Sequence record: NC_055781.1
Source of the DNA: Escherichia phage p000v
Direction: 5' to 3' (one strand)
Length of the DNA: 64,000 bases
The notes under the pieces are model-generated. The model was not told where the DNA came from. It was given only the letters and a program-made list of their open reading frames with translations, and did not search any database. Shown one piece after another: positions 1-64,000 of this stretch. The position numbers and the translations under genes were made by a program. How positions within the stretch are numbered: position 1 is the first letter of the stretch; each line of letters starts with the position of its first letter.

Positions 1-1763
1 TGAACGAGAATGCTAATAAAGATTCTCGTGTTTTTCCAACTCAACGGGACCTTATGGCTGGTATTGTGTCTAAGCACATTGCCAAAAATATGGTCCCGTC
101 TTTTATTATGAATGCGCATGAAAGTGGAATTATCCACATGCATGATATTGATTATTCTCCTGCTCTTCCGTTTACTAATTGTTGTTTAGTCGATTTAAAG
201 GGGATGCTTGAGAACGGATTTAAATTAGGCAATGCTCAAATTGAAACGCCTAAATCGATTGGTGTTGCTACTGCAATTATGGCACAAATTACTGCACAAG
301 TTGCTTCACATCAGTATGGCGGAACTACATTTGCAAATGTCGATAAAGTTCTTTCTCCTTATGTTAAACGTACATACGCTAAACATGTTGAAGATGCAGA
401 AAAATGGCAAATCGCTGATGCGTTGAATTATGCTCAATCTAAAACAGAAAAAGACGTATACGATGCATTCCAAGCTTATGAATATGAAGTAAATACTCTC
501 TTTAGTTCAAACGGACAAACGCCTTTTGTAACAATTACATTTGGTACGGGAACCGATTGGACTGAACGAATGATTCAGAAGGCAATTCTGAAAAATCGGA
601 TTAAAGGTCTTGGTCGTGATGGGATAACTCCTATTTTTCCTAAACTTGTTATGTTTGTTGAAGAAGGTGTTAATCTTTATAAAGATGATCCAAACTATGA
701 TATTAAACAACTTGCGTTAGAATGTGCAAGCAAAAGAATGTATCCTGACATTATTTCGGTTAAGAATAATAAAGCTATTACCGGTTCTTCAGTTCCTGTT
801 TCTCCAATGGGTTGCCGTAGTTTCTTGAGCGTATGGAAAGATTCAACTGGAAATGAAATTCTTGACGGTCGTAATAATCTCGGTGTTGTAACACTGAATC
901 TTCCTCGCATCGCATTAGATTCTTATATTGGAACACAGTTCAATGAACAGAAATTTGTTGAATTATTCAATGAACGAATGGATTTATGTTTTGAAGCTTT
1001 GATGTGTAGAATTAGTTCCTTAAAAGGAGTTAAAGCGACTGTTGCTCCTATTCTTTACCAAGAAGGTGCATTCGGGGTTCGTCTTAAACCTGATGACGAT
1101 ATAATTGAGTTATTTAAAAACGGTAGAAGTTCAGTGTCTTTAGGATACATCGGTATTCATGAATTGAATATTCTTGTTGGTCGTGATATTGGACAAGAAA
1201 TTTTAACTAAAATGAATGCTCATCTTAAACAGTGGACTGAAAGAACTGGTTTTGCTTTTAGTTTGTATTCTACTCCTGCTGAAAACCTTTGTTATCGCTT
1301 CTGTAAACTCGATACAGAAAAATATGGAAGTGTAAAAGATGTTACCGATAAAGGCTGGTACACTAACAGTTTCCACGTTTCAGTAGAAGAAAATATTACT
1401 CCGTTTGAAAAGATTTCTCGTGAAGCGCCATATCATTTCATTGCGACAGGTGGTCACATTTCTTATGTTGAACTTCCAGATATGAAAAACAATTTAAAGG
1501 GACTTGAGGCCGTCTGGGATTATGCTGCACAACATTTAGATTATTTTGGTGTTAATATGCCAGTGGATAAATGTTTTACATGTGGAAGTACCCATGAAAT
1601 GACTCCTACTGAAAACGGATTTGTTTGTTCAGTTTGCGGAGAAACTGATCCTAAAAAGATGAACACCATAAGAAGAACATGCGGTTATTTGGGAAATCCG
1701 AACGAACGCGGATTTAATCTCGGTAAAAATAAAGAAATCATGCATAGGGTTAAACACCAATGA
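1..1763 (+). CDS. nrdD: anaerobic ribonucleoside-triphosphate reductase (class III), 5' end cut by window edge
   Basis: ORF track 54..1763 but the frame is open back to nt 3; C-terminal glycyl-radical motif RTCGYLG and Cys4 zinc site CFTCG...CSVCG; nrdG follows. Confidence 0.9.
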   Translation, partial: NENANKDSRVFPTQRDLMAGIVSKHIAKNMVPSFIMNAHESGIIHMHDIDYSPALPFTNCCLVDLKGMLENGFKLGNAQIETPKSIGVATAIMAQITAQVASHQYGGTTFANVDKVLSPYVKRTYAKHVEDAEKWQIADALNYAQSKTEKDVYDAFQAYEYEVNTLFSSNGQTPFVTITFGTGTDWTERMIQKAILKNRIKGLGRDGITPIFPKLVMFVEEGVNLYKDDPNYDIKQLALECASKRMYPDIISVKNNKAITGSSVPVSPMGCRSFLSVWKDSTGNEILDGRNNLGVVTLNLPRIALDSYIGTQFNEQKFVELFNERMDLCFEALMCRISSLKGVKATVAPILYQEGAFGVRLKPDDDIIELFKNGRSSVSLGYIGIHELNILVGRDIGQEILTKMNAHLKQWTERTGFAFSLYSTPAENLCYRFCKLDTEKYGSVKDVTDKGWYTNSFHVSVEENITPFEKISREAPYHFIATGGHISYVELPDMKNNLKGLEAVWDYAAQHLDYFGVNMPVDKCFTCGSTHEMTPTENGFVCSVCGETDPKKMNTIRRTCGYLGNPNERGFNLGKNKEIMHRVKHQ

Positions 1764-2230
1764 ATTATGATAGATTTTATCCTTGCGATTTTGTGAATGG
1801 CCCGGGATGCAGGGTCGTTCTTTTCGTTACGGGTTGTTTGCATAAATGCGAAGGGTGTTATAATAAATCAACATGGAATGCTAGAAATGGTATTCCATTC
1901 ACTGGTGAAACACTAGAACAATTAATTGAATGTTTGAATAATGATTATATAGAAGGATTAACTATAACCGGAGGTGACCCTCTCTATCCTGATAACCGAG
2001 ATGTTATTCATTGCATTGCTCAAACAGTAAAAAATCTTTATCCCAATAAAAGCATTTGGTTGTGGACAGGATATAAGTTTGAAGATATTAAACAACTAGA
2101 AATGCTTAAATATGTTGATGTTATTATTGATGGGAAGTATGAGAAAAATCTTCCGACTAAAAAGCTGTGGCGAGGATCAGATAATCAGCGACTTTGGTCA
2201 AATACCGATGGGGTGTGGAAACATGATTAA
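1760..2230 (+). CDS. nrdG: anaerobic RNR activating enzyme (radical SAM)
   Basis: 156 aa; CxxxCxxC motif CLHKCEGC near N-terminus; ATGA overlap with nrdD stop. Confidence 0.85.
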   Translation: MNYDRFYPCDFVNGPGCRVVLFVTGCLHKCEGCYNKSTWNARNGIPFTGETLEQLIECLNNDYIEGLTITGGDPLYPDNRDVIHCIAQTVKNLYPNKSIWLWTGYKFEDIKQLEMLKYVDVIIDGKYEKNLPTKKLWRGSDNQRLWSNTDGVWKHD

Positions 2231-2340
2231 ATTGAATTACATTATGGATACTATAAATGATATGATTTTTCGTTTTGGTCCAGAATTTTATTCGCAATAT
2301 AGTTTAATGATTATCAATGCTTAGTTAATTAAGGGTAAAT

Positions 2341-2556
2341 ATGTACAAATTTCGTAAAGGTTTAGCTGATTTTCTTACAACTGTAACGTTCTTTTTGTTT
2401 ATGGCAGTTGGAGCTATTTTTCTTATTCCTTTTACTGGTGTATTTTTCGTGATTAGTTTAATTTCTCCAGAAAAGGGTTTATCCTCCAGCGAATTCAATG
2501 AACGTTTGGACAAAATTACTAATAAACTGAATTCTGTTCTTGATAAAAAGGCTTAA
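2341..2556 (+). CDS. small membrane protein (hypothetical)
   Basis: 71 aa with one long hydrophobic stretch (FLTTVTFFLFMAVGAIFLIPFTGVFFVISLI). Confidence 0.4.
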   Translation: MYKFRKGLADFLTTVTFFLFMAVGAIFLIPFTGVFFVISLISPEKGLSSSEFNERLDKITNKLNSVLDKKA

Positions 2557-2558
2557 TT

Positions 2559-2876
2559 ATGATTAGTTTTGAGCGGTATGTAGTAGAGAGTTGGAATGGT
2601 TTTGATATGTTCGGTAATGACTATTATTTCTATGAATGTAGTCTGAACCCAAGCTTCTGGGCTGGACGTGAACAAGACCTCGAAGAAATCAACGCTCGTG
2701 CCGATTTGTTAGGTGAACTGCCTACGGTTTATTTTACCTTTGATGAATCCGGCTTCGTTATCCAGGTTTATTTTCCTGAAGAAAACTCTGGTGAGGATTC
2801 TGTTAATCCTCCTTATTGGGCTTACCAAGGAATTATTTCTCGTGGAACAAAACTCGAACTTAAAGAACAAGATTGA
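2559..2876 (+). CDS. hypothetical protein
   Basis: 105-aa ORF, 2-nt gap from upstream ORF; no recognisable motif. Confidence 0.4.
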   Translation: MISFERYVVESWNGFDMFGNDYYFYECSLNPSFWAGREQDLEEINARADLLGELPTVYFTFDESGFVIQVYFPEENSGEDSVNPPYWAYQGIISRGTKLELKEQD

Positions 2877-3165
2877 AATTTATGGCATCCCTGAAGAAGT
2901 TGGACGTTGTCCAGGATGTTATACTGTTACAAAACTTTTAAAGGAGCTCAATGCTCCTTATACATTTTATAAAGTCCTCACTAATAATGGTAAGATTGAA
3001 TATGACCGTCCTTTAATCGTATCTCTTGCTAAACGTGCAGGATTCACTTCACTTAATATTCGTTATCCTGTCATATTTTTAAATGATAAGAAACAAAAGA
3101 ATATTGCAGAGTTTAAAAAGTCCTTGATTTCATTAGGATATGACTCTGATATCATAGAAGATTGA
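2842..3165 (+). CDS. nrdH: glutaredoxin-like protein, start uncertain (GTG at 2842 proposed)
   Basis: IEIYGIPEEVGRCPGCYTVTK thioredoxin-fold CxxC motif; no in-frame ATG nearby, the ORF-track N-terminus 2713.. overlaps the upstream gene; AAGGA 12 nt before GTG. Confidence 0.55.
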   Translation: MEQNSNLKNKIEIYGIPEEVGRCPGCYTVTKLLKELNAPYTFYKVLTNNGKIEYDRPLIVSLAKRAGFTSLNIRYPVIFLNDKKQKNIAEFKKSLISLGYDSDIIED

Positions 3166-3190
3166 CCAGGTGCCGCCTGGTCTTCTTTAT
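3164..3190 (+). terminator. intrinsic terminator (GACCAGG-tgccg-CCTGGTC then T-rich)
   Basis: 7-bp stem hairpin right after the nrdH stop, followed by TTCTTTAT. Confidence 0.5.
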
Positions 3191-3273
3191 CCCATTTCCA
3201 ATATAATCTATTGGAATCTTCACTTCACTATCTCCTTGTGCCCCTCTCAAACCAAAAATATTTTCATAAAACA

Positions 3274-3302
3274 GTTTACATCCTCAATAGTTGTGTTAAG
3301 AT
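3274..3302 (+). promoter_or_regulatory. T4-type early promoter (GTTTAC -17- TAAGAT)
   Basis: -35-like GTTTACA and -10-like hexamer 17 nt apart, about 30 nt upstream of the ATG at 3331. Confidence 0.45.
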
Positions 3303-3330
3303 TAAACCATCTACTATAGAGGAAAATAAA

Positions 3331-3513
3331 ATGACAATTGAAGATAAAGAAATTAAGGTTGACCAGTACTATTCTGTCAACGGTAATGCAGTACAGATAA
3401 CCAGAGTTTCAAGCCTGGATGTTTGGTACCGTTCAATCAAATATCCAGAAATTGGTGAAATGCTTTGTGACCGTGGTATCTTCTGTTCAATTGCAAAGGA
3501 AATTAAGCCATGA
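3331..3513 (+). CDS. hypothetical protein (60 aa)
   Basis: internal ATG of ORF 3211..3513, preceded by GAGGAAAATAAA RBS and an early promoter. Confidence 0.4.
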   Translation: MTIEDKEIKVDQYYSVNGNAVQITRVSSLDVWYRSIKYPEIGEMLCDRGIFCSIAKEIKP

Positions 3514-3758
3514 TTAGTTTAGACTCAAAGAAAGTTGTTCTAACCCTTAAAGTTAATGACGAGCGACTGGTATTCATTACCATTTCCGATTTACATGTTG
3601 AAATTGCTAATGGCGTCCGTACTTATCAAGCAAATAAAACTCATTGGGATTATATCCCGATGTTGACGCTTACTCAGCGTTTAGAATCAATCGGTCTTAA
3701 AGACCTTTCAGTAAGTGAAGTGAATTTTATCAAACGTGTCGTATCAATCAACCTCTGA
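3510..3758 (+). CDS. hypothetical protein
   Basis: 82-aa ORF, ATGA overlap with upstream gene. Confidence 0.4.
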   Translation: MISLDSKKVVLTLKVNDERLVFITISDLHVEIANGVRTYQANKTHWDYIPMLTLTQRLESIGLKDLSVSEVNFIKRVVSINL

Positions 3759-3765
3759 GGTACTT

Positions 3766-4059
3766 ATGGGTAAAACATATCGTCGTAAAGATTTGAAAGT
3801 TCGCGATTATGACTATTTTGGTAAGCGTAAAGCTCCTGACGGTGTTAGCCACAAGGACATGGTTGAAAACATTTTCCGCTCAGATAAATGGAAACGTATG
3901 AAAGGAGTTGATTCTGAAGTCAAGAATGAAATGAATCGACAACTCCGCAAAGAAGTTCGTAAGTTGAAAAAAGATGTTTACAGTAAAGAAGAGTATGATT
4001 ATAATACTTCTCATACTGAAGCCAAACGTAAAGCTAACGAATGTTATCGTTACAGTTGA
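3766..4059 (+). CDS. hypothetical basic protein
   Basis: ATG at 3766 with GAGG RBS; Lys/Arg-rich (RRKDLKVRDYDYFGKRK). Confidence 0.4.
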   Translation: MGKTYRRKDLKVRDYDYFGKRKAPDGVSHKDMVENIFRSDKWKRMKGVDSEVKNEMNRQLRKEVRKLKKDVYSKEEYDYNTSHTEAKRKANECYRYS

Positions 4060-4066
4060 GGAAATT

Positions 4067-4201
4067 ATGAATATCAAACGAATGCTTTTTAAGCAGGGAT
4101 TATATACTTTAAATGTTAATCCAAAGGGTGATACAACTAAATGGTCTGTAAATGACTGGATTAAGTTCATCGATGAAAATGGGGCGTGGAACACAAAATG
4201 A
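4067..4201 (+). CDS. hypothetical small protein (44 aa)
   Basis: ATG preceded by GAGGAAATT RBS right after the upstream stop. Confidence 0.3.
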   Translation: MNIKRMLFKQGLYTLNVNPKGDTTKWSVNDWIKFIDENGAWNTK

Positions 4202-4398
4202 ATCCTGAAAATATTGTGTCATGGCAACTTCGTGAAGAACGTGCCGAATTCTTTGCCAATATGAAACTCAACGGTGTTGAGGATGAAGACTTTTTACGCT
4301 GGTTCTGGATTTACAAATACAAAGAATGCCAACATGCTGTGCTATTGACTTGCGCAATTATGTACGAAGGCTGGAAAGGCGCTAAAAAGTTCGGTTAA
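4198..4398 (+). CDS. hypothetical protein
   Basis: ATG overlapping upstream stop (ATGA); 66 aa. Confidence 0.4.
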   Translation: MNPENIVSWQLREERAEFFANMKLNGVEDEDFLRWFWIYKYKECQHAVLLTCAIMYEGWKGAKKFG

Positions 4399-4453
4399 TA
4401 GTTTATGATGGTAGGAAGAAGTGTTATCTTCCTACCAATTTGAGGAGAATATC

Positions 4454-4693
4454 ATGGAACAAGAATTAGACATTATTACATCGAAAAAACGTCTTGAAGT
4501 TGTAGTGAACGGCTCAACTATTAAGTTTGTATATGACACTTTAACTGATGCTATTACCGTTAGTTGTGGCGGAAAGGCTTTTAGTCTAGATTCTACTGAA
4601 AACAAATACCCGTTCTATAAAGGTATCTTTGATATGGGTGTTGATATCAGTGTTCGTCAAGCAAACTATTTACATTATCTTATCACGAAATAA
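4454..4693 (+). CDS. hypothetical protein
   Basis: ATG with GAGGAGAATATC RBS; 79 aa. Confidence 0.4.
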   Translation: MEQELDIITSKKRLEVVVNGSTIKFVYDTLTDAITVSCGGKAFSLDSTENKYPFYKGIFDMGVDISVRQANYLHYLITK

Positions 4694-4696
4694 CGC

Positions 4697-4728
4697 ACAA
4701 ACTCTTGAGAGCAGAGTATAATGCTCTC
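4697..4728 (+). promoter_or_regulatory. promoter module, copy 1: AAACTCTTGAGAGCAGAG-TATAAT-GCTCTC (repeated at ~49641)
   Basis: perfect TATAAT lying in the loop of the 6-bp inverted repeat GAGAGC/GCTCTC; an identical ~30-nt sequence recurs upstream of ndd. Confidence 0.45.
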
Positions 4729-4759
4729 GTTGGATAATAAAATAACAGAGGAAAATAAT

Positions 4760-5092
4760 ATGTCTACTAAAATCAAAAACGTAGTGAACTCTTTCGCTTT
4801 CGATAAAGTTGTTAGTCTTCTAGAAAAAGGTGGTATTGTTACTCCTCAAGTTCTTGACGCGTGGGAATTCCGTCTTTATGAAATCATGCAAAAACACGAC
4901 CAGAAAATTGGACGTAATTCTATTCGTGAAATTCTAGTACAATATATTCTTTCTGAATTTGACGTTGCCGCATTTGGTGTTGAATCTAAAGCTTATCAGA
5001 AACATGAAATCTCTGAAAAAACTATCCGTCGTATGAAAAATCAACGTAAGAAAAAATTCGCTGACTTGAAAATTGTTAAGGCGGTAAAATGA
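4760..5092 (+). CDS. hypothetical protein
   Basis: ATG with AGGAAAATAAT RBS; 110 aa. Confidence 0.4.
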   Translation: MSTKIKNVVNSFAFDKVVSLLEKGGIVTPQVLDAWEFRLYEIMQKHDQKIGRNSIREILVQYILSEFDVAAFGVESKAYQKHEISEKTIRRMKNQRKKKFADLKIVKAVK

Positions 5093-5316
5093 GCATACTA
5101 ACAGAAACTTTGATTAATGATCTGCGTCTAGCTGGTTACGAAGTTGGTACAAATAGTCTAGGTCTTCCTCAGATCGAAGGTCCTGGATTTATTCTAGAAT
5201 ACGAATTCAAACAATGGTGGTTATATGCTACGGTTGACGATGCGTTGAATATTGATTTCGTTGACCAATTTGATTCATTGGATGCTGCCTTATTTGCAGC
5301 AAAGGAACTAGAATGA
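5089..5316 (+). CDS. hypothetical protein
   Basis: 75 aa, ATGA overlap with upstream gene. Confidence 0.4.
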   Translation: MSILTETLINDLRLAGYEVGTNSLGLPQIEGPGFILEYEFKQWWLYATVDDALNIDFVDQFDSLDAALFAAKELE

Positions 5317-5582
5317 AATTAACTCGAATCAGTATAACTGAAGAAAAGCTGGGCGAATTTTACGTCGACAACTTTATGAAAGTTACGTATTTTCCATTTG
5401 TTAAAGGTGTCGGTTTTTGGGAAACTCATGTATCTCAATTAAACGAAGGCGACTATAACGAAACACATGAGAACTTTTTAGATTTTCTTTATGGAGCTGG
5501 ATTAACCGAGCTTTATATTGATATACATGAGTTCAAACGTTTAATGGAAAAAGTATTCCAGGCGTATTGTTTGCTCCGATAG
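5313..5582 (+). CDS. hypothetical protein
   Basis: 89 aa, ATGA overlap with upstream gene. Confidence 0.4.
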   Translation: MKLTRISITEEKLGEFYVDNFMKVTYFPFVKGVGFWETHVSQLNEGDYNETHENFLDFLYGAGLTELYIDIHEFKRLMEKVFQAYCLLR

Positions 5583-5589
5583 TATCTCG

Positions 5590-5633
5590 TGCTTTAAGAT
5601 AGGTCTCTAAATATTATGATATAATAGACCTAT
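5590..5633 (+). promoter_or_regulatory. promoter region upstream of gene 55 (MotA-box-like TGCTTTA plus several -10-like hexamers inside an 8-bp inverted repeat)
   Basis: TGCTTTA at 5590-5596; TATTAT/TATGAT/TATAAT overlapping; inverted repeat ATAGGTCT (5599-5606) / AGACCTAT (5626-5633). Confidence 0.35.
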
Positions 5634-5654
5634 GAATTGAGCCAAGAGGTACTT

Positions 5655-6212
5655 ATGACTGAACAAAAACCTAAAAATAACTATGTGAATAATAAAGAGC
5701 TTCTCGCCGCTATAATCGAGTGGAAAAAGGAGCTCTTAAATAATAAAGACCCAAACAAAATTATTCGTCAGAATGATACCATCGGTTTAGCAATTATGCT
5801 TATCGCCGAAGGCCTGTCCAAACGTTTCAACTTTTCAGGATATACCCAGTCTTGGAAGCAGGAGATGATTGCAGATGGGATTGAAGCCTCTATTAAGGGA
5901 CTTCATAATTTCGACGAAACTAAGTACAATAACCCACATGCATACATAACTCGAGCTTGTTTTAATGCTTTTGTCCAACGTATCAAAAAAGAACGTAAGG
6001 AAGTTGCAAAGAAATATAGTTACTTCGTTCATAATGTCTACGACAGTCATGACGATGATATGGTAGCGTTGGTAGATGAAACGTTTATTCAAGACATCTA
6101 CGATAAAATGACGCATTATGAAGAATCCGCTTATAAAGCTCCTGGGGCTGAAAAGAAGGAAGTTGTTAGCGATTCGCCTAGTTTGGATTTTTTATATGAG
6201 GATGACAATTGA
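5655..6212 (+). CDS. 55: late-transcription sigma factor gp55
   Basis: 185 aa (same length as T4 gp55); ATG at 5655 after GAGG RBS; position between the nrd cluster and gene 47. Confidence 0.85.
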
Positions 6213-6411
6213 CATCTCTAACTACTTAGAAGAACCTTTTGACGAAGCAATCCCTTATTTGGTAAAACTGTTGGGTCGTGAATTTAAAATTAATTTTGAC
6301 ATCGACCCTTTGAACCCACATGACGTGTCATTTTCAATAAATGGGACTCCAGTTGAGTACGAGTTCTGTATTGAAGAGGATGGACGTTTTTATTTTAATT
6401 TAATGAGATAA
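6196..6411 (+). CDS. hypothetical protein
   Basis: ATG overlapping the 3' end of gene 55; about 71 aa. Confidence 0.35.
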
Positions 6412-6412
6412 T

Positions 6413-6736
6413 ATGACTACCGAGATTATTGAAAATAAAGAAGCAGAAGATGCAGTAGCTAAAATGCTACAAGAAATCCAAAAGAAAAATGAAGCTGAAG
6501 CACGTAAAAAATCCGAAAAGATTCTTAAAAAGAATCGTTTTGAACTAAACCGTCTTTATGCACATGCTCAAGAAGCAGCAATTCAAAACAACTTCGAAGC
6601 TTACGAATATGCTATTAAGAAATCTCGGGATATTCTACGACAACCATATAATGACAAGTTAATTAAAATCCAGTGGATTACTACTCGTCAGGCTATTGAG
6701 GACATCATTAATGGCGCTAGTTCAAACAAAGTTTAA
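6413..6736 (+). CDS. hypothetical protein (predicted helical, charged)
   Basis: 107 aa, Lys/Glu-rich. Confidence 0.4.
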   Translation: MTTEIIENKEAEDAVAKMLQEIQKKNEAEARKKSEKILKKNRFELNRLYAHAQEAAIQNNFEAYEYAIKKSRDILRQPYNDKLIKIQWITTRQAIEDIINGASSNKV

Positions 6737-6917
6737 ACGTCTGAAGCTGAACGCAGGGTTCTCTCTTAAATTGGGAGGTCCTCTTTGTGTTAAAATTTCT
6801 GAAAAGGAATATCACGACGGTTCTATTACAGAAATTTGTCCGCCTATTGTAAAGGCAGACCCAAAACAACTCGTATGGGTCGATTCATTTCAAGTTAAGA
6901 AATGGTGGAAACGATGA
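6711..6917 (+). CDS. hypothetical protein
   Basis: ATG at 6711 with GAGG about 10 nt upstream, overlaps upstream 3' end; 68 aa. Confidence 0.35.
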   Translation: MALVQTKFKRLKLNAGFSLKLGGPLCVKISEKEYHDGSITEICPPIVKADPKQLVWVDSFQVKKWWKR

Positions 6918-6956
6918 GAGAAATTGATTTAGGCATTTTCTGAGAGGTGCTTATGC

Positions 6957-7130
6957 ATGACGAACATCCCGACTTCTGAAAATTTCGATAAAATCCGTAA
7001 AGGCAAAGCAGAAAGAATGAGACGTTTTAAAGAGTCTTATGATAAAGCTAAAGCCGAAGGAACTATTACGTACAAGCCCATTCGATTTAAAAGTTCAAAT
7101 GAGCCTTTGTACGGTGTACTATGTGGATAG
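6957..7130 (+). CDS. hypothetical small protein (57 aa, below ORF-track cutoff)
   Basis: ATG after GAGAGG RBS; ends 1 nt before an intrinsic terminator. Confidence 0.3.
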   Translation: MTNIPTSENFDKIRKGKAERMRRFKESYDKAKAEGTITYKPIRFKSSNEPLYGVLCG

Positions 7131-7153
7131 GAACTCTTCGGAGTTCCTTTTTT
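7129..7153 (+). terminator. intrinsic terminator (AGGAACTC-ttcg-GAGTTCCT then TTTTT)
   Basis: 8-bp stem, UUCG tetraloop, T-run. Confidence 0.6.
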
Positions 7154-7176
7154 GCTTTATAAACGGATGATAGAAT
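7153..7176 (+). promoter_or_regulatory. MotA-dependent middle promoter upstream of gene 47
   Basis: TGCTTTA MotA box, 11-nt spacer, TAGAAT -10; 24 nt before the ATG at 7200. Confidence 0.55.
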
Positions 7177-7199
7177 GAATTAACTAATGAGGAAATAAT

Positions 7200-8219
7200 A
7201 TGAAAATTTTGCACTTAGGCGACTTCCATATCGGAGTCAAACAAGACGACCCATGGGTCCAAGATATTCAACGTGATGGTATTCGTCAAGCAATTGAATA
7301 CTCTAAGAAACACGGGATTAAAACTTGGATTCAGTACGGTGATTGGTTTGACGTCCGTAAAGCAATAACACATCGTACAATGGAATTCAATCGTGAAATC
7401 GTTGATATGATTTCTAAAGCAGGCATTCACGTTCATGTCACGATAGGAAACCATGACATGGCGTTTAAGAATACAATAACACCTAACACTGTTTCTGAAT
7501 TGTTAACTCAATTTGAAAACTTTACTATTTACGAACATCCAACTACTGTAGATTTTGACGGATGTCTGATTGATATCGTTCCGTGGATGTGTGAAGAAAA
7601 TACAGGTGAAATCTTAGAGCACATCAAGACTTCTTCTGCTGCGTATTGCGTTGGTCACTGGGAACTGAACGGCTTTTATTTCTATAAAGGAATGAAGTCT
7701 CATGGGCTTGAACCTGATTTCTTAAAGACCTATAAACAAGTCTGGTCTGGCCACTTCCACACAATCTCTGAAGCTGCTAACGTCAAATATATTGGGACAC
7801 CATGGACCCTTACTGCAGGTGACGAGAACGACCCACGTGGATTCTGGGTATTTGACACTGATGTTGAACGTATGGAATTTATTCCTAATGAAACAACATG
7901 GCATCGACGAATCACTTATCCATTTAAAGGCAAAATCAATTATTCTGATTATACTAATCTAGCCGTACGTGTTATAGTATCAGAAATTGATTCAGAGTTG
8001 ACTAAATTTGAATCTGAACTTGAAAAAGTAGTTCACTCTCTTCGTATGGTTTCTAAAGTTGATAACAGTGTTGAATCTGATGACGACCAGGAAATCGAGA
8101 TTAAATCACTTCAAGATATCATTAAAGAATATATTGACGCGATTCCAGATATCTCAGACGAAGACAGAGAAGCGCTGGTCAAATATTCCAACGAACTTTA
8201 TATTGAGGCAACACAATGA
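7200..8219 (+). CDS. 47: recombination endonuclease subunit gp47 (Mre11-like)
   Basis: 339 aa; phosphoesterase motifs LGDFH, GDWFD, GNHD. Confidence 0.9.
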   Translation: MKILHLGDFHIGVKQDDPWVQDIQRDGIRQAIEYSKKHGIKTWIQYGDWFDVRKAITHRTMEFNREIVDMISKAGIHVHVTIGNHDMAFKNTITPNTVSELLTQFENFTIYEHPTTVDFDGCLIDIVPWMCEENTGEILEHIKTSSAAYCVGHWELNGFYFYKGMKSHGLEPDFLKTYKQVWSGHFHTISEAANVKYIGTPWTLTAGDENDPRGFWVFDTDVERMEFIPNETTWHRRITYPFKGKINYSDYTNLAVRVIVSEIDSELTKFESELEKVVHSLRMVSKVDNSVESDDDQEIEIKSLQDIIKEYIDAIPDISDEDREALVKYSNELYIEATQ

Positions 8220-8473
8220 CTTTAGATGAATTTAACAATGCTGGGCTAGGGCTTGAAGTTGAAATAGACGTTAAAGATGATGATGGATTCGAGAACACTA
8301 TCAAGTATTGGATTGAGCCATTACGTGTTGAAGGCAATGAAGTTAAAGCAGTTCATGTCTACACCGACTGGGCTATTGAATTTAGCTTTAATATAATGGA
8401 CAACGATACTCCTGGCTCTATTCTTAAAATGGCTGAAGCATGTATCAAGGATGCGTATAATGACGAAGACTGA
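8216..8473 (+). CDS. hypothetical protein
   Basis: 85 aa, acidic; ATGA overlap with gene 47 stop. Confidence 0.4.
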   Translation: MTLDEFNNAGLGLEVEIDVKDDDGFENTIKYWIEPLRVEGNEVKAVHVYTDWAIEFSFNIMDNDTPGSILKMAEACIKDAYNDED

Positions 8474-8699
8474 CTATGAAATCCATCGTCACGAATTTAG
8501 TATTGGTGACGGTTATATTGGTATCGTTGAATGGACTGAGAATTACGAGGAATCAACTCCTCGTTTCTTTGGAACAATGTATGTTACCTGTGAGTACGCA
8601 CCAGGTGTTGTTATGTATGCAGAACTAGATGAATATTTTTCTGATAGGGATGACATGTTAAAATATGTAGAGGACTTCATTCGAAGAGAATACATATGA
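8451..8699 (+). CDS. hypothetical protein
   Basis: 82 aa; overlaps neighbours. Confidence 0.4.
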   Translation: MRIMTKTDYEIHRHEFSIGDGYIGIVEWTENYEESTPRFFGTMYVTCEYAPGVVMYAELDEYFSDRDDMLKYVEDFIRREYI

Positions 8700-10384
8700 A
8701 ATCATTTAAATTAAATCGTGTTCGTTATCAAAACATCATGTCGGTAGGTGGGAATCCTATTGATATCCAATTAGATAAAGTCCAAAAGACATTAATCACT
8801 GGTAAAAATGGTGGTGGTAAATCTACGATGTTAGAAGCCATTACTTTCGGACTTTTCGGTAAACCATTTCGTGATGTTAAGAAAGGACAAATCATTAATA
8901 GCACGAACAAGAAAGAGCTCTTAGTTGAGCTTTGGATGGAATTCGATGATAAAAAATACTTCATTAAACGTGGCCAAAAGCCCAATATTTTCGAAATCTC
9001 CGTTGACGGTGTTCGTCTTGATGAATCTGCCAGCAGTCGTGACTTCCAAGAAGAATTTGAACGTAGCATCGGAATGTCATACGCGTCTTTTAAACAGATC
9101 GTTGTGCTTGGGACGGCAGGGTATACCCCTTTCATGGCTCTTAGCACCCCTGCTCGTAGAAAACTTGTCGAAGACCTTTTAGAAGTCGGCACACTCGCTG
9201 AAATGGATAAAATCAATAAGTCTCAAGTTCGAGAACTTAATTCCCAGGGGCAAGTTCTCGATGCCAAGAAAGATGGTATTATCCAACAAATTAAGATTTA
9301 TAACGAGAATATCGAACGCCAAAAGAAATTATCTGGCGATAATGTAGCACGTCTACAGAATATGTATGACGACCTAGCCAAAGAAGCTCGTTCATTAAAA
9401 GCAGAAATTGAAGAAGCTAATGAGCGTCTACTTAATATCGTTCTTGACGAAGACCCTACTGAGGCATTCAACAAGATCGGACAAGAAGCATTCTTGATTA
9501 AATCTAAAATCGACTCATATAACAAAGTTATTAAGATGTATCATGACGGTGGCACATGTCCTACTTGTGCATCACAGTTGCACCAGGGTGATCCTATTGT
9601 CTCTAAGATTACCGATAAGCTTCATGAATGTAATCACTCATTCGAGCAACTTACCTGTCACAGAGATAATCTGAGTGTCCTAGTGGACGAATATAGAGCT
9701 AATGTTAAGACTAAACAGGACCTTGCATCTGATATTCGTACCAAGAAACAAGCAATGATTGCCACTATTGATAAAGCTAAGAAAGTTAAAGCTGCAATAG
9801 AACAAGCCTCGGCGGAATTTATCGACCATGCCGATGAGATAGCTTTGCTTCAAAAAGAACTTGATAAAATCATTAAAACAAAATCGGATAACGTTCTTGA
9901 AAAATACCATCGTGGTATTATAACAGATATGTTAAAAGATTCTGGTATTAAAGGTGCTATCATTAAAAAATATGTGCCTCTGTTCAACAAGCAGATTAAC
10001 CATTACCTTAAAATCATGGAAGCTGATTATGTGTTTTCTATTGACGAAGAATTCAATGAATCTATAAAATCACGTGGTCGTGAAGATTTTAGTTATGCTT
10101 CATTTAGTCAAGGTGAAAAGGCACGTATCGATATCGCATTGTTGTTTACATGGCGAGATATTGCTGAAAAAGTTTCTGGTGTTAAAATCAACACGTTGAT
10201 TCTTGATGAGGTTTTTGACGGCGCTGTAGATTCTGAAGCTGTTAAGGCTATAGATACCATTCTTGGAAGTTTACAAAATACTAACGTGTTCATTATCTCT
10301 CATCGAGACCATGACCCTCAACGTTATGGACAACATCTTCAGATGAGTAAAGTTGGACGATTTACTGTAATGACTGTTTCATAA
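8696..10384 (+). CDS. 46: recombination endonuclease subunit gp46 (Rad50/SbcC-like ATPase)
   Basis: 562 aa; Walker A GKNGGGKST, zinc-hook CPTC, C-terminal LILDEVFDG. Confidence 0.9.
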   Translation: MKSFKLNRVRYQNIMSVGGNPIDIQLDKVQKTLITGKNGGGKSTMLEAITFGLFGKPFRDVKKGQIINSTNKKELLVELWMEFDDKKYFIKRGQKPNIFEISVDGVRLDESASSRDFQEEFERSIGMSYASFKQIVVLGTAGYTPFMALSTPARRKLVEDLLEVGTLAEMDKINKSQVRELNSQGQVLDAKKDGIIQQIKIYNENIERQKKLSGDNVARLQNMYDDLAKEARSLKAEIEEANERLLNIVLDEDPTEAFNKIGQEAFLIKSKIDSYNKVIKMYHDGGTCPTCASQLHQGDPIVSKITDKLHECNHSFEQLTCHRDNLSVLVDEYRANVKTKQDLASDIRTKKQAMIATIDKAKKVKAAIEQASAEFIDHADEIALLQKELDKIIKTKSDNVLEKYHRGIITDMLKDSGIKGAIIKKYVPLFNKQINHYLKIMEADYVFSIDEEFNESIKSRGREDFSYASFSQGEKARIDIALLFTWRDIAEKVSGVKINTLILDEVFDGAVDSEAVKAIDTILGSLQNTNVFIISHRDHDPQRYGQHLQMSKVGRFTVMTVS

Positions 10385-10385
10385 A

Positions 10386-10419
10386 CGCTTTAACACGATG
10401 TGGTTATAATGACCACATC
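10386..10419 (+). promoter_or_regulatory. middle-type promoter with -10 in a hairpin loop
   Basis: CGCTTTA box, 12-nt spacer, TATAAT; TATAATG sits in the loop of the 8-bp inverted repeat GATGTGGT/ACCACATC. Confidence 0.45.
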
Positions 10420-10426
10420 AAATTAA

Positions 10427-10627
10427 ATGGAGAACAACATGGAGTATTCAACCGGACAACATCTTCTTGTTGTCCCTGAAATTAAAAAATATGTTTTGAC
10501 CAATACGTTTTCAGGTGAAGAACATATTGTTACTGAACAAATGCTCAAATCTGCTTTTAAAGATGAGTATAATAAAATAATGTCTAATCGCAATTCCGCA
10601 TGGACAGTTACTGACTTCTACGAATAA
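10427..10627 (+). CDS. hypothetical protein
   Basis: 66-aa ORF between 46 and the rpbA-like gene. Confidence 0.4.
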   Translation: MENNMEYSTGQHLLVVPEIKKYVLTNTFSGEEHIVTEQMLKSAFKDEYNKIMSNRNSAWTVTDFYE

Positions 10628-10639
10628 GAGAGAAATAAT

Positions 10640-11056
10640 ATGTTTACTACTGCTAAAGGTTTCACTGCTGCTGATCTGAAAGTTACTTCTATCCGTACTG
10701 ACGCTAACCCGCATAACCATAATCGTGTTCGTAAAGCATGGGTCCTGCATTGTGATGACGCAAGTGCTAAAAAGCTTCAATCTTTGCCACAAGAAACTCG
10801 TTTTATGATTTATGGTTTTATTGATAACGATGTATCTGATATGTGGATTCATCTGATGCGTAAGCACTATAAAGATTCTATTGAAGCAGGTGGAAAAATC
10901 GTTCTTGATAAAGATGGTTCTGAGCGCCTGGAAGATTTCTACTGTGTTGATGCTGACGAACAACTAATTGCAGCTGGCGAAATTGTTGCTTCTAAAATTC
11001 CAGAATATATTGAATCACTGCCTGAAGCTATTAAAAAGCAGATGGTTGCTGCATAA
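10640..11056 (+). CDS. rpbA: RpbA-like protein (assigned by position)
   Basis: 138-aa ORF immediately upstream of gene 45, where T4 has rpbA; no motif checked. Confidence 0.45.
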   Translation: MFTTAKGFTAADLKVTSIRTDANPHNHNRVRKAWVLHCDDASAKKLQSLPQETRFMIYGFIDNDVSDMWIHLMRKHYKDSIEAGGKIVLDKDGSERLEDFYCVDADEQLIAAGEIVASKIPEYIESLPEAIKKQMVAA

Positions 11057-11098
11057 TAAATTTGTTATAAACTTTGAATTGTCTTGAAAGGAAATAAA

Positions 11099-11785
11099 AT
11101 GAAACTGTCTAAAGATACTATCGCTATTCTGAAAAACTTTGCCTCTATTAACTCCGGTATTCTGCTGAGTCAAGGTAAATTTATTATGACCCGTGCAGTT
11201 AATGGCACCACTTATGCGGAAGCAAATATCTCTGATGAAATTGATTTTGACGTAGCACTTTATGATTTGAATAGCTTCTTAAGCATTTTGAGTCTAGTGT
11301 CTGATGATGCTGAAATTTCAATGCACACCGATGGCAATATTAAAATTGCAGATACACGTTCCACAGTTTATTGGCCTGCTGCCGACAAGAGCACCATTGT
11401 TTTTCCTAATAAGCCAATTCAATTCCCGGTGGCTTCTGTGATTACTGAAATTAAAGCTGAAGACCTTCAACAATTGCTTCGAGTTTCACGTGGTCTTCAG
11501 ATTGATACAATTGCTATTACAAATAAAGATGGTAAAATTGTTATCAACGGTTACAATAAAGTTGAAGATTCTGGCTTGACCCGTCCTAAGTATTCTTTGA
11601 CTCTTACAGATTATGATGGTTCTAACAACTTTAACTTCGTAATCAATATGGCTAATATGAAAATCCAGCCAGGTAACTATAAAGTAATGTTGTGGGGAGC
11701 TGGTGATAAAGTTGCAGCCAAGTTTGAAAGCTCTCAAGTAAGTTATGTTATTGCAATGGAAGCCGATTCTACTCACGACTTCTAA
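11099..11785 (+). CDS. 45: sliding clamp gp45
   Basis: 228 aa from ATG at 11099; N-terminus MKLSKDTIAILKNFASINSGI matches T4 gp45 as recalled. Confidence 0.9.
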   Translation: MKLSKDTIAILKNFASINSGILLSQGKFIMTRAVNGTTYAEANISDEIDFDVALYDLNSFLSILSLVSDDAEISMHTDGNIKIADTRSTVYWPAADKSTIVFPNKPIQFPVASVITEIKAEDLQQLLRVSRGLQIDTIAITNKDGKIVINGYNKVEDSGLTRPKYSLTLTDYDGSNNFNFVINMANMKIQPGNYKVMLWGAGDKVAAKFESSQVSYVIAMEADSTHDF

Positions 11786-11790
11786 GTCAA

Positions 11791-11815
11791 AGCTTTACGT
11801 TTAATGTAGTACGAT
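11791..11815 (+). promoter_or_regulatory. middle-promoter-like element upstream of gene 44
   Basis: AGCTTTA box, 12-nt spacer, TACGAT. Confidence 0.35.
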
Positions 11816-11860
11816 TATGGAGGAGAAATCCTCCAGTTTAATGATAATGAGGAAAATTAC

Positions 11861-12823
11861 ATGATTACTATCAATTCCAAAGAACACATTCTAGAACAGA
11901 AATATCGTCCTTCTTCCATTGACGAATGTATTCTGCCTGCGTATGACCATGAAACATTCAAGTCTTTAGTATCTAAAGGAAAACTTCCTCATATTATTTT
12001 GCACTCTCCTTCTCCTGGTACAGGTAAAACAACCGTAGCAAAAGCATTATGTAATGATATCAATGCCGAAATGATGTTCGTCAACGGTTCTGATTGTAAG
12101 ATTGATTTTGTGCGTGGTCCGTTAACTGCATTCGCTCGTTCAGTCTCAATGGAAGGCAAGCCTAAAGTTATTGTTATTGATGAATTCGACCGTAGTGGCC
12201 TCGCCGAATCACAACGCCATCTTCGTACGTTTATGGAAGAATTCTCTAGTAACTGCTCTATTGTTATTACTGCTAACAACATCGATGGAATTATTGAACC
12301 ATTACGTAGCCGTTGTCGAGTTATCGAATTCGGTCGTCCAACCGAAGAAGATAAAATCTCGATGATGAAGAAAATGATTCATCGTATGGTTGAAATCTGT
12401 AAGAACGAAAATATCGAAATCGCTGATATGAAAGTTGTTGCAGCTCTTGTTAAAAAGAACTTCCCAGACTTTCGTCGTACAATTGGACAATTAGACCAGT
12501 ACTCGTCTAAAGGTGTTCTTGATGCGGGTATTCTGTCTATCGTAACTAATGACCGTGGCACAGTCTCTGATGTTATCGAAGCAATGAAGAACAAAGATAT
12601 AAAACAGCTTCGTGCATTAGCTCCAAAATATGCTGCAGATTATTCATGGTTCATCGATAAATTAGTTTCAGAATGTTATGACCAAGTTGCACCTGGTAAA
12701 AGTATTATTTCGCTTTACGAAATTGCAGGCGAAAATAATAAGTTTCATGGATTAGCAAGTAATATTGAATTACATGTTATGTATATGCTTCTTCAACTGA
12801 CCTGCGAACTGACTTGGAAATAA
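11861..12823 (+). CDS. 44: clamp loader large subunit gp44 (AAA+)
   Basis: 320 aa; Walker [11 protein letters not shown], Walker B VIVIDEFD. Confidence 0.9.
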
Positions 12824-12824
12824 T

Positions 12825-13388
12825 ATGAACTTATTCGATGATGACGTCCAGCTTAACGAGCACCAAATTGCATGGAAGTCTAATGACGCTGATGCGATTC
12901 AAAAATGTGCTGATATGTTTAAAGAAAAACCTGAGAATGAATTCTTTAAAATCATTAATGCTATTAATGAAAAGAAATCTATGTCAATTGCTCAGGTCGA
13001 CTACTCAAAATTTATGGTTGAGAACTCATTATCCCAGTTTCCAGAATGTATGCCAGCCGTTTACATGATGAACTTAGTCGGTTCTGAATTAAGTGATGAA
13101 GCGCACTTCAACTATATGATGGCGGCAATTCCACGTGGTCGTCGATTCTCTAAATGGGCTAAACTAGTCGAAGACACTTCAGAGTTACTAGTTATCAAAC
13201 TGTTGATGAAACATTACACAATCAACATGAATGATGCCACCGAGTATAAACGGCTCCTTGAAAAAAATAACAAGCTGCCAATAGTCCTTAAAGAACTGAA
13301 GGCCATGGTCACTGATGAATTTCTCAAAGAAGTTACTAAAAACGTAAAAGAACAAAAACAATTTAAAAAATTAGCATTGGAATGGTAA
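12825..13388 (+). CDS. 62: clamp loader small subunit gp62
   Basis: 187 aa (T4 gp62 size) directly after gene 44. Confidence 0.8.
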
Positions 13389-13759
13389 AAATGATTGAAA
13401 TTAAATTGAAGAACCCTGAAGATTTTCTGAAAGTCAAAGAGACTCTGACCCGTATGGGCATCGCTAATAACAAGGATAAAGTTCTTTATCAGTCCTGTCA
13501 TATCCTCCAAAAGCAAGGTAAATACTACATCGTCCACTTTAAAGAAATGCTGCGTATGGACGGACGTCAGGTTGATATTGATGGTGAAGACTATCAGCGA
13601 CGTGATTCGATTGCTCAGTTGCTTGAAGACTGGGGATTAATTGTTATTGAAGACTCTGCTCGTGAAGATCTATTTAGCCTGACTAATAACTTCCGAGTTA
13701 TCTCTTTTAAACAGAAAGATGACTGGACTTTGAAAGCAAAATATACAATTGGTAATTAA
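13382..13759 (+). CDS. regA: translational repressor RegA
   Basis: 125 aa, overlaps gene 62 3' end, directly upstream of gene 43 as in T4. Confidence 0.8.
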
Positions 13760-13764
13760 AGCAA

Positions 13765-13783
13765 TGGGACTTCGGTCCCATTT
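13765..13783 (+). terminator. intrinsic terminator (TGGGAC-ttcg-GTCCCA then TTT)
   Basis: 6-bp stem with UUCG tetraloop after the regA stop. Confidence 0.55.
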
Positions 13784-13840
13784 GGAGTATAATAAGTTCA
13801 TCAACAAACAAAAGACAATAACTCGTCTAAAGGAAATTAA

Positions 13841-16552
13841 ATGAAAGAATTTTACTTAACGGTTGAACAGATTGGTGATTCAATTTTTGAACGTTACATC
13901 GATTCTAATGGCCGTGAACGTACTCGTGAAGTAGAATATAAACCATCACTGTTTGCTCATTGTCCGGAAAGTCAGGCTACGAAATATTTTGATATCTACG
14001 GTAAGCCGTGTACTCGTAAACTATTCGCTAACATGCGTGATGCGTCTCAATGGATTAAACGCATGGAAGATATCGGACTTGAAGCACTTGGCATGGACGA
14101 TTTCAAATTAGCGTATTTGTCTGACACTTATAACTATGAAATCAAATACGACCATACAAAAATTCGTGTGGCTAACTTCGACATCGAAGTAACATCTCCG
14201 GATGGGTTCCCTGAGCCGTCACAAGCAAAACATCCTATTGATGCTATCACCCATTATGACTCAATTGACGACAGGTTCTACGTATTTGATCTATTGAATT
14301 CTCCATATGGTAATGTAGAAGAATGGTCTATTGAAATCGCTGCTAAGCTTCAAGAACAAGGTGGTGATGAAGTTCCATCTGAAATTATCGATAAAATCAT
14401 TTATATGCCGTTCGATAACGAAAAAGAATTGTTGATGGAATATCTCAACTTCTGGCAACAGAAAACTCCTGTCATTTTGACTGGATGGAACGTTGAGTCA
14501 TTTGATATTCCATATGTGTATAACAGAATCAAGAATATTTTTGGCGAATCTACTGCGAAACGTTTATCACCACATCGTAAAACTCGTGTTAAAGTTATCG
14601 AAAACATGTATGGTTCTCGTGAAATCATTACATTGTTCGGTATCTCTGTTCTTGATTACATTGACCTTTACAAAAAATTCTCTTTTACCAATCAACCGTC
14701 GTATTCTCTGGATTACATTTCAGAATTTGAATTGAACGTTGGTAAACTGAAATATGACGGCCCTATTTCTAAGCTTCGTGAAAGCAATCACCAACGATAT
14801 ATTTCTTATAACATCATCGACGTGTATCGTGTATTGCAAATTGATGCTAAGCGCCAGTTCATCAACTTGAGTTTGGACATGGGTTATTATGCTAAGATAC
14901 AGATTCAATCTGTGTTCAGCCCAATTAAAACATGGGATGCTATTATTTTTAATAGCCTTAAAGAGCAGAACAAGGTGATTCCACAAGGTCGTTCTCACCC
15001 GGTTCAACCTTATCCTGGCGCTTTTGTTAAGGAACCTATTCCAAATCGATACAAATATGTAATGAGTTTCGACCTTACATCTCTGTATCCAAGTATTATT
15101 CGCCAAGTGAATATTAGCCCAGAAACAATAGCAGGAACGTTTAAAGTAGCTCCATTGCATGATTATATTAACGCAATCGCTGAACGTCCTTCAGATGTGT
15201 ACAGCTGCTCTCCTAATGGCATGATGTATTATAAAGACCGTGATGGTGTAGTTCCAACTGAAATCACTAAGGTCTTTAATCAACGTAAAGAACATAAAGG
15301 TTACATGCTTGCAGCTCAACGTAATGGTGAAATAATTAAAGAGGCATTGCATAATCCTAATCTTTCTGTTGACGAACCATTAGATGTTGATTATCGTTTC
15401 GACTTCACTGATGAGATTAAAGAAAAGATTAAAAAGTTGTCTGCTAAATCTCTTAATGAAATGTTGTTCAGAGCTCAACGTACTGAAGTTGCAGGTATGA
15501 CTGCACAAATTAACCGTAAATTGCTTATCAACTCACTTTATGGTGCACTTGGAAACGTTTGGTTCCGTTATTACGATTTGCGTAATGCAACTGCAATCAC
15601 AACATTTGGTCAAATGGCTTTACAGTGGATTGAACGTAAAGTTAATGAATATCTGAATGAAGTTTGTGGTACAGAAGGTGAAGCTTTCGTTCTTTATGGT
15701 GATACAGACTCTATTTACGTATCTGCAGATAAAATTATTGATAAGGTTGGTGAATCTAAATTCCGTGATACCAACCATTGGGTGGACTTTTTAGATAAGT
15801 TTGCACGTGAACGTATGGAACCGGCTATTGATAGAGGTTTCCGTGAAATGTGTGAATACATGAACAATAAACAACACTTAATGTTCATGGACCGAGAAGC
15901 TATCGCTGGTCCTCCGCTCGGTTCTAAAGGTATTGGTGGATTCTGGACTGGTAAGAAACGTTATGCATTAAACGTGTGGGATATGGAAGGTACTCGTTAC
16001 GCTGAGCCTAAACTCAAAATCATGGGTCTAGAGACTCAGAAATCTTCGACCCCTAAAGCAGTACAGAAAGCTCTTAAAGAATGTATTCGTCGTATGCTTC
16101 AAGAAGGTGAAGAATCATTACAAGAATATTTTAAAGAGTTTGAAAAAGAATTCCGTCAATTGAATTATATTAGCATCGCGTCGGTATCTTCTGCGAATAA
16201 CATTGCTAAATATGACGTTGGTGGATTCCCTGGTCCTAAATGCCCGTTCCATATTCGTGGAATTCTGACATATAACAGAGCTATCAAAGGTAATATTGAT
16301 GCTCCACAAGTTGTAGAAGGCGAAAAGGTATACGTTCTGCCTTTACGTGATGGAAACCCGTTCGGTGATAAATGTATCGCATGGCCTTCTGGTACTGAAA
16401 TCACAGATTTAATTAAAGACGACGTACTTCATTGGATGGACTACACTGTTCTCCTTGAGAAGACATTTATTAAACCACTTGAAGGATTCACATCAGCAGC
16501 GAAACTCGATTACGAGAAGAAAGCATCTCTGTTCGATATGTTCGATTTTTGA
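13841..16552 (+). CDS. 43: DNA polymerase gp43 (family B, with 3'-5' exonuclease)
   Basis: 903 aa; exo motif FDIEV, polymerase motifs DLTSLYPSII, KLLINSLYG, YGDTDS; sequence matches RB69 polymerase as recalled. Confidence 0.97.
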   Translation: MKEFYLTVEQIGDSIFERYIDSNGRERTREVEYKPSLFAHCPESQATKYFDIYGKPCTRKLFANMRDASQWIKRMEDIGLEALGMDDFKLAYLSDTYNYEIKYDHTKIRVANFDIEVTSPDGFPEPSQAKHPIDAITHYDSIDDRFYVFDLLNSPYGNVEEWSIEIAAKLQEQGGDEVPSEIIDKIIYMPFDNEKELLMEYLNFWQQKTPVILTGWNVESFDIPYVYNRIKNIFGESTAKRLSPHRKTRVKVIENMYGSREIITLFGISVLDYIDLYKKFSFTNQPSYSLDYISEFELNVGKLKYDGPISKLRESNHQRYISYNIIDVYRVLQIDAKRQFINLSLDMGYYAKIQIQSVFSPIKTWDAIIFNSLKEQNKVIPQGRSHPVQPYPGAFVKEPIPNRYKYVMSFDLTSLYPSIIRQVNISPETIAGTFKVAPLHDYINAIAERPSDVYSCSPNGMMYYKDRDGVVPTEITKVFNQRKEHKGYMLAAQRNGEIIKEALHNPNLSVDEPLDVDYRFDFTDEIKEKIKKLSAKSLNEMLFRAQRTEVAGMTAQINRKLLINSLYGALGNVWFRYYDLRNATAITTFGQMALQWIERKVNEYLNEVCGTEGEAFVLYGDTDSIYVSADKIIDKVGESKFRDTNHWVDFLDKFARERMEPAIDRGFREMCEYMNNKQHLMFMDREAIAGPPLGSKGIGGFWTGKKRYALNVWDMEGTRYAEPKLKIMGLETQKSSTPKAVQKALKECIRRMLQEGEESLQEYFKEFEKEFRQLNYISIASVSSANNIAKYDVGGFPGPKCPFHIRGILTYNRAIKGNIDAPQVVEGEKVYVLPLRDGNPFGDKCIAWPSGTEITDLIKDDVLHWMDYTVLLEKTFIKPLEGFTSAAKLDYEKKASLFDMFDF

Positions 16553-16592
16553 TATAATGCCATGGACGGTAAACTAATTAAATGAGAGAAAT

Positions 16593-17228
16593 ATGAAAAC
16601 TACACCAATCACTATCGCTATTGACGCAATCGTAAAACAAGCTTCATCTCTTGCCACTATGGCTAAAGTAATTAGTCAAAACTCTGCCCGATATAATGCT
16701 ATTCTTGAAACTCTTCGTCGCCCTGGACTGAGTAATTATGAAAGCCGAGTAATTATTACAGGTGTTGGTAAGAACGCTAATATCGCAACTAAAGCTTCCG
16801 AGACTTTTGCTTCACTAGGTATTCCTAGCATGTATTTGAACACCGGGCATTATTCTCATGGCGACGCAGGATTTATTGCACCTAATGATGTATTAGTTCA
16901 CATCAGTCGTTCTGGTAAGACTGAAGAAATGATAGGTGTTGCTAAACATCTTCGTATGATTCGTCCTCAGGTTAAACAGATTCTGTTACATTGTAACCCT
17001 GACATTCCGCAAGAATACGAAGCTCTTTTTGATTATACGTTCTGTACAGGCATCGCGGTAGAGGTTGATGAGAATTCTCTGGCTCCGACCATGTCCACTA
17101 CATTGTTGTTAGCGCTTATCGATACGTTTGCTATCAACCTTTCGTCTGAACGTGGATTTACCTCTAATGACTTCCTTAAGTTCCACCCTGGTGGTGCACT
17201 AGGTGCCATGTTACGAGGCGAACAATGA
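16593..17228 (+). CDS. SIS-domain sugar-phosphate isomerase, arabinose-5-phosphate isomerase-like (KdsD/GutQ N-domain type)
   Basis: 211 aa; VIITGVGKNANIA, HISRSGKTEE and C-terminal HPGGALG motifs typical of A5P isomerases; no CBS domains. Confidence 0.75.
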   Translation: MKTTPITIAIDAIVKQASSLATMAKVISQNSARYNAILETLRRPGLSNYESRVIITGVGKNANIATKASETFASLGIPSMYLNTGHYSHGDAGFIAPNDVLVHISRSGKTEEMIGVAKHLRMIRPQVKQILLHCNPDIPQEYEALFDYTFCTGIAVEVDENSLAPTMSTTLLLALIDTFAINLSSERGFTSNDFLKFHPGGALGAMLRGEQ

Positions 17229-17368
17229 AAGCAATAACAATAGGACTTTTACTATTGATGCTTGTCATGACTATCTACTGGAGCTTAACGGCTCCAGTAA
17301 TGATTCCGACTCTTATAATCGGATGGATTATGATTGGACTACAAGCAAAGTATGAATGCTTTAACTAG
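17225..17368 (+). CDS. small two-helix membrane peptide (47 aa)
   Basis: ATGA overlap with isomerase stop; MKAITIGLLLLMLVMTIYWSLTAPVMIPTLIIGWIMIGL; below ORF-track cutoff. Confidence 0.35.
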   Translation: MKAITIGLLLLMLVMTIYWSLTAPVMIPTLIIGWIMIGLQAKYECFN

Positions 17369-17381
17369 AATAGTGTACAAT
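17357..17381 (+). promoter_or_regulatory. MotA-dependent middle promoter upstream of the nucleotidyltransferase-kinase gene
   Basis: TGCTTTA box, 12-nt spacer, TACAAT -10; 28 nt before the ATG at 17410. Confidence 0.5.
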
Positions 17382-17409
17382 ACACCTACTTACCAATGAG
17401 GACTTCAAC

Positions 17410-19095
17410 ATGAAAAAAGCTGTTATTCTTGGTGCTGGACTGGCAACTCGTTTGTATCCAATAACGCACCATATTCCTAAGGTGCTTGTTAACTATAAAC
17501 AAGACACTATTCTGAGCAATTTGTATACAATTTATTCTGACCTTGGCGCAGATGAAATTATTGTAGTAGTTCATTCAAAATTTGCTGAAACTGTTCGAGC
17601 TTATTGCGAGCAAGAAGGGTTCAATGTGACTATTCGTACAGTTGATGAAGCGTATGGTTCTGCTTATGCTCTTGCTAAATTATACAAAGATTTAGATGGC
17701 CATAACGTAATTGTTAACTGGTGTGATATTATTCCTGACTTTGGTTCATGGTCTTGGAATGTTAACGCAATCTATGTTAAGGGTGATGAATGTCGATATA
17801 ATTTCGATGGTGAAAATATCACTAACGTAGGTTCAACAGGTGGTAATGTTGTAGGAATTTATCAGTTCAAAGACTGGGAATTCTACATGGGTTCTACTGA
17901 TGAGGAAATTCACGAATACTGCAAAGGTCGTGATTTCGTAGAATTCCTTTACGGCAGTGCATTCAATAAATCAGAGCTTATGAATCTAATTGATTTAGGT
18001 GATATGCCTAAACTTGAAAAGGCTCATGAAGTTCGTGAACTGAATCGTAGTTTTAATGCAGTTGAAATTGGCGAAGAAACTGTAACTAAATTCGCGTTAA
18101 CCGAACAAGGTCGAGCTCTTCAAAAAGATGAGATTTCATGGTATTTGAAAGTGAAATCAGATTCAGTTCCTCAGTTAGTTTCGGTAAATGAAAATAATTT
18201 TGAAATGGAACGTATTAAAGGTAAGCCGGCATTTGAATATATTAAATCCAAATCAAGTCTTGCTCGTCCACAAATTGTTGATGCAATTTTAGATGCACTG
18301 AAATTCAGCACGGACACTTATTTTGTAAGTCCTGAAACTGTTCGCCGTGATTTCACTAAAGAGTTCTATACGAAAGTTATTGATCGTTGTGAAAGCATTC
18401 AGCCATTGATTGATTCATTTGGTAAAATCACACGTGTGAACTACACTAAGATTGGACGTCTGAAGCCAATGTTGAAACAAGCTTTAGAACATCTTATTCG
18501 TTATCATAACCGTTCTCAGGGACAGTACTCTGTTATTCATGGTGACCCGAACTTCAGTAATACTATGATTACCGATAACGGCGAAGTCAAGTTTATCGAC
18601 CCTCGTGGATATTTTGGTGAAACCAAGATTTACGGGCCAAAATTGTATGATGAAGCTAAAGTGCTTTATGCTGTTTCAGGTTATGATGAATTCAATGCTA
18701 ATCCGACCTGGGGTCAGTTTACTATTGATGAAACAACTTGTAATGTGACTATTAACATCAATCCATTAGTTTACAAATATGGAAAGATGAGTTCGTTTAA
18801 CGAGTATCATCATTTGGCAGTAGCAATTATCTGGATTGCATTAGGTGGTTATTTCAAGAATAATCCACTTAAAGCGGTTGCCGCATATTATAAAGGTATG
18901 GAACTTCTGACTAAGCAATTACGTAACATGGGCCGTGTACTTCAAGACGGCTCTATTAGTTATGACGTAGCAGAACCTGTAACGGCTACTCTGATTACAA
19001 AAAATCCTGGTAAATGGGTACTAACTGATAAAGAAACTGGTGTTTCCTATCGTCCAATCGGCGGCGATATCACTCATCAATGGGAACGAATCTAA
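17410..19095 (+). CDS. bifunctional sugar-1-phosphate nucleotidyltransferase (N-terminal) / sugar kinase of APH-choline-kinase type (C-terminal)
   Basis: 561 aa; N-terminal KKAVILGAGLATRLYPIT (G-x-G-T-R-L-x-P-x-T nucleotidyltransferase signature); C-terminal HGDPNFSNTMI...IDPRG catalytic-loop-like motifs. Confidence 0.7.
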   Translation: MKKAVILGAGLATRLYPITHHIPKVLVNYKQDTILSNLYTIYSDLGADEIIVVVHSKFAETVRAYCEQEGFNVTIRTVDEAYGSAYALAKLYKDLDGHNVIVNWCDIIPDFGSWSWNVNAIYVKGDECRYNFDGENITNVGSTGGNVVGIYQFKDWEFYMGSTDEEIHEYCKGRDFVEFLYGSAFNKSELMNLIDLGDMPKLEKAHEVRELNRSFNAVEIGEETVTKFALTEQGRALQKDEISWYLKVKSDSVPQLVSVNENNFEMERIKGKPAFEYIKSKSSLARPQIVDAILDALKFSTDTYFVSPETVRRDFTKEFYTKVIDRCESIQPLIDSFGKITRVNYTKIGRLKPMLKQALEHLIRYHNRSQGQYSVIHGDPNFSNTMITDNGEVKFIDPRGYFGETKIYGPKLYDEAKVLYAVSGYDEFNANPTWGQFTIDETTCNVTININPLVYKYGKMSSFNEYHHLAVAIIWIALGGYFKNNPLKAVAAYYKGMELLTKQLRNMGRVLQDGSISYDVAEPVTATLITKNPGKWVLTDKETGVSYRPIGGDITHQWERI

Positions 19096-19481
19096 TGCAC
19101 CGTGTAGAAAACATGCTTAATCTTTGTTTTGATGTCGATGATTGTATAACAGAGTGGAATAACAATCGTGATTACGTGAACTTCAAACCAGACGTCGAAA
19201 TGGTGTCTGCCATTAATGCCCTGTATGATGCAGGGCATACCATAACGCTTTACACTGCCCGTGGTATGAAGTCGGTAGGTCCTGGTCGTATAGCAATTGA
19301 CATTCTCCCAAGTCTGATTCAGAACTTGGAAAACATTGGTTTGAAGTACCATAATTTGCTAACACATAAACCAGTATATGATTGGATTATCGACGACAAA
19401 GCTATGCGTCCTGACGAATTCAAAGCTCTTATGAATAAAGGCGAATTCGAAACATTTAAATCATATAAACCAAATCTATAA
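19095..19481 (+). CDS. small HAD-like phosphatase (putative)
   Basis: about 129 aa from ATG overlapping upstream stop (TAATG); FDVDDCIT resembles HAD motif I, WIIDDK resembles motif IV; capless. Confidence 0.45.
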   Translation: MHRVENMLNLCFDVDDCITEWNNNRDYVNFKPDVEMVSAINALYDAGHTITLYTARGMKSVGPGRIAIDILPSLIQNLENIGLKYHNLLTHKPVYDWIIDDKAMRPDEFKALMNKGEFETFKSYKPNL

Positions 19482-19538
19482 TAATTTAAGTAAGACCTGC
19501 AAAAACCATCGCATCAATTAACGCGAGATGCAAAAAAA

Positions 19539-20699
19539 ATGAATACTTTTAAAATCGGAACGAATTTTGATTTAGCTCTTCTTGATAAAATCGTAGAGCT
19601 CAATAAAACCTATCCTAATAGCTTGATAAACGAAGTATATGGCTCTACAAGAGAAATGGCTTTTGTAGCAGCCAGACCTGATTTTAGGCTTCCTGACGTT
19701 GACAAAAAGATGTTAGAAGACTACGTTAAACGTTGTAACGAATTAGGTATTTGCTTTAACTATACACTCAACACGATAAATCCTGGTTCAAAAAGAGAAC
19801 TAGTTGAGTGGAAGAAGAAAGCTATTCAGGATTATGTTCAGTATCTTTGGTCAATAGGCGTATGGCGTATTACTATCGCTAACCCTGTTGTTATGGAAAT
19901 TGTTCGTGAAGTCAATAAAGATATTGAGATTGAAGTTTCAACAATTCTACATGTCGATGCGGTAACTCAAATCAAATACTTACATGACCAATATAACATC
20001 AAAAAGGTCTGTTGCGGAATTCATAAGAACCGTTCAGTTTCTTTCCTGAAGCGTGCAGCAGAGTTTTGCAATAAGAACAATATAATATTTGAAGTTCTTG
20101 TAAATGAGTTCTGTTCTAATGCTGGTAAAGGGTATACAACACATTGTAGTTATCGTGACTCTTGCTATATTTTCCATAGTACTGATGTTACCGCTGATGA
20201 TGCTAAATCCTTAAATGGATATCCTATGCAGCACTGTATTAAAGCTCGTGATACAGACCCATTTAACTGGTTGAGAACTCGTTTTGTTCGTCCTCAAGAT
20301 TTGAAACTTTATAATGATATTGGTATCACTCAATTCAAAGTTTCAGGACGTACAGGTAGCACAGACTACATTTTGAAAGTTCTTGAAGCATACGCTTCTG
20401 AAAAGTTTGAAGGTAATTTGTTAGAACTGTGGAAGCCTTTAGAGACTATTTTCACTCTTGAAAATGAGACTGAGTTTTCACATACAGTAAATATTGAAAC
20501 CTCTTTGTTAGATGGCTTTTTAGAAAAAAGGTGGTTCAGACATCCAGATTTTGATTGTGCTAATGAAATCTGTGGGTCAACGTGTACATATTGTGAAAGG
20601 TATTATAAACGTCAATTATCTAAAAACGGGTTAGCAGAAAACTCCATATCTATTATTGATATAACTAACTCTGATGACGCTTTGAGGTACCCGGAATGA
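19539..20699 (+). CDS. Cys-rich protein, possible U32-family TIM-barrel/Fe-S enzyme
   Basis: 386 aa; motif order FKIGTNFD, NEVYGS, YTLNT, EVLVNEFCSNAGKGYTTHCSYRDSC resembles peptidase-U32 signatures by eye; C-terminal CANEICGSTCTYC Cys4 cluster. Confidence 0.35.
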   Translation: MNTFKIGTNFDLALLDKIVELNKTYPNSLINEVYGSTREMAFVAARPDFRLPDVDKKMLEDYVKRCNELGICFNYTLNTINPGSKRELVEWKKKAIQDYVQYLWSIGVWRITIANPVVMEIVREVNKDIEIEVSTILHVDAVTQIKYLHDQYNIKKVCCGIHKNRSVSFLKRAAEFCNKNNIIFEVLVNEFCSNAGKGYTTHCSYRDSCYIFHSTDVTADDAKSLNGYPMQHCIKARDTDPFNWLRTRFVRPQDLKLYNDIGITQFKVSGRTGSTDYILKVLEAYASEKFEGNLLELWKPLETIFTLENETEFSHTVNIETSLLDGFLEKRWFRHPDFDCANEICGSTCTYCERYYKRQLSKNGLAENSISIIDITNSDDALRYPE

Positions 20700-20935
20700 T
20701 TTCTAGAAAAAGTTTTAATTATAAACTTAACGAAGAGATTTTGACTATGAAACTGAACACTAACGAACAAATTCTTAAAAAGGCCCTTATGGGCCTGTTT
20801 GAAACCAAAGCGGCTAAAGTGATTAAAGAACCTGTTCAATTGGAATACTACGCTGATGCATTTCTTCATAGTGTTCTTGGAAGTATCGATGCTGAAGCTT
20901 TACGTTATATCAACATTGTCAAGAAATTCAAATAA
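20696..20935 (+). CDS. hypothetical protein
   Basis: 79 aa; ATGA overlap with upstream gene; not hydrophobic, so not Imm-like. Confidence 0.4.
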   Translation: MISRKSFNYKLNEEILTMKLNTNEQILKKALMGLFETKAAKVIKEPVQLEYYADAFLHSVLGSIDAEALRYINIVKKFK

Positions 20936-20958
20936 GCTTTACGAATTGAGTATATAAT
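20935..20958 (+). promoter_or_regulatory. middle-promoter-like element upstream of gene 42
   Basis: AGCTTTA box, 11-nt spacer, TATAAT; 20 nt before the ATG at 20978. Confidence 0.4.
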
Positions 20959-20977
20959 AAATTGTATTGAGGTAAAC

Positions 20978-21694
20978 ATGGGAAAACATAACACAATGAA
21001 ATATATCAAAGCCGCAGATTTTCAAACCGCATTTAAAGCAGTCAATCGTGAAATTTTAGAAAACCCGGAATTCGTAACTGATTCTCGTATTGGACGTTGT
21101 AATGAAATTGGGTCTATGACAGTAGTTGTTGACACTCCATCATCATTCAAAATGACCGACCCACGTATTAACCGCATCTCTTATGAATATGCCGAAGACT
21201 TCTGGAAGTTTATGATTTCTGGTGGTACCAACGCAGAAGAAGCGTTTAAGGCATATCCTAATGTCGCTAAATTTATTTCTAAACCAAAATCAGATGTTTT
21301 GCCGGCGAACTTCAACACTTTCTATGGTCCTCGCATTGCGGCCCAATTACCAACTCTTCTAAAAGAACTTAAAGAGAAGCCTAACTCCCGAAGAGTTGTG
21401 TTCCAAATTCTAGAAAGTTCTGATCAGGCTTTGCTTGATTCGGACGAAACACTTGAATATCCATGTACTGACTCAGTAACTTATTATATTCGTGATGGTA
21501 AGCTTTATACCCACTGTCATATGCGTTCTCAGAACTGTGCTGTTGTTATGCAGTTGGATTTTTATCTCCAAGGAAAATTACTTCATTATATCGCTAACGA
21601 ATGCGGTGTAGAAGTTGGTGATTATACTCATACCATGGTAAGTGCCCATGTGTTTGAACGTGATTTTGATTATGTTAAAGGATTCCTTGACTAA
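20978..21694 (+). CDS. 42: dCMP hydroxymethylase gp42 (thymidylate-synthase fold)
   Basis: 238 aa, close to T4 gp42 length; assigned by position after gene 43 and size; no catalytic motif checked by eye. Confidence 0.85.
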   Translation: MGKHNTMKYIKAADFQTAFKAVNREILENPEFVTDSRIGRCNEIGSMTVVVDTPSSFKMTDPRINRISYEYAEDFWKFMISGGTNAEEAFKAYPNVAKFISKPKSDVLPANFNTFYGPRIAAQLPTLLKELKEKPNSRRVVFQILESSDQALLDSDETLEYPCTDSVTYYIRDGKLYTHCHMRSQNCAVVMQLDFYLQGKLLHYIANECGVEVGDYTHTMVSAHVFERDFDYVKGFLD

Positions 21695-22593
21695 TGGCTA
21701 TTTTCCGCGTACCAATCTTGAGTATGCGGTCTTATGAAACTGGACAGTATGCTATCCTTAAGGATGGCAACTTCCAACTTCATTTGCACCGTGCTAATCC
21801 GGGTGATGTGATTACATATCCACGTAATGCATCTGATATTAAAGAATGCGAACGTCTTTTCCCAGAATTTAAGTTTGTTCCATTATGGTATAAAGATAAC
21901 GCGTATAACACTCGTAAATATTTCTGGACTGAAAATGAATTTGTGGTTGATTCATTAATTGATTATTATGATTGTGATTTTCTAATCACAGATATCACTG
22001 GTTATGGTGGCGCTTTTGATGTGGAATTCAATTTCAATATCACTGCAGACCCTAATAAACCACGTTTTTATATTGATGAATTCTTAAAAACCGACATGTT
22101 GTCTGTTAATCGTTCACTTCAAACTACTGTGTTGAATGAACGTCAAAAAGAAGTGCTGGTTAACGCAGGTGCAGATGGTAATAAGATTATCGTAACGCAG
22201 AAAGTTATACGTCCTTCCATCATGCAGCGTCTTGTAGGTGATTTGGCTCCTATTCATCTAGATGGTATTTTTCATCCATTTCGAATTAGTGACCCATGTT
22301 ATCGTTTTGAACAAGTGGTTGAATGTGCAATTCAATTAGGTCAACCGCTTTATATAACCGATCCAAATAATAGCTTCGACAGAAATAAGTATCCTGAAGA
22401 AGCGCTGATTCGAATTTTTAAACCAACTAAAACTGAGTACTATCAAATTCTTAAAGGACGTCCGAAAATTCAATATTTCGAAAATCCTGAAGAAGTATTC
22501 CATCCAGGTCTTGGTGAGTTCATCTACTTTAATGCTTTAATTTCTTCGCCGTATAATATACCTAAATACGAAGATGTCGTAATCGAGGAATAA
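21694..22593 (+). CDS. hypothetical protein occupying the T4 beta-glucosyltransferase slot
   Basis: 299 aa; TAATG overlap with gene 42 stop; no resemblance to T4 beta-gt seen by eye. Confidence 0.45.
   Translation: MAIFRVPILSMRSYETGQYAILKDGNFQLHLHRANPGDVITYPRNASDIKECERLFPEFKFVPLWYKDNAYNTRKYFWTENEFVVDSLIDYYDCDFLITDITGYGGAFDVEFNFNITADPNKPRFYIDEFLKTDMLSVNRSLQTTVLNERQKEVLVNAGADGNKIIVTQKVIRPSIMQRLVGDLAPIHLDGIFHPFRISDPCYRFEQVVECAIQLGQPLYITDPNNSFDRNKYPEEALIRIFKPTKTEYYQILKGRPKIQYFENPEEVFHPGLGEFIYFNALISSPYNIPKYEDVVIEE
22533..22557 (+). promoter_or_regulatory. MotA-dependent middle promoter inside the 3' end of the 299-aa gene
   Basis: TGCTTTA box, 12-nt spacer, perfect TATAAT; 38 nt before the ATG at 22595. 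Confidence 0.5.
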
Positions 22594-22594
22594 A

Positions 22595-23143
22595 ATGGCT
22601 AAAATTATTTTAGTAGATGGCCCGGATAATGCCGGTAAAACAACTTTCATTAATGACATAATGGAAATTAGTGAAAGATATGTAAAGATTGATTTCCCTA
22701 AACGAACAGTTGATGGACGTTTCGATGTTAAGTCTCGAAATGAAGTTGGCTGTTTCGAAACGATGTTGAATTATTTAGACCCTACTAAGATTTATCTGTT
22801 AGACCGTGGATATATTAGTAACTGGGTTTATGGACGTATTCGACAAGATGCGGACTCGATTCTTGACGTTTATGAACAGGACTATGTTCGTCTTTGCCAA
22901 AACCATGATGTGTTCACAATTATTTTAACACGTAACGAAATGACTGAAAGTTTTGAAGACGACCTTATTACTTTGTCTTCATTCGGTTTTAATACAGTCA
23001 TTTCACATTTTGAAGAGTTTGCAATTCATAACAAAATCCAAACATATCAATTACTTAATCATGATGGTGCTAACAAAGTTATAGGATTTAATGCAAGCGA
23101 ACGTAATGGTTTGATTACAGAAATCATCAAATGGGCTCGTTAA
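22595..23143 (+). CDS. P-loop nucleotide/nucleoside kinase-like protein (thymidylate-kinase-like fold)
   Basis: 182 aa; Walker A VDGPDNAGKTT and DR motif LLDRGYISNWVYG. Confidence 0.55.
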   Translation: MAKIILVDGPDNAGKTTFINDIMEISERYVKIDFPKRTVDGRFDVKSRNEVGCFETMLNYLDPTKIYLLDRGYISNWVYGRIRQDADSILDVYEQDYVRLCQNHDVFTIILTRNEMTESFEDDLITLSSFGFNTVISHFEEFAIHNKIQTYQLLNHDGANKVIGFNASERNGLITEIIKWAR

Positions 23144-23164
23144 GAGCCTGTTTAAAGTTTTAAA

Positions 23165-23189
23165 TGCTGTATAACCCTTAGTATATAAT
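23165..23189 (+). promoter_or_regulatory. middle-promoter-like element upstream of uvsX
   Basis: TGCTGTA box (one mismatch), 12-nt spacer, TATAAT. Confidence 0.4.
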
Positions 23190-23242
23190 CGTTTTATCTT
23201 TTAAACATGAGTAAAATATAATGATGCCTATGGAAAAATACA

Positions 23243-24415
23243 ATGTCTGATTTAAAATCTCGTCTGATTAAAGCTTCTACTTCTAAAATGACTGCAGACT
23301 TGACTAAGTCTAAGCTGTTTAATAATCGTGATGAAGTCCCTACTCGTATTCCGATGTTGAATATTGCACTAGGTGGTGCTCTGAATGCAGGATTGCAATC
23401 AGGCTTGACTATTTTTGCTGCACCTTCTAAACACTTTAAAACGCTGTTTGGACTAACTATGGTTGCAGCGTATATGAAGAAATATAAAGATGCAATCTGT
23501 TTGTTCTATGACTCAGAATTTGGTGCTTCAGAATCTTATTTTCGTTCAATGGGTGTTGATTTAGACCGTGTAGTTCATACACCAATTCAGTCCGTCGAAC
23601 AACTTAAAGTTGATATGACTAATCAGCTTGACGCGATTGAACGCGGTGATAAAGTTATTATCTTTATCGATTCAATCGGTAATACTGCATCTAAGAAAGA
23701 AACCGAAGATGCATTGAATGAGAAAGTCGTAGGTGATATGTCTCGTGCTAAGGCACTTAAATCTCTGTTCCGTATTGTGACCCCGTATCTGACTATTAAA
23801 GATATTCCGTGTGTTGCAATCAACCATACAGCAATGGAAATCGGCGGACTATATCCTAAAGAGATTATGGGTGGTGGTACAGGTATTCTTTATTCTGCCA
23901 ACACGGTATTTTTTATCTCTAAACGTCAGGTTAAAGAAGGTACAGAATTGACCGGTTATGACTTCACGTTGAAAGCAGAAAAATCTCGTACAGTTAAAGA
24001 GAAATCTACTTTCCCGATCACGGTTAATTTCGATGGTGGTATCGACCCATTCAGTGGCTTGCTAGAAATGGCAACTGAAATCGGTTTTGTGGTTAAGCCT
24101 AAAGCTGGTTGGTATGCTCGTGAATTCCTTGACGAAGAAACAGGTGAAATGATTCGTGAAGAAAAATCATGGCGTGCTAAAGCTACTGATTGTGTAGAAT
24201 TCTGGGGACCTTTGTTTAAACACAAACCTTTCCGTGATGCGATTGAAATGAAATATAAGCTAGGCGCTATCTCGTCTATTAAAGAAGTTGATGACGCTGT
24301 TAACGACCTTATTAATTGCAAAGCAACAACTAAAGTTCCGGTTAAAGCTTCTGATGCTCCGTCTGCAGCAGATATAGAAAACGACCTTGACGAAATGGAA
24401 GATTTCGATGAATAA
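23243..24415 (+). CDS. uvsX: RecA-like recombinase UvsX
   Basis: 390 aa; N-terminus MSDLKSRLIKASTSK matches T4 UvsX as recalled; RecA-fold ATPase. Confidence 0.95.
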   Translation: MSDLKSRLIKASTSKMTADLTKSKLFNNRDEVPTRIPMLNIALGGALNAGLQSGLTIFAAPSKHFKTLFGLTMVAAYMKKYKDAICLFYDSEFGASESYFRSMGVDLDRVVHTPIQSVEQLKVDMTNQLDAIERGDKVIIFIDSIGNTASKKETEDALNEKVVGDMSRAKALKSLFRIVTPYLTIKDIPCVAINHTAMEIGGLYPKEIMGGGTGILYSANTVFFISKRQVKEGTELTGYDFTLKAEKSRTVKEKSTFPITVNFDGGIDPFSGLLEMATEIGFVVKPKAGWYAREFLDEETGEMIREEKSWRAKATDCVEFWGPLFKHKPFRDAIEMKYKLGAISSIKEVDDAVNDLINCKATTKVPVKASDAPSAADIENDLDEMEDFDE

Positions 24416-24749
24416 TCTCGATGATTTAAATCTAGAAATCGTTGATGAATCCCCTTCTTCGGAAGGGGAAGACATTCGCAAAGAACGAGTGTTTAATGAA
24501 TCTCTTAAAATTATCCGTTCAGCAATGGAAAATGTCATTCAAGAGATTCTGATTACACTTGAAGATGGTTCTCATCATATAGTCTATATTACAAAACTAG
24601 ACTGGGTTGATGGTAAAATCGTAATGGACTTTGCAGTTCTTGACCAGGACAGAAAAGCAGAACTTGCACCACATGTTGAAAAATGTGTTACAATGCAAGT
24701 ACAACAAGCTTTTAATGAACGAACCAAGAAAAAATTTAAATTCTTTTAA
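24408..24749 (+). CDS. 40: gp40-like protein (assigned by position)
   Basis: about 113 aa from ATG overlapping the uvsX 3' end; between uvsX and 41 as in T4. Confidence 0.5.
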   Translation: MNNLDDLNLEIVDESPSSEGEDIRKERVFNESLKIIRSAMENVIQEILITLEDGSHHIVYITKLDWVDGKIVMDFAVLDQDRKAELAPHVEKCVTMQVQQAFNERTKKKFKFF

Positions 24750-24758
24750 GGAGTTATC

Positions 24759-26201
24759 GTGGTAGAAATTATTTTGTCTCATCTAGTATACGACCAGGCT
24801 TATTTTTCTAAGGTCTGGCCTTATATGGATTCTGATTACTTTGAGCGTGGACCGGCAAAAAACGTCTTTAAAATTATAAAGAGCCACGTTAACGAATATA
24901 ATGCAATGCCATCTATCAATGCATTAAAGGTGGCTTTAGATAACAGTTCTTTAACTGAAGCTGAATATAAAGGAACTTCAGACCTAATTGAAAAATTGGC
25001 TGATACTCCTGAAGACCATGAATGGCTGGTTAAAGAAACTGAGAAATATGTCCAGCAAAAAGCGATGTATAATGCTACATCCAAAATCATTGAGATTCAG
25101 TCTAATGCTGAACTACCTCCAGAACAACGTAACAAGAAAATGCCTGACGTAGGAGCTATTCCTGATATTATGCGTCAAGCGCTTTCAATTTCGTTCGATA
25201 GTTATGTTGGACATGACTGGATGGAAGACTACGAAGCACGCTGGCTTTCTTATCTAAATAAAGCACGTAAGGTCCCGTTCAAATTAAACATTTTGAATAA
25301 AATCACCAAAGGTGGTGCCGAAACCGGTACACTAAACGTTTTAATGGCGGGTGTTAACGTTGGTAAATCTTTAGGCCTTTGTTCACTTGCTGCAGATTAT
25401 CTTCAAACAGGTCATAATGTTCTTTATATTTCCATGGAAATGGCTGAAGAAGTTTGTGCTAAGCGTATAGATGCAAACATGCTTGACGTATCACTTGATG
25501 ATATCGATGATGGTAACGTATCTTATGCTGAATATAAAGCCAAGATGGAAAAATGGCGTTCAAAAACAACATTAGGACGTTTAGTAGTTAAACAGTATCC
25601 TACCGGTGGAGCTAATGCTAATACATTCCGTGCATTGCTTAATGAGTTAAAACTCAAGAAGAACTTTGTGCCGTCTGTAATCATGGTTGATTACTTAGGT
25701 ATTTGTGGGTCTTGTCGTATCAGAGTTTACACTGAAAATAGCTACACATTAGTTAAAGCTATCGCAGAAGAACTTCGTGCATTAGCAGTAGAATCTGAAA
25801 CAGTTCTATGGACTGCTGCTCAGGTAGGACGTGCAGCATGGGATGCTTCAGACATGAACATGAGTGATATCGCAGAATCAGCAGGTTTACCAGCAACGGC
25901 AGATTTCATGTTGGCTGTAATTGAAACCGAAGAACTTGCACAAGCTGAACAACAACTTATCAAACAAATCAAATCACGATATGGTGATAAGAATAAGTGG
26001 AATAAATTCCTGATGGGTGTACGTAAAGGCAATCAGAAATGGGTTGAGATTGAGCAAGAAGGCATGAACACACCTAACACAGTAAATGAAAACGCAGGTG
26101 CTCAGATGCGTCAAGCAGAGGTGAATCGTACGGAACGCGTAGGTAAAGCCAAAGCAACACGTGCTGACCTAGATAGCTTAGCCAACGAGTTAAAATTTTA
26201 A
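24759..26201 (+). CDS. 41: replicative DNA helicase gp41 (DnaB-like)
   Basis: 480 aa; Walker A GVNVGKS; GTG start preceded by AAGGAG RBS. Confidence 0.95.
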   Translation: MVEIILSHLVYDQAYFSKVWPYMDSDYFERGPAKNVFKIIKSHVNEYNAMPSINALKVALDNSSLTEAEYKGTSDLIEKLADTPEDHEWLVKETEKYVQQKAMYNATSKIIEIQSNAELPPEQRNKKMPDVGAIPDIMRQALSISFDSYVGHDWMEDYEARWLSYLNKARKVPFKLNILNKITKGGAETGTLNVLMAGVNVGKSLGLCSLAADYLQTGHNVLYISMEMAEEVCAKRIDANMLDVSLDDIDDGNVSYAEYKAKMEKWRSKTTLGRLVVKQYPTGGANANTFRALLNELKLKKNFVPSVIMVDYLGICGSCRIRVYTENSYTLVKAIAEELRALAVESETVLWTAAQVGRAAWDASDMNMSDIAESAGLPATADFMLAVIETEELAQAEQQLIKQIKSRYGDKNKWNKFLMGVRKGNQKWVEIEQEGMNTPNTVNENAGAQMRQAEVNRTERVGKAKATRADLDSLANELKF

Positions 26202-26207
26202 TAAAAA

Positions 26208-26226
26208 GGAGACTTCGGTCTCCTTT
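26208..26226 (+). terminator. intrinsic terminator (GGAGAC-ttcg-GTCTCC then TTT)
   Basis: UUCG tetraloop hairpin right after the gene 41 stop. Confidence 0.55.
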
Positions 26227-26230
26227 CGGG

Positions 26231-26260
26231 GTTTACATCTTCCTCTAGGCATGATATGAT
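26231..26260 (+). promoter_or_regulatory. T4-type early promoter (GTTTAC -18- TATGAT)
   Basis: consensus-like -35 and -10 upstream of ORF 26290. Confidence 0.45.
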
Positions 26261-26289
26261 GTACTTACACTAACCAAGAGGAAAACATT

Positions 26290-26664
26290 ATGAATATGTC
26301 TCAAGCAATTTTTACTGCAATCACCGAAAACACAACTGTTGAAGTAGTTTCTCCGCTGGCAACCTACGTTATTCTTGCTCCTAAATCTATTGTATCTCGT
26401 ATGGAAAACATGGGCAAACGTATCGTACAAATCGTTGGAGCCGGAAATCAAAAACTTGATTATCTGCGAACCATCAAAGCTTATGAACATTTCCAACTCG
26501 AAAAAGGTTCTCCCATCCAGGTAGAACTCGTAAATGGTGATATCGTTCGAGCAATGTTCCATCATTTCTATGCATTGAATGACCCATCTAAAGCGGTTCG
26601 TTTAATTGCATACGACGCAAACCAAAACGAAATCAACGCAGATATATCTAAATTACGTTTTTAA
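26290..26664 (+). CDS. hypothetical protein
   Basis: 124-aa ORF. Confidence 0.4.
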   Translation: MNMSQAIFTAITENTTVEVVSPLATYVILAPKSIVSRMENMGKRIVQIVGAGNQKLDYLRTIKAYEHFQLEKGSPIQVELVNGDIVRAMFHHFYALNDPSKAVRLIAYDANQNEINADISKLRF

Positions 26665-26715
26665 GTTTACTTCTCCAGTAGTTATGTTATTATAGATCTA
26701 TCAACTACTGGAGAA
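26665..26715 (+). promoter_or_regulatory. early promoter (GTTTAC -17- TATTAT) embedded in a 13-bp perfect inverted repeat
   Basis: TTCTCCAGTAGTT (26671-26683) / AACTACTGGAGAA (26703-26715); -10 in the loop; the right arm contains the GGAGAA RBS of the next gene. Confidence 0.5.
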
Positions 26716-26719
26716 CAAA

Positions 26720-27037
26720 ATGAAAACCATCGATTGTAAAGCAGAATTTAAGATTTTTTATCACGGTTCAAGTAGTTCAGCTAACATCGAAAACATGCTT
26801 TGTCCTCCTGAAGAAACAGGAGTTCTGTCTGAAACCGGACGTAAGAAAAACTTGAATCGTGTATTCTTTACTGAAGATATCGGTTTAGCAAAGATTTACG
26901 CAGGACGAGCAGCACGCTCTTATGGAGGTGAACCACGTCTCTATCGAGTAATTTCTCCGGTAGATGTAGTTCAAATGAATGATACTAAAGGTGCTACAGT
27001 TTATCATGCTGAATGGGCATTTTGCGAGGAAATATGA
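26720..27037 (+). CDS. hypothetical protein
   Basis: 105-aa ORF with RBS; no recognisable family. Confidence 0.4.
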   Translation: MKTIDCKAEFKIFYHGSSSSANIENMLCPPEETGVLSETGRKKNLNRVFFTEDIGLAKIYAGRAARSYGGEPRLYRVISPVDVVQMNDTKGATVYHAEWAFCEEI

Positions 27038-27222
27038 GCAAATTAACTAAAATTACTTTTATTGGCTGGTTTAAAAGCGGTGAGATGTTCACTAAAGATA
27101 TCATGTTATCAGGTGATCGTGAAGAAATCGAGTGGGTTGCGGTGCAACTCGCCGAAGTGAACAATGCATTAGTTAAAGCATTTATTAATGACGAGAAAGT
27201 TTTTGAAGCTGATTTTCGATAA
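27034..27222 (+). CDS. dmd: Dmd-like small protein (possible antitoxin, discriminator of mRNA degradation)
   Basis: about 62 aa from ATG at 27034 (ATGA overlap); size and position between 41 and 61 match T4 dmd; assignment from recalled family features. Confidence 0.4.
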   Translation: MSKLTKITFIGWFKSGEMFTKDIMLSGDREEIEWVAVQLAEVNNALVKAFINDEKVFEADFR

Positions 27223-27235
27223 TTTTAAAATAACT

Positions 27236-27265
27236 GTTTACAAGCACCACATACTGTGTTACTAT
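27236..27265 (+). promoter_or_regulatory. T4-type early promoter (GTTTAC -18- TACTAT)
   Basis: upstream of lipoprotein ORF 27294. Confidence 0.45.
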
Positions 27266-27293
27266 CTTTTTATCAACTACAGAGGAAATTGAA

Positions 27294-27662
27294 ATGAAAA
27301 AATTAATCGCTTTAGCAATGGTATTTGGATTAACAGGATGTGGTGCTCATGGCTTTATCCCTAATAACGTTGGCCAATTGATTTATAACCCGAATGTTAA
27401 ACAGTACAACCAACCTAAAGTTGAAGTGGAAGACCCGGTTACTGTAGGTAATCGAATGATTCAAGCTGATGCCCATGCTCAACGTTATCGTGATTCTGAT
27501 ACTGTAGCATTGTCAAAAGAACAACGCGTTAAAGAACATTGCTTACAGGCTACTGAAATCGCATTCATTCGCTATGTTGAAACAACTGGCAAAGAGCCTT
27601 CCCAGAAACAAATCGCGAATAACTACGTCCAGTGTATTGAACGTTTAAACAAATTTAATTAA
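27294..27662 (+). CDS. putative lipoprotein
   Basis: 122 aa; signal peptide with lipobox MKKLIALAMVFGLTGC. Confidence 0.5.
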   Translation: MKKLIALAMVFGLTGCGAHGFIPNNVGQLIYNPNVKQYNQPKVEVEDPVTVGNRMIQADAHAQRYRDSDTVALSKEQRVKEHCLQATEIAFIRYVETTGKEPSQKQIANNYVQCIERLNKFN

Positions 27663-27665
27663 TTG

Positions 27666-27695
27666 GTTTACACCAAAGTTAAACCAAGATACTAT
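27666..27695 (+). promoter_or_regulatory. T4-type early promoter (GTTTAC -18- TACTAT)
   Basis: upstream of ORF 27724. Confidence 0.45.
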
Positions 27696-27723
27696 AAACA
27701 TAACAAATCAAGAGGAAATTAAC

Positions 27724-27972
27724 ATGGAATTATTCGTGGCTAGTTCAGTAGCAGTTTTAATCGCAGGTATTGGTTCAATCATCATTTACATGTTGCCTTG
27801 GGTAATCGCACTTATTCGTGGCACAAAAAGCACAACAGCAATCTTCTTTGTATCTTTACTCTTTAACTGGACGATGATTGGTTGGATTGGAACTTTAATT
27901 TGGTCTATCGTTGCCGAAAAGAAATCTGCTCAGCAGACTCAACAAGTAATTATTATTCGCGAAAAAGAATAA
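27724..27972 (+). CDS. small inner-membrane protein (two predicted TM helices)
   Basis: 82 aa, two hydrophobic segments. Confidence 0.45.
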   Translation: MELFVASSVAVLIAGIGSIIIYMLPWVIALIRGTKSTTAIFFVSLLFNWTMIGWIGTLIWSIVAEKKSAQQTQQVIIIREKE

Positions 27973-27976
27973 ACTT

Positions 27977-28011
27977 GTTTACATTATAGATGGACTATAG
28001 TATAGTAGTCC
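27977..28011 (+). promoter_or_regulatory. T4-type early promoter (GTTTAC -18- TATAGT) with inverted repeat GGACTA/TAGTCC around the -10
   Basis: upstream of ORF 28036. Confidence 0.45.
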
Positions 28012-28035
28012 TATCAAATCAACTAAGGAGTTAAA

Positions 28036-28329
28036 ATGAAAAAGTTATCATTGGCAGCAATCCTACTTGCAGTATCATGTGCACCGGCTCCAGTTACGGC
28101 AGGTTATGATAAAGACCTCTGTGAGTGGTCAATGACTGCAAATCAAGAAGATGTTGAACAACAAATCTTCTCTGATATCATGAACATCACTAAACGAGAC
28201 CGTCCTAATATGGTTAATAAAGTTGTTGAACAACTTAAGTCTGGCGGTATCATGCAGTACAACTATGTTTTGTATTGTGACCCTAATTTCGATAACAAAG
28301 ATATCGTAACCGAAATCACAGGTGAATAA
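28036..28329 (+). CDS. sp: secreted/periplasmic protein, Spackle (Sp)-like
   Basis: 97 aa with N-terminal signal peptide (MKKLSLAAILLAVSCAPAPVTAG); size and position between 41 and 61 match T4 sp. Confidence 0.45.
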   Translation: MKKLSLAAILLAVSCAPAPVTAGYDKDLCEWSMTANQEDVEQQIFSDIMNITKRDRPNMVNKVVEQLKSGGIMQYNYVLYCDPNFDNKDIVTEITGE

Positions 28330-28330
28330 T

Positions 28331-28981
28331 ATGATTTATTATATGCACAAAAACGCGCCATTTAAATATGGTAAATTTCCTAATGCACAATGTTATAATA
28401 TAACGCCGAATGAAAATAATAACGGATACCATATTGGTGTAATTTTTGTAATTGTTAAAGATAACGAAATCGTTGCCTGGGCAGATTTTAAAGGTACAAC
28501 ATATGATGTTAATCCTGTGCCTTTCACATATTACAATATAATGGATTTGGCATATGATTATAATTGGTTTACTCATGACACGTTGGCTCATATTGAAGGT
28601 GTAGGATTTGACATCTCTTATTCTAGCTATTCGTTACGTCCTATGAGCCGAGCTCACGGTAAAGATGTATCATATCTTTCAATTCGGAAACGTGTAAACT
28701 TCAAACGTAGTACAGAGTATGTTGGTGGACTCTTTGTTAAAGATAATAAAATAACCCGTATTAGTTATCCTTTAAGTGTAGATCAAAAAGATGTTGATGT
28801 TGATTTAGTCTTAACTGAAAGTAACATTAATCGTATTGCTTCTGTATATTTTGATATCAATGAAAAAATTGTAGTGTGTGGATACGAATTACCACTTGAA
28901 GAAAAGGCTGAAGCAATTGAAGTCGAATTAGAAATTTCTGTTGATGACCAAATATTTAATGCATTTATGAATCGAGGTTAA
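28331..28981 (+). CDS. hypothetical protein
   Basis: about 216 aa from the ATG right after the upstream stop. Confidence 0.4.
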   Translation: MIYYMHKNAPFKYGKFPNAQCYNITPNENNNGYHIGVIFVIVKDNEIVAWADFKGTTYDVNPVPFTYYNIMDLAYDYNWFTHDTLAHIEGVGFDISYSSYSLRPMSRAHGKDVSYLSIRKRVNFKRSTEYVGGLFVKDNKITRISYPLSVDQKDVDVDLVLTESNINRIASVYFDINEKIVVCGYELPLEEKAEAIEVELEISVDDQIFNAFMNRG

Positions 28982-28982
28982 A

Positions 28983-29180
28983 ATGACTACTGCAATTTGC
29001 ACTGGTTCTAAAATTAGTGTTTTTACAAGTTTTGAAGATTATGAAGTTGTTTCAAAACACCAATACAATATTAACGTAAAAGCTAATGATGGTGTAATTT
29101 GGAATATTCCACACTATGAAGACACTACATATGAAGTCACAGATGCGAACGGTGATAAAGCGATCTTTGTGATTGATTAA
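28983..29180 (+). CDS. hypothetical protein
   Basis: 65-aa ORF. Confidence 0.35.
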   Translation: MTTAICTGSKISVFTSFEDYEVVSKHQYNINVKANDGVIWNIPHYEDTTYEVTDANGDKAIFVID

Positions 29181-29199
29181 ATATACTCAGGAGGTACCT

Positions 29200-29667
29200 A
29201 TGGGTATTATTAACACTGCAATAGATTCTGTTTACGCATATAAGTTTATTCGACTAATGCAAAAACCTTTTACCGAATGGAAAGCGTACGAAGCCAAAAT
29301 AATCGACGAACGTGGAAGTGTTCTTAAACGTCCTTCTACTCCCGAAGAGAAAGCGGCTTATACACCTTTTCATGCTTCAGTTCGTTCAATGAAGCGAATG
29401 ATGAGTACTGTTCCAGGTCTTAATGGAATGGCCTCAATGATGTCTGCCTGGAGTGCTGTAGCTTCACGCTATAACATTACTGAAGAACAACAGAAAGAAA
29501 TATTTAAAGAACTCCCTTTATTTGAGGATATGGTTGCTGGTGATTCAGGTGGCAGTCCTCAAGCTATTGCATCAGGAACAACTACAGGTGCAGTCGTAAA
29601 TAAAGGTCCAGAACAAATTCCTTCCAAGAAAAGAAAGCGAATTAAAGTAAATATTAATAAGTTGTGA
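29200..29667 (+). CDS. hypothetical protein
   Basis: ATG at 29200 with CAGGAGGTACCT RBS; 155 aa. Confidence 0.45.
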   Translation: MGIINTAIDSVYAYKFIRLMQKPFTEWKAYEAKIIDERGSVLKRPSTPEEKAAYTPFHASVRSMKRMMSTVPGLNGMASMMSAWSAVASRYNITEEQQKEIFKELPLFEDMVAGDSGGSPQAIASGTTTGAVVNKGPEQIPSKKRKRIKVNINKL

Positions 29668-29706
29668 TAAGATGGCCTTATTAATTTAAGGCCTCTGGAG
29701 AATACT

Positions 29707-30729
29707 ATGGCTGAATGGATAGATAATGAATTTGCTTATCGTGCGTTTTCTCACCTACCTCGTTTTAGACAAATCAATAATTCAAGCACATTTAAATTAA
29801 CATTTCGATGCCCAGTTTGTGGCGACTCTCAGACAGATGCAATGAAAGCCCGCGGATGGTATTATGGCGGTACTCCAGGTAATGTGCATTGCTATAACTG
29901 CCAATATCATAATACAATTTCTGGATACTTAAAAGAGTACGATGAAGAGCTTTATCGCGAGTATCTAATGGAAGTTCGTAAAGAAAAAGCTAGAATGGAA
30001 CCAAAGATTGAAAAGGTTCCTGAACATAAACCGGAACCGGAGAAAAAGACTATAAATTCTTTGCCGTCTTGTTCTCGTCTGGACAAGTTGCCTGAAGAGC
30101 ATCCTATTGTGAAATATGTTAAGTCTCGGTGTATTCCTAAAGAATCATGGAACAGATTATGGTTCACATTAGAATGGCCCAAATTGGTCAACAAGATTCA
30201 ACCTGGTACGTATAAGAAAGAGATTCCCGAGCCACGTTTAGTGATTCCTATTTTTAATAAAGACGGGAAGGCCGAGTCATTCCAAGGACGTGCACTTCGT
30301 AAAGATGCTCCTCAAAAATATATCACTATTAAAGCTTTTGAATCCGCAACAAAAATTTATGGTGTTGAACGTGTTAAGGAAGGGGACGTCTGGGTAATGG
30401 AAGGCCCTATTGATAGTTTATTCATACCCAATGCAATAGCTATTACAGGCGGCTCAATAGATTTAGATGTGGTGCCATTTAAAGAACGTCGGGTATGGGT
30501 AATGGATAATGAACCTAGGCATCCGGATACTATAGCTCGTATGAAGCGATTAGTTGATGCAGGCGAACGTGTCATGTTCTGGGACCGAGCTCCATGGAGA
30601 TCAAAGGATGTGAATGATATGGTAATGAAAGAAAATGCAACACCACAAGAAATTTTAGAATATATGAAACAGAATATTTCAAGTGGGTTGCATGCTAAAA
30701 TGAGATTATCTCGTTATTCGAAGATTTAA
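29707..30729 (+). CDS. 61: DNA primase gp61
   Basis: 340 aa; N-terminal zinc ribbon CPVCGDS...CYNC; TOPRIM-like acidic motifs. Confidence 0.9.
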   Translation: MAEWIDNEFAYRAFSHLPRFRQINNSSTFKLTFRCPVCGDSQTDAMKARGWYYGGTPGNVHCYNCQYHNTISGYLKEYDEELYREYLMEVRKEKARMEPKIEKVPEHKPEPEKKTINSLPSCSRLDKLPEEHPIVKYVKSRCIPKESWNRLWFTLEWPKLVNKIQPGTYKKEIPEPRLVIPIFNKDGKAESFQGRALRKDAPQKYITIKAFESATKIYGVERVKEGDVWVMEGPIDSLFIPNAIAITGGSIDLDVVPFKERRVWVMDNEPRHPDTIARMKRLVDAGERVMFWDRAPWRSKDVNDMVMKENATPQEILEYMKQNISSGLHAKMRLSRYSKI

Positions 30730-30923
30730 ACAAGCCCTATAATAGCAAAGGCCAAATCAACTACAGTATCCAATGGAACAGAAGGAACTATAATACCATG
30801 GGCAACTAACAATGGTGCAATCCCGAAGTTCCATGAAATAATGCCACCTACAACTATTGCAGCGATAGCAGTTTTCTTTTTATTGCCTTTAATAGCGTTG
30901 ATTAACGATGGAAGTTTAAACAT
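30726..30923 (-). CDS. small membrane protein encoded antisense to the early genes
   Basis: 65 aa, strongly hydrophobic; AAGGAGATATT RBS before the ATG on the - strand; convergent with gene 61. Confidence 0.45.
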   Translation of the reverse strand: MFKLPSLINAIKGNKKKTAIAAIVVGGIISWNFGIAPLLVAHGIIVPSVPLDTVVDLAFAIIGLV

Positions 30924-31011
30924 AATATCTCCTTAGTTACCTATTATTTATTACGCTTTATAAAATTAATGTTAGAATTAACTCTCTTATACTGAATTGA
31001 AAGGAAAAATA

Positions 31012-31533
31012 ATGGCACACTTTAACGAATGTTCACAACTTATTTCTGGTGTTGATAAAGCAGAAGAAGCTTATTTTAATGCTCTGATTCACGAAGATAA
31101 AGACCCACTGCAGGTAATGCTTGATATGCAGAAATCTTTACAGGTTCGTCTGGCAAATGACAAGCCTGAACATAACAAACATCCTGATGAATTGGCCACT
31201 GCTGGTGATGTTGTTGATTGGCTGCGTAATCAGAAAGATTATATTGATGATGAATTTCGTGAACTGCTGACTTCACTTGGTGGTATGAGCAACGGTGAAA
31301 AAGCCGCCAGCAGTGTATGGAAGCCGTGGAAGGCACAACACGCTGAATATCGAAATCGTCGTATCGATGAACTGTCTCCTGAAGACCAGCTCGAAATTAA
31401 ATTCGAAATGATTGATATTCTGCACTTCGTTCTGAACATGTTCCAAGGTCTGGGTCTTTCCGCTGAAGAAATCTTTAAACTTTACTACTTGAAAAACCAA
31501 CACAACTTTGAACGTCAGGATAATGGTTACTGA
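31012..31533 (+). CDS. 56: dCTP pyrophosphatase gp56 (MazG-like)
   Basis: 173 aa from ATG at 31012; T4 gp56 size; MazG-like helical acidic motifs. Confidence 0.8.
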   Translation: MAHFNECSQLISGVDKAEEAYFNALIHEDKDPLQVMLDMQKSLQVRLANDKPEHNKHPDELATAGDVVDWLRNQKDYIDDEFRELLTSLGGMSNGEKAASSVWKPWKAQHAEYRNRRIDELSPEDQLEIKFEMIDILHFVLNMFQGLGLSAEEIFKLYYLKNQHNFERQDNGY

Positions 31534-31539
31534 TTAAGT

Positions 31540-31547
31540 TATAAATA
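31540..31547 (+). promoter_or_regulatory. late promoter TATAAATA upstream of soc
   Basis: exact T4 late-promoter octamer 32 nt before the soc ATG. Confidence 0.55.
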
Positions 31548-31578
31548 CACCTGTAATTAAACAACAAAGGAGTTAATT

Positions 31579-31815
31579 ATGGGTGGTTACGTTAATATCA
31601 AAACCTTTACTCATCCAGCGGGTGAAGGCAAAGAAGTTAAAGGTATGGAAGTTTCTGTTCCGTTTGAAATCTATTCTAACGAGCATCGTATTGCAGATTC
31701 TCATTACCAAATCTTTCCATCAGAAAAGGCAGCTTATTCTACTGTAGTTTCTGATGCAGCTGACTGGAAAACTAAGAACGCTGCAATGTTTACCCCTACA
31801 CCAGTAAGTGGTTAA
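31579..31815 (+). CDS. soc: small outer capsid protein Soc
   Basis: 78 aa; GYVNIKTF...FPSEKAAYSTV matches T4 Soc as recalled; late promoter upstream. Confidence 0.8.
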   Translation: MGGYVNIKTFTHPAGEGKEVKGMEVSVPFEIYSNEHRIADSHYQIFPSEKAAYSTVVSDAADWKTKNAAMFTPTPVSG

Positions 31816-31823
31816 ATAATTTA

Positions 31824-31849
31824 AGGAATCCTTCGGGATTCCTTTTTTC
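31824..31849 (+). terminator. intrinsic terminator (AGGAATCC-ttcg-GGATTCCT then TTTTT)
   Basis: 8-bp stem, UUCG loop, T-run after soc. Confidence 0.6.
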
Positions 31850-31858
31850 GTTTCTAGA

Positions 31859-31888
31859 GTTTACATCTACTAAAAACTGTGTTAAGAT
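31859..31888 (+). promoter_or_regulatory. T4-type early promoter (GTTTAC -18- TAAGAT)
   Basis: near-duplicate of the promoter at 3274. Confidence 0.45.
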
Positions 31889-31916
31889 ATTCTTACTTAC
31901 TCAAGAGGAGAACAAT

Positions 31917-32144
31917 ATGTTAAATCGTTGGATTAAACCTAATAACACATTAGGTGCTTTGATTGCTCAAGAAGTTTCGTTGAAATACGGTCTTGGATAT
32001 TACGATGATGTAGTCGTACACTCATTCATGATGGATGGTGAAGACGTCAAATTTAATGCCGAAATCCGTTGGGATGATGGTGGTGTTCGTTTTGTTCGAG
32101 GAACAATTAATGCTTACGATACTGAAGAAGTTATTTGCTGTTAA
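31917..32144 (+). CDS. hypothetical protein
   Basis: 75-aa ORF. Confidence 0.4.
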   Translation: MLNRWIKPNNTLGALIAQEVSLKYGLGYYDDVVVHSFMMDGEDVKFNAEIRWDDGGVRFVRGTINAYDTEEVICC

Positions 32145-32157
32145 ACCAGGCGAAGGT

Positions 32158-32346
32158 ATGATGCCTATTCCTGATACACACGAAAAAAGTTGGGAATACA
32201 TTGGTGACGGCATGATGGAAGAAGTTATTCGTCCTAAGTCTGCTTCAAACTCTTCAAGTTATAATCATTCATACGTATCGTCTTGGCCTGGTGATTCCGG
32301 GTCAAGTTATTCTGATTGTGGTTCAAGCTCAGGGAGCTGCGAATGA
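32158..32346 (+). CDS. hypothetical Ser-rich protein
   Basis: ATG ATG after GAAGG RBS; 62 aa, C-terminal Ser/Gly/Cys-rich tail. Confidence 0.3.
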   Translation: MMPIPDTHEKSWEYIGDGMMEEVIRPKSASNSSSYNHSYVSSWPGDSGSSYSDCGSSSGSCE

Positions 32347-32522
32347 ACAAGATAGTTAAATGGTTTAAAAGCTGGGACGATGGTGTCGGTCCAGAAGATT
32401 GGCTGGATGTTCTTGAAGAGAATATGGCTAAAGAATTCCAGAAACATGAAGAAAAGCTCGTCGAAGATGAAGGCGAACGTATTGTAAAACTTTATATGGG
32501 TGAACCATCGAGGAAATTATAA
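32343..32522 (+). CDS. hypothetical protein
   Basis: 59 aa from ATG overlapping upstream stop. Confidence 0.35.
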   Translation: MNKIVKWFKSWDDGVGPEDWLDVLEENMAKEFQKHEEKLVEDEGERIVKLYMGEPSRKL

Positions 32523-32986
32523 TGGATGCTATGTTATTTAAAATGTACTTGCTTGAAGCCAAGTCGTTTAAACATATACCAGTAGAAGATAAGACTCCAC
32601 TAGAAATAGCTATTCTCATTAACAAAAGTCTAAATAATCCGCAATATATCGTAGAAGAATTCTGCAAATTGCAGATTCCTAAAGGTTACAAAATTCGTGT
32701 AGAGCGAGTTGGAGCTATTACTCGTTCTAAAAATTCTCCGTTTAGTCTTGAAGAAGGCATAAAGGACTTAGGTTATGAATCTACGGAAAATGCCGTTTAT
32801 GTGAATCCTGAAAAGCGTTTAGACTTGTTTGAAAAGCGAGACCATAAGTATTTTGCCAAAAAATACTTTATTACATCATTAGCAGATTTAATCCATTTGC
32901 AACGAGCTATTTGGAAATTTTTTAAGACAAAAGGTGTAGCGCTAGAAACATTCTCCGAGCAGCCTAGTTTTTATTTAGGTGAATAA
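32522..32986 (+). CDS. hypothetical protein
   Basis: 154-aa ORF. Confidence 0.45.
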   Translation: MDAMLFKMYLLEAKSFKHIPVEDKTPLEIAILINKSLNNPQYIVEEFCKLQIPKGYKIRVERVGAITRSKNSPFSLEEGIKDLGYESTENAVYVNPEKRLDLFEKRDHKYFAKKYFITSLADLIHLQRAIWKFFKTKGVALETFSEQPSFYLGE

Positions 32987-33167
32987 TATGGACCTTATGA
33001 GTATGTTTGACGAGCCTGAAGTTGAGGCTCCTAAAGTGCATCGTAGTGAACTTGTTGATGAACTAGATAGTATTATACAACGACACGGCTTTAGTTTACC
33101 TGTTGAAGCCCTGAAAGACCTTGCCTCTTATTATGACGACCCTCCACCATGGAGTCCTTGGAAATGA
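32979..33167 (+). CDS. hypothetical acidic protein
   Basis: 62-aa ORF; the start could instead be the ATG at 32988. Confidence 0.35.
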   Translation: MNNMDLMSMFDEPEVEAPKVHRSELVDELDSIIQRHGFSLPVEALKDLASYYDDPPPWSPWK

Positions 33168-33326
33168 AAGAGAAATTTAAAGAGAAATTCTTACTAGAAA
33201 TCAAGGAAAAAGACTTTGAGACATGGTATCGAATGGTGAAAGGGTTGACATTGCTTTTTAAAGCATCCTTATTCATGTTAGAACAACCTGGTCCTGATGG
33301 ACCTTTAGTAGGAAAGCTTAAAAAGT

Positions 33327-33356
33327 AGTTTACATTCCCTCCTCTCGTGTTATGAT
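33327..33356 (+). promoter_or_regulatory. T4-type early promoter (GTTTAC -18- TATGAT)
   Basis: followed by an 18-codon micro-ORF, then a second promoter-like element before the modA-like gene. Confidence 0.4.
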
Positions 33357-33514
33357 AGGCTTATCTTTAAATGGAGGTCTATCATGACATGTCAATCTGA
33401 ACTTCAAGAACGCGAATACCTAACAAAATCATTCATTTGAAAATGTTGAATTTTTAGTGTACAAACTCTACTGACGATGATACTATACTTTTATCAACCA
33501 CAGGAGAAACCTAA

Positions 33515-34123
33515 ATGTTTATGCCGTATAATGAATGTGAAATTGAAGAAATGGTTCGTCGTGCTCAAAACCCCGAATATCAAGATGTATTGCAGTACGA
33601 AATTGATAGTCAATTCAGCGACATTGAACAAAGTGTACTGTGGCAGTGTATGGAAAACAAGCCTGATAGCATCCAACAGGAGTTAAGTTCAATCGTTCGT
33701 AGAAATTGGACGTCTTCTGTTCCTGAGACAATGTATCGTGGAATCTCTAAGAAAACTATGGCCACACTCGATGATAAAGGCGTTGGTAGTATTATTAAAT
33801 TTGACAGAGTAATGAGCTTTAGCCCGGTGTTTGGTGTAGCACGTAACTTTGCTTCGTATAATTTTTACGGAACATTTAATATGTTCTGCATCAAAGATGC
33901 ACCATTTGCTTTCAACTTCCGTGAACATATGCTTAACATGATTCTGGCTGCGCCATCTTGTGAGTTCAATGGAGCTTTCCCTGAAGCGACAAGACGGTCT
34001 AATGCTAGACTTATATCTGACGAATGTGAATTTATGCTCCCTATAGGGACTACACTGCGTGTAGATTCTATTATTCAAGATGGAAGTTATACAATCTGGA
34101 ATCTGTCTATTGTCGGTTACTGA
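33515..34123 (+). CDS. modA: ADP-ribosyltransferase, ModA/ModB-like
   Basis: 202 aa; R-S-E pattern (YRGIS, FSPVFG, ECEFMLP); T4 mod position relative to dda. Confidence 0.55.
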   Translation: MFMPYNECEIEEMVRRAQNPEYQDVLQYEIDSQFSDIEQSVLWQCMENKPDSIQQELSSIVRRNWTSSVPETMYRGISKKTMATLDDKGVGSIIKFDRVMSFSPVFGVARNFASYNFYGTFNMFCIKDAPFAFNFREHMLNMILAAPSCEFNGAFPEATRRSNARLISDECEFMLPIGTTLRVDSIIQDGSYTIWNLSIVGY

Positions 34124-34197
34124 CTGGATTGGAATAACCGGATGGAACTCAGAACCATTATAACACATAAAAAATTAAAGCATTTTATGAAAAAAGA

Positions 34198-34226
34198 GTG
34201 TACACTACCTGAGGGCATGATATTAT
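34198..34226 (+). promoter_or_regulatory. early promoter (GTGTAC -17- TATTAT)
   Basis: upstream of ORF 34277. Confidence 0.4.
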
Positions 34227-34276
34227 AGACCTATCAGCTAAATGACCTTAACGTCCGTAAGACAGAGGAAAATATT

Positions 34277-35023
34277 ATGTTATCAAATAATAAAATTAAC
34301 AAAATCAATCGTCGTCTTGACCACACCAGAGCTTCTGCGAAGAGACGCTCTAAGGATTTTAACTTAGACTTTAATTACCTTAAAAACATTCTTGATCAAA
34401 AGGTCTGCGCTTACTCAGGTGAATCTTTCAATAACGCTGTTGAAGGTGAGAAATTATCCTTAGAACGTTTTAATAACGATATCGGCTACATTAAAGGTAA
34501 TGTTATCCCAGTTAAGAAAAAATATAACACGGCTCGTTCTGATTTAACATTAGAAGAACTTATTGAGAAACGTGATGCCATTGCAAGACGTATCGCTAAT
34601 CCTTCTGTCCGTAAAGTAGAGAAACTTAATCTCGACGAGAAGAAATGGGCCCAAATCAAAAAGGTTTATGATACCATTTTAAAAATCCGAGCAAAACGTG
34701 AAAATCGTGTTAAGCATATGGCGAACATGATGAAAAATCAACCTTTATCTAACGAATCTAAACTTAGAATTGTTGCTTTGAAAGCACGCATTAACGGCTC
34801 ACATCAAGCGGAAGGACATGAACTTACTAAACTCAACGTTCTTCTTAAAGGCTCTGACTGGAAAACTAAAACTAAATTAACTGACGCTGAATCGCTTTTC
34901 GATACATATGATAAAGTTATCCAAGGTCTGCAACGTTTTGAAAAGATTGGTTTCATTGGTAAATTAAAATTGAAACGTGGCCTACCACTTAGCGCATCAT
35001 TATTCCAACTGATTAAAGGTTAA
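34277..35023 (+). CDS. srd: Srd-like basic protein (assigned by position)
   Basis: 248 aa, Lys/Arg-rich; between the mod-like gene and dda as in T4. Confidence 0.35.
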   Translation: MLSNNKINKINRRLDHTRASAKRRSKDFNLDFNYLKNILDQKVCAYSGESFNNAVEGEKLSLERFNNDIGYIKGNVIPVKKKYNTARSDLTLEELIEKRDAIARRIANPSVRKVEKLNLDEKKWAQIKKVYDTILKIRAKRENRVKHMANMMKNQPLSNESKLRIVALKARINGSHQAEGHELTKLNVLLKGSDWKTKTKLTDAESLFDTYDKVIQGLQRFEKIGFIGKLKLKRGLPLSASLFQLIKG

Positions 35024-35025
35024 TT

Positions 35026-35337
35026 ATGGTTTATGTATATGCAATAGTTTATCGAGATATGGAAGGATTTACTGTCCCGGTTCCACTTGATGAGCATCGT
35101 CCTGCAGTATTTTTTAGAAAGGATATTGCAGATAAAGTTTTCGATACTTTGAAAACACAGTATAAAACAGATTTAAAAATGGGAGTTCTAAGAATGGTCG
35201 AAACTCCGCGTAAGTTCTGGTTTAATAAGCTTGAAATGAAACACATTAAACTAGATGCGGAGACGCAAAGATTGTATCAACGAATTCTAGATACTGGCCG
35301 TATTGTTAGTATTCCAATTGCAGGGACTTTACGATGA
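35026..35337 (+). CDS. hypothetical protein
   Basis: 103-aa ORF directly upstream of dda. Confidence 0.4.
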   Translation: MVYVYAIVYRDMEGFTVPVPLDEHRPAVFFRKDIADKVFDTLKTQYKTDLKMGVLRMVETPRKFWFNKLEMKHIKLDAETQRLYQRILDTGRIVSIPIAGTLR

Positions 35338-36647
35338 CATTTGATGATTTGACTGAAGGCCAGAAAAACGCCTTCAACGTTGTTATGAAAGCTATTAAAG
35401 AAAAGAAACATCACGTAACTATTAATGGGCCTGCTGGTACAGGTAAAACAACCCTTACTAGATTCATCGTTGAAGCCCTTATTTCTTCTGGAGAATCAGG
35501 TATTATTTTAGCAGCCCCTACACATGCTGCTAAAAAGGTTCTAAGCAAACTTGCAGGTCAAGAAGCATCGACTATTCATAGCATTCTTAAAATCAACCCA
35601 ACTACATACGAAGAAAACGTATTGTTTGAACAGAAAAAGGTTCCCGACTTAGCCTTGTGTCGTGTACTGTTATTTGATGAAGCATCAATGTGCGACCGTT
35701 CTCTGTTTAAAATAATGTTAGCTAGTATCCCTAAATGGTGTACAGTAATTGGAATCGGCGACAGATGCCAGATTCGTCCAGTGGACCCCGGCGAATCAAC
35801 TGCGTATCTAAGTCCTTTCTTCACTCACAAAGACTTCGTGCAATGCAACCTTACAGAAGTTAAACGTAGCAATGCACCAATTATTGATGTTGCGACTGAT
35901 ATTCGTAATGGCAAATGGATTTACGATAAAGTAGTTGATGGACACGGTGTTCATGGATATACAGACCTTAAATCGTATATGATGAACTATTTTAATGTCG
36001 TTAAAACTCCTGAAGACCTTTTCGAAAATCGAATGATGGCATTCACAAATAAGTCGGTTGACAAGTTGAATTCAATTATTCGCCGAAAACTTCTTGAAAC
36101 AGAAAAGCCATTTATTAAAGACGAAGTCATTGTTCTACAAGAGCCGTTTACCAAGACGTATAAGCTAGATGGCAAAAATATGACTGAAATGCTTTTCAAT
36201 AACGGGCAATTCGTTCGTATTCGAGATGCCGTAGAAACGTCTACATTCGTTAAAGCACGCGGTGTTTCAGGCGAATATATGATACGATACTGGAATCTTA
36301 CAGTAGAAACATATGGGGATGATGAAGAATACGTCCGCGAGGATATAAAGGTTATTTCTTCCGAAGAAGAGCTTTATAAATTCAATTTGTTTTTGGCTAA
36401 GACCGCAGAAACATACAAATTCTGGAATAAAGGTGGTAAAGCTCCATGGAGTGAATTCTGGGATGCTAAACGTATGTTCACTAAGGTGAAGGCACTACCA
36501 GTATCAACCTTCCATAAGGCCCAGGGTATGTCTGTTGACACGGCCTTTGTTTATACACCGTGTATCCATTATGCTGATTCAGAATTAGCTAAACAGTTAT
36601 TGTATGTCGGCACAACTCGTGGTCGTTTTGACGTCCATTTTATTTGA
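35334..36647 (+). CDS. dda: DNA helicase Dda (SF1)
   Basis: 437 aa; Walker A GPAGTGKTT, Walker B LFDEASM. Confidence 0.9.
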   Translation: MTFDDLTEGQKNAFNVVMKAIKEKKHHVTINGPAGTGKTTLTRFIVEALISSGESGIILAAPTHAAKKVLSKLAGQEASTIHSILKINPTTYEENVLFEQKKVPDLALCRVLLFDEASMCDRSLFKIMLASIPKWCTVIGIGDRCQIRPVDPGESTAYLSPFFTHKDFVQCNLTEVKRSNAPIIDVATDIRNGKWIYDKVVDGHGVHGYTDLKSYMMNYFNVVKTPEDLFENRMMAFTNKSVDKLNSIIRRKLLETEKPFIKDEVIVLQEPFTKTYKLDGKNMTEMLFNNGQFVRIRDAVETSTFVKARGVSGEYMIRYWNLTVETYGDDEEYVREDIKVISSEEELYKFNLFLAKTAETYKFWNKGGKAPWSEFWDAKRMFTKVKALPVSTFHKAQGMSVDTAFVYTPCIHYADSELAKQLLYVGTTRGRFDVHFI

Positions 36648-36656
36648 GAGAAAATT

Positions 36657-37334
36657 ATGAGCACTGATGTTATTATAGATTTTGAAACATTCGGCAATAC
36701 GTCAAAAGCTGCTGTTATTGACCTTGCGGTTATTGCATATAATTCAGACCCTGAAGTTGTTGAAACATTTGAAGAACTTGTTCAACGAGGTAAGCGAATT
36801 AAATTTAATTTAGCTTCTCAAAAAGGGAAGCGAGTTTTCGCTAAATCCACTATGAAATGGTGGAAAGAACAATCGGCTGAAGCACGTAAAAACCTGGCTC
36901 CGTCTGAAGACGATGTCACTACGCTTGAAGGCATTAAAATCTTTTTAGATTATTGTCGAGCTAATAAAGTTGACCAATGGAAATCACAGATGTGGTGCCG
37001 TGGTATGAGCTTTGACTTCCCGATCTTGGTCGATTTGATTCGTGACCTCTATCGTGATGAAGGTGTTCTTGAACCAGATATTGATACCGATAAATTAGAA
37101 CCTGTTAAATTCTGGGCTCAACGCGATATTCGTACGGCAATCGAAGCTTACTCGTTGACACGAGGATTAAGTATGTGTCCATTACCGATGGGTACGCTAA
37201 AAGGATTCGTTGCCCATGATAGTATTCATGATTGTGCTAAAGATATTTTGATGTTAAAATATGCTCAGCGTTATGCGCTTGGCCTTGAAGATGTCCCTGA
37301 GAATCCTGACCCGTTAAGTGTAAAACAGCGATAA
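36657..37334 (+). CDS. dexA: exonuclease A (DEDD family)
   Basis: 225 aa; N-terminal IIDFETFG; adjacent to dda as in T4. Confidence 0.8.
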   Translation: MSTDVIIDFETFGNTSKAAVIDLAVIAYNSDPEVVETFEELVQRGKRIKFNLASQKGKRVFAKSTMKWWKEQSAEARKNLAPSEDDVTTLEGIKIFLDYCRANKVDQWKSQMWCRGMSFDFPILVDLIRDLYRDEGVLEPDIDTDKLEPVKFWAQRDIRTAIEAYSLTRGLSMCPLPMGTLKGFVAHDSIHDCAKDILMLKYAQRYALGLEDVPENPDPLSVKQR

Positions 37335-37339
37335 AACCA

Positions 37340-37369
37340 GTTTACAACCAAGGATGGTTGGAGTATAAT
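37340..37369 (+). promoter_or_regulatory. early promoter (GTTTAC -18- TATAAT), duplicated at 37898
   Basis: GTTTACAACCAAGGATGGTTGGAGTATAAT. Confidence 0.5.
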
Positions 37370-37400
37370 CTTTCTATCTTAACCAAACAGGAAAAACATT

Positions 37401-37895
37401 ATGAATATCAATACTATGGCTACTTACATCCTGAAAGACGAAAAACAAATCAACTGGTACGGTGCTTCAGTGCGAGCTTATGAAAAGTTTTGTGAAATTT
37501 TAGGTGCCACTCAAGGTAATAGTTTCACTATTGTTAACTTCATCAAACAAGTTGAAGGCCCTTGGTTATTCTTAGAAATTAAAAATTCATATGGTACAAT
37601 TTCTACTACCGCCCTTCCAAGCACCGACTTTGAACTGTTGATTGAAGAAGCACCTGTTAAAGATGGTCTCCACTTTGATATGGATATCGCTTGTATGTAC
37701 GGTACTCTGATTAAGCCTATTGAGCCTACTGATTTGTTGTGTAAATATGTTTCAATTCGACGCCCATTCGTTGGTCCAGTAAATGGATGGGTAACTGACC
37801 AATGGATTGAAGACGGTGTTGAACTTCTGAACGTTGTTCATGCAGGTGATTTTAGTGTAGTTCCACGTAGTGCTGTGGTTAATATCCTTAATTAA
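37401..37895 (+). CDS. paralog family member A (hypothetical)
   Basis: 164 aa; C-terminal GWVTDQWIEDGVELLNVVHAGDFSVV shared with the two following genes. Confidence 0.5.
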   Translation: MNINTMATYILKDEKQINWYGASVRAYEKFCEILGATQGNSFTIVNFIKQVEGPWLFLEIKNSYGTISTTALPSTDFELLIEEAPVKDGLHFDMDIACMYGTLIKPIEPTDLLCKYVSIRRPFVGPVNGWVTDQWIEDGVELLNVVHAGDFSVVPRSAVVNILN

Positions 37896-37897
37896 TG

Positions 37898-37927
37898 TTG
37901 TACATCCAAGGATGGATGGAGTATAGC
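37898..37927 (+). promoter_or_regulatory. early promoter (TTGTAC -18- TATAGC), near-copy of the one at 37340
   Basis: TTGTACATCCAAGGATGGATGGAGTATAGC; 25 of 30 nt identical to the upstream copy. Confidence 0.45.
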
Positions 37928-37957
37928 GAATTCAATTTAAACAAAGAGAGAGAAATT

Positions 37958-38413
37958 ATGATTACTATTGGTGAAATTAAGCGTGTATCGTCTGCATCTC
38001 GTTCTAAAGCTGCAGGTCGTCTAGTTGAAGTTGTCGGACTTCGTACTAATGGTACTGGTCGTGTTAAAGAAGTTAAAGTTCGAATCATTCCTAGTTCTGG
38101 AAAAAGTGAAACTCAGTACGCTTACGTAAGTCCTAAATTCTTGGAAACTCATGTGAGCGCTCATTTTGCTTCTACTGAACCTAATGTACAGTTCAAATGG
38201 GCCCTTTGCAAAGGCGTTGAATTCCAGACTGATAAAGAATTTGATTTCATCGACGAATATGGTTATCCAAGCAAAACTGATATCATGTGTGGCTTCATTA
38301 GTGACCAATGGGTTGAAGATGGTGAAAAGTTATACAATATCGTATTCTTAGGTGACTTCCGAGTTGTTAAAGAATCTGAAATCACTCGCTATGTATCTCC
38401 TCGTAAAGCTTAA
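37958..38413 (+). CDS. paralog family member B (hypothetical)
   Basis: 151 aa from ATG at 37958; ASRSKAAGRLVEV and GFISDQWVEDGEKLYNIVFLGDFRVV shared with member C. Confidence 0.5.
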   Translation: MITIGEIKRVSSASRSKAAGRLVEVVGLRTNGTGRVKEVKVRIIPSSGKSETQYAYVSPKFLETHVSAHFASTEPNVQFKWALCKGVEFQTDKEFDFIDEYGYPSKTDIMCGFISDQWVEDGEKLYNIVFLGDFRVVKESEITRYVSPRKA

Positions 38414-38422
38414 GGAATTATT

Positions 38423-38842
38423 ATGAATATTGCAAATCTCTCTATTGGTGATTATGTACACGTATCAGATGCTTCTCGCTCTAAAGTTGCTGGGAAGTTG
38501 GTTGAAGTTCTTTATGTAAGTGATCCGGTTTTTGGACGTAACGAAGTTAAAGTTCGTGACGCCGATGGCAACATTGGTTACGTTAAAAGCCAATTCATTG
38601 AACCAGAAGAAAAAGCGTTCAAATGGGGACTATGCAGATCAGTTTCTGTTGAAAAAGACCATGAATTCACTATTGCTGCGGCAACTGATGGGACACCGTG
38701 GAAAACTAAGCAAATCGCTGGATTTATTAGCGACCGTTGGGTAGAAGATGGTGTTAAGCTTTATAACATCGTTTTCGCTGGACAGTTCATGGTAGTTCCT
38801 GAATTCCAAATTAAAAAATATAGCCCAGCTGCTTTCGCATAA
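38423..38842 (+). CDS. paralog family member C (hypothetical)
   Basis: 139 aa; ASRSKVAGKLVEV and GFISDRWVEDGVKLYNIVFAGQFMVV. Confidence 0.5.
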   Translation: MNIANLSIGDYVHVSDASRSKVAGKLVEVLYVSDPVFGRNEVKVRDADGNIGYVKSQFIEPEEKAFKWGLCRSVSVEKDHEFTIAAATDGTPWKTKQIAGFISDRWVEDGVKLYNIVFAGQFMVVPEFQIKKYSPAAFA

Positions 38843-38846
38843 AGTT

Positions 38847-38875
38847 GTTTACTTCTCCTCTGGTTTTGATATTAT
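38847..38875 (+). promoter_or_regulatory. early promoter (GTTTAC -17- TATTAT)
   Basis: upstream of ORF 38902. Confidence 0.45.
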
Positions 38876-38901
38876 AACCATATCAACCAGAGGAGAATAA
38901 T

Positions 38902-39426
38902 ATGTTAGTTTACCGCGTAGAACGTAGTTTTTGTACTCAACGTGAATCATTACCAGGAGTTGCTATCGAAGACGGTAAAGCCGTCAGAATTTGGGAAACC
39001 TCCTGGAATAAAGAACCTCGTTCGCCATACGGTTGGTCGGGCACCGACAACTCTGAAGAAACATGGGAGTTCCTTGATAAGCATGGAATACTCTCAGGTA
39101 ACTTCTACCATCACGGCGACAACTATAATGTACCTAATCGTCCTACAGTAAATGAAGACAAACTCCTTGAACAAAATATCTTAAGATACTATAGAATTGA
39201 GCACACATTTGAATTGAACGAAGATTGGGCTCAAGGGTTCTATTTTGGATTTGAAAGCGTTGACGCGGTTTATGCATGGTTTGATGACCAGGTGGATGTT
39301 GAACTCTTGAAAGCTAAAGGATACTACATCGCGGTCTATGAAGCACCTGATTTCATCCTCGGAAGTTGTCAATTAATGTTTAGACGTTCATTGGCAGAAC
39401 AAGTTGATTTTATTTTGCTAAAATGA
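38902..39426 (+). CDS. hypothetical protein
   Basis: 174-aa ORF with GAGGAGAATAAT RBS. Confidence 0.45.
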   Translation: MLVYRVERSFCTQRESLPGVAIEDGKAVRIWETSWNKEPRSPYGWSGTDNSEETWEFLDKHGILSGNFYHHGDNYNVPNRPTVNEDKLLEQNILRYYRIEHTFELNEDWAQGFYFGFESVDAVYAWFDDQVDVELLKAKGYYIAVYEAPDFILGSCQLMFRRSLAEQVDFILLK

Positions 39427-39460
39427 TGTACAACAACTATGGTCTATGATACTATAGACC
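39425..39460 (+). promoter_or_regulatory. early promoter with -10 in hairpin (GGTCTAT-gatact-ATAGACC)
   Basis: TACTAT -10 overlapping a 7-bp inverted repeat. Confidence 0.4.
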
Positions 39461-39483
39461 TATCAAAACAAGAGGAGAATATT

Positions 39484-39711
39484 ATGAAACGACAAATCAT
39501 TAAAAACGTAACTACTGATTCAAACATCGATGAGTTTGAAGATGTTCTGTTTAATCCTGATTTAGTTGTTGTACAGAAAAACTGGACCGGATTTTTATGC
39601 TACACCGAAGTGGTTTACGTTTACGAAAAACTCGGTGATGAAATGCCTATCTACGGTATCTTCCGTGAAATCACTGAAAACGGTACAACTTATTGGAAGG
39701 AAACTTACTAA
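39484..39711 (+). CDS. hypothetical protein
   Basis: 75 aa from ATG with GAGGAGAATATT RBS. Confidence 0.4.
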
Positions 39712-40121
39712 TGGCTAATAAATTCCGCGTTAACTCATGGTACCAATTTAAAGATAAACGTGCCCAAGAAGAGTTTATTAAAGACCATACTGATAACGGG
39801 ATTTATGCACGACGTCTTGGCATGGAACCATTTAAAGTATTAGATGTTGACCATCTTGGTCGTCCTACTAAAATTGTGACATCTACTGGCATGGTTGGAT
39901 ACGCGACAGGTGGTGATATCCTTGATGAAAACTTTATCTGGCTCTCCACGAATGAAGCAGAGTTCTTTGACGAAGTTGGAAATCCATATCAAGCGTCTGA
40001 AGAGCAAGACTCTGGAGAACTTGATGAATTGTCTGAATTTCCGGTGATGACGATTACTATCAAAAATAACGACCAGGCATGGTCTTTGTATCAAATGTTG
40101 AAAGCACATTTTAAGGAATAA
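39711..40121 (+). CDS. hypothetical protein
   Basis: 136 aa from ATG overlapping upstream stop (TAATG); ORF-track start 39693 is an upstream TTG. Confidence 0.45.
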
Positions 40122-40123
40122 TA

Positions 40124-40303
40124 ATGCCGTTATACGACTATAAATGCCAATCTGAAGATTGTGGTCATGAATATGAAAAAATTAAAAGGATTTCTGAACG
40201 AGAAAACGATGTTTGCCCTGAATGTCATCGTCTGTCTACTCGTCGGGTTTCTGCTCCTAAACATGTGAACGGTGGTTTTTACGACTTACTTAAAAAGGGT
40301 TAA
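40124..40303 (+). CDS. zinc-ribbon protein (FmdB-like, 59 aa; below ORF-track cutoff)
   Basis: MPLYDYKCQSEDCGHEYE...CPECHRLSTRR: CxxC-x17-CxxC; starts 3 nt after upstream stop. Confidence 0.5.
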   Translation: MPLYDYKCQSEDCGHEYEKIKRISERENDVCPECHRLSTRRVSAPKHVNGGFYDLLKKG

Positions 40304-40305
40304 TT

Positions 40306-40728
40306 ATGGCTTTTAAAGGTTTTGAAGTTGGTAAGAAATATCGTATTATCAAAGGTCAAGAAGATAATTTCTTGAGAATTCTTAATACGACTGGTAAACG
40401 TCTTAACACTACTCTGCATACAGTTTTATTATCAAGAGATTTTATTGTAGAAGAGATGATTGGCTACGGTGTTTCAATGATTGCCGCTGAAACCGATGGA
40501 CCTGGACGTACAATCATTAGTATGCAAGGTGATATTCTAATTTACGGTGCAGAATTTAAATTCTTTGAAGAAGTTCAGGAACCAGATACAGCTGTCGATT
40601 TCAAAAAAGGCTCTATAGAATTTGTTGATGGTTCGGTGATCGTATCAGGCGATGTGGTCATTACAGTTAAAAGTGAACAAGGGCGTTTGGCTGCAATTGA
40701 TGCACTTCAGAAAATTAAATTTAAATAA
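40306..40728 (+). CDS. hypothetical protein
   Basis: 140-aa ORF; followed by a terminator. Confidence 0.45.
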   Translation: MAFKGFEVGKKYRIIKGQEDNFLRILNTTGKRLNTTLHTVLLSRDFIVEEMIGYGVSMIAAETDGPGRTIISMQGDILIYGAEFKFFEEVQEPDTAVDFKKGSIEFVDGSVIVSGDVVITVKSEQGRLAAIDALQKIKFK

Positions 40729-40746
40729 GGGCTTCGGCCCTTTTTG
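40728..40746 (+). terminator. intrinsic terminator (AGGGC-ttcg-GCCCT then TTTTT)
   Basis: UUCG hairpin and T-run upstream of gene 39. Confidence 0.6.
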
Positions 40747-40791
40747 CTTTAGATTTCGGATGATAGAATACCTTCATAACGAGGAGACAAC

Positions 40792-42612
40792 ATGATTAAA
40801 AATGAAATTAAGGTATTGTCGGATGTAGAACATATTAAGAAACGTAGTGGCATGTATATTGGTTCTTCTGCTAAAGAAGCCCACGAGCGTTTTTTGTTTG
40901 GTAAATATCAACAAGTTGAATATGTTCCTGGTCTGGTTAAATTAATCGATGAGATTATTGACAACTCGGTTGATGAAGCTATTCGTACATCATTTAAGTT
41001 TGCAAATAAAATTGATGTGCAAATTAAAAATAATCAAGTTTCGGTGGAAGATAACGGACGTGGTATTCCTCAAGGTTTAGTTACCGACCAAACAGGTGAA
41101 CAAATTCCTGGGCCTGTAGCAGCCTGGACTATTCCAAAGGCCGGTGGTAACTTTGGTGATGACTCTGAACGTAAGACTGGTGGTATGAACGGCGTCGGGA
41201 GTAGTTTAACTAATATCTTCTCTACGTTGTTTACAGGCATCACGTCAGATGGCGAAAATGAAATCACTGTTAACTGTTCAAACGGAATGGAAAACAAATC
41301 ATGGTCTTCTAAGAAATCTAAAGGTAAAGGCACTAAAGTAATCTTCACTCCTGATTTCACTTCATTTGAAGAGCATAATTTATCTCAAATTTATTTAGAT
41401 ATTACTTTAGACCGACTTCAAACATTGGCAGTCGTTTATCCTGATATCAAGTTCACATTTAATGGTAAAAAGGTCGATGGTAATTTTAAACGATTTGCTA
41501 AACAATTTGGTGAAGATAACATCATTCAAGAAAATGATAAAGTCTCTATAGCATTCACAACATCACCAGATGGCTTCCGTCATTTAACTTATGTGAATAA
41601 CATCCATACTAAAAATGGTGGACATCATGTTGAATGTGTAATGGACGATATCTGCGAACATCTTTTGCCGGGTATTAAAAAGAAATATAAGGGTATTGAA
41701 GTCACTAAAGCTCGTGTTAAAGAATGTCTCACAATGTTGATGTTTATTAGAGACATGAGCAACATGCGTTTTGATTCTCAGACTAAAGAACGTTTAACGT
41801 CAACGTACGGTGATATTCGTAATCATATCCAATTAGATGCTAAGAAAATTGCTCAGGCACTTCTTAAAAATGAAGCCTTGATTATGCCTATTGTTGAAGC
41901 AGCATTAGCTCGTAAATTGGCGGCAGAAAAGGCTGCAGAAACTAAAGCAGCTAAAAAGGCAACTAAAGCTAAGGTTCATAAGCATATTAAAGCTAACCAA
42001 TGTGGTAAAGATGCAGATACGACATTGTTTTTAACAGAAGGTGATTCGGCAATTGGATATCTCATTGATGTTCGTGACCGTGAACTACATGGTGGATTCC
42101 CATTACGTGGTAAGGTGATGAATAGCTGGGGTATGTCATATGCTGATATGATGAAGAACAAAGAGCTCTTTGATATCTGTGCTATCACGGGTCTTATTCT
42201 TGGTGAAAAAGCAGAGAATACGAACTATCGTAATATTGCAATTATGACCGATGCCGATCATGACGGCCTTGGAAGTATTTATCCTGCTTTGCTTGCTTTC
42301 TTTAGTAATTGGCCTGAATTGTTTGAACAAGGACGTATTCGCTTTGTTAAAACACCTGTAATTATTGCACAAATTGGCAAAACTCAAAAATGGTTTTATA
42401 CTGTAGCTGAGTATGAAGAAGTTAAAGATACACTGCCTAAGCATAGTATTCGATACATCAAGGGATTGGGCTCACTTCAGCGGGATGAATATAAAGAAAT
42501 GATTCAAAACCCTGTGTACGACGTAGTTAAACTTCCTGAAAATTGGAAAGAACTATTTGAAATGCTCATGGGTAACGACCCTGAACTCCGTAAAGATTGG
42601 ATGCTAGGATAA
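40792..42612 (+). CDS. 39: DNA topoisomerase II large subunit gp39 (GyrB-like), uninterrupted
   Basis: 606 aa; GHKL ATPase region (IDEIIDNSVDEA) and TOPRIM (LFLTEGDSA, IMTDADHDG); no split into 39 and 60. Confidence 0.9.
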   Translation: MIKNEIKVLSDVEHIKKRSGMYIGSSAKEAHERFLFGKYQQVEYVPGLVKLIDEIIDNSVDEAIRTSFKFANKIDVQIKNNQVSVEDNGRGIPQGLVTDQTGEQIPGPVAAWTIPKAGGNFGDDSERKTGGMNGVGSSLTNIFSTLFTGITSDGENEITVNCSNGMENKSWSSKKSKGKGTKVIFTPDFTSFEEHNLSQIYLDITLDRLQTLAVVYPDIKFTFNGKKVDGNFKRFAKQFGEDNIIQENDKVSIAFTTSPDGFRHLTYVNNIHTKNGGHHVECVMDDICEHLLPGIKKKYKGIEVTKARVKECLTMLMFIRDMSNMRFDSQTKERLTSTYGDIRNHIQLDAKKIAQALLKNEALIMPIVEAALARKLAAEKAAETKAAKKATKAKVHKHIKANQCGKDADTTLFLTEGDSAIGYLIDVRDRELHGGFPLRGKVMNSWGMSYADMMKNKELFDICAITGLILGEKAENTNYRNIAIMTDADHDGLGSIYPALLAFFSNWPELFEQGRIRFVKTPVIIAQIGKTQKWFYTVAEYEEVKDTLPKHSIRYIKGLGSLQRDEYKEMIQNPVYDVVKLPENWKELFEMLMGNDPELRKDWMLG

Positions 42613-43409
42613 TGAATTATCGTAAAATTTATGATAAACTTATCGCTGCGGCTAAAAACCGCAGCACTATTCCTAATTATACTGAAACTCACCATATTTT
42701 GCCTAAATCTATGGGTGGGAGTAATGCTAAATCAAATCTAGTTAAAATGACCCCTAGAGAGCATTTTATCGCCCATTTATTGCTTTATAAAATTCATAAG
42801 AACCGTTCTATGCTTATGGCTATTAGAGCTTTTTACATGGGAGCTAGAAATTCTAGAGATTATGATTGGCTTAAACAAGAATTCTCTAAAGAGCACTCTA
42901 GATTTATGAAAGAATGGATTGCTAAAAATGGCAACCCATTTAAAGGTAAAAAACATACTAAAGCAACAAGAGAATTAATGTCACATATTGCTTCACAACG
43001 TATAGGCGAATTAAATCCGTTTTATGGTAAAACTCATACGCAAGAAGCAATAGATAAAATAATACAGGCCAACAAGTTATCTTGGGAGAATGGGCGAAAA
43101 GCACCTGTAAAAACAAAAGAACACCAGGATAAAATAACTAAATCAAGAATGGAAACATTTAAAACAAAAGGATTTAAACCATACACTCCTAGGTCGGAAG
43201 AAACTAAAGCTAAGACTAGAGAGTTGTATAAATCTAAATATGAAAGAAGGCCTATAAGAATCACAAGTGTAAAAACAGGTGAAACTATTGATTTTAACTA
43301 TCTTTATGAATTAAGGGAGTATTTAGGTATAGGGTCTTCTAATATATTGAAAGCATTAAATAATCCTAACAGAACCTGCAAAGGTTATAAAATGTGTTGG
43401 ATGTCCTAA
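42612..43409 (+). CDS. HNH homing endonuclease with NUMOD3 repeats (freestanding mobile gene)
   Basis: HNH motif ETHHILPKSMGGSNAKSNLVKMTPREH; repeats NPFKGKKHTKATRE and NPFYGKTHTQEAIDKI; ATG overlaps gene 39 stop. Confidence 0.8.
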   Translation: MNYRKIYDKLIAAAKNRSTIPNYTETHHILPKSMGGSNAKSNLVKMTPREHFIAHLLLYKIHKNRSMLMAIRAFYMGARNSRDYDWLKQEFSKEHSRFMKEWIAKNGNPFKGKKHTKATRELMSHIASQRIGELNPFYGKTHTQEAIDKIIQANKLSWENGRKAPVKTKEHQDKITKSRMETFKTKGFKPYTPRSEETKAKTRELYKSKYERRPIRITSVKTGETIDFNYLYELREYLGIGSSNILKALNNPNRTCKGYKMCWMS

Positions 43410-43430
43410 GCTCCTTCGGGAGCTTCATTT
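43408..43430 (+). terminator. intrinsic terminator (AAGCTCC-ttcg-GGAGCTT then T-rich)
   Basis: UUCG hairpin right after the HNH gene. Confidence 0.5.
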
Positions 43431-43451
43431 TAATTTTAATAAGGCTTAATT

Positions 43452-44552
43452 ATGAAAGTTATGTTTATCCCATCTCGCGCAGTCCCATTTAACCCAGAAC
43501 GTGTACAAGGTGGTCTTGAAGCAGTACATTTAAATGTATTGAAATATCTTGTGTCCATCGGTGCTGATATTGATTATATCGGCTTTGATAATGACACGTT
43601 TGGTGACTGGAAGGTTAATCATCATCCTGTTGGTCATCTGACTAAATTCAGTCTAGGTATGAGTTATACTATGGCTCGTAAGATTGTTGAACTAGCCGGC
43701 ATCCATGAATACGATTTTGTTGTTACTATGGAACCGACTAAACTAACCGTTCAGGCAATTAAAGACGCAGGTCTCTCTAAAGTTCATAAGAATTTTATGG
43801 CAACACCATTTGAACCGGTATCTCGTGGCATTGTTCAAATTTGGGACCAGACTATTCAAATTCATAAGAATGGTGGTAAGAGTTATGCTCCTACTAAAGC
43901 CTTCCGTGAATTTGAACGCAAATATTGTTATATGACTTCAGGTCTGACTGACAAAATTGATTATGATTATTGGCGAGCAAATCCGTTGTTTGAAGCCGAA
44001 GATTATCCGGTTATTTGTTTGACTGAAAAGCCAGAAGTTCTTCCGGCGACGGATCTGATTATTAGTGCACAACGTTATGACACTAAAATGCGTCGTACTG
44101 ATGTTGCTCTTGAAGCGATTAAAGCACTAGGCGAAAATGGTGCAGGATACTGTCCTAGTAAATGGGCACCACCAGCTAAATATCCTGTTATTATTGATGC
44201 TCCACACAGCGAAATCATGGAACGTCTTAAAACAGCTAAAGCACTTATCAATACGTGTCCTGACACGGGTACGGTAGAGAATAGTTCTATTGAAGCCATC
44301 TCTAAAGGTGTCCCTGTGATTCAGTTAGTTTTTAAGGATTATCCGCACGCGACATTCGAATATGACCCAGATACTGTGCGTGTAGAAATTGATTCCTCTA
44401 CTCCTAAGAAAGAAGTAGTTGCGCTTTACACAAAAGCTGTATTAGAATTCACTGACACATACGAAGCTCGAGTTAAACGTGCTGAAGCAGTATGGAAGAA
44501 GTATAACCGAGATGCAGTTGTTGCGATGTGGGATAAAATCTTCACAGCGTAA
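43452..44552 (+). CDS. GT-B fold glycosyltransferase (GT4-like), candidate DNA hydroxymethylcytosine arabinosyltransferase
   Basis: 366 aa; N-terminal MKVMFIPS...GGLEAVHLNVLKYL and C-terminal TGTVENSSIEAISKGVPVIQ resemble the GT4 E-x7-E/PVI motif. Confidence 0.65.
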   Translation: MKVMFIPSRAVPFNPERVQGGLEAVHLNVLKYLVSIGADIDYIGFDNDTFGDWKVNHHPVGHLTKFSLGMSYTMARKIVELAGIHEYDFVVTMEPTKLTVQAIKDAGLSKVHKNFMATPFEPVSRGIVQIWDQTIQIHKNGGKSYAPTKAFREFERKYCYMTSGLTDKIDYDYWRANPLFEAEDYPVICLTEKPEVLPATDLIISAQRYDTKMRRTDVALEAIKALGENGAGYCPSKWAPPAKYPVIIDAPHSEIMERLKTAKALINTCPDTGTVENSSIEAISKGVPVIQLVFKDYPHATFEYDPDTVRVEIDSSTPKKEVVALYTKAVLEFTDTYEARVKRAEAVWKKYNRDAVVAMWDKIFTA

Positions 44553-44568
44553 ATCCTGAATCGCCTGA

Positions 44569-44619
44569 GGCACTATTACACATAAGATGATAGATTATAT
44601 GGTCTTTAGTAATAGTGCC
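44569..44619 (+). repeat. 11-bp perfect inverted repeat GGCACTATTAC / GTAATAGTGCC with 29-nt AT-rich loop
   Basis: read directly; lies between the glycosyltransferase gene and the small ORF before rIIA. Confidence 0.6.
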
Positions 44620-44644
44620 CTAGGAATCTACTGAAGAGAATATT

Positions 44645-44845
44645 ATGAGAACATATAACGTGGACTTGGAACTTTTTGATAAAGCAGTGCTCCGGGAATT
44701 CCGGCTTATCCAAAGATTTTTTGATATCGAATCAGCAGAGTCCTTTAAAGAACGCTTTAAAGAAATTCGATATAAAATACAAACCGATACAGCTACTAAA
44801 GAAGAACTTCTTGAAGTAGCAGAAATTTTTAAACGTAACTTGTGA
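44645..44845 (+). CDS. hypothetical protein (rIIA.1 position)
   Basis: 66-aa ORF with GAAGAGAATATT RBS. Confidence 0.4.
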   Translation: MRTYNVDLELFDKAVLREFRLIQRFFDIESAESFKERFKEIRYKIQTDTATKEELLEVAEIFKRNL

Positions 44846-44857
44846 TGAGAGAAAAAT

Positions 44858-47071
44858 ATGATTATTGAAACGGCTAAAGAAACGATTATTGGTTCAGGCG
44901 GTAAGAGCACAGCATTCACTATTCAAGGCAATAGCAAAGTTTATAAGATTTTGTCTAATGACCTTTATACAAACAAAGAATTGGCTTGTGTACGTGAATT
45001 AATTACAAACTGTATCGATGGACAAATTCTTAACGGTTGCACTGATAAGTTTATTGTTCAGGCTCCAGGTCGTTTAGACCCACGCTTTGTAGTTCGAGAC
45101 TTTGGTCCTGGTATGAGCGATTTCACCATTAGAGGTAATGACGAAGAGCCAGGAATCTATAACTCATATTTTGCTTCAACTAAAACATCGAGTAACGATT
45201 TCATCGGTGGATTCGGACTCGGTTCTAAAGCTCCGCTAGCATATACCGATACGTTTAACCTTACGTCTTATCACAACGGTGAAGTTCGTGGTTACGTAAT
45301 CTACCAAGATGACACAGGTCCACAAATTAAGCCGACCTTCGTAGATAAGATGGGTCCTGATGACCGTACGGGTGTAGAAGTAGTTGTACCGGTTAACCCG
45401 GAAGATTTTGAAAAGTTCGCATCCGAAATTGCATATGTTATGCGTCCTCTAGGTGATATTGCAGAAGTTCGTGGTGTTAAAGATATTAAATACTTCCCGG
45501 AATTTGACGATGTATATTTGGCCAAGGAAGCTCCATGGGGTGAACGTGGTAATATCATGGCTGTTTATGGCGGTATTGTATATCCAATCGGAAGCGTTAT
45601 TAAAGAACAAACATGGATGATGACACGATGCACTACAGCTTATATTAAATTCCCTATGGGTGAACTAGATGTAGCTCCGTCTCGTGAAGCATTGTCATTT
45701 GATAAACGTACGGTAGCAAATATCCATAAACGCGTTGCAGAAATCGATGCTAAATTGTTCGCTGAAGATTCTAAGAAATGGATTGATTGTAAATACCCAC
45801 GTCATGTGTTCCGTGAAATTGATTCTCTTGGCTATACCGCTCGTAAATACATGGAAAAGGCTGGGTCTAATATTGAATCACTGAAATACTCTAAAGAACA
45901 ACTAACTTATTCTGAGTTGTACAAACGTTTTAAAATGGGGCCTGAGTGGTGTAATCTTGGTGTCGTATACGATATCGTTGAATCCCCTCGTCTTCGTCGT
46001 ATTCGTGAAAGTGGTAGCTCAACGGCAACCATTTCAATTAACAGTCTGATTGGCATTAACATTAAAAACGTTGAAATTGTTATTGACGACGTTAAGGGAC
46101 GCGTTCCATTAATGCGAGCTCTTAATTCAATTGAAATGTCTAAAGACGAGGTTAAATTAACTGGTAAAGTTCCACGCGGTTTTGGTAAAAGCGTACTATT
46201 CGTTGACCCTACAGACGAAGATGCAATGAAACTTCTGGAACGCCTTAAAGTTATCTTTGATGGCGACAACATTAACATGTACAAGACTTCAGAGCTTTTA
46301 CAAATCGTTAAGCCATGGATTGAAGTCAGGAAACGGACTAATGAGCCTCGTCCTAAATCGCCAAGTGCTCATCGATTCTTTAAGAATGAAAACGATGTTT
46401 GGGTATCAGAAGACCTCTTTATTCCGGCAAGTGAAGCAGATGAAATCCAAGGTTATGCTATAGTTCGTAATCGTTCTAATGCTGAATGTCTTGACGCAGA
46501 TAAAGGTTGGTTGAACTATGACTCCAATTTCTTGACCCGTATTGCTGATTTGTCAGGTATTAAAGAGTTCACTGTAGTTCGTCCACAGATTGCTAAGAAA
46601 GTTCGTAAACTTGGTGAAGTAGAATGTTTGTTCGAAAAATCAATTAATGACTATATTACGCTAATCGATAAAGTGGATTATGATGAGTATGTATCACCAA
46701 GTCGTAGAGCACAGCCTTATTTGAATCATATTACTCGTAATGAAGAGCTTAACTTCCTTAGTAAGTATTTTAGCTCTAAGAACAAAGAAATCAGTAAAGA
46801 CTTTGCAAAACTCTCAACAGTAAATAATCGTTGGGGATGGAATCGATTCGCAGGTGCTACTAATACAGACATGAATAAGAAGTTAGAACTGTGTGCTAAA
46901 ATTTTCGATAAGCTTAAAGATAATGCTTACGATAATGATGATAAAATGGTTATTGAATTCGAAACCAATTATCATATTGTGTCAGAATACATGGGACGAC
47001 GTGGTACTCTTTCCAAAGAACAGGTCGCTCAAATCGTTAAATTCATGAAGGCCGTGGAAGCGGCCAAATAA
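44858..47071 (+). CDS. rIIA: rIIA protein
   Basis: 737 aa; N-terminal GHKL-ATPase-like region; immediately upstream of rIIB. Confidence 0.9.
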   Translation: MIIETAKETIIGSGGKSTAFTIQGNSKVYKILSNDLYTNKELACVRELITNCIDGQILNGCTDKFIVQAPGRLDPRFVVRDFGPGMSDFTIRGNDEEPGIYNSYFASTKTSSNDFIGGFGLGSKAPLAYTDTFNLTSYHNGEVRGYVIYQDDTGPQIKPTFVDKMGPDDRTGVEVVVPVNPEDFEKFASEIAYVMRPLGDIAEVRGVKDIKYFPEFDDVYLAKEAPWGERGNIMAVYGGIVYPIGSVIKEQTWMMTRCTTAYIKFPMGELDVAPSREALSFDKRTVANIHKRVAEIDAKLFAEDSKKWIDCKYPRHVFREIDSLGYTARKYMEKAGSNIESLKYSKEQLTYSELYKRFKMGPEWCNLGVVYDIVESPRLRRIRESGSSTATISINSLIGINIKNVEIVIDDVKGRVPLMRALNSIEMSKDEVKLTGKVPRGFGKSVLFVDPTDEDAMKLLERLKVIFDGDNINMYKTSELLQIVKPWIEVRKRTNEPRPKSPSAHRFFKNENDVWVSEDLFIPASEADEIQGYAIVRNRSNAECLDADKGWLNYDSNFLTRIADLSGIKEFTVVRPQIAKKVRKLGEVECLFEKSINDYITLIDKVDYDEYVSPSRRAQPYLNHITRNEELNFLSKYFSSKNKEISKDFAKLSTVNNRWGWNRFAGATNTDMNKKLELCAKIFDKLKDNAYDNDDKMVIEFETNYHIVSEYMGRRGTLSKEQVAQIVKFMKAVEAAK

Positions 47072-47080
47072 GGAAACATT

Positions 47081-48028
47081 ATGTACAATATCAAATGCTT
47101 GTCCCAAGAAGAACAGTTAGAAGCTTACGGCCTGGTTGAATCAGGCAAATGGACTCGTAAAGAAATTGCCGATTACTTCGACATTTCAACAGATACTCTT
47201 CGTAAGATTGTTAAGAATTTTAAAGCAGAAGGCGTTGTCCCTGAAGCAAACGATGCCTCTTATGTAATCGAAGAAGTTCCAGAAAATGATGAACCTATTA
47301 TCGGCGGACATCGTCCTGAAATCGTATGGAACGCGTCATCTAAATTTATTTCAATTATTGAAGGACGCGTAGCATACAATGCGACCCCATCAAGTCATGC
47401 AAATTTTGAAGAAATTAAAGCTAATCTGGTCGCAGGAAACCTTAGTAAAGCTGTCGAACTTATTAACATCAAGAAAGCTATTAGTAAGTTTGTTGACGGT
47501 AATGTTGTTATTGAAGGTGGTAGTTTATTTTATCAAGGTATAGAGATTCGTTCTGGCCTGGTTAATCGTATTATTGATTCCATGGAAAAAGGCGAAGACT
47601 TTAAATTCTATCTGCCGTTCCTTGAAAACCTGTTAGAAAACCCAAGCGAAAAAGCTGTACAACGTTTATTCGACTTCTTGGTTGCAAACGATATTGAAAT
47701 CACTGAAGATGGGTATTTCTATGCGTGGAAAGTAGTTCGTAAGGACTATTTAGACTGCTATAGTGGTACATTTGATAACTCCCCAGGTAAAGTTGTTTCA
47801 ATGCCTCGTACTCGAGTTAACGACGATGATACTCAAACCTGTTCTCGCGGTCTCCACGTTTGTGCTAAATCTTATATTCGCCACTTTGGTTCAAGCTCAG
47901 ATAAAGTTGTGAAAGTTAAAGTTCATCCACGTGATGTTGTATCCATCCCGGTTGACTACGGTGATGCTAAGATGCGTACTTGTCGTTATGAAGTAATTTC
48001 AGACGTTACTGAATTATTTGCAGAATAA
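47081..48028 (+). CDS. rIIB: rIIB protein
   Basis: 315 aa; N-terminus MYNIKCL and C-terminal region match T4 rIIB as recalled. Confidence 0.85.
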   Translation: MYNIKCLSQEEQLEAYGLVESGKWTRKEIADYFDISTDTLRKIVKNFKAEGVVPEANDASYVIEEVPENDEPIIGGHRPEIVWNASSKFISIIEGRVAYNATPSSHANFEEIKANLVAGNLSKAVELINIKKAISKFVDGNVVIEGGSLFYQGIEIRSGLVNRIIDSMEKGEDFKFYLPFLENLLENPSEKAVQRLFDFLVANDIEITEDGYFYAWKVVRKDYLDCYSGTFDNSPGKVVSMPRTRVNDDDTQTCSRGLHVCAKSYIRHFGSSSDKVVKVKVHPRDVVSIPVDYGDAKMRTCRYEVISDVTELFAE

Positions 48029-48033
48029 TAATT

Positions 48034-48056
48034 GGGGACTTCGGTCCCCTTTTTTT
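48034..48056 (+). terminator. intrinsic terminator (GGGGAC-ttcg-GTCCCC then TTTTTTT)
   Basis: strong UUCG hairpin and T-run after rIIB. Confidence 0.65.
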
Positions 48057-48070
48057 CTTTAGGGGTAATT

Positions 48071-48358
48071 ATGATTCATCCATTTGACGTATCAGAATCC
48101 AAAATTGCTAATCTTCGTGGTCATCATAAGTGTAAATCAGTTTATTGTGCTAAATTGGTAAAACATCCTGGTGATGCACACTACGGCTGGTTAGAATGCG
48201 ACGAAGTTGTTATTGAAATCCCGCCTGTAGATGCAGAATATCTTGAAGAAGGAGACCGCATTTATTTTGGCGAACTACACATCAGAGGTATCTATGGTAA
48301 AGACGAACTTGGGACTGTTGAGGCTGAAGAATCTTCCGACATTTATCCTGTCGAATGA
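48071..48358 (+). CDS. hypothetical protein
   Basis: 95 aa from ATG after AGGGGTAATT RBS; ORF-track start 48032 lies inside the terminator. Confidence 0.4.
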   Translation: MIHPFDVSESKIANLRGHHKCKSVYCAKLVKHPGDAHYGWLECDEVVIEIPPVDAEYLEEGDRIYFGELHIRGIYGKDELGTVEAEESSDIYPVE

Positions 48359-48374
48359 GTTTTTGACTAGCGAA

Positions 48375-48851
48375 ATGAAGGTTAAGATCGCTGATACTGC
48401 TCGGTACTCGTTGAAACAAGATCCAGGTCAAATAAAAGAAGACGTTGTTCGACGTTGTAAGGTTGCAGTCTTTGCAGAGTATGTAGTAGCAAATTGGCTA
48501 GACGGATATGTTAATAAAGGTAATGAAGACGTAGAAGACCCGTACACGTATGCATGGGACGTTTTAGCTCATCCTAAGTACTGTGGTCTACGCATAGAAG
48601 TAAAGACCCATCAGATGGATTCGAAATGGATTTCGGTTACCACAGGATACAGTGGTGATTATCCGGGTGGTAACGGAATCAACATAGGGCCCTTCTTGAA
48701 CCATCGAGTCGCTGACTGTATTATTATATTGAATGTCAAAGAAACCTCACCTGACGTCTTCTCTTATTCTATAAAGTTCGTGGGAGACCATGAAGACCTA
48801 AAGAAAATCGTCCGCAAGAGCAACTACAACGGATGGTATCTTCATCTTTAA
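48375..48851 (+). CDS. hypothetical protein, possible PD-(D/E)xK nuclease (T4 denB position)
   Basis: about 158 aa from internal ATG; AWDVLAH...RIEVKTH resembles a D...E-x-K nuclease core. Confidence 0.3.
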   Translation: MKVKIADTARYSLKQDPGQIKEDVVRRCKVAVFAEYVVANWLDGYVNKGNEDVEDPYTYAWDVLAHPKYCGLRIEVKTHQMDSKWISVTTGYSGDYPGGNGINIGPFLNHRVADCIIILNVKETSPDVFSYSIKFVGDHEDLKKIVRKSNYNGWYLHL

Positions 48852-48863
48852 TTTCATAAAAGT

Positions 48864-48900
48864 GTTTACAACTAAGTAGGACTATGATATAGTAGTCCTA
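48864..48900 (+). promoter_or_regulatory. early promoter (GTTTAC -18- TATAGT) with inverted repeat TAGGACTA/TAGTCCTA
   Basis: upstream of ORF 48920. Confidence 0.45.
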
Positions 48901-48919
48901 TCTAAAAGAGGATAACATC

Positions 48920-49183
48920 ATGAAATTTAAATTTTTCTACGCAAAACATAAAGTAACAGGCGAATTTGTTTCAATGTACAACACTGCAGATGACGAAGGG
49001 ATGATTTATACCCATTTGGGTCTATCTCATTGGGACTCGGACGTGCCTTATATGTCATCTGAAGCCGAAATAACTCGTTTAGTTAACGGACATATGAACG
49101 ACCATTTTGGTGTTATTCTTTCTAAAGACCTTAAAGAGGTTATCAACAAAGGATATATGGAACTCGCGGAAGTTGAGATATGA
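48920..49183 (+). CDS. hypothetical protein
   Basis: 87-aa ORF with AAGAGGATAACATC RBS. Confidence 0.4.
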   Translation: MKFKFFYAKHKVTGEFVSMYNTADDEGMIYTHLGLSHWDSDVPYMSSEAEITRLVNGHMNDHFGVILSKDLKEVINKGYMELAEVEI

Positions 49184-49266
49184 GCTCTAAAATGTGGATC
49201 GGAATATGGTTGCTTAGTATCCCAATGATTTGTATAATATTTTCAATTGTGTTGAGGTACTTATGA
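49180..49266 (+). CDS. micro-ORF, hydrophobic peptide (28 aa)
   Basis: MSSKMWIGIWLLSIPMICIIFSIVLRYL; ATGA overlap with upstream stop. Confidence 0.25.
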   Translation: MSSKMWIGIWLLSIPMICIIFSIVLRYL

Positions 49267-49373
49267 AAAATGCACTTCTTATTGTACTAAGAACAATTTG
49301 TGATACGGGTTTTTACATTGCATGTTCGTTCACTGGAACATGGTTGGCTTTAACATATTTTAATGTAATTTAA
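49263..49373 (+). CDS. micro-ORF, hydrophobic peptide (36 aa)
   Basis: MKNALLIVLRTICDTGFYIACSFTGTWLALTYFNVI; ATGA overlap with the previous micro-ORF. Confidence 0.25.
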   Translation: MKNALLIVLRTICDTGFYIACSFTGTWLALTYFNVI

Positions 49374-49375
49374 TT

Positions 49376-49415
49376 GTTTACAACACAGTAGGATTATGGT
49401 ATAGTAGTCCTACTG
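49376..49415 (+). promoter_or_regulatory. early promoter (GTTTAC -18- TATAGT) with inverted repeat CAGTAGGA/TCCTACTG
   Basis: upstream of ORF 49435. Confidence 0.45.
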
Positions 49416-49434
49416 AAACATGAGGAATACAAAA

Positions 49435-49635
49435 ATGGCTAAGCTTTTTAAAGATGTTGAAATTGGTGAAAAATTCGTCCTGAATAATGGACAGCAGCTT
49501 ATTCGTGTAGCTTCTATAGCCGGACAAACTCATAACTGTATCGCCCCAACGTGTTGGACTCGATTCTTTATTGAAGATGACACTGAATGTTTAACTGTTG
49601 AAGAGCTTTTTGAACGTTCTGATATAGCCGAATAA
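49435..49635 (+). CDS. hypothetical protein
   Basis: 66 aa from ATG after GAGGAATACAAAA RBS. Confidence 0.4.
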   Translation: MAKLFKDVEIGEKFVLNNGQQLIRVASIAGQTHNCIAPTCWTRFFIEDDTECLTVEELFERSDIAE

Positions 49636-49637
49636 AA

Positions 49638-49674
49638 TTGTACAAACTCTTGAGAGCAGAGTATAATGCTCTCA
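49638..49674 (+). promoter_or_regulatory. promoter module, copy 2: TTGTAC -18- TATAAT inside GAGAGC/GCTCTC inverted repeat
   Basis: about 30 nt identical to 4697..4728; upstream of ndd. Confidence 0.45.
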
Positions 49675-49711
49675 TGGATTACAAAAACATTAATCAATTG
49701 AGGAAATTAGC

Positions 49712-50158
49712 ATGTCCAAATATTTAACTCGTAAAGACCTTCTGGCAGTTGGTGGTGAAGTTGTTGCAGTAGTTCGTAATGGCGAATACGGTTCTGAAGT
49801 TTCTAAAGAGTTTCGTTCTCGTGAAGGTTTTTACTTCTTCGTTAAAGGTTCATCTGACTGGCGACAAGTAGCAGCACGATTCTTTGTAGGACGTCAACGT
49901 TCTAAACAAGGGTTAGATGCAATTCTTTCTCACATTCGTCAAGGCCGTTCACAACTCGCCCGTACTATGGGCACTAACAATATTGAATATGATGTAATCT
50001 TTGTTTCAGCTAAGAACATGAAACCTCTGACTACTGGTTACGGTAAAGGACAATTGGCTCTAGCGTTCACTCGCAACCATACATCAGAATATCAAACACT
50101 CACTGAAATGAACCGTCTTCTGGCCGATAATTTCAAATTCATTCTGCAGAGTTACTAA
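49712..50158 (+). CDS. ndd: nucleoid disruption protein Ndd
   Basis: 148 aa; region [29 protein letters not shown] and C-terminal [10 protein letters not shown] match T4 Ndd as recalled. Confidence 0.65.
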
Positions 50159-50165
50159 TTTATAC

Positions 50166-50198
50166 AGGCCTATTAAGTTAGGCCTTTAATTTATTTTT
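50166..50198 (+). terminator. terminator-like hairpin (AGGCCTA-ttaagt-TAGGCCT) with T-rich tail
   Basis: 7-bp stem followed by TTAATTTATTTTT after ndd. Confidence 0.45.
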
Positions 50199-50210
50199 GA
50201 GGTAATTAAA

Positions 50211-50357
50211 ATGGTAGCATGGATTATTGCATTGCTGTGTTGGTCGTTTTTATTCGTTAACACTTTAGTTACAGGCGAAACAACAGTACTTCAACAGGCC
50301 GTATCACAAGGTACCTTAGCGGTCTTAGCTCTTCTTAACGTATTAAAAGGCGAGTAA
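50211..50357 (+). CDS. small membrane peptide (48 aa), ac-like position
   Basis: MVAWIIALLCWSFLFVNTLVTGETT...; GAGG RBS; between ndd and 52, where T4 has ac/stp. Confidence 0.35.
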   Translation: MVAWIIALLCWSFLFVNTLVTGETTVLQQAVSQGTLAVLALLNVLKGE

Positions 50358-50497
50358 TGATTAAGAAAATCTTAGCAGGAGCCTTAGGGCTCTTGTTGTT
50401 GCTTACGGTTCTGTACTACGGTGTGATGTTTGGACTAATCCAAGTAGTGCTTTTCATTTCAGATGTTATAATGGATATTCGTTCATTAATATGGTGA
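50357..50497 (+). CDS. small membrane peptide (46 aa)
   Basis: MIKKILAGALGLLLLLTVLYYGVMFGLIQVVLF...; TAATG overlap with the previous peptide gene. Confidence 0.35.
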   Translation: MIKKILAGALGLLLLLTVLYYGVMFGLIQVVLFISDVIMDIRSLIW

Positions 50498-50501
50498 AAA
50501 T

Positions 50502-51827
50502 ATGCAATTGAATTCTCGTAATCTAAAAAGTATTATTGATAACGAAGCCTTAGCATATGCGATGTACACCGTTGAAAACCGTGCAATCCCAAACATGATT
50601 GATGGATTTAAGCCGGTTCAACGTTTTGTGGTTCATCGTGCATTAGATTTGGCTCGTGGTAATAAAGAAAAATTTCATAAACTTGCGTCAATTGCAGGCG
50701 GTGTCGCAGATTTAGGTTATCACCATGGTGAATCTTCTGCACAAGATGCAGGTGCATTAATGGCTAACACATGGAACAACAACTATCCACTGTTAGATGG
50801 TCAAGGCAACTTTGGTTCTCGAACAGTCCAAAAAGCTGCAGCATCTCGTTATATTTTTGCTCGTGTAAGTAAAAATTTCTATAACGTATATAAAGATACT
50901 GAATATGCTCCAGCTCATGAAGATAAAGAACACGTTCCACCAAAATTCTATCTTCCTATTATTCCGACAGTTCTTTTGAATGGCGTCTCTGGTATTGCAA
51001 CCGGTTACGCAACAAATATTCTGCCTCATAGTTTTAAATCGGTAAAAAAGGCTGTATTACAAGCTCTTCAAGGTAAAAATGTCACTAAGCCAAAAGTTGA
51101 ATTCCCGGAATTCCGTGGTGAAGTGCATGAAGTTGATGGGCGTTATGAGATTCACGGAACATATAAGTTCACATCTCGTACTCAAATGCAGATAACTGAA
51201 ATCCCATATAAATTCGACCGTGAAACGTATGTGAGTAAGGTTCTCGACCCGTTGGAAGACAAAGGTCTAATCTCATGGGAAGATGATTGTGGTGAACACG
51301 GCTTTGGGTTTAAGGTGAAGTTCCGTAAAGAGTACTCGCTTCCTGATGATGAAGAGCTACGTCATGAAAAAATCATGAAAGATTTTAGTCTCATCGAACG
51401 TCGTTCACAAAACATCACAGTGATTAATGAAAAGGGTAAATTAGCTGTCTATGATAACGTAGTGGACTTAATCAAAGATTTTGTTGAAGTCCGTAAGACT
51501 TACGTTCAGAAACGTATTGACAACAAAATCCTTGAATCTGAAAAAGCATTTAAACTGGCTTTTGCTAAGGCACACTTCATCAAAAAAGTTATCAACGGTG
51601 AAATTGTGATTCAGGGCAAGACTCGTAAAGCTTTGACTGAAGAGCTAGCACAAATCGAAATGTATAAAGAACATGTCGATAAACTGGTAGGTCTTAACAT
51701 CTTCCATATCACTTCCGATGAAGCACGTAAACTAGCAGAAGAAGCTAAAGCTAAGAAAGAAGAAAATGAGTATTGGAAGTCTACTGATGTTGTGACAGAG
51801 TACACTAAAGACTTGGAGGCACTTTGA
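50502..51827 (+). CDS. 52: DNA topoisomerase II medium subunit gp52 (GyrA-like)
   Basis: 441 aa; N-terminus with PNMIDGFKPVQR motif typical of type IIA topoisomerase A subunits. Confidence 0.9.
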   Translation: MQLNSRNLKSIIDNEALAYAMYTVENRAIPNMIDGFKPVQRFVVHRALDLARGNKEKFHKLASIAGGVADLGYHHGESSAQDAGALMANTWNNNYPLLDGQGNFGSRTVQKAAASRYIFARVSKNFYNVYKDTEYAPAHEDKEHVPPKFYLPIIPTVLLNGVSGIATGYATNILPHSFKSVKKAVLQALQGKNVTKPKVEFPEFRGEVHEVDGRYEIHGTYKFTSRTQMQITEIPYKFDRETYVSKVLDPLEDKGLISWEDDCGEHGFGFKVKFRKEYSLPDDEELRHEKIMKDFSLIERRSQNITVINEKGKLAVYDNVVDLIKDFVEVRKTYVQKRIDNKILESEKAFKLAFAKAHFIKKVINGEIVIQGKTRKALTEELAQIEMYKEHVDKLVGLNIFHITSDEARKLAEEAKAKKEENEYWKSTDVVTEYTKDLEAL

Positions 51828-51904
51828 GTGCCCTAGCCTTAGGATTTCTCGGTGCAATAGCTGCACTAGTGATTTGGCTGTATTGGTTGGACAAACATGA
51901 TTAG

Positions 51905-51923
51905 GGAGCTTCGGCTCCTTTTT
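51905..51923 (+). terminator. intrinsic terminator (GGAGC-ttcg-GCTCC then TTTTT)
   Basis: UUCG hairpin and T-run after gene 52. Confidence 0.6.
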
Positions 51924-51944
51924 GTGCATTTTTCTCACAAAACA

Positions 51945-51973
51945 GTTTACACGTGCTTCAAACATGATATTAT
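51945..51973 (+). promoter_or_regulatory. early promoter (GTTTAC -17- TATTAT) upstream of motA
   Basis: consensus-like elements 45 nt before the motA ATG. Confidence 0.5.
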
Positions 51974-52017
51974 AAACCTATCAAAACAAAACAAAACAAC
52001 CGAATTGGAGAAATAAA

Positions 52018-52650
52018 ATGTCTAAAGTTACTTACATCATCAAAGCTTCTGAAAACGCTCTGAATGAAAAAACTGCTGCAATAATGGTTTATATCATTAA
52101 GAACAACTTCACCACTGCTGCCAATGTCCGTGAAGCTCTGGAAGCAGAATACAATGCATCAGTTGTTAACTCTAACATCGGTGTATTGATTAAGAAAGGT
52201 TTAGTCGAAAAATCAGGTGATGGACTTGTAGCAACAGGCGAAGCAATGGATATTATCCAAAAAGCCGCAGATCTATTTGCTCAAGAAAATGCTCCAGAAC
52301 TTCTTCAGAAACGTAACACTAGAAAAGCACGTGGAGTTACTCCTGAAATGCATGAATTAGCAAACTTTGTTTTTGAAAATATTAAAGATAAAGTTGAAGT
52401 TAAAGAAATTGGTGAAAACCGTAGTAACTTAGAAGTTCGATTTGCAAAACGAGTTCTAGGTATTCGTCAGATCGAAATTCGTCGAGATGGCGCTCTTAGA
52501 ATCTTTGCATACAACATGTCAGAAACTGAATCAAAGCTGTTTACTTCTCTTGAAAATGATGTTAAGATTAAGATCGGTGGTAAATATACTTACATTGACT
52601 TCCCTAATGTGTCCAAAGAAATCATTACCCTTGTAACTAACGTACTGTGA
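52018..52650 (+). CDS. motA: middle-transcription activator MotA
   Basis: 210 aa (T4 MotA is 211); N-terminus MSKVTYIIKAS and SNIGVLIKKGLVEKSGDGL match T4 MotA as recalled. Confidence 0.8.
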   Translation: MSKVTYIIKASENALNEKTAAIMVYIIKNNFTTAANVREALEAEYNASVVNSNIGVLIKKGLVEKSGDGLVATGEAMDIIQKAADLFAQENAPELLQKRNTRKARGVTPEMHELANFVFENIKDKVEVKEIGENRSNLEVRFAKRVLGIRQIEIRRDGALRIFAYNMSETESKLFTSLENDVKIKIGGKYTYIDFPNVSKEIITLVTNVL

Positions 52651-52660
52651 GGAATACATA

Positions 52661-52990
52661 ATGAATAAGCTGAATATTATTAACGAACTTCGTAAATGTG
52701 CAGAACCTACTCAGGAAGGATGGGATATTTGGTACCACGGGGCTTATTTAGGGACAATTGTAAAGATTAAAGCAGGTCAATATACGGTTATTCGTGAAAA
52801 TAATGACGCGCCATTTGGCCTTCGTAAAAACTACATGGCAGCGATCAGTTCATTTGTTGATGCAGCTTACGAAATCTATAAAGAAGATTATAAAGAATAT
52901 CAGCAGTCACAACCGGTTATTCGTTCGATTGGTGTAAATAAACAATCACAAAAATCTATTTGGCAACGTATTAAAGGATGGTTTAAATGA
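52661..52990 (+). CDS. hypothetical protein
   Basis: 109-aa ORF. Confidence 0.45.
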
Positions 52991-53448
52991 AAACTTTTAA
53001 AGAACGTTTAGCTCTGTTAGATAAAGCTTTGTCGCGTGAGACTCCGGAAAGTCTGGCTGCTAAATTAGCTTCTTACGGTGGTGAATATACAGAACAAAAT
53101 GTTTTAGACGAAGTTCCTGAAATCTGTTGGCAGACTCTGTATTGGGATGAAAACCAAAAGTATCAACGACGAATTGTCTGCGCAGCCAACCGTTTTAAAT
53201 TAAAAGATGGACGAACTCTTATTATTCCAGGTGCTCGTCATTATTCTAAAGATATGGCAGAAGTTTTAGATGTAGTTAAACCTCAATTAGTTACTCAACA
53301 AGTTTGTGATGATGACCAAGGGTTTATTGACCAATATAGTAATTATTGGACACGTGAAGAAGCAATGATTATTGCAACTTACGCTGGACAAGTACGTATT
53401 GAACGTGGTGGTAATGAAAAAGAACTTTACTCTGAGGACCTTTACTAA
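52987..53448 (+). CDS. hypothetical protein
   Basis: 153-aa ORF, ATGA overlap. Confidence 0.45.
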
Positions 53449-53729
53449 TGAATCTTAAACAACTCCAGATTGATGCTATTGAAGCCCACATTAATCATAT
53501 CAAACGCCTGAATGCTATGATGGAAGAAAATTATGGTATGTATGCTAATCAGCCTGGTTGGGATGCTTTAGATCATCCTTATTTGGTTAATTTATGTAAA
53601 GGTGATACGTTAGCAATTATTCGTGATGGGTTAAAACCTTTCTTGCGCGACATGTATATTAAAATGAACGAAGAAATTATTAGCTCGTTGCAATATCAAT
53701 TAAGGAAATTAGATGATGAGAATAATTGA
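53448..53729 (+). CDS. hypothetical protein
   Basis: 93-aa ORF, TAATG overlap. Confidence 0.45.
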   Translation: MNLKQLQIDAIEAHINHIKRLNAMMEENYGMYANQPGWDALDHPYLVNLCKGDTLAIIRDGLKPFLRDMYIKMNEEIISSLQYQLRKLDDENN

Positions 53730-53940
53730 TTCTAAAGCAGATTATTTTAATTCTGTTAATGATAAGAATAAAGCTTTAATTCGCCACTTTATTACTGAGA
53801 TGGGTTATACTGACTCTAAAGATTTGAAAGAGCACATTATCGAATGTTCTGTGGCTAAAAAGTTTTCTTTCACAGACAAATGTTTAAATGAGGTTATAAA
53901 TCATTATGAACAATCTTGTAGCAAAACACGATTTCAATAA
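53713..53940 (+). CDS. hypothetical protein
   Basis: 75-aa ORF overlapping upstream 3' end. Confidence 0.35.
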   Translation: MMRIIDSKADYFNSVNDKNKALIRHFITEMGYTDSKDLKEHIIECSVAKKFSFTDKCLNEVINHYEQSCSKTRFQ

Positions 53941-54014
53941 GGCTTCCGTCCATAAGGACAAGAAGAAATCAGAACTTCAATCTAAACGCAAACAAAAACA
54001 TAAGGGTAAAGACT

Positions 54015-54302
54015 ATGCTTACTAAAATCAAAGAAAATCCTGCCACTGAACTTGTTATTCGTTGTGAAGAACTTGCAGAGCTTTATCAGGTTAACCGAGA
54101 AGTGTGTCGTAGTGTTATCGTAGATATGGCAGACGAAGTATGTTCTCGTATTCCTTTTAGTGTCGATTTCAACCATATGAAGCCTGGTGAAATCACTATC
54201 GTCTTTGGTTCTGACTATACTGAAGAACGGGCTCTTAATGTCCTAGAATATGAAATGTCATTCTTTGACATACAGGATTACATTGATAGTTATAAGGAAT
54301 GA
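54015..54302 (+). CDS. hypothetical acidic protein
   Basis: 95 aa, Asp/Glu-rich; lies in the T4 arn/motA.1 neighbourhood. Confidence 0.4.
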   Translation: MLTKIKENPATELVIRCEELAELYQVNREVCRSVIVDMADEVCSRIPFSVDFNHMKPGEITIVFGSDYTEERALNVLEYEMSFFDIQDYIDSYKE

Positions 54303-54303
54303 T

Positions 54304-54465
54304 ATGAGTCATAATCTTCAGAACGTAGTAGAGGCCGAACGTGAGCGTGAGGCTTTAATCTATAATGAACTATTAGTTCCATTCTTGGCCTTACACTCGT
54401 ATGAACAGGAAGACTACATTGATTACGTTAAAAGCGTAGAAAAAGCCGTTTACAATCAACACTGA
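54304..54465 (+). CDS. hypothetical small protein (53 aa)
   Basis: ATG right after upstream stop; acidic. Confidence 0.3.
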   Translation: MSHNLQNVVEAEREREALIYNELLVPFLALHSYEQEDYIDYVKSVEKAVYNQH

Positions 54466-54511
54466 TAATGGTACTATATCCATATCAACTAAGTGGAATG
54501 AATAAAACGTT

Positions 54512-54784
54512 ATGAATAAAGACATTGAAATCGTACGCGAAATTATTACTATTGCTTCTATTTTGATTAAATTCTCTAGGGAAGATATTGTTGAAGACCG
54601 AGCAAGTTTCATCGGATTCTTGAATGAGATTGGAATTAAAAAAGATGGTCGGCAGCTAAATCAGAATTCGTTCAGAAAACTAATTACAAATTTAACTGCC
54701 GAAGAAAAGAAAACACTGATTAGTGAATTCAATGAAGGTTTTGAAAATATTTATCGTCATTTAGCGATGTATTCTAACAACTAA
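54512..54784 (+). CDS. asiA: anti-sigma70 factor AsiA
   Basis: 90 aa; MNKDIEIVREIITIASILIKFSREDIVE... matches T4 AsiA as recalled. Confidence 0.85.
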   Translation: MNKDIEIVREIITIASILIKFSREDIVEDRASFIGFLNEIGIKKDGRQLNQNSFRKLITNLTAEEKKTLISEFNEGFENIYRHLAMYSNN

Positions 54785-55444
54785 TTATTTAGCCCTTCCT
54801 AGTATTCGGACCGCTTGGTTGCATATAGCTGCTAAGCGATCTTCCTCAAGTATATTACTCCCCTTATACCAATACATCGTCACAGTTCCAGCGTAGATGT
54901 TATCCAAATTAAAGTATGGACAACTATACATATAAGAAAGTTCGGCAGTCTTAGATTTTGTAGGCAAAAATGCAAATTCTGATTTAGACGAGAAATGACG
55001 GCCACTTAAATGAATTATATATTCATTGGCCGTTTTATCCACCGGGAATCCCCCAAGGGACTTTTCAGAAATTGTGCTAGGTAGTTTGCCTTCATAAGCT
55101 ATAAGGTCGACGAAATAATTTAAGTTTTTAGGTCTGAAAGAATACACAGCACTAAAATCTGCACCAGATGAGATATGAACTATTTGCAGTTGTTCTAGAG
55201 CCGCAGATTCAAAACGTAAAGCTCGTTCTTTTTGGATTATTTCAGTATAAGTATCATACTTAGATCTTACATAATAATCCAGCAAAATACTTCCTTTGTA
55301 CCATATTAGTGCCATTAGGAACAAAAGAATAATTACCGCTACTCGGGACATTAAAACCTTTCCAGTAGCGTTATCTTTGAAAATACGATCTAGCAACCCA
55401 AATAGAATATCACTAGGCGAAAATGACACTTTTGGTGTTGCCAT
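54785..55444 (-). CDS. t: holin (gene t)
   Basis: 219 aa; N-terminal TM segment; sequence matches T4 holin T as recalled; abuts the asiA stop with no spacer (convergent). Confidence 0.9.
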   Translation of the reverse strand: MATPKVSFSPSDILFGLLDRIFKDNATGKVLMSRVAVIILLFLMALIWYKGSILLDYYVRSKYDTYTEIIQKERALRFESAALEQLQIVHISSGADFSAVYSFRPKNLNYFVDLIAYEGKLPSTISEKSLGGFPVDKTANEYIIHLSGRHFSSKSEFAFLPTKSKTAELSYMYSCPYFNLDNIYAGTVTMYWYKGSNILEEDRLAAICNQAVRILGRAK

Positions 55445-55453
55445 AATACCTCC

Positions 55454-56005
55454 TTACTTAAAGATATTTATAATCGCTTTGATAATAGATTTGTTTTCAA
55501 GGTCAGGGAATTTAGGGAATTCGCCGCCAAGATGTTCATGTTTTTCTAAAAGGGCAAAGAATTTTTTGAGCTCTTTAAATTTTCGTTTTTCTTCTCTATT
55601 AGCAACCTCTGCGTCAATAAGAGAACTTAAAACACTGAATAATTTATAGAGTTCATGAATTTTCTTATCACGTTGAACTACACGTTTATATGCTTCATCT
55701 TCCTTCCACCCGTCGTCGGTCCAAAGGTCAAATTCACCAGGTTCTTCTGTAGTAACATTTTGAAGAGCACCTGGAGTGTCAATAACAATTTTTTGCTTAT
55801 CATATGTCCATACTGTTTTTCCTCGATGGTCTTCAACATATACCCATTCTTGCTCGCGTTCGTCAAATATAACAGCATAGCCTTCTTTAGGGTCTAAAGG
55901 TTTTTTTGGTGTCGAATGAGCCGGAAATCCTACGCCTTTTAATGGTTTATAATTTTCTTCTTTGTAAAATTCTTTAGTGTCAAAATAATAGTGATAGAGT
56001 TTCAT
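55454..56005 (-). CDS. 38: long tail fiber assembly/adhesin protein gp38 (short T4-type)
   Basis: 183 aa (T4 gp38 length); N-terminus MKLYHYYFDTKEFYKEENYKP. Confidence 0.85.
   Translation of the reverse strand: MKLYHYYFDTKEFYKEENYKPLKGVGFPAHSTPKKPLDPKEGYAVIFDEREQEWVYVEDHRGKTVWTYDKQKIVIDTPGALQNVTTEEPGEFDLWTDDGWKEDEAYKRVVQRDKKIHELYKLFSVLSSLIDAEVANREEKRKFKELKKFFALLEKHEHLGGEFPKFPDLENKSIIKAIINIFK
55465..55472 (-). promoter_or_regulatory. late promoter TATAAATA (- strand) for gene t, inside the 3' end of gene 38
   Basis: + strand reads TATTTATA about 20 nt upstream of the t start. Confidence 0.45.
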
Positions 56006-56010
56006 ATTAT

Positions 56011-56030
56011 AAAAAGGGACCGAAGTCCCT
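56011..56030 (-). terminator. hairpin with UUCG loop and U-run on the - strand between genes 37 and 38
   Basis: - strand reads AGGGAC-ttcg-GTCCCT then TTTTT; ends 5 nt before the gene 38 ATG. Confidence 0.45.
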
Positions 56031-56035
56031 TCTCC

Positions 56036-59000
56036 TTATGCTAAACGAACGATATAGTTAAAAGCAACGTTTTTAACTGTGTTTTCTGTATTTCCTGTGG
56101 CATTTACAGTTATTGTATGTCCATGGGAACCAATTGCAACAGTATGAGAATGAGCACCAATACCTACCGAATGGGTATGAGCACCAATACCCACAGTATG
56201 AGCATGGTTACCCGTAGCGCTAGTAGTTCCAGACCAACTATGGGTGTGGGCACCATCTGAAGAAGTTTTGGCCATATTCGACGATGCAGTGGCACCACTC
56301 ACGGTTGCAGTGAATTTAGCGTTACCGTTTGGACCCGCACTATTGTATCCATCATAGAATACGCTAGTGGGTATGCCGCCTTGTACCTGAGGACCTGAAC
56401 GCGCGTGTTGGTGCGCACCAGCGGAACTAGTATTACCACTCACTGTATGGTTATGGTTACCAGTGGTATTACTGGTCTTAGTACCATAATCAAAGCTTGA
56501 AGTCGTTTTGCTTCCGTAATCAAAACTAGAAGTGGTCTTAGTACCCAAATCTGTGCTTGATGCACTTGCACTATGGCTATGTGACTTAACACCATCTGCT
56601 TCTGTACTTAATACTGCACGTCCGGATGGTTTACCTTTAATCGTTTGCCCACGCATATCAGGCAGAGAGCCGGAAGGATACACTGCAGCTAACTTAGGAT
56701 ACAAGTCGACATCAAATGTTTGACCTTCCATTATGGCATAACCTTCAGGAGGTGTATCAGTAGGCCAAGGAATCGGAGCGCCAATTGGATAACTTGAGAC
56801 GATATCCGTCTTAAGGTTATTTATTGTGGTGTTCAAGTTGGCAAAGTTACCAGAACCACCTGTGATGTTACCATCAGTACCTAATTGAGCATTACCGACT
56901 TTAAGAGGTTTAGCTATATCAACCGTATCAGAGTTTAATGCAATACCATGGGAGTAGGTGTAACTGTGCATACGAACGATGTTACCACCATCGCCAATAC
57001 CTAAATACCATTTCGGAACATCTGCTTTACGTCCTTGGATGAAGTTAGAATATTCTTGTGTTGGGGCATTTATTCTAATAGCATCGGAGGCAGTATTAAC
57101 TGTAATACGTTGCCCTGATGTTGTTCCACTAGTTTCTACTTTAAATCTTCCACCACCGATATCAACATCATGATCCATGCTGACTTTACCAGTACTTAAT
57201 GTAATATAGAACGGACGTAAATTAGAAATACCACCTGATTCACCAACATTCTGTGGAGTTGGAATAATATAAAGCTTATCTTCAGAACGACGGAAAATAG
57301 CCCCGTATTCAGCATCGTAAATACGGAAAGCATCAGCAGTCCCGCCAATTTTAACCTGTCCGGTAATTGAGGCACCACCTTGAACAAACAATCCATTATT
57401 CATTGTAACGTTGCCAACTAGAGTGCTTAATCCGTTAACTCTAAGACTTCCGTCGGTTATTAAGCTTCCTCTAGCATTAACCTGTCCATTGAACTGAGTT
57501 ACAACAGGGCCTGTAGTTTCAGAACCGGTCGGAGCTACGCGTTGAGAATAGAAATAATAACCTTGGCCATCAGAAACCTCAAATACGGTTTCTCGAGCTT
57601 TATCACCAGTAGCATTAAATGAGTTACCCCATGCTTTAACTGTAACAGGGCTTTTGTTTTGACCTGCGCGAGTACCACTGTTCCAGTATATACTTCTAGT
57701 ACCATCTGCAGCCGTCGGAGCGTTAAACTGGAATCCCTGATTATCAGGTCCATCAATAATTATGCCTTTATTAAGACGAAAAGCTAATGTAGAATTAATA
57801 CTTCCAGTTGCGGCATTAAAGCTAATACTTTCACCGCCGGTGGTTAACTTCAATATACCTGGGTTAACTTCCATGCCTTCTTGAGTATTAATATTAGTTT
57901 TGCCTTTACCACGGAAATAGTGGTTCATTTTTCCGCCAGAATTATATCCAATATGGGTTTGACCGTCTCCAGCAGTGTTTTCATCAGCTTGTGTTTGAAC
58001 TGATAAAAATGCAACATTCGTTCCAGGCATAATCCATGTAGTGCCTTGGTCTTCTGAACGACCAAATATACCTTTACGAGTACTACGGAAACTATCAGGA
58101 GTAATAGAAGCAACAGAATTCCAATTACCTACTAAATCATAAACACCCTGCTTAATGTATTTTAAACCAGTGGCAGCATCACCCAAAGCAATATATCTTT
58201 CTCCCATTGGAGTAGGAGAGCCGTAGTTATTGGTATTTTCATCAGTGGTAATTGTGCCAATAGCAAGTGAACGACGTAATACCATTGCGCCATCATTACG
58301 AAGACCCATTAATTTAGTAGTAAGTGTATTTCCGGTCCACCAAGAAATTTCATCATTCTTACCAGTTTGAGCTGAAGCGATTTCATGGTAAATAGTTCCA
58401 CCTGATTTAGCTCGAACTTTACGAAGATAGTTTATACCATTTTCTTCACCTGTTCCAGGATAAACATACTGAACTAATGATTGCGAATCATATTGTCCAA
58501 ATGCTTTTGTATCTAAAATAATATTTTTAGTATTAATCTGAGGCGAAGTAATATTTCCGAGAGCTGCAATATTTCCAGATGTAGTTATACTACCTCCTGA
58601 TACTGCTAAACCTCCACCATCAACAGTAAATCCACCGTCACGGTGAAACGTCCAATATTTCGAATAACCAGATTCATTCATAAAATGAATTTTAAAACTT
58701 CCTTCGTTTACTAACGTACCAACAGAAAAAGTTCCATCTTTATAGCGTTGTTTAATCAGCGGATGATATTCTGAAACAGAAGTAGTTGAACTTAAATCTG
58801 TAAAGATAGGAGCTTTATTTAGATGTTGATTTGCCCAAGCGCCATTTCCAGCAGTTTTTGGCAAGAATTCAATATACTTTCCTGCATAAACAAACTGGTT
58901 TCCATTAAGATTATATGTGCCGTTTTGTAAATAATCACCATTTTGAGTTACATTACCGTTAATATCCCCGCCCTTAGCAAAGCCTAGGCTAATAATATTA

Positions 59001-59134
59001 CCGAGGTCATCTTTAGTAAAAAGAGTTCGATCTTTTAAGTTTATCGCTAATTCGCCTTCGGCTAATTGTGCTGCAGTAGGATTAACTCCTGCCACTTTGC
59101 TTCTTTTAAATTGTATCTGTTTTAATGTAGCCAT
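56036..59134 (-). CDS. 37: long tail fiber distal subunit gp37
   Basis: 1032 aa; C-terminal His-x-His repeats ([32 protein letters not shown]) typical of the T4 gp37 needle. Confidence 0.9.
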
Positions 59135-59142
59135 AAGTCCTC

Positions 59143-59808
59143 TTAATAATAGCCGAAATCTTGAACAGAATCTTTAATTACAATCTGGTCGAAACGAGGA
59201 ACATGATTAGCCTCAGACGCCGGATTCTGTGAGAAAAAGTTTGGTGCTGTTAAAGTACCAGTCATGGTATCGCCTTTACGCAATACACGGGAATTTGCGT
59301 TATCCGTAACAATATTTATTCGTCCATCAACATAATCTTTTCTTGTGAGATCATTTGCTGCAACTGGAGCAGTCATATCGCTTCTTACTTGTCCTGAAGC
59401 AGATACAACGCCTTTTGTGTTAATATCACCATTACGTGCATTAATTACTACAGTTCTACCTGCAGATCCTTGTGATGATTTAAAACCAATGCCATACCAT
59501 GAAACAATATCAATATTTGCTGTAACAAAAGTAGCAGCATCACCATTGCCAGGAAAAATACCGCTTTGGTTTGTGTTGTTTATAGCATATGGTATTTGCA
59601 CGCCACTGTTAAATGTTACCTTTGAAGCGTAAGTACCACCATTTGCTTTAGAAACGAAATCGTTATCAGCCGCTTGTGGTTTATTATATTCTGAATAGAG
59701 TTTAAACGTTTTATACAGGACGTCATCACCTGCTGGCATTAAAGGGAAATTACCTTGATGCCATATAACGGCACCGCCAGTTGTACTACCAGCTTTTAAA
59801 TCGGCCAT
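59143..59808 (-). CDS. 36: long tail fiber distal connector gp36
   Basis: 221 aa (T4 gp36 length); late promoter upstream. Confidence 0.85.
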
Positions 59809-59832
59809 AGTTGTCTCCTTATATGTATACCA

Positions 59833-59840
59833 TATTTATA
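59833..59840 (-). promoter_or_regulatory. late promoter TATAAATA (- strand) upstream of gene 36
   Basis: + strand reads TATTTATA about 25 nt before the gene 36 ATG. Confidence 0.55.
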
Positions 59841-59865
59841 CAAAAATGGGAGACCGAAGTCTCCC
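59841..59865 (-). terminator. intrinsic terminator on - strand (GGGAGAC-ttcg-GTCTCCC then AUUUUUG)
   Basis: between the gene 35 stop and the gene 36 late promoter. Confidence 0.5.
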
Positions 59866-59870
59866 TAAAT

Positions 59871-60998
59871 TTATTCTGATGCTTCTTTAAATTCTTGTCC
59901 AAATACCTTACCGGTATCAGTTGAAGATTGAGTAGGTAATGTCATTATGTCTGGAGCACTTAAAGATTCTGAAACATAATTTACACGAATACCATTTATA
60001 CCAAACTCAGCAGGTTTTGAAACGCTTCCATTACATGATACTTCAGTGAATATAACGTTTCTTAATCCGCCTTGCCCGACTGGAGCTGTACGATAACAAT
60101 AAATCGTGAACCCGTCAGCACCAGCAGGAATTTCTATGTAGTCTTCATATATCTTCCATTCACCTGCATCCCCATCAAAGTTTATATCCTTAAATGAAAT
60201 AGGTGAAGTAGAAGGAGATTTAAAGAAACGAATAGAAAGTCGTGTCGTCCCTTGTGCTAACAAATCAGCATCGGCCATTAGTTGGAATTTCATATAAAGG
60301 AAATCTCCGGGCTTCAATTTATACCCAGCGAGAGGTGTAATAATGGATGTTGTAGGCATCCTTTTAATTTCATTATTAGTACCTCCAATGGCAGATAAAA
60401 ATGTGTCTGTCGATTCATACGTACGACTAGGGAAGCCGGTAGCACCGATATCATCAATCGTGTCGTACACAACATCAAGTGGTGTACTATAGTCGGTTGA
60501 AGTTTTCTTATTACTATACTTAATATGTTCTAGTGCTATAGCATTCTTACCAGAAATATAAAATGCAGAATAAGAAATGTCAACTATATTTAAAACCTGT
60601 TGAGCTAATGGAATAACAGAACTCCCAGCTTTCGTAAACCATGCAAGAACTTCAGGAGGAAAGTTTGTTTTAGCGTTAGTGACAAGAGCAAATATAAAAT
60701 TCGAAGCATATGTGTCCATGTAAGTAACAAATGCACTTGATGTGGCGTCGTTTTCAGTAGAGAAATTATATGACTTAGATTCAACTACTGCACCTGTTGT
60801 AGGATTTATTACACGAACGTTTAATCCAACAGAAAAAACCTGGGACCCAAGTGGATTATCTTGGAACTTAATATAAGCAGGAGATGTTGATAGCGGACAA
60901 GAGCCCGCTATGCTTAATTTAAATCGTACTGAATTGCTTTCCGATAAAAATGGCGTTTGGACGTATCCTTGTCCAAACTTAGCCATAAATTTTTCCAT
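59871..60998 (-). CDS. 35: long tail fiber hinge protein gp35
   Basis: 375 aa (T4 gp35 is 372); between 34 and 36. Confidence 0.85.
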   Translation of the reverse strand: MEKFMAKFGQGYVQTPFLSESNSVRFKLSIAGSCPLSTSPAYIKFQDNPLGSQVFSVGLNVRVINPTTGAVVESKSYNFSTENDATSSAFVTYMDTYASNFIFALVTNAKTNFPPEVLAWFTKAGSSVIPLAQQVLNIVDISYSAFYISGKNAIALEHIKYSNKKTSTDYSTPLDVVYDTIDDIGATGFPSRTYESTDTFLSAIGGTNNEIKRMPTTSIITPLAGYKLKPGDFLYMKFQLMADADLLAQGTTRLSIRFFKSPSTSPISFKDINFDGDAGEWKIYEDYIEIPAGADGFTIYCYRTAPVGQGGLRNVIFTEVSCNGSVSKPAEFGINGIRVNYVSESLSAPDIMTLPTQSSTDTGKVFGQEFKEASE

Positions 60999-61006
60999 AA
61001 TACCTC

Positions 61007-64000
61007 TTATTCAATCCACTCGAATTTAACAGATTTATTCACAGGGTCTGGAATAATGCGGACATTACCAATCCTTAAGAAATCCCTTATTGTCAAGTTT
61101 CCGATTGTTGCATTATCAGAAGGTAAAGCACCAATATCAGAAGGTTGAGGAGGGTTTCCGCCATCAAATACCTGAACAAAACTTGACCAAGAATTTTTAG
61201 TTTTCTGCCATGTACGAGTCCAACGGGTTGTACGTGCTTCTGGAGTTGTTGGATAAGTAATCCAATCTTGGTAAAGAGAATCAAGCGTATTACCAAACTG
61301 AGTCAATGTACCAGGAGATTTAACTTCTTCGCCACGTTCTAAGTATGGAAGCCCAGTCACTTCATTAGTTTTTTCAACCATTTTAAAATAACCCGGGAAC
61401 TGGTTATAAGTGGCTGAATCGTTAATATCGATTGACCAGAATCCTACAGTATCAGATGTCGGTGCGCGAGTGTATAAATCAGCAGTTTTAGAGCCCTGAG
61501 AACGAATTCTCGAGTTAACAGTTAAACCACCTGAATTTATAGTAGCACCTTTGGCAATGATTAAGCTTTCACCAATCGTTACTTGGCCAGATGCATTATT
61601 AATAGCTAAAGGACGTAATCCATTAAATCCGCCGGTCTGATCGCCTGATGCAGTGAGCATAAAATAGGTATTAACAGCGTCATTACGAATAAAGAATCCG
61701 TAATCACCACTAATTGCTCTGAAAGCATTTGCAGACTTACTAATGAATTCACCATTGGCTGTAACTGAACTATTAAACGTTGAGACACCTGTAACGTTCA
61801 GAACGCCACGAACGCTAGCGTTGACTGATTGCATCGTACCTGAAATATTGAACAGCACATTATTCGACGTATCTCTTTGAGAATAGAAATGAGAGCCGGT
61901 AGCATCAGAGAATTCTATAATCGTTGCACGAGTTACATCAGAACCTCCGCTGTACTTATTACCCCATACACGAACATACAATGCAGAATCAGCATTACTA
62001 CCAGAAGCAGGACCTTTCTCAAATGTAAATCGAGAAGAAGTCGTTCCAGTATTAGAAATAGTCAGTGTACTATTAGCAGATACTGAACCACCAAACGTAG
62101 CAGTACTAGTTGATACAAGAGGGGCACTCAGATTCGTTTGTTGGGTTAAGGTTAGTGAACCATTAACCGTCTGTGCAATGTCCCTACGAATGAACTGAGA
62201 TGAATCTAGGCCATCTAATAAATTACTATCTACGGCTTTAGCTTTCAATGGCAAATAGTTAGCAAGTACACGGTTTAATTCATATGGTGATACTGCATAG
62301 CTATTTTTTTCGTATGATTCTAAAGGTTGTGTTGAACCAACTGTATCATTACCAACAAATGTAATAGAACCGGACGAAGTTTTAACGAATCCGCGAATTG
62401 CTGTAGTAGCAGCCCATGTTGGTTCATTCTGGACAATCCATTTTAAATTCTTAGGAGATACAGCAGTATTAGCAGAAGTTCCTGTTACAGTTTCAGCCTG
62501 AGTAGCAACCTTAATTACGCCTTCAGACGTTTCAGTGGACTTAGTCCCTAAAAGCTTTTTAGGAGTAATAAGAACATCATCTAAAGTTCCTGCATTAGAT
62601 TCTGCCTGGGTCGCTACGCGGAGTGTACCACGTTGTGTTTCATTTGCTTTAGAAATATCAAGAGTATAATGGTTCCACAAGGTTCCTTCTTCAATAAGTC
62701 CGGAATCAGAATTAACACTGGTACGGTCAGAAGAATCAAAATGAGTTTTAATTTTCAGTGGAGTCGAGATACGAGTATCATCAGTTCCAGTATCAAATTC
62801 AACTTGCGTAGCAAGTTCGGCTATGCCGGATAATCCTTCCGTAGCTTTCCTATCATTTAACGTCTTAGGCGTTACTGCACGTGTATAATCAGTCCCAGCA
62901 TTAGTTTCTGCTTGCGTAGCAATTTCAATTAAACCAATACGTCCATCAGTAGAAGTTTTCTTATGTAGTGTTTCAGGAGTTACTACAGCGTGAGAATAAC
63001 CTGCTTGTGATTGACCAGCAATTACTTCACTATCAACAGCTAAAATTACTGCACCTTGTTGAGCATAAGTTGCTTTATATTGGTCAAGGGCTTTAGGAGA
63101 AATAGTTAAATTATTTACGGTTTTATTATAAACGTTAGTGCCTGCAGCCCCACGAGTTTCAGCAGGAGTAGCAGAAGTAGTTGATACATATTTAACTATA
63201 CCAGACAGTGTTTCAGAACCCTGACGTGCCTGTAATTTCTTAGGTGTAATAATCGTTGTGTCATCAAGACCAGCATCGGTTTCAACCTGAGTAGCAATTT
63301 CAGCAAGACCACGACGAGTTTCAGTTGCTGTACGCTCATTTAGTTTTTTAGGCGTAACAATAGTATCATCCACAAATGTTGCAGTGGAATTCTGGTTAAC
63401 TTGTGCTGTTGTAGCAATTTTAGCGATACCACGTCGAGCTTCAGTTGCTGTACGATTTGCCAATGTTTCAGGAGTAATAGCAACTTCTTTAGCCGGAGAA
63501 TTTTCAAAATCAACATTTGCCTGTGCCTGAGTTGCAAGAGCAATAACACCTACACGAGCTCTAGTTGTATCGGTTCCAGCATCGACACGTTCTACAGTTG
63601 GGACATTCTGTTGAACAACCCAATAACGTGTACCAGCAACGGTGTCTTCGATATACGCTAATTCTAATACAGGAACATATGAAGTAGTGCCATTGAATTC
63701 CAATTCAGTAACAGAGACCCATTGAGCATCAGGTGGATATTCAGAACGTTTAGGGAACTGAAGCAATGCAACAGAAGAAGCAATTGTATCACCTTCAGCA
63801 GCTTTAATTTTTACTGTTTGGCCTTTACGCATGTAGTTCATTGAAATTTTAACAGTGTCACCACTCAAAATTCCGCTAGGCAGCGTAAGATTAATAGTTC
63901 CGGCTGTAGCGTTATTTGTGCCAAAAATAAGAACTTCTTCATTTGGACGAATATTTGAATCCGCACGGATAATACGAAGACGCGATTTCTGGTCGCCTTC
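61007..64000 (-). CDS. 34: long tail fiber proximal subunit gp34, 5' end outside window
   Basis: at least 997 codons open to the window end (ORF-track start 63868 is an internal TTG); repeated motifs TPKKL and GTLRVATQ; C-terminus matches T4 gp34 as recalled. Confidence 0.9.
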   Translation of the reverse strand, partial: EGDQKSRLRIIRADSNIRPNEEVLIFGTNNATAGTINLTLPSGILSGDTVKISMNYMRKGQTVKIKAAEGDTIASSVALLQFPKRSEYPPDAQWVSVTELEFNGTTSYVPVLELAYIEDTVAGTRYWVVQQNVPTVERVDAGTDTTRARVGVIALATQAQANVDFENSPAKEVAITPETLANRTATEARRGIAKIATTAQVNQNSTATFVDDTIVTPKKLNERTATETRRGLAEIATQVETDAGLDDTTIITPKKLQARQGSETLSGIVKYVSTTSATPAETRGAAGTNVYNKTVNNLTISPKALDQYKATYAQQGAVILAVDSEVIAGQSQAGYSHAVVTPETLHKKTSTDGRIGLIEIATQAETNAGTDYTRAVTPKTLNDRKATEGLSGIAELATQVEFDTGTDDTRISTPLKIKTHFDSSDRTSVNSDSGLIEEGTLWNHYTLDISKANETQRGTLRVATQAESNAGTLDDVLITPKKLLGTKSTETSEGVIKVATQAETVTGTSANTAVSPKNLKWIVQNEPTWAATTAIRGFVKTSSGSITFVGNDTVGSTQPLESYEKNSYAVSPYELNRVLANYLPLKAKAVDSNLLDGLDSSQFIRRDIAQTVNGSLTLTQQTNLSAPLVSTSTATFGGSVSANSTLTISNTGTTSSRFTFEKGPASGSNADSALYVRVWGNKYSGGSDVTRATIIEFSDATGSHFYSQRDTSNNVLFNISGTMQSVNASVRGVLNVTGVSTFNSSVTANGEFISKSANAFRAISGDYGFFIRNDAVNTYFMLTASGDQTGGFNGLRPLAINNASGQVTIGESLIIAKGATINSGGLTVNSRIRSQGSKTADLYTRAPTSDTVGFWSIDINDSATYNQFPGYFKMVEKTNEVTGLPYLERGEEVKSPGTLTQFGNTLDSLYQDWITYPTTPEARTTRWTRTWQKTKNSWSSFVQVFDGGNPPQPSDIGALPSDNATIGNLTIRDFLRIGNVRIIPDPVNKSVKFEWIE

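Follow-up and report, generated by a model that had tools for sequence, protein, structure and literature searches.

The window, by which we mean the whole 64,000-nt stretch of Escherichia phage p000v analysed here (NC_055781.1), is from a Mosigvirus (RB69-like), the genus in which RB69 is classified. Over the 8 kb surrounding the two sites described below, identity is 98.8% with Escherichia phage FP43 and 97-99% with some 150 further RB69-like phages. Prereplicative genes occupy the + strand from position 1 to ~54.8 kb in T4 order, beginning with nrdD, nrdG, 55, 47, 46, rpbA, 45, 44, 62, regA, 43 and a modification island, continuing after the island with uvsX, 40, 41, 61, 56, modB, modA, srd, dda, dexA and 39, and ending with rIIA, rIIB, ndd, 52, motA and asiA, after which tail-fibre genes lie on the - strand. 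Judged by domains, order and annotation, all RB69 gp45-gp55-type members are present in the island between gene 43 and uvsX; the list of members used was arabinose-5-phosphate isomerase, nucleotidyltransferase-kinase fusion, HAD phosphatase, 5-hydroxy-dCMP synthase (thymidylate-synthase-like), glycosyltransferase and kinase. The island genes abut or overlap, and include the following:

16593-17228, + strand: arabinose-5-phosphate isomerase gene (SIS domain)
17410-19095, + strand: ntk, encoding a bifunctional protein with a sugar-1-phosphate nucleotidyltransferase (N-terminal) and a kinase (C-terminal); equals RB69 gp52:53, AfhE-like
19095-19481, + strand: HAD-type phosphatase gene (AfhF-like, RB69 gp51); TIGR01689, E = 1.6e-13, below the curated cut-off
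20978-21694, + strand: thymidylate-synthase homologue, the 5-hydroxy-dCMP synthase; product 99% identical to RB69 gp48 and 25% to T4 gp42
21694-22593, + strand: putative DNA arabinosyltransferase 1 gene (RB69 gp46:47); structure predictions in PMC13326640
22595-23143, + strand: P-loop (GPDNAGKT) kinase-like gene; equals RB69 gp45, 98% identity to RB69p045

The ntk product matches Pfam NTP_transferase at residues 3-99, with NCBIfam as a further line of evidence, and is 99.8% identical to its CAU_ECP01 homologue; the role of the AfhE-like protein type has been published (PMC13326640). The arabinosyltransferase 1 product had no match in Pfam or NCBIfam. Similarly, the 182-aa P-loop protein had no Pfam or NCBIfam match above cut-off; its Walker A segment GPDNAGKT alone resembles dTMP kinase (E = 0.008, below cut-off), and a sub-cut-off match confined to the P-loop does not confirm a kinase identity from sequence. 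A thymidylate-kinase-like fold of the RB69 gp45-type protein is reported in PMC13326640. The first-pass annotation of this DNA had suggested that NDP-sugar synthesis is timed with replication and hmC production, and the mention of hmC is wrong and outdated because RB69 gp48, the near-identical counterpart of the gene-42-like protein, makes 5-hydroxy-dCMP, the resulting base being arabinosylated 5-hydroxycytosine. RB69 gp48 was identified experimentally as a 5-hydroxy-dCMP synthase that takes its oxygen from O2, and RB69 DNA contains mono- and di-arabosylated 5-hydroxycytosine (PMC13326640).

The same annotation had placed a MotA box, a 12-nt spacer and a -10 element in front of ntk (17357-17381, site 1) and in front of the P-loop kinase-like gene (22533-22557, site 2), and both sets of elements are exact in the sequence:

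17357-17363, + strand: site 1 MotA box TGCTTTA, upstream of ntk, overlapping the last codons (C-F-N) of a 47-codon ORF
17364-17375, + strand: site 1 spacer, 12 nt, actagaatagtg, read from the sequence
17376-17381, + strand: site 1 -10 element TACAAT, 12 nt past the box
22533-22539, + strand: site 2 MotA box TGCTTTA, within the arabinosyltransferase gene at its 3' end, in codons AAT-GCT-TTA
22540-22551, + strand: site 2 spacer, 12 nt, atttcttcgccg, read from the sequence
22552-22557, + strand: site 2 -10 element TATAAT (codons Tyr-Asn), 12 nt past the box

T4 middle promoters are defined by (a/t)3TGCTTtA, 12 +/- 1 bp and TAtaaT, with the box centred near -30 (PMC2988021). Both sites have a consensus box, a spacer of exactly 12 nt and a TAnnnT -10 element, which are all the sequence features of the MotA/AsiA-dependent class, and the extended boxes read gaaTGCTTTA (17354-17363) and taaTGCTTTA (22530-22539). 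The match to a -35 element is at most 3/6 at both sites (16-18 bp spacing), there is no TGn extension, and neither site was among the matches of a sigma70-type promoter scan. At site 1 the -10 element ends 28 nt before the ntk ATG at 17410, with a GAGGA at 17398-17402; at site 2 it ends 37 nt before the kinase-like ATG at 22595, with a GAGGA at 22585-22589. The predicted transcript start of site 1 is placed at ~A17388 because T4 starts fall 7 nt past the -10 hexamer, and that of site 2 is predicted at ~A22564.

Genes for both regulators of this promoter class are present in the window:

52018-52650, + strand: motA (Pfam MotA_activ 2.4e-39, MotCF 2.2e-8)
54512-54784, + strand: asiA, co-activator and anti-sigma70 factor (Pfam AsiA 2.4e-32)

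MotA is 51% identical to T4 MotA overall, 70% in the N-terminal activation domain, 7/8 residues in the minor-groove linker and 30% in the C-terminal DNA-binding "double wing" domain. Because the DNA-binding domain is only 30% identical to that of T4, applying the T4 definition of the box is an assumption here, one that the enrichment described below supports, and from the sequence evidence MotA appears to read a GCTT-based box in this phage. AsiA is 73% identical to T4 AsiA, and R47, R55, K56 and N74, the DNA- and flap-contacting residues named in PMC6755090, are kept in the alignment with T4. Two of the sigma-contact residues of MotA differ from T4 (D30N, Q76M). The MotA of Dhakavirus IME08 is nearer to the window's MotA (70% overall) than that of T4 is. 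MotA identity across phages tracks overall phylogeny, so that this comparison does not separate phylogeny from modification type.

A strict pattern, TGCTTTA-N11-13-TANNNT, was searched over the whole window and gave 10 matches, compared with an expectation of 1.04 from 100 shuffles (sd 1.0, maximum 5). Four of the five distinct + strand matches in 1-54.8 kb end 23-38 nt before an annotated start (47, ntk, the kinase-like gene and 39), a placement that ~7% of matches would have by chance given 97 genes in 54.8 kb. For a graded score, 29 experimentally mapped T4 middle promoters were taken from the start sites in Table 1 of Hinton 2010, and the 25 that aligned cleanly were combined into a matrix covering the box, the spacer and the extended -10, with dinucleotide shuffles as the null. 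At >=12 bits the + (early-gene) strand has 27 sites against 3.6 +/- 1.8 expected, a 7.5-fold enrichment, and the - strand has 5, the chance level. Many of the + strand matches resemble, or share a gene with, T4 P47, P39, P56/69, P61, P46i2, P55.8, P55.8(2), PmobC, PrIIA, PrIIB2 and PuvsX. Because the sites are enriched on the + strand and many have T4 counterparts, the MotA regulon is evidently conserved. Sites 1 and 2 themselves score 12.5 and 12.3 bits, low within the range of the T4 training promoters (11.4-23.7), because their -17 to -13 region differs from that of T4. Since about one third of the + strand matches in the 12-14 bit bin are expected by chance, the score alone is not decisive for either site.

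Similar elements had also been claimed ahead of genes 47, 44, "42" and uvsX. All four are present; the box of gene 47 is TGCTTTA, and those of 44, "42" and uvsX each deviate by one base:

7153-7176, + strand: TGCTTTA-N11-TAGAAT upstream of gene 47, 20.8 bits; T4 P47, and RB69 Pm:40046 by a constant coordinate offset
11791-11815, + strand: AGCTTTA-N12-TACGAT upstream of gene 44, 14.8 bits, a weaker candidate
20935-20958, + strand: AGCTTTA-N11-TATAAT upstream of "42" (5-hydroxy-dCMP synthase), 16.4 bits; equals RB69 Pm:26264
23165-23189, + strand: TGCTGTA-N12-TATAAT upstream of uvsX, 18.1 bits; equals RB69 Pm:24034

The uvsX element is kept in relatives at 17-20 bits. The gene 44 element is absent both from the RB69 list of Nolan et al. 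and from the table of mapped T4 promoters. At gene 43, a hairpin and a TATAAT at 13788-13793 mirror T4 P43.

Conservation was assessed on the homologous island of eight other genera and on 26 viral contigs. Around site 1 it is not confined to Mosigvirus. The sequence is identical in RB69, where it lies inside Nolan's Pm:29842, and a GCTT-type box with equal spacing occurs at the same position in Winklervirus, Kanagawavirus, Tegunavirus, Serratia 4S and a Klebsiella phage group. In a six-genus alignment GTACAAT is invariant despite being non-coding, and from the upstream gene to the Shine-Dalgarno sequence no blocks but GCTT-A and GTACAAT are invariant; 12 nt separate the two, and the ATG follows 25-28 nt later in every genus that has them. 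Across the six genera this position scores 12.5-21.8 bits with the T4 matrix, the equivalents outside Mosigvirus reaching ~18-22. The box occurs in three different contexts, namely at the C-F-N end of a small ORF, at the end of the isomerase gene and in non-coding DNA after a hairpin, and for this reason coding constraint cannot explain its conservation. At the corresponding position in Marfavirus, Dhakavirus and Acinetobacter phages the -10 element is kept and the GCTT box is absent. Judged from these alignments, site 1 is a clear phylogenetic footprint and very probably a MotA-type middle promoter, a reading that is well supported.

The small ORF whose last codons overlap the site 1 box is a 47-codon hydrophobic ORF (17225-17368, + strand; RB69ORF054c-like) that overlaps the isomerase stop codon (ATGA). 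It is homologous to the "imm-42 intercistronic region" of T4 (~26222-26376, - strand), where an unannotated ORF of similar length likewise overlaps the imm stop and contains P42 in its 5' part. Site 1 lies at the 3' end of the small ORF, whereas P42 lies ~90 nt further upstream inside the homologous ORF, which rules out site 1 as a positional orthologue of T4 P42. In Winklervirus, Kanagawavirus, Tegunavirus and Serratia 4S (around 5455-5480 of the retrieved site-1-equivalent loci), the -10 element and the predicted start fall within an 8-bp inverted repeat, ATGGTACA-atgga-TGTACCAT; the window has only GTGTA-caa-TACAC. RNA structure at the -10 element of site 1 was rejected, as the consensus fold of six sequences was -0.03 kcal/mol with no compensatory pair or covariation.

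Site 2 lies entirely within coding sequence: it falls in the final 61 nt of the arabinosyltransferase gene and coincides with codons of the conserved peptide YFNALISSPYNIP (N-A-L ... Y-N). Its RB69 counterpart, inside Nolan's Pm:24665, has CGCTTTA, one synonymous base different. Outside this phage the box is found only as CGCTTTA in RB69 and Tegunavirus and as TGCTGTA in Marfavirus; it is lost or degraded in Winklervirus, Kanagawavirus and the Serratia and Acinetobacter relatives. The -10 element is kept: all six enterobacterial-phage genera examined, this one included, spell the Tyr-Asn pair TATAAT, as does RB69, whereas across the genes of this phage only 36% of such pairs have that spelling. 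On this sequence record site 2 has moderate support as a MotA-type middle promoter, which it more probably is than not, and its support is weaker than that of site 1.

A perfect TGCTTTA-N13-TATGAT (18.1 bits) also occurs inside ntk at 18662-18687 (+ strand), on the invariant protein motif KVLY..GYD. Roughly half of the relatives do not preserve its box at synonymous positions, and we rejected it as a third island promoter and regard it as a likely by-product of coding. Because this perfect match falls on a protein motif, motif matches can evidently be by-products of coding sequence, and the case is a caution for promoter calls made by motif alone.

The transcriptional context of the island was examined by scanning for other promoter classes. 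No T4-type early promoter was found on the + strand between 3977 and 26232, and the HMM list of Nolan et al. 2006 for RB69 has none between 20971 and 42465, corresponding to ~4.7-26.2 kb here (PMC1524935). This 21-kb block runs from gene 55 to gene 41 and includes the modification island; with no early promoter in ~4.7-26.2 kb, the MotA-type promoters are therefore the only local promoters of the island. Sigma70-type promoters in 13-25 kb were not enriched (34 found, 43.9 expected), and a sigma70 or early-type promoter inside the island was rejected, the lone candidate being a weak TTTAAA-N16-TATAAT at 19455. The late-promoter sequence TATAAATA was not found on the + strand in 16-24 kb. Read-through into the island from the gene 43 promoter is likely. 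A literature search for RB69 or Mosigvirus RNA-seq, primer extension, transcript starts and motA or asiA mutants found none.

The explanation that we favor, probable on the sequence record, is that the island is served by T4-type MotA middle promoters, and we infer initiation, MotA dependence and timing at sites 1 and 2 from it. One alternative is that read-through transcripts begun at the gene 43 promoter and further upstream account for essentially all island expression, with little or no contribution from the internal motifs. Such transcription would meet no convincing + strand terminator in the island, nor a convincing intrinsic one anywhere between gene 43 and uvsX, across genes that abut or overlap; T4 middle RNAs also come from extended upstream transcripts (PMC2988021); the isomerase gene, for which no MotA-type promoter of its own was found, presumably depends on transcription from the gene 43 promoter; and the T4-matrix scores at both sites are modest. 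What makes this account unlikely is chiefly site 1, where a box and a non-coding -10 element are held at a fixed distance across genera while their flanks diverge, so that a non-functional site is hard to accept. In addition, the nearest predicted early promoter is >12 kb upstream.

The matches could instead be products of chance or codon choice with no promoter role, at site 2 and possibly at site 1. This applies most readily to site 2, which is wholly coding, lies on a conserved peptide and loses its box where the amino acids change; the perfect motif at 18662 shows a protein motif giving rise to such a match, and ~3.6 matrix matches at >=12 bits are expected per strand. Against it stand the enrichment, which is seen on the early strand only, the placement of four of the five strict matches shortly before start codons, the use of TATAAT for Tyr-Asn in six of six genera and the conservation of site 1 in non-coding contexts, and we regard the idea as quite improbable. 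Ordinary sigma70 promoters, early and constitutive and working without MotA, are very improbable indeed: although both sites have good -10 hexamers, and T4 PuvsX is partly active with RNA polymerase alone (PMC6755090), both lack a -35 match and a TGn extension, neither resembles the early promoters of this phage (GTTTACA-N17-TGnTATAAT), and the encoded AsiA would inhibit -35-dependent use (PMC2988021).

If the island is served by MotA-type promoters, the phage would make AsiA and MotA early in infection. AsiA would remodel sigma70 region 4 so that the -35 element is no longer read, MotA would bind both sigma70 and the TGCTTTA box, whose centre is near -30, and sigma70 region 2 would read the -10 hexamer that follows the box after 12 bp. 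Transcription would then start near 17388 and 22564, ~7 nt past the hexamer. With a third promoter at 20935 and those of gene 43 and uvsX on either side, sites 1 and 2 would give the island its own prereplicative, MotA-timed units. The first may comprise the nucleotidyltransferase-kinase, the phosphatase and a U32-like gene, the second the 5-hydroxy-dCMP synthase and the arabinosyltransferase, and the third the kinase-like gene, and these promoters would act in addition to read-through from upstream.

The proposal of MotA-type middle promoters on the island thus stands as to its promoter elements, the presence of motA and asiA, the enrichment, the footprint at site 1 and the lack of early promoters; it holds less well at site 2, which is coding and partly conserved, and the idea had already been published for RB69. 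A motA orthologue and T4-like middle promoters were described in RB69 by Nolan et al. (2006, Virol J 3:30, PMC1524935), whose Additional file 4, an independent HMM scan, predicts Pm:29842, Pm:26264, Pm:24665 and Pm:24034. The RB69 sequence at those coordinates corresponds to the sites at 17357, 20935, 22533 and 23165 here, which the type Mosigvirus thus shares position for position: its site 1 has an identical sequence, its site 2 is one base off, and the boxes of Pm:26264 and Pm:24034 are the same as those of the "42" and uvsX sites. The window is from a different isolate, about 97-99% identical, and both sets are sequence predictions. The 2006 list is a coordinate table; it does not link the promoters to a DNA-modification pathway, the chemistry of which had yet to be worked out.

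In T4 the mapped middle promoters include those of modification genes (P42, P-alpha-gt) as well as PuvsX, P43 and P47 (Hinton 2010, PMC2988021, Table 1). The arrangement here is like that of T4 in having a box at -30, 12 +/- 1 bp and a sigma70 -10 element, in having the same activator and co-activator genes, and in having base-modification genes with middle promoters of their own inside the replication gene block. Unlike in T4, where the downstream genes serve hmC and glucosylation, those here serve NDP-arabinose and 5-hydroxy-dCMP; the T4 promoters are experimentally mapped and those of the window are predicted. The island has the same content and order as the RB69 gp45-gp55 arabinosyl-5-hydroxycytosine cluster (Thomas et al. 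2018, PMC6024577; Lee et al. 2026, PMC13326640), and the proteins compared with it are 98-99% identical. As neither of these modification papers mentions MotA or middle promoters, all that is new is the link from promoter to modification. The finding repeats a published RB69 prediction, follows the T4 paradigm and is already known, and current understanding is unchanged by it, since the promoter class, the regulators, the island and the sites (as predictions) are in the literature.

If the favored explanation is true, a phage that exchanged hmC and glucose for 5-hydroxycytosine and arabinose chemistry would have kept T4's regulatory solution. Sigma appropriation would turn on modification and replication genes together, with precursors and the sugar donor ready for DNA synthesis, and motA knock-downs would be expected to give under-modified DNA. 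The sites are a useful annotation for the study and engineering of RB69-like phages.

A more far-reaching and speculative idea, which we consider improbable, is that expression of the whole arabinosylation pathway is almost entirely MotA-dependent, that MotA is adapted to an arabinosylated box and that modification feeds back on the genes responsible for it. Near-total dependence is possible because the pathway sits in the 21-kb block without an early promoter. An adapted MotA would read box cytosines bearing (di)arabinosyl-5-hydroxy groups instead of glucosyl-hydroxymethyl groups, and the modification state of the promoters might then feed back on the modification genes, parental DNA being fully arabinosylated and newly replicated DNA not yet so. 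In T4 there is an analogous effect of modification at P46 and at GATT boxes.

Two further MotA-type elements lie outside the island. The top-scoring one of the window (24.2 bits) is a TGCTTTA-N13-TATAAT on the - strand at 34157-34182, between modA (33515-34123) and srd (34277-35023) and antisense into modA. An antisense or interfering transcript made from it at middle times could shut off modA and modB. At the same place T4 has a perfect TGCTTTA-N12-TATAAT on the + strand (~11865-11895), which is absent from Hinton's mapped T4 table, and near modA/srd Nolan's RB69 list has the + strand Pm:12081. The other element, TGCTTTA-N13-TATAAT at 62645-62670 (+ strand, 19.5 bits), is antisense to the long-tail-fibre gene 34 homologue, which lies on the - strand; T4 has a mapped middle promoter, P34i, inside gene 34, a possible counterpart by location.

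Follow-up and report, generated by a model that had tools for sequence, protein, structure and literature searches.

What a single polypeptide joining a small-molecule kinase to a nucleotidyltransferase does in a phage, and in which order its two activities are used, are the questions raised by one open reading frame in a 64,000-nucleotide stretch of the genome of Escherichia phage p000v (NC_055781.1; hereafter the window). Our own observations bear on this ORF, on both of its folds, on the conservation of both catalytic sets, on its near-identity to a protein of phage RB69, and on its linkage with SIS, HAD and ThyA-like genes. We consider it very likely that the fusion protein is the Mosigvirus RB69 gp52:53 ortholog and acts in the de novo synthesis of UDP-alpha/beta-D-arabinofuranose, from which 5-hydroxycytosine in phage DNA is arabinosylated.

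Table 1. The fusion gene, its parts, and associated genes in the window.
Feature	Coordinates	Strand	Remarks
Kinase/nucleotidyltransferase fusion gene, 561 aa	17410..19095	+	RB69 gp52:53 (ORF53_52c) ortholog, AfhE-type
N-terminal sugar-1-phosphate nucleotidyltransferase domain (predicted), aa 1-205	17410..18024	+	Loop G8..T19, K24; also W104-x-D106 and D195-x-G-D198..K201
C-terminal protein-kinase-like small-molecule kinase domain (predicted), aa 206-507	18025..18930	+	K227, E241, H377-G-D379, N384, D397-P-R-G400
C-terminal tail of about 55 aa, aa 508-561	18931..19092	+	T4-like phage clade only
SIS-domain arabinose-5-phosphate isomerase	16593..17228	+	RB69 gp55 ortholog; 203/211 aa identity
Small HAD-type phosphatase	19095..19481	+	RB69 gp51 ortholog, AfhF analog; 126/128 aa identity
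Peptidase-U32-like protein	19539..20699	+	RB69 gp50 ortholog; Pfam Peptidase_U32 E 7.3e-11; 383/389 identity
Thymidylate-synthase homolog	20978..21694	+	RB69 gp48 ortholog; Pfam Thymidylat_synt E 1.9e-15; 235/238 identity
Putative first DNA arabinosyltransferase	21694..22593	+	RB69 gp46:47 ortholog; intact 299-aa ORF; phrog_3891 E 1.6e-155
Thymidylate-kinase-like nucleotide kinase	22595..23143	+	RB69 gp45 ortholog; phrog_761 E 9.7e-45; 179/182 identity
Putative second arabinosyltransferase	43452..44552	+	RB69 ORF003c ortholog; 363/366 aa identity to RB69p003

The fusion gene begins with ATG, 8 nt downstream of a GAGGA ribosome-binding site, and its TAA stop (19093-19095) shares its last base with the HAD start codon in the sequence TAATG. 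A scan for sigma-70 promoters and terminators gave no excess over shuffled sequence, and therefore nothing is concluded from it. Positions 17431-17481 translate to GAGLATRLYPITHHIPK, which contains the nucleotidyltransferase loop G8-A-G-L-A-T-R-L-Y-P-I-T19...P23-K24, and positions 18538-18609 translate to HGDPNFSNTMITDNGEVKFIDPRG, with HGDPNFSN at residues 377-384 (18538-18561) and IDPRG at residues 396-400 (18595-18609). Both motifs thus lie where the original prediction had placed them, although the G-x-G-T-R signature that it cited for the loop is not present in literal form, its second Gly being replaced by Ala. Profile searches, proposed at the time as a check, give a divided answer: Pfam NTP_transferase (PF00483) matches residues 3-99 above threshold (38.4 bits against a cut-off of 21.2), whereas every match to the kinase families Fructosamin_kin, EcKL, RIO1 and APH in Pfam (residues 308-409, mostly about 350-405) falls below cut-off. 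The whole protein, residues 1-561, is matched by phrog_4098 with an E-value of 6.1e-294.

An AlphaFold2 model of the fusion protein (pLDDT 92.2, pTM 0.90) has three parts. The C-terminal half is predicted to adopt a kinase fold, as had been expected of a structure prediction, and the earlier estimate of about 300 residues for the kinase holds; the nucleotidyltransferase, put at 250 residues, is shortened to about 205 by a model boundary near residue 205. The top 50 Foldseek matches listed for the full-length model all belong to the N-terminal domain, and the C-terminal domain was therefore modelled on its own. The best structural matches to the domains of the fusion include MurU, LicC and LicA. 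Sequence searches of the PDB, with the whole fusion protein and with a profile of its kinase domain, found no close solved structure. Judged by sequence alone, the kinase domain forms a divergent family of its own: it reaches no Pfam cut-off, and the PDB profile search returns only catalytic-loop matches.

Conservation was assessed in an alignment of 40 homologs with 29-76% identity. In the N-terminal half G10, R14, T19, K24, G83, W104, D106, D195, G197, D198 and K201 are invariant, and in the C-terminal half so are K227, E241, G378, D379, S383, N384 and D397-P-R-G400; H377 is kept in 39 of the 40. Together these residues constitute a complete catalytic set for a sugar-1-phosphate nucleotidyltransferase and for a protein-kinase-like phosphotransferase. 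With 362 full-length phage homologs and motifs that are invariant down to 29% identity, the fusion is an observation far beyond chance. The tail that follows the kinase domain (TKNPGKWVLTDKETGVSYRPIGGDITHQWERI...) is modelled with lower confidence than the remainder (pLDDT 51-85). It has no Pfam match over residues 508-561, is present in homologs of at least 38% identity, and is absent from those of jumbo phages and giant viruses. Conceivably, this tail serves as a docking site for the HAD phosphatase, in which case a bisphosphate intermediate would be handed over inside a complex.

The window derives from an RB69-like Mosigvirus. Over 6.7 kb (16500-23200) its DNA is 97.5-99.2% identical to that of some 150 RB69-type (Mosigvirus) phages of Escherichia and Shigella, and T4-type genes flank the cluster: clamp loader, RegA and gp43 polymerase on the upstream side, UvsX and gp41 on the downstream side. 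The cluster as a whole is 91-99% identical to RB69 gp45-gp55 (neighbours gp55, gp51, gp50, gp49, gp48 and gp45). The fusion gene itself has 97.5% DNA identity to the RB69 RefSeq sequence, in which an extra C at nt 655 splits gp52:53 (NC_004928, our locus L010, 4595-6281); the ORF in the window is intact. Once this C is removed, 559 of 561 residues match RB69 ORF53_52c, the differences being Q233H and R342H. A second such case is gp46:47, split in the RB69 record by an extra T at nt 545 (1098-1998 of the same locus) and intact in the window; apart from this 1-nt insertion in RB69, the two genes differ by 19 mismatches. Thomas et al. (2018) corrected the RB69 sequencing error and merged ORF053c with ORF052c, showing a single 561-aa, 64-kDa product for which they proposed a role in UDP-arabinose formation (PMC6024577). 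A NAR 2026 paper equates RB69 gp52:53 with the HY126 phage protein AfhE, reported there to act both as a kinase for D-arabinose-5-phosphate and as a pyrophosphorylase for UDP-D-arabinose (PMC13326640). The features of AfhE-type proteins are found in the fusion: full-length collinear homology, the NTP loop with its Lys, and the kinase Lys, Glu, HxD, Asn and Asp. They are accompanied in the window by the corresponding genes for an arabinose-5-phosphate isomerase, an HAD phosphatase, a ThyA-like protein and glycosyltransferases. Since a prediction of the role dates from 2018 and its description from 2025-2026, we count the protein as already known. We infer that the ortholog in the window behaves like HY126 AfhE, the sole enzyme with reported activities.

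Other names have been given to this protein. Orthologs in phage records are labelled 'bifunctional protein GlmU' or 'mannose-1-phosphate guanylyltransferase', and NCBIfam models for both functions match the fusion weakly, over residues 3-109 only. That the enzyme handles a different sugar or nucleotide, as these GenBank labels would have it, is nevertheless highly improbable, given that all such NCBIfam matches lie far below cut-off and that the context is one of an arabinose-5-phosphate isomerase and arabinosylated DNA. GlmU was rejected on its score (TIGR01173, 21.6 bits against 366.85, residues 3-104 only) and on the C-terminal half, which is predicted to have a kinase fold and not that of a left-handed beta-helix acetyltransferase; mannose-1-phosphate guanylyltransferase was rejected on a match far below cut-off. 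The evidence is at odds with the labels 'GlmU' and 'mannose-1-phosphate guanyltransferase' on orthologs, and with 'phosphoheptose isomerase' as a name for the HAD gene. A LicA/LicC (CDP-choline) reading of the fusion was also rejected. The Thanatos paper and early RB69 annotation suggested that the fusion might itself be the glycosyltransferase that places a pentose on cytosine. A CDD match of the N-terminus to 'glycosyltransferase family A' (Thomas 2018; Thanatos paper) and the essentiality of the Thanatos homolog TH1_060, 54% identical, for phage growth (Thanatos paper) are in keeping with this idea, which we considered and rejected as having almost no likelihood. The essentiality of TH1_060 also agrees with the UDP-arabinose role. 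Against that role, the Thanatos homolog gave no product from xylose-1-phosphate with any of five NTPs (Thanatos paper); xylose is, however, the wrong sugar.

The neighbouring genes suggest how a nucleotidyltransferase and a kinase of this kind would be used in the synthesis of UDP-D-arabinofuranose. The SIS protein (Pfam SIS, E 9.6e-10; NCBIfam KpsF/GutQ, 8.5e-32, and KdsD, 3.4e-30) would convert host ribulose-5-phosphate to D-arabinose-5-phosphate, whose anomeric O1 would then be phosphorylated by the fusion kinase domain with ATP to give D-arabinofuranose-1,5-bisphosphate. This bisphosphate is expected to leave the fusion protein and to lose its 5-phosphate to the translationally coupled HAD phosphatase encoded downstream, which matches the NCBIfam capsule-biosynthesis phosphatase TIGR01689 (E 1.9e-13). 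Finally, the N-terminal domain would combine Araf-1-phosphate with UTP, yielding UDP-Araf with release of PPi. Substrates, step order and UDP specificity follow the literature on HY126 AfhE and AfhF, the step order by way of a secondary description, and the D-Araf-5hoC product follows that on RB69. In the same NAR 2026 paper, AfhF is an HAD-type, Mg-dependent phosphatase that takes the 5-phosphate off Araf-1,5-bisphosphate between the two steps of AfhE (PMC13326640). The 5-hydroxycytosine acceptor would come from the ThyA homolog; the flavin-dependent 5-hydroxy-dCMP synthase activity of RB69 gp48 has been shown (PMC13326640). Two GT-B transferases would then add one Araf and subsequently a second; the gp46:47 type has been assigned to GT-B (PMC13326640), and for the ORF003c type, a consumer of UDP-Araf, the transferase function has been proposed (PMC6024577, PMC13326640). 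RB69 DNA carries beta-D-Araf-(1->3)-alpha-D-Araf that is ether-linked to 5-hydroxy-dC rather than to hydroxymethyl-C, and the DLP3 transferases accept UDP-Araf as donor in vitro. The expectation that the fusion leads to an activated pentose is therefore supported by the UDP-D-arabinose role reported in the literature, and the nucleotide, which the original prediction had left undecided, is reported to be UDP. For the peptidase-U32-like gene, which lies inside the arabinosylation cluster, the literature offers no more than the tentative label 'sugar or heterocycle reductase' (PMC13326640), and the syntenic clusters inspected for two distant phage homologs lack it.

Some further ORFs in the window were noted. 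Between the isomerase and fusion genes, and overlapping the isomerase stop, is a strongly hydrophobic 46-aa ORF (17225-17365; MKAITIGLLLLMLVMTIYWSL...) that is labelled hypothetical in related phages. A 270-aa, homing-endonuclease-like ORF with NUMOD3 motifs (42597-43409) separates the genes for gp39 topoisomerase and the ORF003c-type arabinosyltransferase, where RB69 has a 42-bp gap only. A 219-aa ORF at 28322-28981 matches Pfam AdfA (anti-DarT factor A) with an E-value of 1.1e-114. The 178-aa ORF at 30997-31533, with a TTG start and a dUTPase_2/MazG-like C-terminus (29.4 bits), is probably a gp56-type dCTPase feeding dCMP to the modification pathway.

The order of the two activities is the point on which an alternative has to be weighed. 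It is more common for a fusion to join consecutive activities, as illustrated by AmgK/MurU and FKP. In such an arrangement, the HAD phosphatase would free D-arabinose from arabinose-5-phosphate, the kinase would turn it into Ara-1-phosphate, and the N-terminal domain would activate this product directly. The gene content fits this order and the de novo order equally well. Moreover, the fold relatives of the kinase domain include NahK, maltokinase and methylthioribose kinase, all anomeric kinases acting on unphosphorylated sugars, and Table 1 of the NAR 2026 paper still words the functions in this way, with the phosphatase first and then the kinase on free arabinose (PMC13326640). Nevertheless, we regard this order as unlikely. 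The kinase domain has invariant basic residues beyond the canonical set (R213, R326, R399, K417 and K488 in the 40 homologs) that might fit an anionic substrate, and the ADP-heptose pathway (GmhA, HldE, GmhB) is a precedent for non-consecutive logic. The original prediction thus stands in having recognized a kinase and a nucleotidyltransferase on one polypeptide, and is probably wrong in having them salvage a free sugar by consecutive, channelled steps, the reported route being de novo.

The two-domain architecture had been called unusual for a phage, a view that does not survive a tblastn search of 50,697 phage records. The fusion is present in 372 of them, and 362 have it at full length; it is therefore not rare in phages. 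The hosts of these phages are Escherichia, Shigella, Acinetobacter, Klebsiella, Serratia, Enterobacter, Yersinia, Proteus, Shewanella, Vibrio and Tenacibaculum. Gene linkage is kept in homologs with as little as 35% identity. Between gp43 and UvsX, one environmental T4-like phage shows the order SIS, fusion, 111-aa ORF, ThyA, 296-aa ORF, kinase and dCMP deaminase, and a 350-kb jumbo phage has an SIS gene and, farther along, GT2, fusion, HAD and ThyA homolog. With a threshold of E <= 1e-30, a search of 1.84 billion proteins with a kinase-domain profile gave 428 cluster representatives, and the best 150 of these were sorted by architecture. Just over half (78) have the nucleotidyltransferase-kinase arrangement seen in the window, 40 are of kinase-only length, fragments included, and 16 have a long N-terminal extension, with the kinase starting at residue 580 or later (the HAD-SIS-nucleotidyltransferase-kinase type). 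Four combine the nucleotidyltransferase-kinase core with an extra C-terminal region, and the remaining 12 have other architectures.

Five homologs of 890-1010 aa (P0087, P0088, P0089, P0091 and P0093) have HAD_2, SIS, NTP_transferase and kinase on one chain; for P0087, Pfam confirms the order HAD, SIS, nucleotidyltransferase and kinase, with a significant NTP_transferase match. By its domain content, such a chain would carry every activity of the route from Ru5P to NDP-arabinose. P0087 is encoded on a giant-virus-like contig (locus L002, 8001-10781) with MutS bearing HNH, RNA polymerase Rpb2 and RNA_pol_N, and P0091 is a four-domain homolog from a eukaryote transcriptome. A 30%-identical homolog, P0111 (locus L007, 8001-9578), is located beside genes for HAD, a sulfotransferase, a Caps_synth glycosyltransferase and NeuB, and the 17.6 kb inspected around it contain no ThyA homolog. 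Because of these glycan-type neighbours and the lack of a ThyA homolog in that locus, P0111 suggests glycan synthesis rather than DNA modification. In P0109, P0110, P0112 and P0115 (about 788 aa), a C-terminal cupin-like region is added to the nucleotidyltransferase-kinase core; that of P0109 has a weak match to the C-terminus of mannose-6-phosphate isomerase, and the region may be a different isomerase partner. The four-domain chains, together with the module adjoining capsule-type glycosyltransferase, sulfotransferase and NeuB genes, lead us to raise the possibility, as yet a doubtful one, that an undescribed route to NDP-D-arabinofuranose (or a related pentofuranose) feeds viral or protist glycans beyond phage DNA modification.

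The sugar donor that this enzyme would provide serves arabinosyl-5-hydroxycytosine DNA hypermodification, which shields Mosigvirus and many T4-like phages from restriction enzymes and alters their sensitivity to other defence systems; DNA arabinosylation is thus relevant to phage therapy and phage engineering. The pathway has already been published for RB69, HY126, DLP3 and relatives. For the window, the practical value lies in correct annotation, many GenBank orthologs being labelled 'GlmU' or 'hypothetical'.

Among known systems, RB69 gp52:53 is the same protein as the fusion in the window, two residues apart, with the same length, two-domain architecture and gene neighbourhood and no difference of substance, the 1-nt error that splits the ORF in the RB69 GenBank record aside. 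HY126 AfhE (likened by its description), DLP3 gp82 and Thanatos TH1_060 belong to the same PHROG 4098 family. The fold pair itself, in which a minimal RmlA-like nucleotidyltransferase accompanies an APH/choline-kinase-like kinase, recurs in AmgK-MurU (MurNAc/GlcNAc anomeric kinase and MurNAc-1-P uridylyltransferase) and in LicA-LicC (choline kinase and CTP:phosphocholine cytidylyltransferase). These, however, are separate proteins that catalyze consecutive salvage steps on unphosphorylated substrates, and the NCBIfam MurU model scores 25 bits on the fusion against a cut-off of 250. The 5-methylthioribose kinase MtnK acts in methionine salvage as a stand-alone enzyme; over the aligned residues, identity is 16-18%. 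Enzymes of the FKP/AFKP80 type in Bacteroides, plants and Leishmania, L-fucokinase (or D-arabinokinase)/GDP-sugar pyrophosphorylases, also have a sugar anomeric kinase and an NDP-sugar pyrophosphorylase on one chain, and those of Leishmania make NDP-D-arabinose. Unlike the fusion, they have a GHMP-fold kinase and use GTP and pyranose sugars in free-sugar salvage; Pfam and structure comparison gave no GHMP signal in the fusion.

In pathway logic, the proposed arabinose route is identical to that leading to ADP-L-glycero-beta-D-manno-heptose. There the SIS isomerase is GmhA, the bifunctional kinase/adenylyltransferase is HldE and the HAD phosphatase is GmhB. Going by the step order described for AfhE, in both routes a SIS enzyme turns a ketose-phosphate into an aldose-phosphate, anomeric phosphorylation gives a bisphosphate, a HAD enzyme strips the distal phosphate, and nucleotidylation follows; one bifunctional protein performs both the anomeric phosphorylation and the nucleotidylation. 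The arabinose route differs in using a pentofuranose sugar and UDP. HldE combines a ribokinase/PfkB kinase with a cytidylyltransferase-fold domain, and the fusion a protein-kinase-like kinase with an RmlA/GalU-like transferase; searches of Pfam and NCBIfam for PfkB and CTP_transf_like gave no matches in the fusion, which is not a member of the HldE family. Because both the kinase and the transferase folds differ, HldE and the phage fusion are analogous rather than homologous solutions to the same sequence of reactions.

Follow-up and report, generated by a model that had tools for sequence, protein, structure and literature searches.

The Mosigvirus orthologue of AfhF, a capless HAD phosphatase probably acting in a mutase-free route to UDP-D-arabinofuranose

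The short open reading frame (ORF) downstream of a kinase-nucleotidyltransferase gene in the RB69-like Mosigvirus Escherichia phage p000v (NC_055781.1; the 64,000-nucleotide stretch that we analysed is called the window below) is very probably, at roughly 90%, the Mosigvirus orthologue of AfhF, a C0 Mg2+-dependent HAD phosphatase that helps to make UDP-D-arabinofuranose in four steps and without a mutase. The identity with the crystallised protein (PDB 9IQW), the fold, the motif conservation and the gene linkage are established in this analysis. The substrate and regiospecificity are those reported in a PDB title and, second-hand, in PMC13326640. The enzyme, its structure and its role in the pathway are already known from publications of 2025-2026.

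The entry 9IQW, released on 2025-07-16, is titled 'phage HY126 encoded D-arabinose 1,5-diphosphate phosphatase AfhF'. The p000v protein is identical with HY126 AfhF at 127 of 128 positions, including the DVDDC motif, and the two are alike in length and start. The single difference, Glu79 in p000v and Ala in 9IQW, falls outside the four HAD motifs. RB69 gp51 (RB69p051, NP_861741.1), which is equated with AfhF in the account of PMC13326640 drawn on here, is identical at 126 of 128 positions, with the substitutions R3H and E79A. RB69 and p000v also share the gene order DNA polymerase, isomerase, small ORF, NT-kinase, HAD, U32, small ORF, ThyA homologue, glycosyltransferase and kinase. The gene upstream of the HAD gene is split by a sequencing error in the RB69 reference record, whereas in p000v it is an intact 561-aa ORF. 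The features are collected in Table 1.

Table 1 Features of the arabinosylation cluster and HAD motifs of the AfhF orthologue, numbered on the window
Feature	Position	Strand	Length	Basis
Arabinose-5-phosphate isomerase, SIS (RB69 gp55 equivalent)	16593..17228	+		Pfam SIS E 9.6e-10, relatives' annotations, PMC13326640
AfhE-like bifunctional enzyme (RB69 ORF53_52c equivalent), AfhF partner	17410..19095	+		Pfam, PHROG 4098, literature
TAATG stop/start overlap, AfhE-like gene / AfhF gene	19093..19097	+		Sequence read
AfhF orthologue (RB69 gp51 equivalent), capless HAD phosphatase	19095..19481	+	128 aa	127/128 to PDB 9IQW
HAD motif I, D13-V-D15-D-C17	19131..19145	+		D13, D15 invariant in 46 homologues
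HAD motif II, Thr54, then Arg56 (T-A-R)	19254..19262	+		T54, R56 invariant (46 homologues)
HAD motif III, Lys92 (in T-H-K-P)	19368..19370	+		K92, P93 invariant (46 homologues)
HAD motif IV, Asp100-Asp101 in WIIDDK	19392..19397	+		Both invariant (46 homologues)
Thymidylate-synthase homologue (RB69 gp48 equivalent), dCMP 5-hydroxylase	20978..21694	+		Near-identical to PDB 9IQC/9IR2/9IQU, E 2.9e-160
Putative DNA arabinosyltransferase 1 (RB69 gp46:47 equivalent)	21694..22593	+		PHROG 3891; position matches RB69p046/047

The AF2 model of the p000v protein (pLDDT 90.9) superposes on 9IQW at 1.1 Å and has the Rossmannoid α/β core common to solved HAD enzymes. The HAD fold, proposed in a first-pass annotation made from the sequence alone, is thus present in the structure prediction. 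In the model, Thr54 lies at the end of strand 49-53 and Asp100-Asp101 at the end of strand 97-99, and Lys92 is in the loop following strand 87-89. From strand 1 (9-13) to the first core helix (34-45) there are only about 20 residues, and between strand 3 (87-89) and strand 4 (97-99) there are 7. As modelled, the protein is a capless (C0) HAD, with neither a C1 insert after strand 1 nor a C2 insert after strand 3, and the earlier description of a minimal capless enzyme holds.

The DVDD-type motif near the N-terminus and the WIIDDK motif near the C-terminus, both pointed out in the first-pass annotation, are read at motif I and at 19383-19400 (W97-I-I-D100-D101-K102), respectively. Asp13, Asp15, Thr54, Arg56, Lys92, Pro93, Asp100 and Asp101 are invariant across 46 homologues. 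Motif I aligns with DLDGT of 1xpj, and its fifth position should be noted, since the first-pass annotation had called this motif non-canonical. The residue is indeed Cys, which is found in 4 of 189 relatives against Thr in 176, and is, judging from these sequences, a rare lineage-specific Thr-to-Cys substitution. The crystallised HY126 AfhF also carries this Cys and is reported to be active in the account of PMC13326640.

The Pfam scan of the ORF gave no match at E ≤ 0.1. The NCBIfam model TIGR01689, 'EcbF-BcbF capsule biosynthesis phosphatase', aligns end to end with residues 7-113, though at 50.7 bits (E 1.6e-13) against a cutoff of 162 bits, and by sequence score AfhF is a relative of this subfamily, not a member. 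The score with TIGR01662 (HAD-IIIA) is 14.7 bits against a cutoff of 44.6. The uncharacterised mini-HADs 1xpj (Vibrio cholerae APC26283) and 2obb (Bacteroides BT_0820), about 30% identical with AfhF, resemble it in their 105-130-aa capless architecture and motif set.

The ORF runs from ATG at 19095-19097 to the TAA stop at 19479-19481, that is, 128 codons and a stop; the coordinates first given for it are correct, and the length given as about 129 aa is one residue too long. The upstream 561-aa ORF closes with TAA at 19093-19095, so that the stop and the start share one base in TAATG, the overlap described earlier. The annotations of CAU_ECP01 and RB69 show this one-base overlap too, though it is not universal: a 63-nt gap separates the two CDSs in Marfa, and a homing endonuclease gene is inserted at the junction in phage a20. 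Two further in-frame ATGs, at 19080 and 19113, lie near the start. The start at 19095 is the only one with a usable Shine-Dalgarno-like match (GGGA, −4.2 kcal/mol, 8-nt spacer), and the corresponding start is used by RB69, CAU_ECP01 and the 9IQW construct. The ATG at 19080 was rejected, being within the upstream gene with its match 14 nt away. The ATG at 19113 was rejected for want of a Shine-Dalgarno sequence (score +0.2), yet most distant homologues begin at the equivalent Met. In the a20 homologue, the residues before Leu10 are naturally replaced. Because of this replacement and the later start in distant homologues, the N-terminal 7-9 residues are probably dispensable. A promoter and terminator scan of the cluster gave nothing informative, with fewer promoter-like sites than in shuffled controls.

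The partner of AfhF is a two-domain protein, with an N-terminal sugar-1-phosphate nucleotidyltransferase domain (Pfam NTP_transferase, residues 3-99, E 1.3e-9) and a C-terminal APH-like kinase domain (weak kinase-family matches, residues 308-409). According to He et al. 2026, as told in PMC13326640, the kinase domain of AfhE converts Araf-5-P to Araf-1,5-P2, AfhF takes the 5-phosphate off this compound in a Mg2+-dependent manner to give Araf-1-P, and the N-terminal domain of AfhE then produces UDP-Araf. On this account the kinase domain need not serve another role, as the first-pass annotation had it for the case of a phosphomutase. In p000v, the SIS isomerase would convert ribulose-5-P to arabinose-5-P, the AfhE-like kinase domain would phosphorylate C1 to give Araf-1,5-bisphosphate, AfhF would strip the 5-phosphate to leave Araf-1-P, and the nucleotidyltransferase domain would form UDP-Araf. 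UDP-D-arabinofuranose would then be the sugar donor for arabinosylation of 5-hydroxycytosine in the phage DNA. The abstract and Table 1 of PMC13326640 attribute the making of the acceptor base to RB69 gp48, the dCMP 5-hydroxylase, and the same table names arabinosyltransferase 1, a putative assignment in p000v, as the consumer of the activated arabinose. By HAD precedent, Asp13 would attack the 5-phosphate as the nucleophile to form an aspartyl-phosphate with Asp15 as the general acid/base, Thr54 and Lys92 would hold the phosphoryl group, and Asp100 and Asp101 would hold Mg2+.

In the ADP-heptose route, the HAD enzyme GmhB reportedly acts on a bisphosphate (Kneidinger et al. 2002). GmhB (D-glycero-D-manno-heptose-1,7-bisphosphate 7-phosphatase, HAD-IIIA, C0) and AfhF are both capless HADs whose substrate is a sugar-1,n-bisphosphate and whose target is its distal phosphate. 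In each route a SIS isomerase acts first, and the bisphosphate is then made by a kinase that forms one protein with a nucleotidyltransferase. A kinase and phosphatase pair thus replaces a mutase, AfhE/AfhF being like HldE/GmhB. GmhB is also a structural neighbour of AfhF. However, the two are only about 11-17% identical, GmhB has about 180-190 aa and binds Zn whereas AfhF is smaller by about 50 residues, and the kinase and transferase folds of the AfhF partner are unrelated to those of HldE. AfhF and GmhB are analogous in function and distantly related within the superfamily, but AfhF does not belong to the HAD-IIIA family.

The first-pass annotation had offered two roles for the enzyme, an arabinose-5-phosphate phosphatase and a phosphomutase. 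AfhF is neither, because it is reported to act on the Araf-1,5-P2 made by the AfhE kinase. Dephosphorylation of arabinose-5-phosphate to free D-arabinose, followed by C1 phosphorylation by the kinase domain, is an improbable scheme. Any sugar-phosphate phosphatase would be compatible with the HAD fold, but the combination of SIS isomerase, kinase-nucleotidyltransferase fusion and C0 HAD mirrors the ADP-heptose route, with its phosphatase reportedly working on the bisphosphate. Table 1 of PMC13326640 does describe gp51 with the words 'dephosphorylates Araf5p to Ara', an older guess that conflicts with the text of the same paper, in which AfhE acts on Araf-5-P and AfhF on Araf-1,5-P2. The depositors of the 99%-identical structure likewise name a 1,5-diphosphate substrate. 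Of the original proposal, a phosphatase step in the arabinose pathway stands; the substrate is to be replaced by Araf-1,5-bisphosphate, following the 9IQW title and that text.

A HAD-type phosphomutase turning arabinose-5-P directly into arabinose-1-P would accomplish the net conversion that the pathway requires, and HAD mutases with a bisphosphate intermediate exist. In such mutases (β-phosphoglucomutase and eukaryotic phosphomannomutase), a mobile cap domain is needed to retain and reorient this intermediate. AfhF has no cap in the AF2 model, a dedicated kinase domain, redundant with a mutase, is always co-encoded, and the enzyme is deposited as a phosphatase and reported as one in the account of PMC13326640. 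That AfhF alone is a mutase is therefore most improbable; the 5-P to 1-P conversion survives as the net chemistry of the kinase and phosphatase pair.

Equally little credence is due to a nucleotide or polynucleotide phosphatase with a task in repair or in the control of nucleotide pools, for instance a Pnkp-like 3'-phosphatase or a 5'(3')-deoxyribonucleotidase. Homologues are named 'putative polynucleotide kinase' in some GenBank records, but the ORF has no kinase domain, and such phosphatases score no better than dozens of other HADs and far below 9IQW (18.4) and 1xpj (13.0). The gene is also strictly linked to that of the sugar-activating AfhE, and the published activity, as given in PMC13326640, is on a sugar bisphosphate. 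The label 'phosphoheptose isomerase', carried by RefSeq records (including RB69p051) and PHROG 1238, is an inherited misnomer with database labels alone in its favour, refuted by the HAD rather than SIS fold and by the motif content: no SIS domain was detected in the ORF (Pfam, E ≤ 0.1), and the cluster has its genuine SIS isomerase in a separate gene (16593-17228).

The linkage of AfhF to AfhE is seen across phages. Homologues of AfhF and AfhE are found in 382 and 375 phage records, respectively, and the counts per genus are identical for nine genus names (e.g. 175/175 for Escherichia and 57/57 for Acinetobacter). With homologues in so many records and near-identity to a crystallised protein, the ORF is a real gene, not a chance frame. 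In p000v, the arabinosylation cluster is colinear with that of RB69 and the AfhF gene overlaps the AfhE-like gene. In a distant Enterococcus siphophage, a HAD gene whose product is 36% identical adjoins an AfhE homologue (E 9e-21).

Among more distant relatives, the HAD is joined in one protein to a sugar kinase, SIS isomerase or nucleotidyltransferase, or is encoded next to one. A profile search gave 3,519 clusters (50% identity) at E ≤ 1e-3, with just 4 at E ≤ 1e-30. Of the 148 top representatives that were scanned, about 19 are more than 300 aa long and contain a kinase-type motif, HGDxxxxN; the HAD part is N-terminal in most of these. Other members have a cytidylyltransferase, NeuB or cupin domain in the same chain, or are encoded by genes overlapping SIS or PfkB genes. 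AfhF may represent, as its sole characterised enzyme, a very large family of capless HADs, 100-130 aa long and for the most part without annotation. Where a partner anomeric kinase makes sugar-1,n-bisphosphates, members of this family may as a rule be the enzymes that take off the distal phosphate; we put this reading as a whole forward tentatively and at less than even odds. If it is true, the mini-HAD family would be a widespread mutase-free entry to nucleotide-sugar synthesis in bacteria and phages. A scan of genome contigs with the family alignment found one locus only, on a phage-like contig in a MAG, and gave no bacterial context because the patterns derived from that alignment fitted the phage clade too narrowly.

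The gene itself adds little to the published enzyme, structure and pathway role, and the practical value of the assignment lies in annotation. The proper name is arabinofuranose-1,5-bisphosphate 5-phosphatase (AfhF), in place of the 'phosphoheptose isomerase', 'capsule biosynthesis protein', 'polynucleotide kinase' and 'hypothetical' found in many phage records and PHROG 1238. The UDP-arabinose pathway matters because RB69-like phages, with arabinosyl-5-hydroxycytosine in their DNA, evade restriction and CRISPR nucleases, and this escape bears on the choice of phages for therapy.

As a side observation, the neighbouring U32-family gene, which adjoins a chorismate mutase gene in a related phage, may encode an O2-independent cytosine hydroxylase. 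Its product found no relative in a PDB sequence search, matches E. coli RlhA marginally in BLAST (E 0.049) and conserves the Fe-S cysteine motif only in part. The product of a 79-aa ORF has no similarity to the chorismate mutase in the same slot of another phage, and its single-sequence model is a low-confidence helical hairpin.

The ORF at 19095-19481 is a real gene, and its product is AfhF, an enzyme that has already been characterised and crystallised. The deduced protein is identical to RB69p051 at 126 of 128 positions and to the crystallised enzyme of Escherichia phage HY126 (PDB 9IQW) at 127 of 128. The region 16500-21000 shows 99.6% identity to Escherichia phage FP43 and 95-99% identity to about 150 further T4-like phage records, and the genes listed below run in the same order as RB69p056 to RB69p045. 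The relatives checked, e.g. RB69 and phage a20, belong to Mosigvirus. RB69p054, which occupies the slot of the 46-codon ORF, is described as 'similar to T4 42-imm intercistronic region'.

Features around the AfhF gene, with the comparable module of Enterococcus phage 9183 in the last line
Feature	Coordinates	Strand	Remarks
DNA polymerase gp43	13841-16552		
SIS arabinose-5-P isomerase	16593-17228		
46-codon ORF	17225-17365	+	between isomerase and AfhE; hypothetical in relatives
Nucleotidyltransferase-kinase (AfhE), 561 aa	17410-19095		
Target ORF (AfhF)	19095-19481	+	intact; 128 codons and TAA stop
ATG of target ORF	19095-19097	+	one base in common with TAA 19093-19095 of the 561-aa ORF (TAATG)
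Motif D13-V-D15-D-C17	19131-19145	+	sequence reading
Motif W-I-I-D100-D101-K	19383-19400	+	sequence reading
U32-family protein	19539-20699	+	RB69 gp50 equivalent
79-aa ORF	20696-20935	+	ATG overlaps U32 stop (ATGA); PHROG 8601 match (unknown function), RB69p049-like
Thymidylate-synthase homologue	20978-21694		near-identical to PDB 9IQC/9IR2/9IQU
299-aa protein	21694-22593		
Kinase	22595-23143		followed by UvsX
Afh-like module, phage 9183	L005:3243-8195		thymidylate kinase, thymidylate-synthase homologue, dUTPase, mini-HAD, AfhE homologue, 406-aa hypothetical protein

Further in-frame ATGs lie near the start, at 19080 and 19113. Only the ATG at 19095 is preceded by a usable Shine-Dalgarno-like element (GGGA, -4.2 kcal/mol against the anti-SD, spacer of 8 nt); the score for ATG 19113 is +0.2, and the SD-like match of ATG 19080 is 14 nt upstream. 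The 19095-type start is chosen in the CAU_ECP01 and RB69 GenBank annotations and is that of the HY126 crystal construct (...H-MHRV); most distant AfhF homologues start at the equivalent of Met7. The first-pass annotation gave a length of about 129 aa, one more than the codons before the stop, and correctly described both sequence motifs, the start overlapping the upstream stop and the coupling with the kinase-nucleotidyltransferase gene. The overlap itself is dispensable for the AfhE/AfhF system, since the two CDSs are 63 nt apart in Klebsiella phage Marfa, where AfhF has its own annotated RBS, and since a homing-endonuclease gene lies exactly at the AfhE/AfhF junction in phage a20 (L002:2765-3526). 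The residues before Leu10 are swapped out in a20 AfhF, which reads MKPLH-LCVDVDD... A second homing-endonuclease gene is found between AfhF and U32 in Erwinia phage Virsaitis27 (L013:3352-3990), and the arabinosylation cluster is an apparent hotspot of mobile endonuclease insertion.

The predicted secondary structure of AfhF consists of strands 9-13, 49-53, 87-89, and 97-99 and helices 34-45, 66-80, and 106-115, which form a minimal Rossmannoid core, and contains no insertion able to form a C1 or C2 cap. The protein is therefore a minimal capless HAD, as originally proposed. The residues invariant in 46 homologues include D13 and D15 (motif I), T54 and R56 (motif II region), K92 and P93 (motif III), and D100 and D101 (motif IV). 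By HAD precedent, Asp13 would be the nucleophile and Asp15 the acid/base, Thr54 and Lys92 would bind the phosphoryl group, and Asp100/101 would be the Mg2+ ligands. Motif I is D-I-D-N-T in most homologues, and its fifth position is Thr in 176 of 189 family members, with Val in seven, Cys in four, and Ile in two; among the aligned homologues, Cys is limited to Mosigvirus sequences and Pectobacterium phage PM2. Motif I of the target is thus non-canonical, as first noted, in that its Cys is rare. The HY126 enzyme, which is reported to be active, carries the same Cys; the change is a tolerated substitution and no sign of different chemistry.

No Pfam model catches the protein, and the only NCBIfam match, TIGR01689 ('EcbF-BcbF capsule biosynthesis phosphatase'), scores 50.7 bits, below its 162-bit cutoff. 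The match to PHROG 1238 is strong (E 6e-43). The name of this group, 'phosphoheptose isomerase', is wrong, as a SIS domain is undetected and the fold is HAD. This misannotation of a HAD phosphatase is widespread in RefSeq (RB69 included) and PHROGs; other labels in the records are 'capsule biosynthesis protein', 'polynucleotide kinase', and 'hypothetical'.

In the probable pathway, the SIS isomerase would first turn ribulose-5-P into Ara-5-P. The kinase domain of AfhE would form Araf-1,5-P2, from which AfhF would release Araf-1-P; the N-terminal domain of AfhE would convert this to UDP-Araf, and glycosyltransferases would move the arabinose onto DNA. The ADP-heptose pathway follows the same logic, with a SIS isomerase, a kinase-nucleotidyltransferase fusion, and a capless HAD phosphatase, namely GmhA, HldE, and the 7-phosphatase GmhB, respectively. 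The first-pass annotation also considered a phosphomutase, with the kinase domain serving another role. The known HAD mutases all depend on a cap that retains the bisphosphate intermediate, AfhF has none, and the kinase domain is always co-encoded, so the mutase reading fails; another role for the kinase is not needed, the kinase and the phosphatase jointly standing in for a mutase.

According to the summary of He et al. 2026 and Mahler et al. 2025 by Lee et al. (2026, PMC13326640), AfhF is a phosphatase that requires Mg2+ and produces Araf-1-P from Araf-1,5-bisphosphate, and RB69 gp52:53 and gp51 correspond to AfhE and AfhF, respectively. Ara-5-P, the substrate suggested at first, is thus not the reported one; the guess was reasonable, because Table 1 of that paper keeps the older wording 'Araf5p to Ara'. 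The initial interpretation is right about fold, lack of a cap, pathway, and coupling, and wrong about the substrate and the mutase alternative. As PMC13326640 shows, the final product decorates 5-hydroxycytosine and not 5-hydroxymethylcytosine, as believed in 2018 (PMC6024577); the thymidylate-synthase homologue supplies the 5-hydroxy-dCMP.

Comparative data support the AfhF assignment independently. Homologues of AfhF and AfhE were found by tblastn in 382 and 375 phage records, respectively, with equal counts for nine genus names: Escherichia (175), Acinetobacter (57), Klebsiella (25), Shigella (15), Enterobacter (9), Serratia (9), 'Enterobacteria' (8), Proteus (7), and Yersinia (6). In the distant siphophage 9183, the gene for a HAD 36% identical to AfhF directly precedes that for a 544-aa AfhE homologue (E 9e-21 over both domains), and the pair adjoins genes for a thymidylate-synthase homologue, dUTPase, and thymidylate kinase. 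This Afh-like gene order, in a siphophage of a Gram-positive host, suggests that 9183 DNA contains a glycosylated hydroxypyrimidine. An AfhE-like protein occurs in 17 Vibrio phage records, Vibrio being outside the ten commonest genus names of AfhF matches (the tenth having six records). The mini-HAD occurs in 20 Synechococcus phage records, and Synechococcus is outside the ten commonest names of AfhE matches, with at least one record, S-SRM01, matching AfhE. These two lineages may pair the parts differently.

A profile search over 1.84 billion cluster representatives gave 3,519 relatives at E <= 1e-3, 1,511 at E <= 1e-10, and only four at E <= 1e-30, so the AfhF clade proper is narrow and phage-borne within a large family. 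Among the top 148 representatives scanned for architecture, 79 are no longer than 160 aa and stand alone, and 19 exceed 300 aa and contain an HGDxxxxN kinase-type motif, the HAD part being N-terminal in most; other fusions involve cytidylyltransferase, NeuB, and cupin/mannose-6-P-isomerase domains. On two metagenomic contigs (L007:5390-6282; L010:1329-2765), the mini-HAD gene either overlaps one for a SIS protein or comes after PfkB-kinase and cupin genes. Distant mini-HADs of cyanophages, e.g. Synechococcus phage S-SSM7 (L004:2941-5715), adjoin small nucleotidyltransferases and a carbohydrate kinase. The cyanophage and metagenomic contexts keep the isomerase/kinase/phosphatase/transferase logic but build it from other parts. 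Such fusions and neighbourhoods suggest that an anomeric kinase with a mini-HAD acting on the distal phosphate may be a common mutase-free path to nucleotide sugars.

The downstream neighbour of AfhF belongs to the Peptidase_U32 family (Pfam E 7e-11), and its RB69 orthologue is listed just as 'sugar or heterocycle reductase' (PMC13326640). U32 proteins are now seen as O2-independent, prephenate-dependent hydroxylases: 5-hydroxycytidine in 23S rRNA requires RlhA, ho5U in tRNA requires TrhP, and the anaerobic synthesis of ubiquinone requires UbiU/V (PMC5727448, PMC6599085, PMC10990095). The neighbour may likewise hydroxylate cytosine at C5 in an O2-independent, prephenate-dependent reaction. An anaerobic 5-hydroxycytosine route complementing the O2/flavin-dependent ThyA homologue would accord with three observations. 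First, in Virsaitis27 (U32 locus at L013:3992-5502), the U32 stop codon is overlapped by the gene for a genuine type II chorismate mutase (Pfam CM_2, 44.6 bits; cutoff 27), the product of which is prephenate. Second, the U32 gene is present in 220 phage records, and Acinetobacter, a strict aerobe, is missing from the top ten genus names (three records for the tenth), whereas AfhE and AfhF occur in 57 Acinetobacter-phage records. Third, no U32 match falls below 80% identity, not even where the identity of AfhE is as low as 42-54%. On the other hand, the similarity to RlhA is marginal, and only two Fe-S cysteines align with UbiU, the motif being partly conserved; both points count against the hydroxylase reading. 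A literature search, with He et al. 2026 outside its reach, yielded no paper linking the phage U32 gene to cytosine hydroxylation. The 79-aa ORF occupies the same slot as the chorismate mutase in Winklervirus. It has no sequence similarity to that enzyme and is predicted to be a helical hairpin (pLDDT 71, single-sequence AF2 model).

Follow-up and report, generated by a model that had tools for sequence, protein, structure and literature searches.

A U32-family protein in the modification island of Escherichia phage p000v is a candidate oxygen-independent cytidylate C5-hydroxylase

The only characterised route to 5-hydroxycytosine of the RB69 type requires O2, yet the phages concerned have gut bacteria as hosts and encode an anaerobic ribonucleotide reductase. 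Could such phages also form the modified base without oxygen? We addressed this question with a window of 64,000 nt from Escherichia phage p000v (NC_055781.1), in which all features described here lie on the plus strand. The window carries genes for anaerobic dNTP synthesis, nrdD (54-1763; Pfam NRDD, 554 bits, and Gly_radical) and nrdG for the NrdD activase (1760-2230; Pfam Fer4_12 and Radical_SAM), though the known hydroxylation route via the ThyA-like protein gp48 needs oxygen. A promoter and terminator scan of the window returned fewer promoter-like sites than shuffled controls did, and the site counts are therefore uninformative.

The modification island includes genes for an arabinose-5-phosphate isomerase (RB69 gp55; 16593..17228; Pfam SIS domain, 96.2% identity to RB69p055), a bifunctional sugar kinase/NDP-sugar pyrophosphorylase (RB69 gp52:53; 17410..19095; Pfam NTP_transferase and kinase-like matches) and a HAD-type phosphatase (RB69 gp51; 19080..19481; 94.7% identity to RB69p051). 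The AfhE-like role of the bifunctional protein follows PMC13326640 and PMC6024577, and the AfhF-like role of the phosphatase, conversion of Araf1,5P to Araf1P, follows PMC13326640. Further along lie genes for a ThyA-like 5-hydroxy-dCMP (5hodCMP) synthase (RB69 gp48 orthologue; 20978..21694; Pfam Thymidylat_synt, 98.7% identity to RB69p048), a GT1 protein of the RB69 gp46:47 type (21694..22593; position matching RB69p046:47) and a Tmk-like nucleotide kinase (RB69 gp45; 22595..23143; 98.4% identity to RB69p045). The GT1 protein is the predicted first DNA arabinosyltransferase, a role put forward in PMC13326640 as a hypothesis and not demonstrated there. The ThyA-like protein has N186 (ThyA D169N) and D194 (N177D), as mapped in this analysis. 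RB69 gp48 is an O2- and flavin-dependent 5hodCMP synthase that binds FMN and takes up 18O2, and because it incorporates 18O2 this route needs oxygen; the resulting modification of RB69 DNA is arabinosyl-5-hydroxycytosine (PMC13326640). An earlier note on this DNA had described an hmC island; with a ThyA homologue 98.7% identical to RB69 gp48, the actual product is arabinosylated 5-hydroxycytosine.

The gene at 19539..20699 encodes a protein of 386 aa, the orthologue of RB69 gp50 (RB69p050), which was assigned to the U32 family of Fe-S proteins by its PF01136 profile match and predicted fold. PF01136 (Peptidase U32, Pfam) matches residues 94-286 with 42.2 bits (GA 22.4; E = 7.3e-11), no other Pfam model matches up to E = 10, and the precomputed PF01136 match is present in nearly all homologues. 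The predicted fold contains a TIM-barrel-like U32 core as in PDB entry 5D88. The earlier note had suspected a resemblance to the U32 family, to be judged by profile and structure comparison, and both the score above GA and the U32 fold bear this out. A full-length match was obtained with phrog_5757 (PHROG; E = 6.6e-267, residues 1-386 against profile positions 2-387 of 387). Relationships to characterised members are remote: the phage subfamily profile scored 15.8 bits to TrhP and 8.6 bits to RlhA, the UbiU equivalog NF047963 (NCBIfam) reached 18.5 bits, below its cut-off of 440, and PDB searches with the single sequence and with the profile gave matches at chance level only. The accessory C-terminal domains of the RlhA and TrhP type are absent (Pfam, E up to 10). 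Mk0906 of Methanopyrus kandleri, the U32 protein of entry 5D88, differs from the phage protein in having 247 residues, no C-terminal extension and 14% identity; it was deposited as 'collagenase family protease'. As to published information, Table 1 of PMC13326640 (NAR 2026) labels RB69p050 'sugar or heterocycle reductase', a label based on structure only. The Thanatos paper and a phage Tn-seq preprint held no functional or essentiality data on the U32 gene, and a search for literature linking phage U32 proteins, chorismate mutase and DNA modification retrieved nothing relevant.

Directly 3' of the U32 gene is a small ORF X (RB69 ORF049c, 79 aa; 20696..20935), whose ATG shares bases with the stop codon of U32 (ATGA). 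It has no Pfam match and its predicted structure is poor (pLDDT 60).

Ten cysteines are invariant among 40 homologues, which suggests that the protein binds metal clusters. Four of them delimit a candidate [4Fe-4S] ligand region, C192-x10-C203-x5-C209-x23-C233 (20112..20237), proposed from cysteine conservation and alignment. U32 hydroxylases have the cysteine motif CX6CX15CX3/4C or, in UbiU, the variant CX6CX16CX38C, and the phage pair C203-x5-C209 aligns with their CX6C pair (UbiU C169/C176, RlhA C169/C176, TrhP C170/C177); the surrounding 'YRDSC209YxxH' aligns with 'YSGQC176YISH' of RlhA. By eye, 'GYPMQHC233' matches 'GYPTLC232' of UbiU, although MAFFT did not put these two cysteines in one column. 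Experiment has established four cluster ligands in UbiU (10.1101/587956), and three of them thus have counterparts in the phage protein: C203 and C209 in the alignment, C233 by visual matching. In the alignment, the CX3/4C half of the canonical motif and UbiU C193 lack a counterpart. The invariant C192 lies near these three phage residues within a subfamily-specific insert, and our guess is that it could be the fourth ligand. The other conserved group, C340-x4-C345-x3-C349-x2-C352 (20556..20594), is specific to the subfamily and possibly forms a second metal site; it has no counterpart in the first 340 residues of UbiU, UbiV, RlhA and TrhP. RlhA has C-terminal cysteines of its own (C572, C580, C611, C614), and its function requires conserved C-terminal cysteines besides the U32 motif (PMC5727448).

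The characterised U32 proteins RlhA, TrhP and UbiU/V depend on prephenate and on Fe-S clusters and act without O2 (PMC10990095, PMC5727448, PMC6599085); for no U32 protein has activity been measured in vitro (PMC10990095). RlhA (YdcP), the E. coli 23S rRNA ho5C2501 synthase, hydroxylates C5 of cytosine, which is the reaction proposed here for the phage protein, and depends on prephenate and Fe-S biogenesis (PMC5727448). However, RlhA has 653 aa with a DUF3656 region and modifies one cytosine in a ribosome precursor, whereas the phage protein has 386 aa and belongs to a DNA-precursor pathway; the CX3C pair C192/C196 of RlhA is missing, and the phage C-terminal cluster, CX4CX3CX2C, differs. In the formation of tRNA ho5U34, the prephenate-dependent, O2-independent U32 protein TrhP and the unrelated, O2-dependent TrhO lead to one product, and organisms that inhabit oxic as well as anoxic niches retain the two (PMC6599085). 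The same logic is proposed for gp50 and gp48, although in the Trh system the substrate is a tRNA uridine, TrhO belongs to the rhodanese family and is not ThyA-like, the genes are not clustered, and the TrhP motif (CX6CX15CX3C) is unlike that of the phage protein. UbiU and UbiV, O2-independent ubiquinone hydroxylases of the U32 family that each hold a [4Fe-4S] cluster through four cysteines (10.1101/587956), take the place of the flavin monooxygenases UbiI, UbiH and UbiF under anaerobic conditions. The phage residues C203, C209 and (by eye) C233 correspond to the UbiU ligands C169, C176 and C232; unlike the phage protein, UbiU-UbiV is a heterodimer with a lipid substrate and the accessory factor UbiT. 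Paired O2-dependent and U32-based O2-independent routes thus have precedents in TrhO/TrhP and UbiI,H,F/UbiU,V.

We propose, with modest confidence, that the U32 protein of the window is a prephenate-dependent, O2-independent (deoxy)cytidylate C5-hydroxylase. It would hydroxylate cytosine at C5 without O2, most probably at the level of dCMP, to yield 5-hydroxy-dCMP, with prephenate as oxygen donor, and would be the anaerobic counterpart of the adjacent ThyA-like gp48 with its need for O2 and flavin. From there the known pathway would follow, with phosphorylation of the 5-hydroxy-dCMP, its incorporation into DNA and arabinosylation. This analysis observed the ORF, its place in the U32 family, the invariant cysteines, the neighbouring genes and the phyletic distribution; what the protein acts on, that it is a hydroxylase, that it uses prephenate and that its role is anaerobic are inferred. 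The ThyA-like 5hodCMP synthases (RB69 gp48, DLP3 gp80 and the HY126 homologue) share the cluster, make the product proposed for the U32 protein and constitute the known way of creating the 5-OH group that accepts arabinose in DNA (PMC13326640). They differ from it in their thymidylate synthase superfamily fold, their flavin cofactor and their use of O2 to supply the oxygen atom.

The phyletic distributions of the two proteins differ. The 5hodCMP synthase was found in 372 phage records, including 57 of Acinetobacter and 20 of Rhizobium phages, whereas U32 was found in 220, all at ≥ 80% identity. All U32-bearing organisms named or listed are phages of Enterobacterales or Shewanella, and the U32 tallies contain no entries for Acinetobacter or Rhizobium phages; the synthase thus occurs in phages of strict aerobes that lack U32. 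For example, Acinetobacter phage Konradin has a full arabinose cluster with neither U32 nor chorismate mutase. The distribution of NrdD parallels that of U32. This relation of U32 to host aerobiosis reflects only a few independent phage clades. Moreover, in the one Dhakavirus examined, E. coli phage VR5, the 5hodCMP synthase is present and U32 absent, so that a phage of a facultative anaerobe can do without U32. Where U32 is present in the phage collection, it always adjoins the 5hodCMP synthase.

A different arrangement was found at 38 divergent loci of uncultured phages, whose U32 proteins are 44-56% identical and whose flanks were seen up to 10 kb on each side. The ThyA-like synthase was absent from all 38 within these flanks. 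In contrast to it, a GT1-type glycosyltransferase was present at 24 loci, a Tmk-like kinase at 27, an AfhE-like protein at 16 and an A5P-isomerase-like protein at 9. Judged by its neighbours, U32 appears to occupy the place expected for the hydroxylase at these loci; a ThyA-like or TET enzyme may be encoded elsewhere on these genomes, beyond the 10-kb flanks. Other contexts of U32 contain dCMP deaminase, dCTP deaminase/dUTPase, deoxynucleoside kinase, NT5C and UDG, and are likewise those of deoxynucleotide metabolism.

Several U32 genes are accompanied by genes for prephenate supply. A type II chorismate mutase (CM_2, 40.9 and 44.6 bits versus GA 27) is encoded directly 3' of U32 in LC53 and Entb_45, and 3' of ORF X in TG1, 92A1 and PM2. 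Chorismate mutase was found in 51 of 50,697 phage records, in every case in the slot after U32 (or X) among the matches listed. The phage enzymes keep R11, R28, K39, E52, S84 and Q88 of EcCM; a point against the hydroxylase proposal is that they carry N in place of D48 and I, V or L in place of R51. Among the uncultured phages, a stand-alone DAHP synthase is encoded less than 1 kb from U32 in L018, L036 and L048, and in L050 a fused DAHP synthase-chorismate mutase belongs to the same string of genes as U32; tblastn found matching hits in L049. Three distinct gene architectures thus connect the U32 subfamily with prephenate supply. Prephenate is the demonstrated oxygen donor for UbiU/V (PMC10990095) and is required by RlhA and TrhP (PMC5727448, PMC6599085), and we infer that the phage subfamily would likewise depend on it. 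Also counting against the proposal, the Mosigviruses, including the phage of the window, have no chorismate mutase and would rely on PheA and TyrA of the host. Two other assignments were considered and rejected. ORF X is not a diverged chorismate mutase, having no Pfam match, a BLASTP E-value of 6.9 and an hhalign probability of 1%, and the two coexist in TG1, 92A1 and PM2, which represent three genera. The L018 neighbour, for which KDO8P synthase was considered because that enzyme uses A5P, scored far higher with DAHP synthase models (237 versus 63 bits).

The same prephenate-dependent C5 hydroxylation could act on cytosine in DNA or on dCTP in place of dCMP. A polynucleotide would suit the precedent of RlhA and TrhP, the characterised nucleic-acid U32 enzymes, which act on rRNA and tRNA, and the small C-terminal four-cysteine module could be a zinc-ribbon-like nucleic-acid-binding element. 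We nevertheless regard this as unlikely, given the Tmk-like kinase near U32 at 27 of the 38 divergent loci, the dCMP/dCTP deaminases and other mononucleotide enzymes in further contexts, and the lack of large C-terminal domains such as RlhA and TrhP have. T-even-type phages moreover replace cytosine before replication, which counts against a DNA substrate. Another alternative is an RNA hydroxylase of the tRNA ho5U or rRNA ho5C type that tunes translation during infection and sits in the cluster by accident. Both characterised nucleic-acid U32 enzymes are indeed prephenate-dependent RNA hydroxylases, but the host already has TrhP, TrhO and RlhA, the window contains no tRNA genes, and Pfam detected no RNA-binding accessory domains. 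The constant adjacency of U32 to the 5hodCMP synthase in the phage collection, and to GT1-type transferases, sugar-activation genes and nucleotide kinases in divergent phages, also speaks against an incidental position, and we consider such a role highly improbable.

The label given in PMC13326640 would instead make the protein a redox enzyme acting on a sugar or another heterocycle in the synthesis or tailoring of NDP-arabinose. The gene does lie between that for the sugar-phosphate phosphatase and the base-modifying genes, its TIM barrel fold is found in many sugar enzymes, and one database record reads 'putative enzyme involved in UDP-arabinose biosynthesis'. Yet Acinetobacter phage Konradin, phage DLP3 and Dhakavirus VR5 lack U32 in otherwise complete clusters, and the DNA of DLP3 contains the same arabinosyl-5hoC. 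Sugar chemistry would offer no rationale for finding chorismate mutase and DAHP synthase together with U32, and to our knowledge no U32 protein acts on sugars. The synthesis of UDP-Araf from Araf5P is assigned to no proteins other than AfhE and AfhF (PMC13326640). Because complete arabinosyl-5hoC clusters occur without U32 and UDP-arabinose synthesis is ascribed to these two proteins only, we judge a sugar role to be quite unlikely; of the new nucleotide- or sugar-modifying activity considered in the earlier note, the nucleotide part agrees with the genomic context and the sugar part does not hold up well. Most database records annotate the protein as 'peptidase' or 'putative protease of the collagenase family', in keeping with the historical family name. 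That it is a genuine collagenase-type (PrtC-like) peptidase is extremely improbable: its ten invariant cysteines suggest metal clusters, characterised U32 members are tied to hydroxylation and not to proteolysis, neither a signal peptide nor a protease partner is evident, and the context consists entirely of nucleotide and sugar metabolism with prephenate-supply genes.

Beyond the (deoxy)cytidylate hydroxylase proposed for the window, we tentatively suggest a wider reading, which is possible but which we hold with rather less confidence. Members of the U32 subfamily would be viral enzymes that hydroxylate a free pyrimidine deoxynucleotide without O2 (dCMP; in some lineages possibly dUMP), with some phages encoding prephenate supply. 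In many uncultured phages such an enzyme would be the only hydroxylase behind glycosylated 5-hydroxypyrimidine DNA, and in enteric T-even-like phages it would be an anaerobic back-up. Among U32 enzymes it would be the first whose substrate is small, soluble and sold commercially. Reconstitution in vitro has not been achieved for any U32 hydroxylase (PMC10990095; 10.1101/587956), partly because the known substrates are ribosome precursors, tRNAs and very hydrophobic lipids. If the proposal is correct, a dCMP-hydroxylating U32 protein would be a tractable model for this unsolved mechanism, and reconstitution in vitro would be feasible. Prephenate-dependent U32 hydroxylation would extend from RNA and quinones to DNA precursors, and viruses would carry shikimate-pathway enzymes that feed U32 chemistry. 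Many uncultured phages, jumbo phages included, would make glycosylated 5-hydroxypyrimidine DNA via U32 alone. The DNA modification of phage-therapy candidates (Mosigvirus and phages of Klebsiella, Proteus and Yersinia) could depend on oxygen, and the modification, with its resistance to restriction and CRISPR, could persist in anoxic habitats.

The earlier note had described a cysteine-rich U32-like open reading frame, and this was borne out: positions 19539-20699 (+ strand, ATG to TGA) encode a protein of 386 aa that contains all motifs quoted there, and this orthologue of RB69 gp50 matched the Peptidase_U32 profile (PF01136, Pfam) with 42.2 bits at a gathering score of 22.4. The phage belongs to Mosigvirus, among the RB69-like T-even coliphages, and phages PECP20 and p000y are 99% identical to the window across 6.5 kb. 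Its U32 protein is 98.5% identical to gp50 of RB69 (RB69p050, ORF050c) and a full-length member of phrog_5757; databases already contain the gene, annotated as U32. An AlphaFold model based on 40 homologues was confident (pLDDT 91.4, pTM 0.90), and searches of PDB sequences gave no match. The NCBIfam UbiU equivalog scored 18.5 bits, far below its cut-off of 440, and the profile of the subfamily scored below 16 bits with each of TrhP, RlhA, UbiU and UbiV of E. coli. Judged by sequence, the phage U32 protein is a separate subfamily. An 18-nt inverted repeat (TCGCATCAATTAACGCGA) is located at 19509-19526, 13 nt upstream of the start codon, where a strong Shine-Dalgarno sequence is not visible; the repeat might affect translation initiation.

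The U32 gene is preceded by genes for an arabinose-5-phosphate (A5P) isomerase (16593-17228), an AfhE-like kinase/pyrophosphorylase of the UDP-arabinose pathway (17410-19095) and a HAD phosphatase (19080-19481). It is followed by the small ORF X (20696-20935), the 5-hydroxy-dCMP (5hodCMP) synthase gene (20978-21694), the predicted first DNA arabinosyltransferase gene GT1 (21694-22593) and a gene for a Tmk-like kinase (22595-23143). The earlier assumption that this island serves hmC formation has been overtaken by the literature, according to which RB69 DNA contains mono- and di-arabinosylated 5-hydroxycytosine (5hoC), and 5-hydroxy-dCMP is formed by the ThyA homologue gp48, which binds FMN and takes 18O from 18O2 (PMC13326640). 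The gp48 copy of the window is 98.7% identical to that of RB69 and, in our own mapping, has the diagnostic Asn at the position of ThyA D169 and Asp at that of N177. Elsewhere in the window, a 366-aa ORF lacking a Pfam match (43452-44552) is flanked by topoisomerase genes on one side and by the likely rIIA gene (44858-47071) on the other. This is where Mosigviruses have been described as carrying their second DNA arabinosyltransferase (RB69 gp3), for which the ORF is a candidate by position.

A genuine type II chorismate mutase (CM) is encoded in Serratia phage LC53 and Enterobacter phage Entb_45 by the small gene that shares bases with the U32 stop codon and lies ahead of the synthase gene (CM_2 scores of 44.6 and 40.9 bits, respectively; GA 27). 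Prephenate is the product of CM, and DAHP synthase catalyzes the first step of the pathway leading to it. By tblastn, the phage CM was found in only 51 of 50,697 phage records, and among the matches listed all were situated in the slot between U32 and synthase, in phages of Klebsiella, Serratia, Yersinia, Enterobacter, Edwardsiella, Erwinia, Pectobacterium, Escherichia (EcS1), Shewanella, Providencia, Morganella and Kosakonia. Of eight residues in the active site of EcCM, six are kept in the phage enzymes; D48 is replaced by N and R51 by a hydrophobic residue. In the uncultured phages L018, L036 and L048, a DAHP synthase gene is located less than 1 kb from U32 (for L018, DAHPS E = 2.6e-70 versus KDO8PS E = 2.9e-17). 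Locus L050 carries one fused DAHP synthase-chorismate mutase within the U32 gene string, both Pfam domains exceeding their gathering scores, and L049 gave tblastn matches to such a fusion. The link between U32 and prephenate thus recurs in differing gene architectures, uncultured phages included, and the association of CM or DAHP synthase with phage U32 seems to be so far undescribed in the literature examined. Prephenate is the proven oxygen donor of UbiU/V, and RlhA and TrhP genetically require it (PMC10990095, PMC5727448, PMC6599085).

The U32 stop codon is overlapped (ATGA) by ORF X (RB69 ORF049c), for which homology was detectable only within T-even-like phages and in which the motif YYxDAFxHS is conserved. 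With 91% identity to its RB69 counterpart, against 98.5% for U32, X is evolving faster than U32, and several Mosigviruses have it in split or truncated form; X may be a partner of U32 or a gene in decay. Comparison with CM was negative, so X of the window was rejected as a chorismate mutase. Since X and CM occur together in the order U32-X-CM-synthase in Yersinia TG1, Serratia 92A1 and Pectobacterium PM2, CM has been lost in Mosigviruses, where prephenate would come from host PheA and TyrA. The CM of LC53 (L002 6158-6502, 114 aa) has an N-terminal extension (MRRINHTMNELV...) that resembles the N-terminus of X (MNRINHNLNERLV in 92A1), which suggests that CM became joined to a remnant of X through a deletion and that the ancestral module was U32-X-CM.

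U32 and the ThyA-like synthase were paired in all 15 T4-like loci. We also took a tblastn census of neighbours in 38 divergent loci, which came from metagenomes and IMG/VR, had U32 proteins of 44-56% identity and lay on contigs of up to 466 kb. Within flanks of at most 10 kb, a ThyA-like synthase accompanied U32 in none of these (0/38), a Tmk-like nucleotide kinase in 27, a GT1-type glycosyltransferase, often overlapping the U32 start, in 24, an AfhE-like enzyme in 16, an A5P-isomerase-like protein in nine and DAHP synthase in five. In one lineage (L019, L044), U32 is accompanied by TAGT-like glycosyltransferases, a dCTP deaminase/dUTPase and UDP-galactopyranose mutase; in other loci U32 adjoins dCMP deaminase, thymidylate kinase, UDG and DNA polymerase III alpha, and in a further one it lies among NT5C, deoxynucleoside kinase and nucleoside deoxyribosyltransferase genes. 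According to this census, U32 is a recurrent part of DNA-glycosylation clusters and, outside T-even-like phages, the only visible candidate for making the hydroxyl acceptor. Its occurrence in place of the ThyA-like synthase in many uncultured phages likewise seems not to have been described in the literature examined. That nucleotide kinases and deaminases accompany U32 suggests a mononucleotide as its substrate. As dCMP deaminase or dCTP deaminase/dUTPase genes directly adjoin U32 in several uncultured phages (L004 7447-8004, L007 7504-7929, L019 8073-8486, also L044 and L047), it is a possibility that dUMP rather than dCMP is hydroxylated in some lineages, giving 5-hydroxyuracil DNA. A radical SAM/SPASM protein, which could be a maturase or catalyze a further modification step, recurs a few kb from U32 (L004, L005/L006, L020, L021), and L005/L006 encode a further U32 paralogue, highly divergent at 22% identity. 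Immediately downstream of U32, L004 (9175-9939) and L007 (9080-9826), contigs with dCMP deaminase and DNA polymerase III alpha, encode a conserved protein of 248-254 aa (58% identity between contigs) without a family match.

Ten cysteines (C158, C177, C192, C203, C209, C233, C340, C345, C349, C352) are invariant in homologues down to 47% identity. Most U32 subfamilies have the motif CX6CX15CX3/4C, and UbiU has the variant CX6CX16CX38C with the experimentally established ligands C169, C176, C193 and C232 (10.1101/587956). In an alignment with the E. coli proteins, their CX6C pair corresponded to C203-x5-C209, and the CX3/4C pair had no counterpart. UbiU "GYPTLC232" resembles phage "GYPMQHC233" by eye, the two cysteines falling into different MAFFT columns, and C192 lies within a nine-residue insert found only in the phage subfamily. 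A cluster-binding site is therefore plausible as a candidate, of variant form. The C-terminal cluster CX4CX3CX2C is subfamily-specific; RlhA likewise requires conserved cysteines at its C-terminus (PMC5727448).

The 5hodCMP synthase was found in 372 phage records, including 57 of Acinetobacter and 20 of Rhizobium, and U32 in 220, all with at least 80% identity and with named or listed hosts exclusively from Enterobacterales or Shewanella. In Acinetobacter phage Konradin, the isomerase, pyrophosphorylase/kinase and phosphatase genes are followed directly by synthase and glycosyltransferase genes, U32, X and CM all being absent from this arabinose cluster, and DLP3, another Acinetobacter phage, makes arabinosyl-5hoC (PMC13326640). 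U32 is thus dispensable for the sugar donor and for aerobic 5hoC synthesis. The window starts with genes for the anaerobic ribonucleotide reductase NrdD and its activase NrdG (54-2230); in some related phages (JB75, N2) nrdD is broken by a homing endonuclease. NrdD abounds in phages whose hosts are facultative anaerobes and, in Acinetobacter phages, fell below the 33-record cut-off, yet 57 Acinetobacter records carry the synthase. The pattern, behind which stand few independent clades, fits a module retained where hosts encounter anoxia. A counter-case is E. coli Dhakavirus VR5 (L012), which has the synthase but not U32. Its minimal arabinosyl-5hoC cluster also lacks CM, X and A5P isomerase, and its Tmk-like kinase gene precedes the synthase gene, which in the window it follows.

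These findings are accounted for most simply if gp50 hydroxylates cytosine at C5 in a prephenate-dependent, O2-independent reaction, with dCMP as the most likely substrate; we give this reading somewhat better than even chances. The same chemistry on DNA or dCTP is unlikely in view of the neighbouring genes for mononucleotide metabolism. A sugar-redox role would accord with the entry for RB69p050 in a table of PMC13326640 ("sugar or heterocycle reductase", structural match 5D88; not discussed in the text), and is less likely, as U32 is dispensable for the sugar donor. Hydroxylation of RNA, the activity of RlhA and TrhP, is also less likely, given the recurrence of U32 in DNA-glycosylation clusters; the discussion in PMC13326640 brings up RNA hydroxylation pathways without a tie to gp50. 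A role as a true peptidase, for which the family is named, is less likely as well. Neither the Thanatos study nor the other literature examined assigns a function to gp50, and the hydroxylase proposal appears to be new in this respect. By hydroxylating dCMP at C5 from prephenate without O2, gp50 would duplicate the function of the O2- and flavin-dependent gp48, much as TrhP duplicates TrhO and UbiU/V duplicate UbiI, UbiH and UbiF. As such a hydroxylase, gp50 would bring to the U32 family a substrate class and a biological role that are both new, together with a variant arrangement of cysteines.
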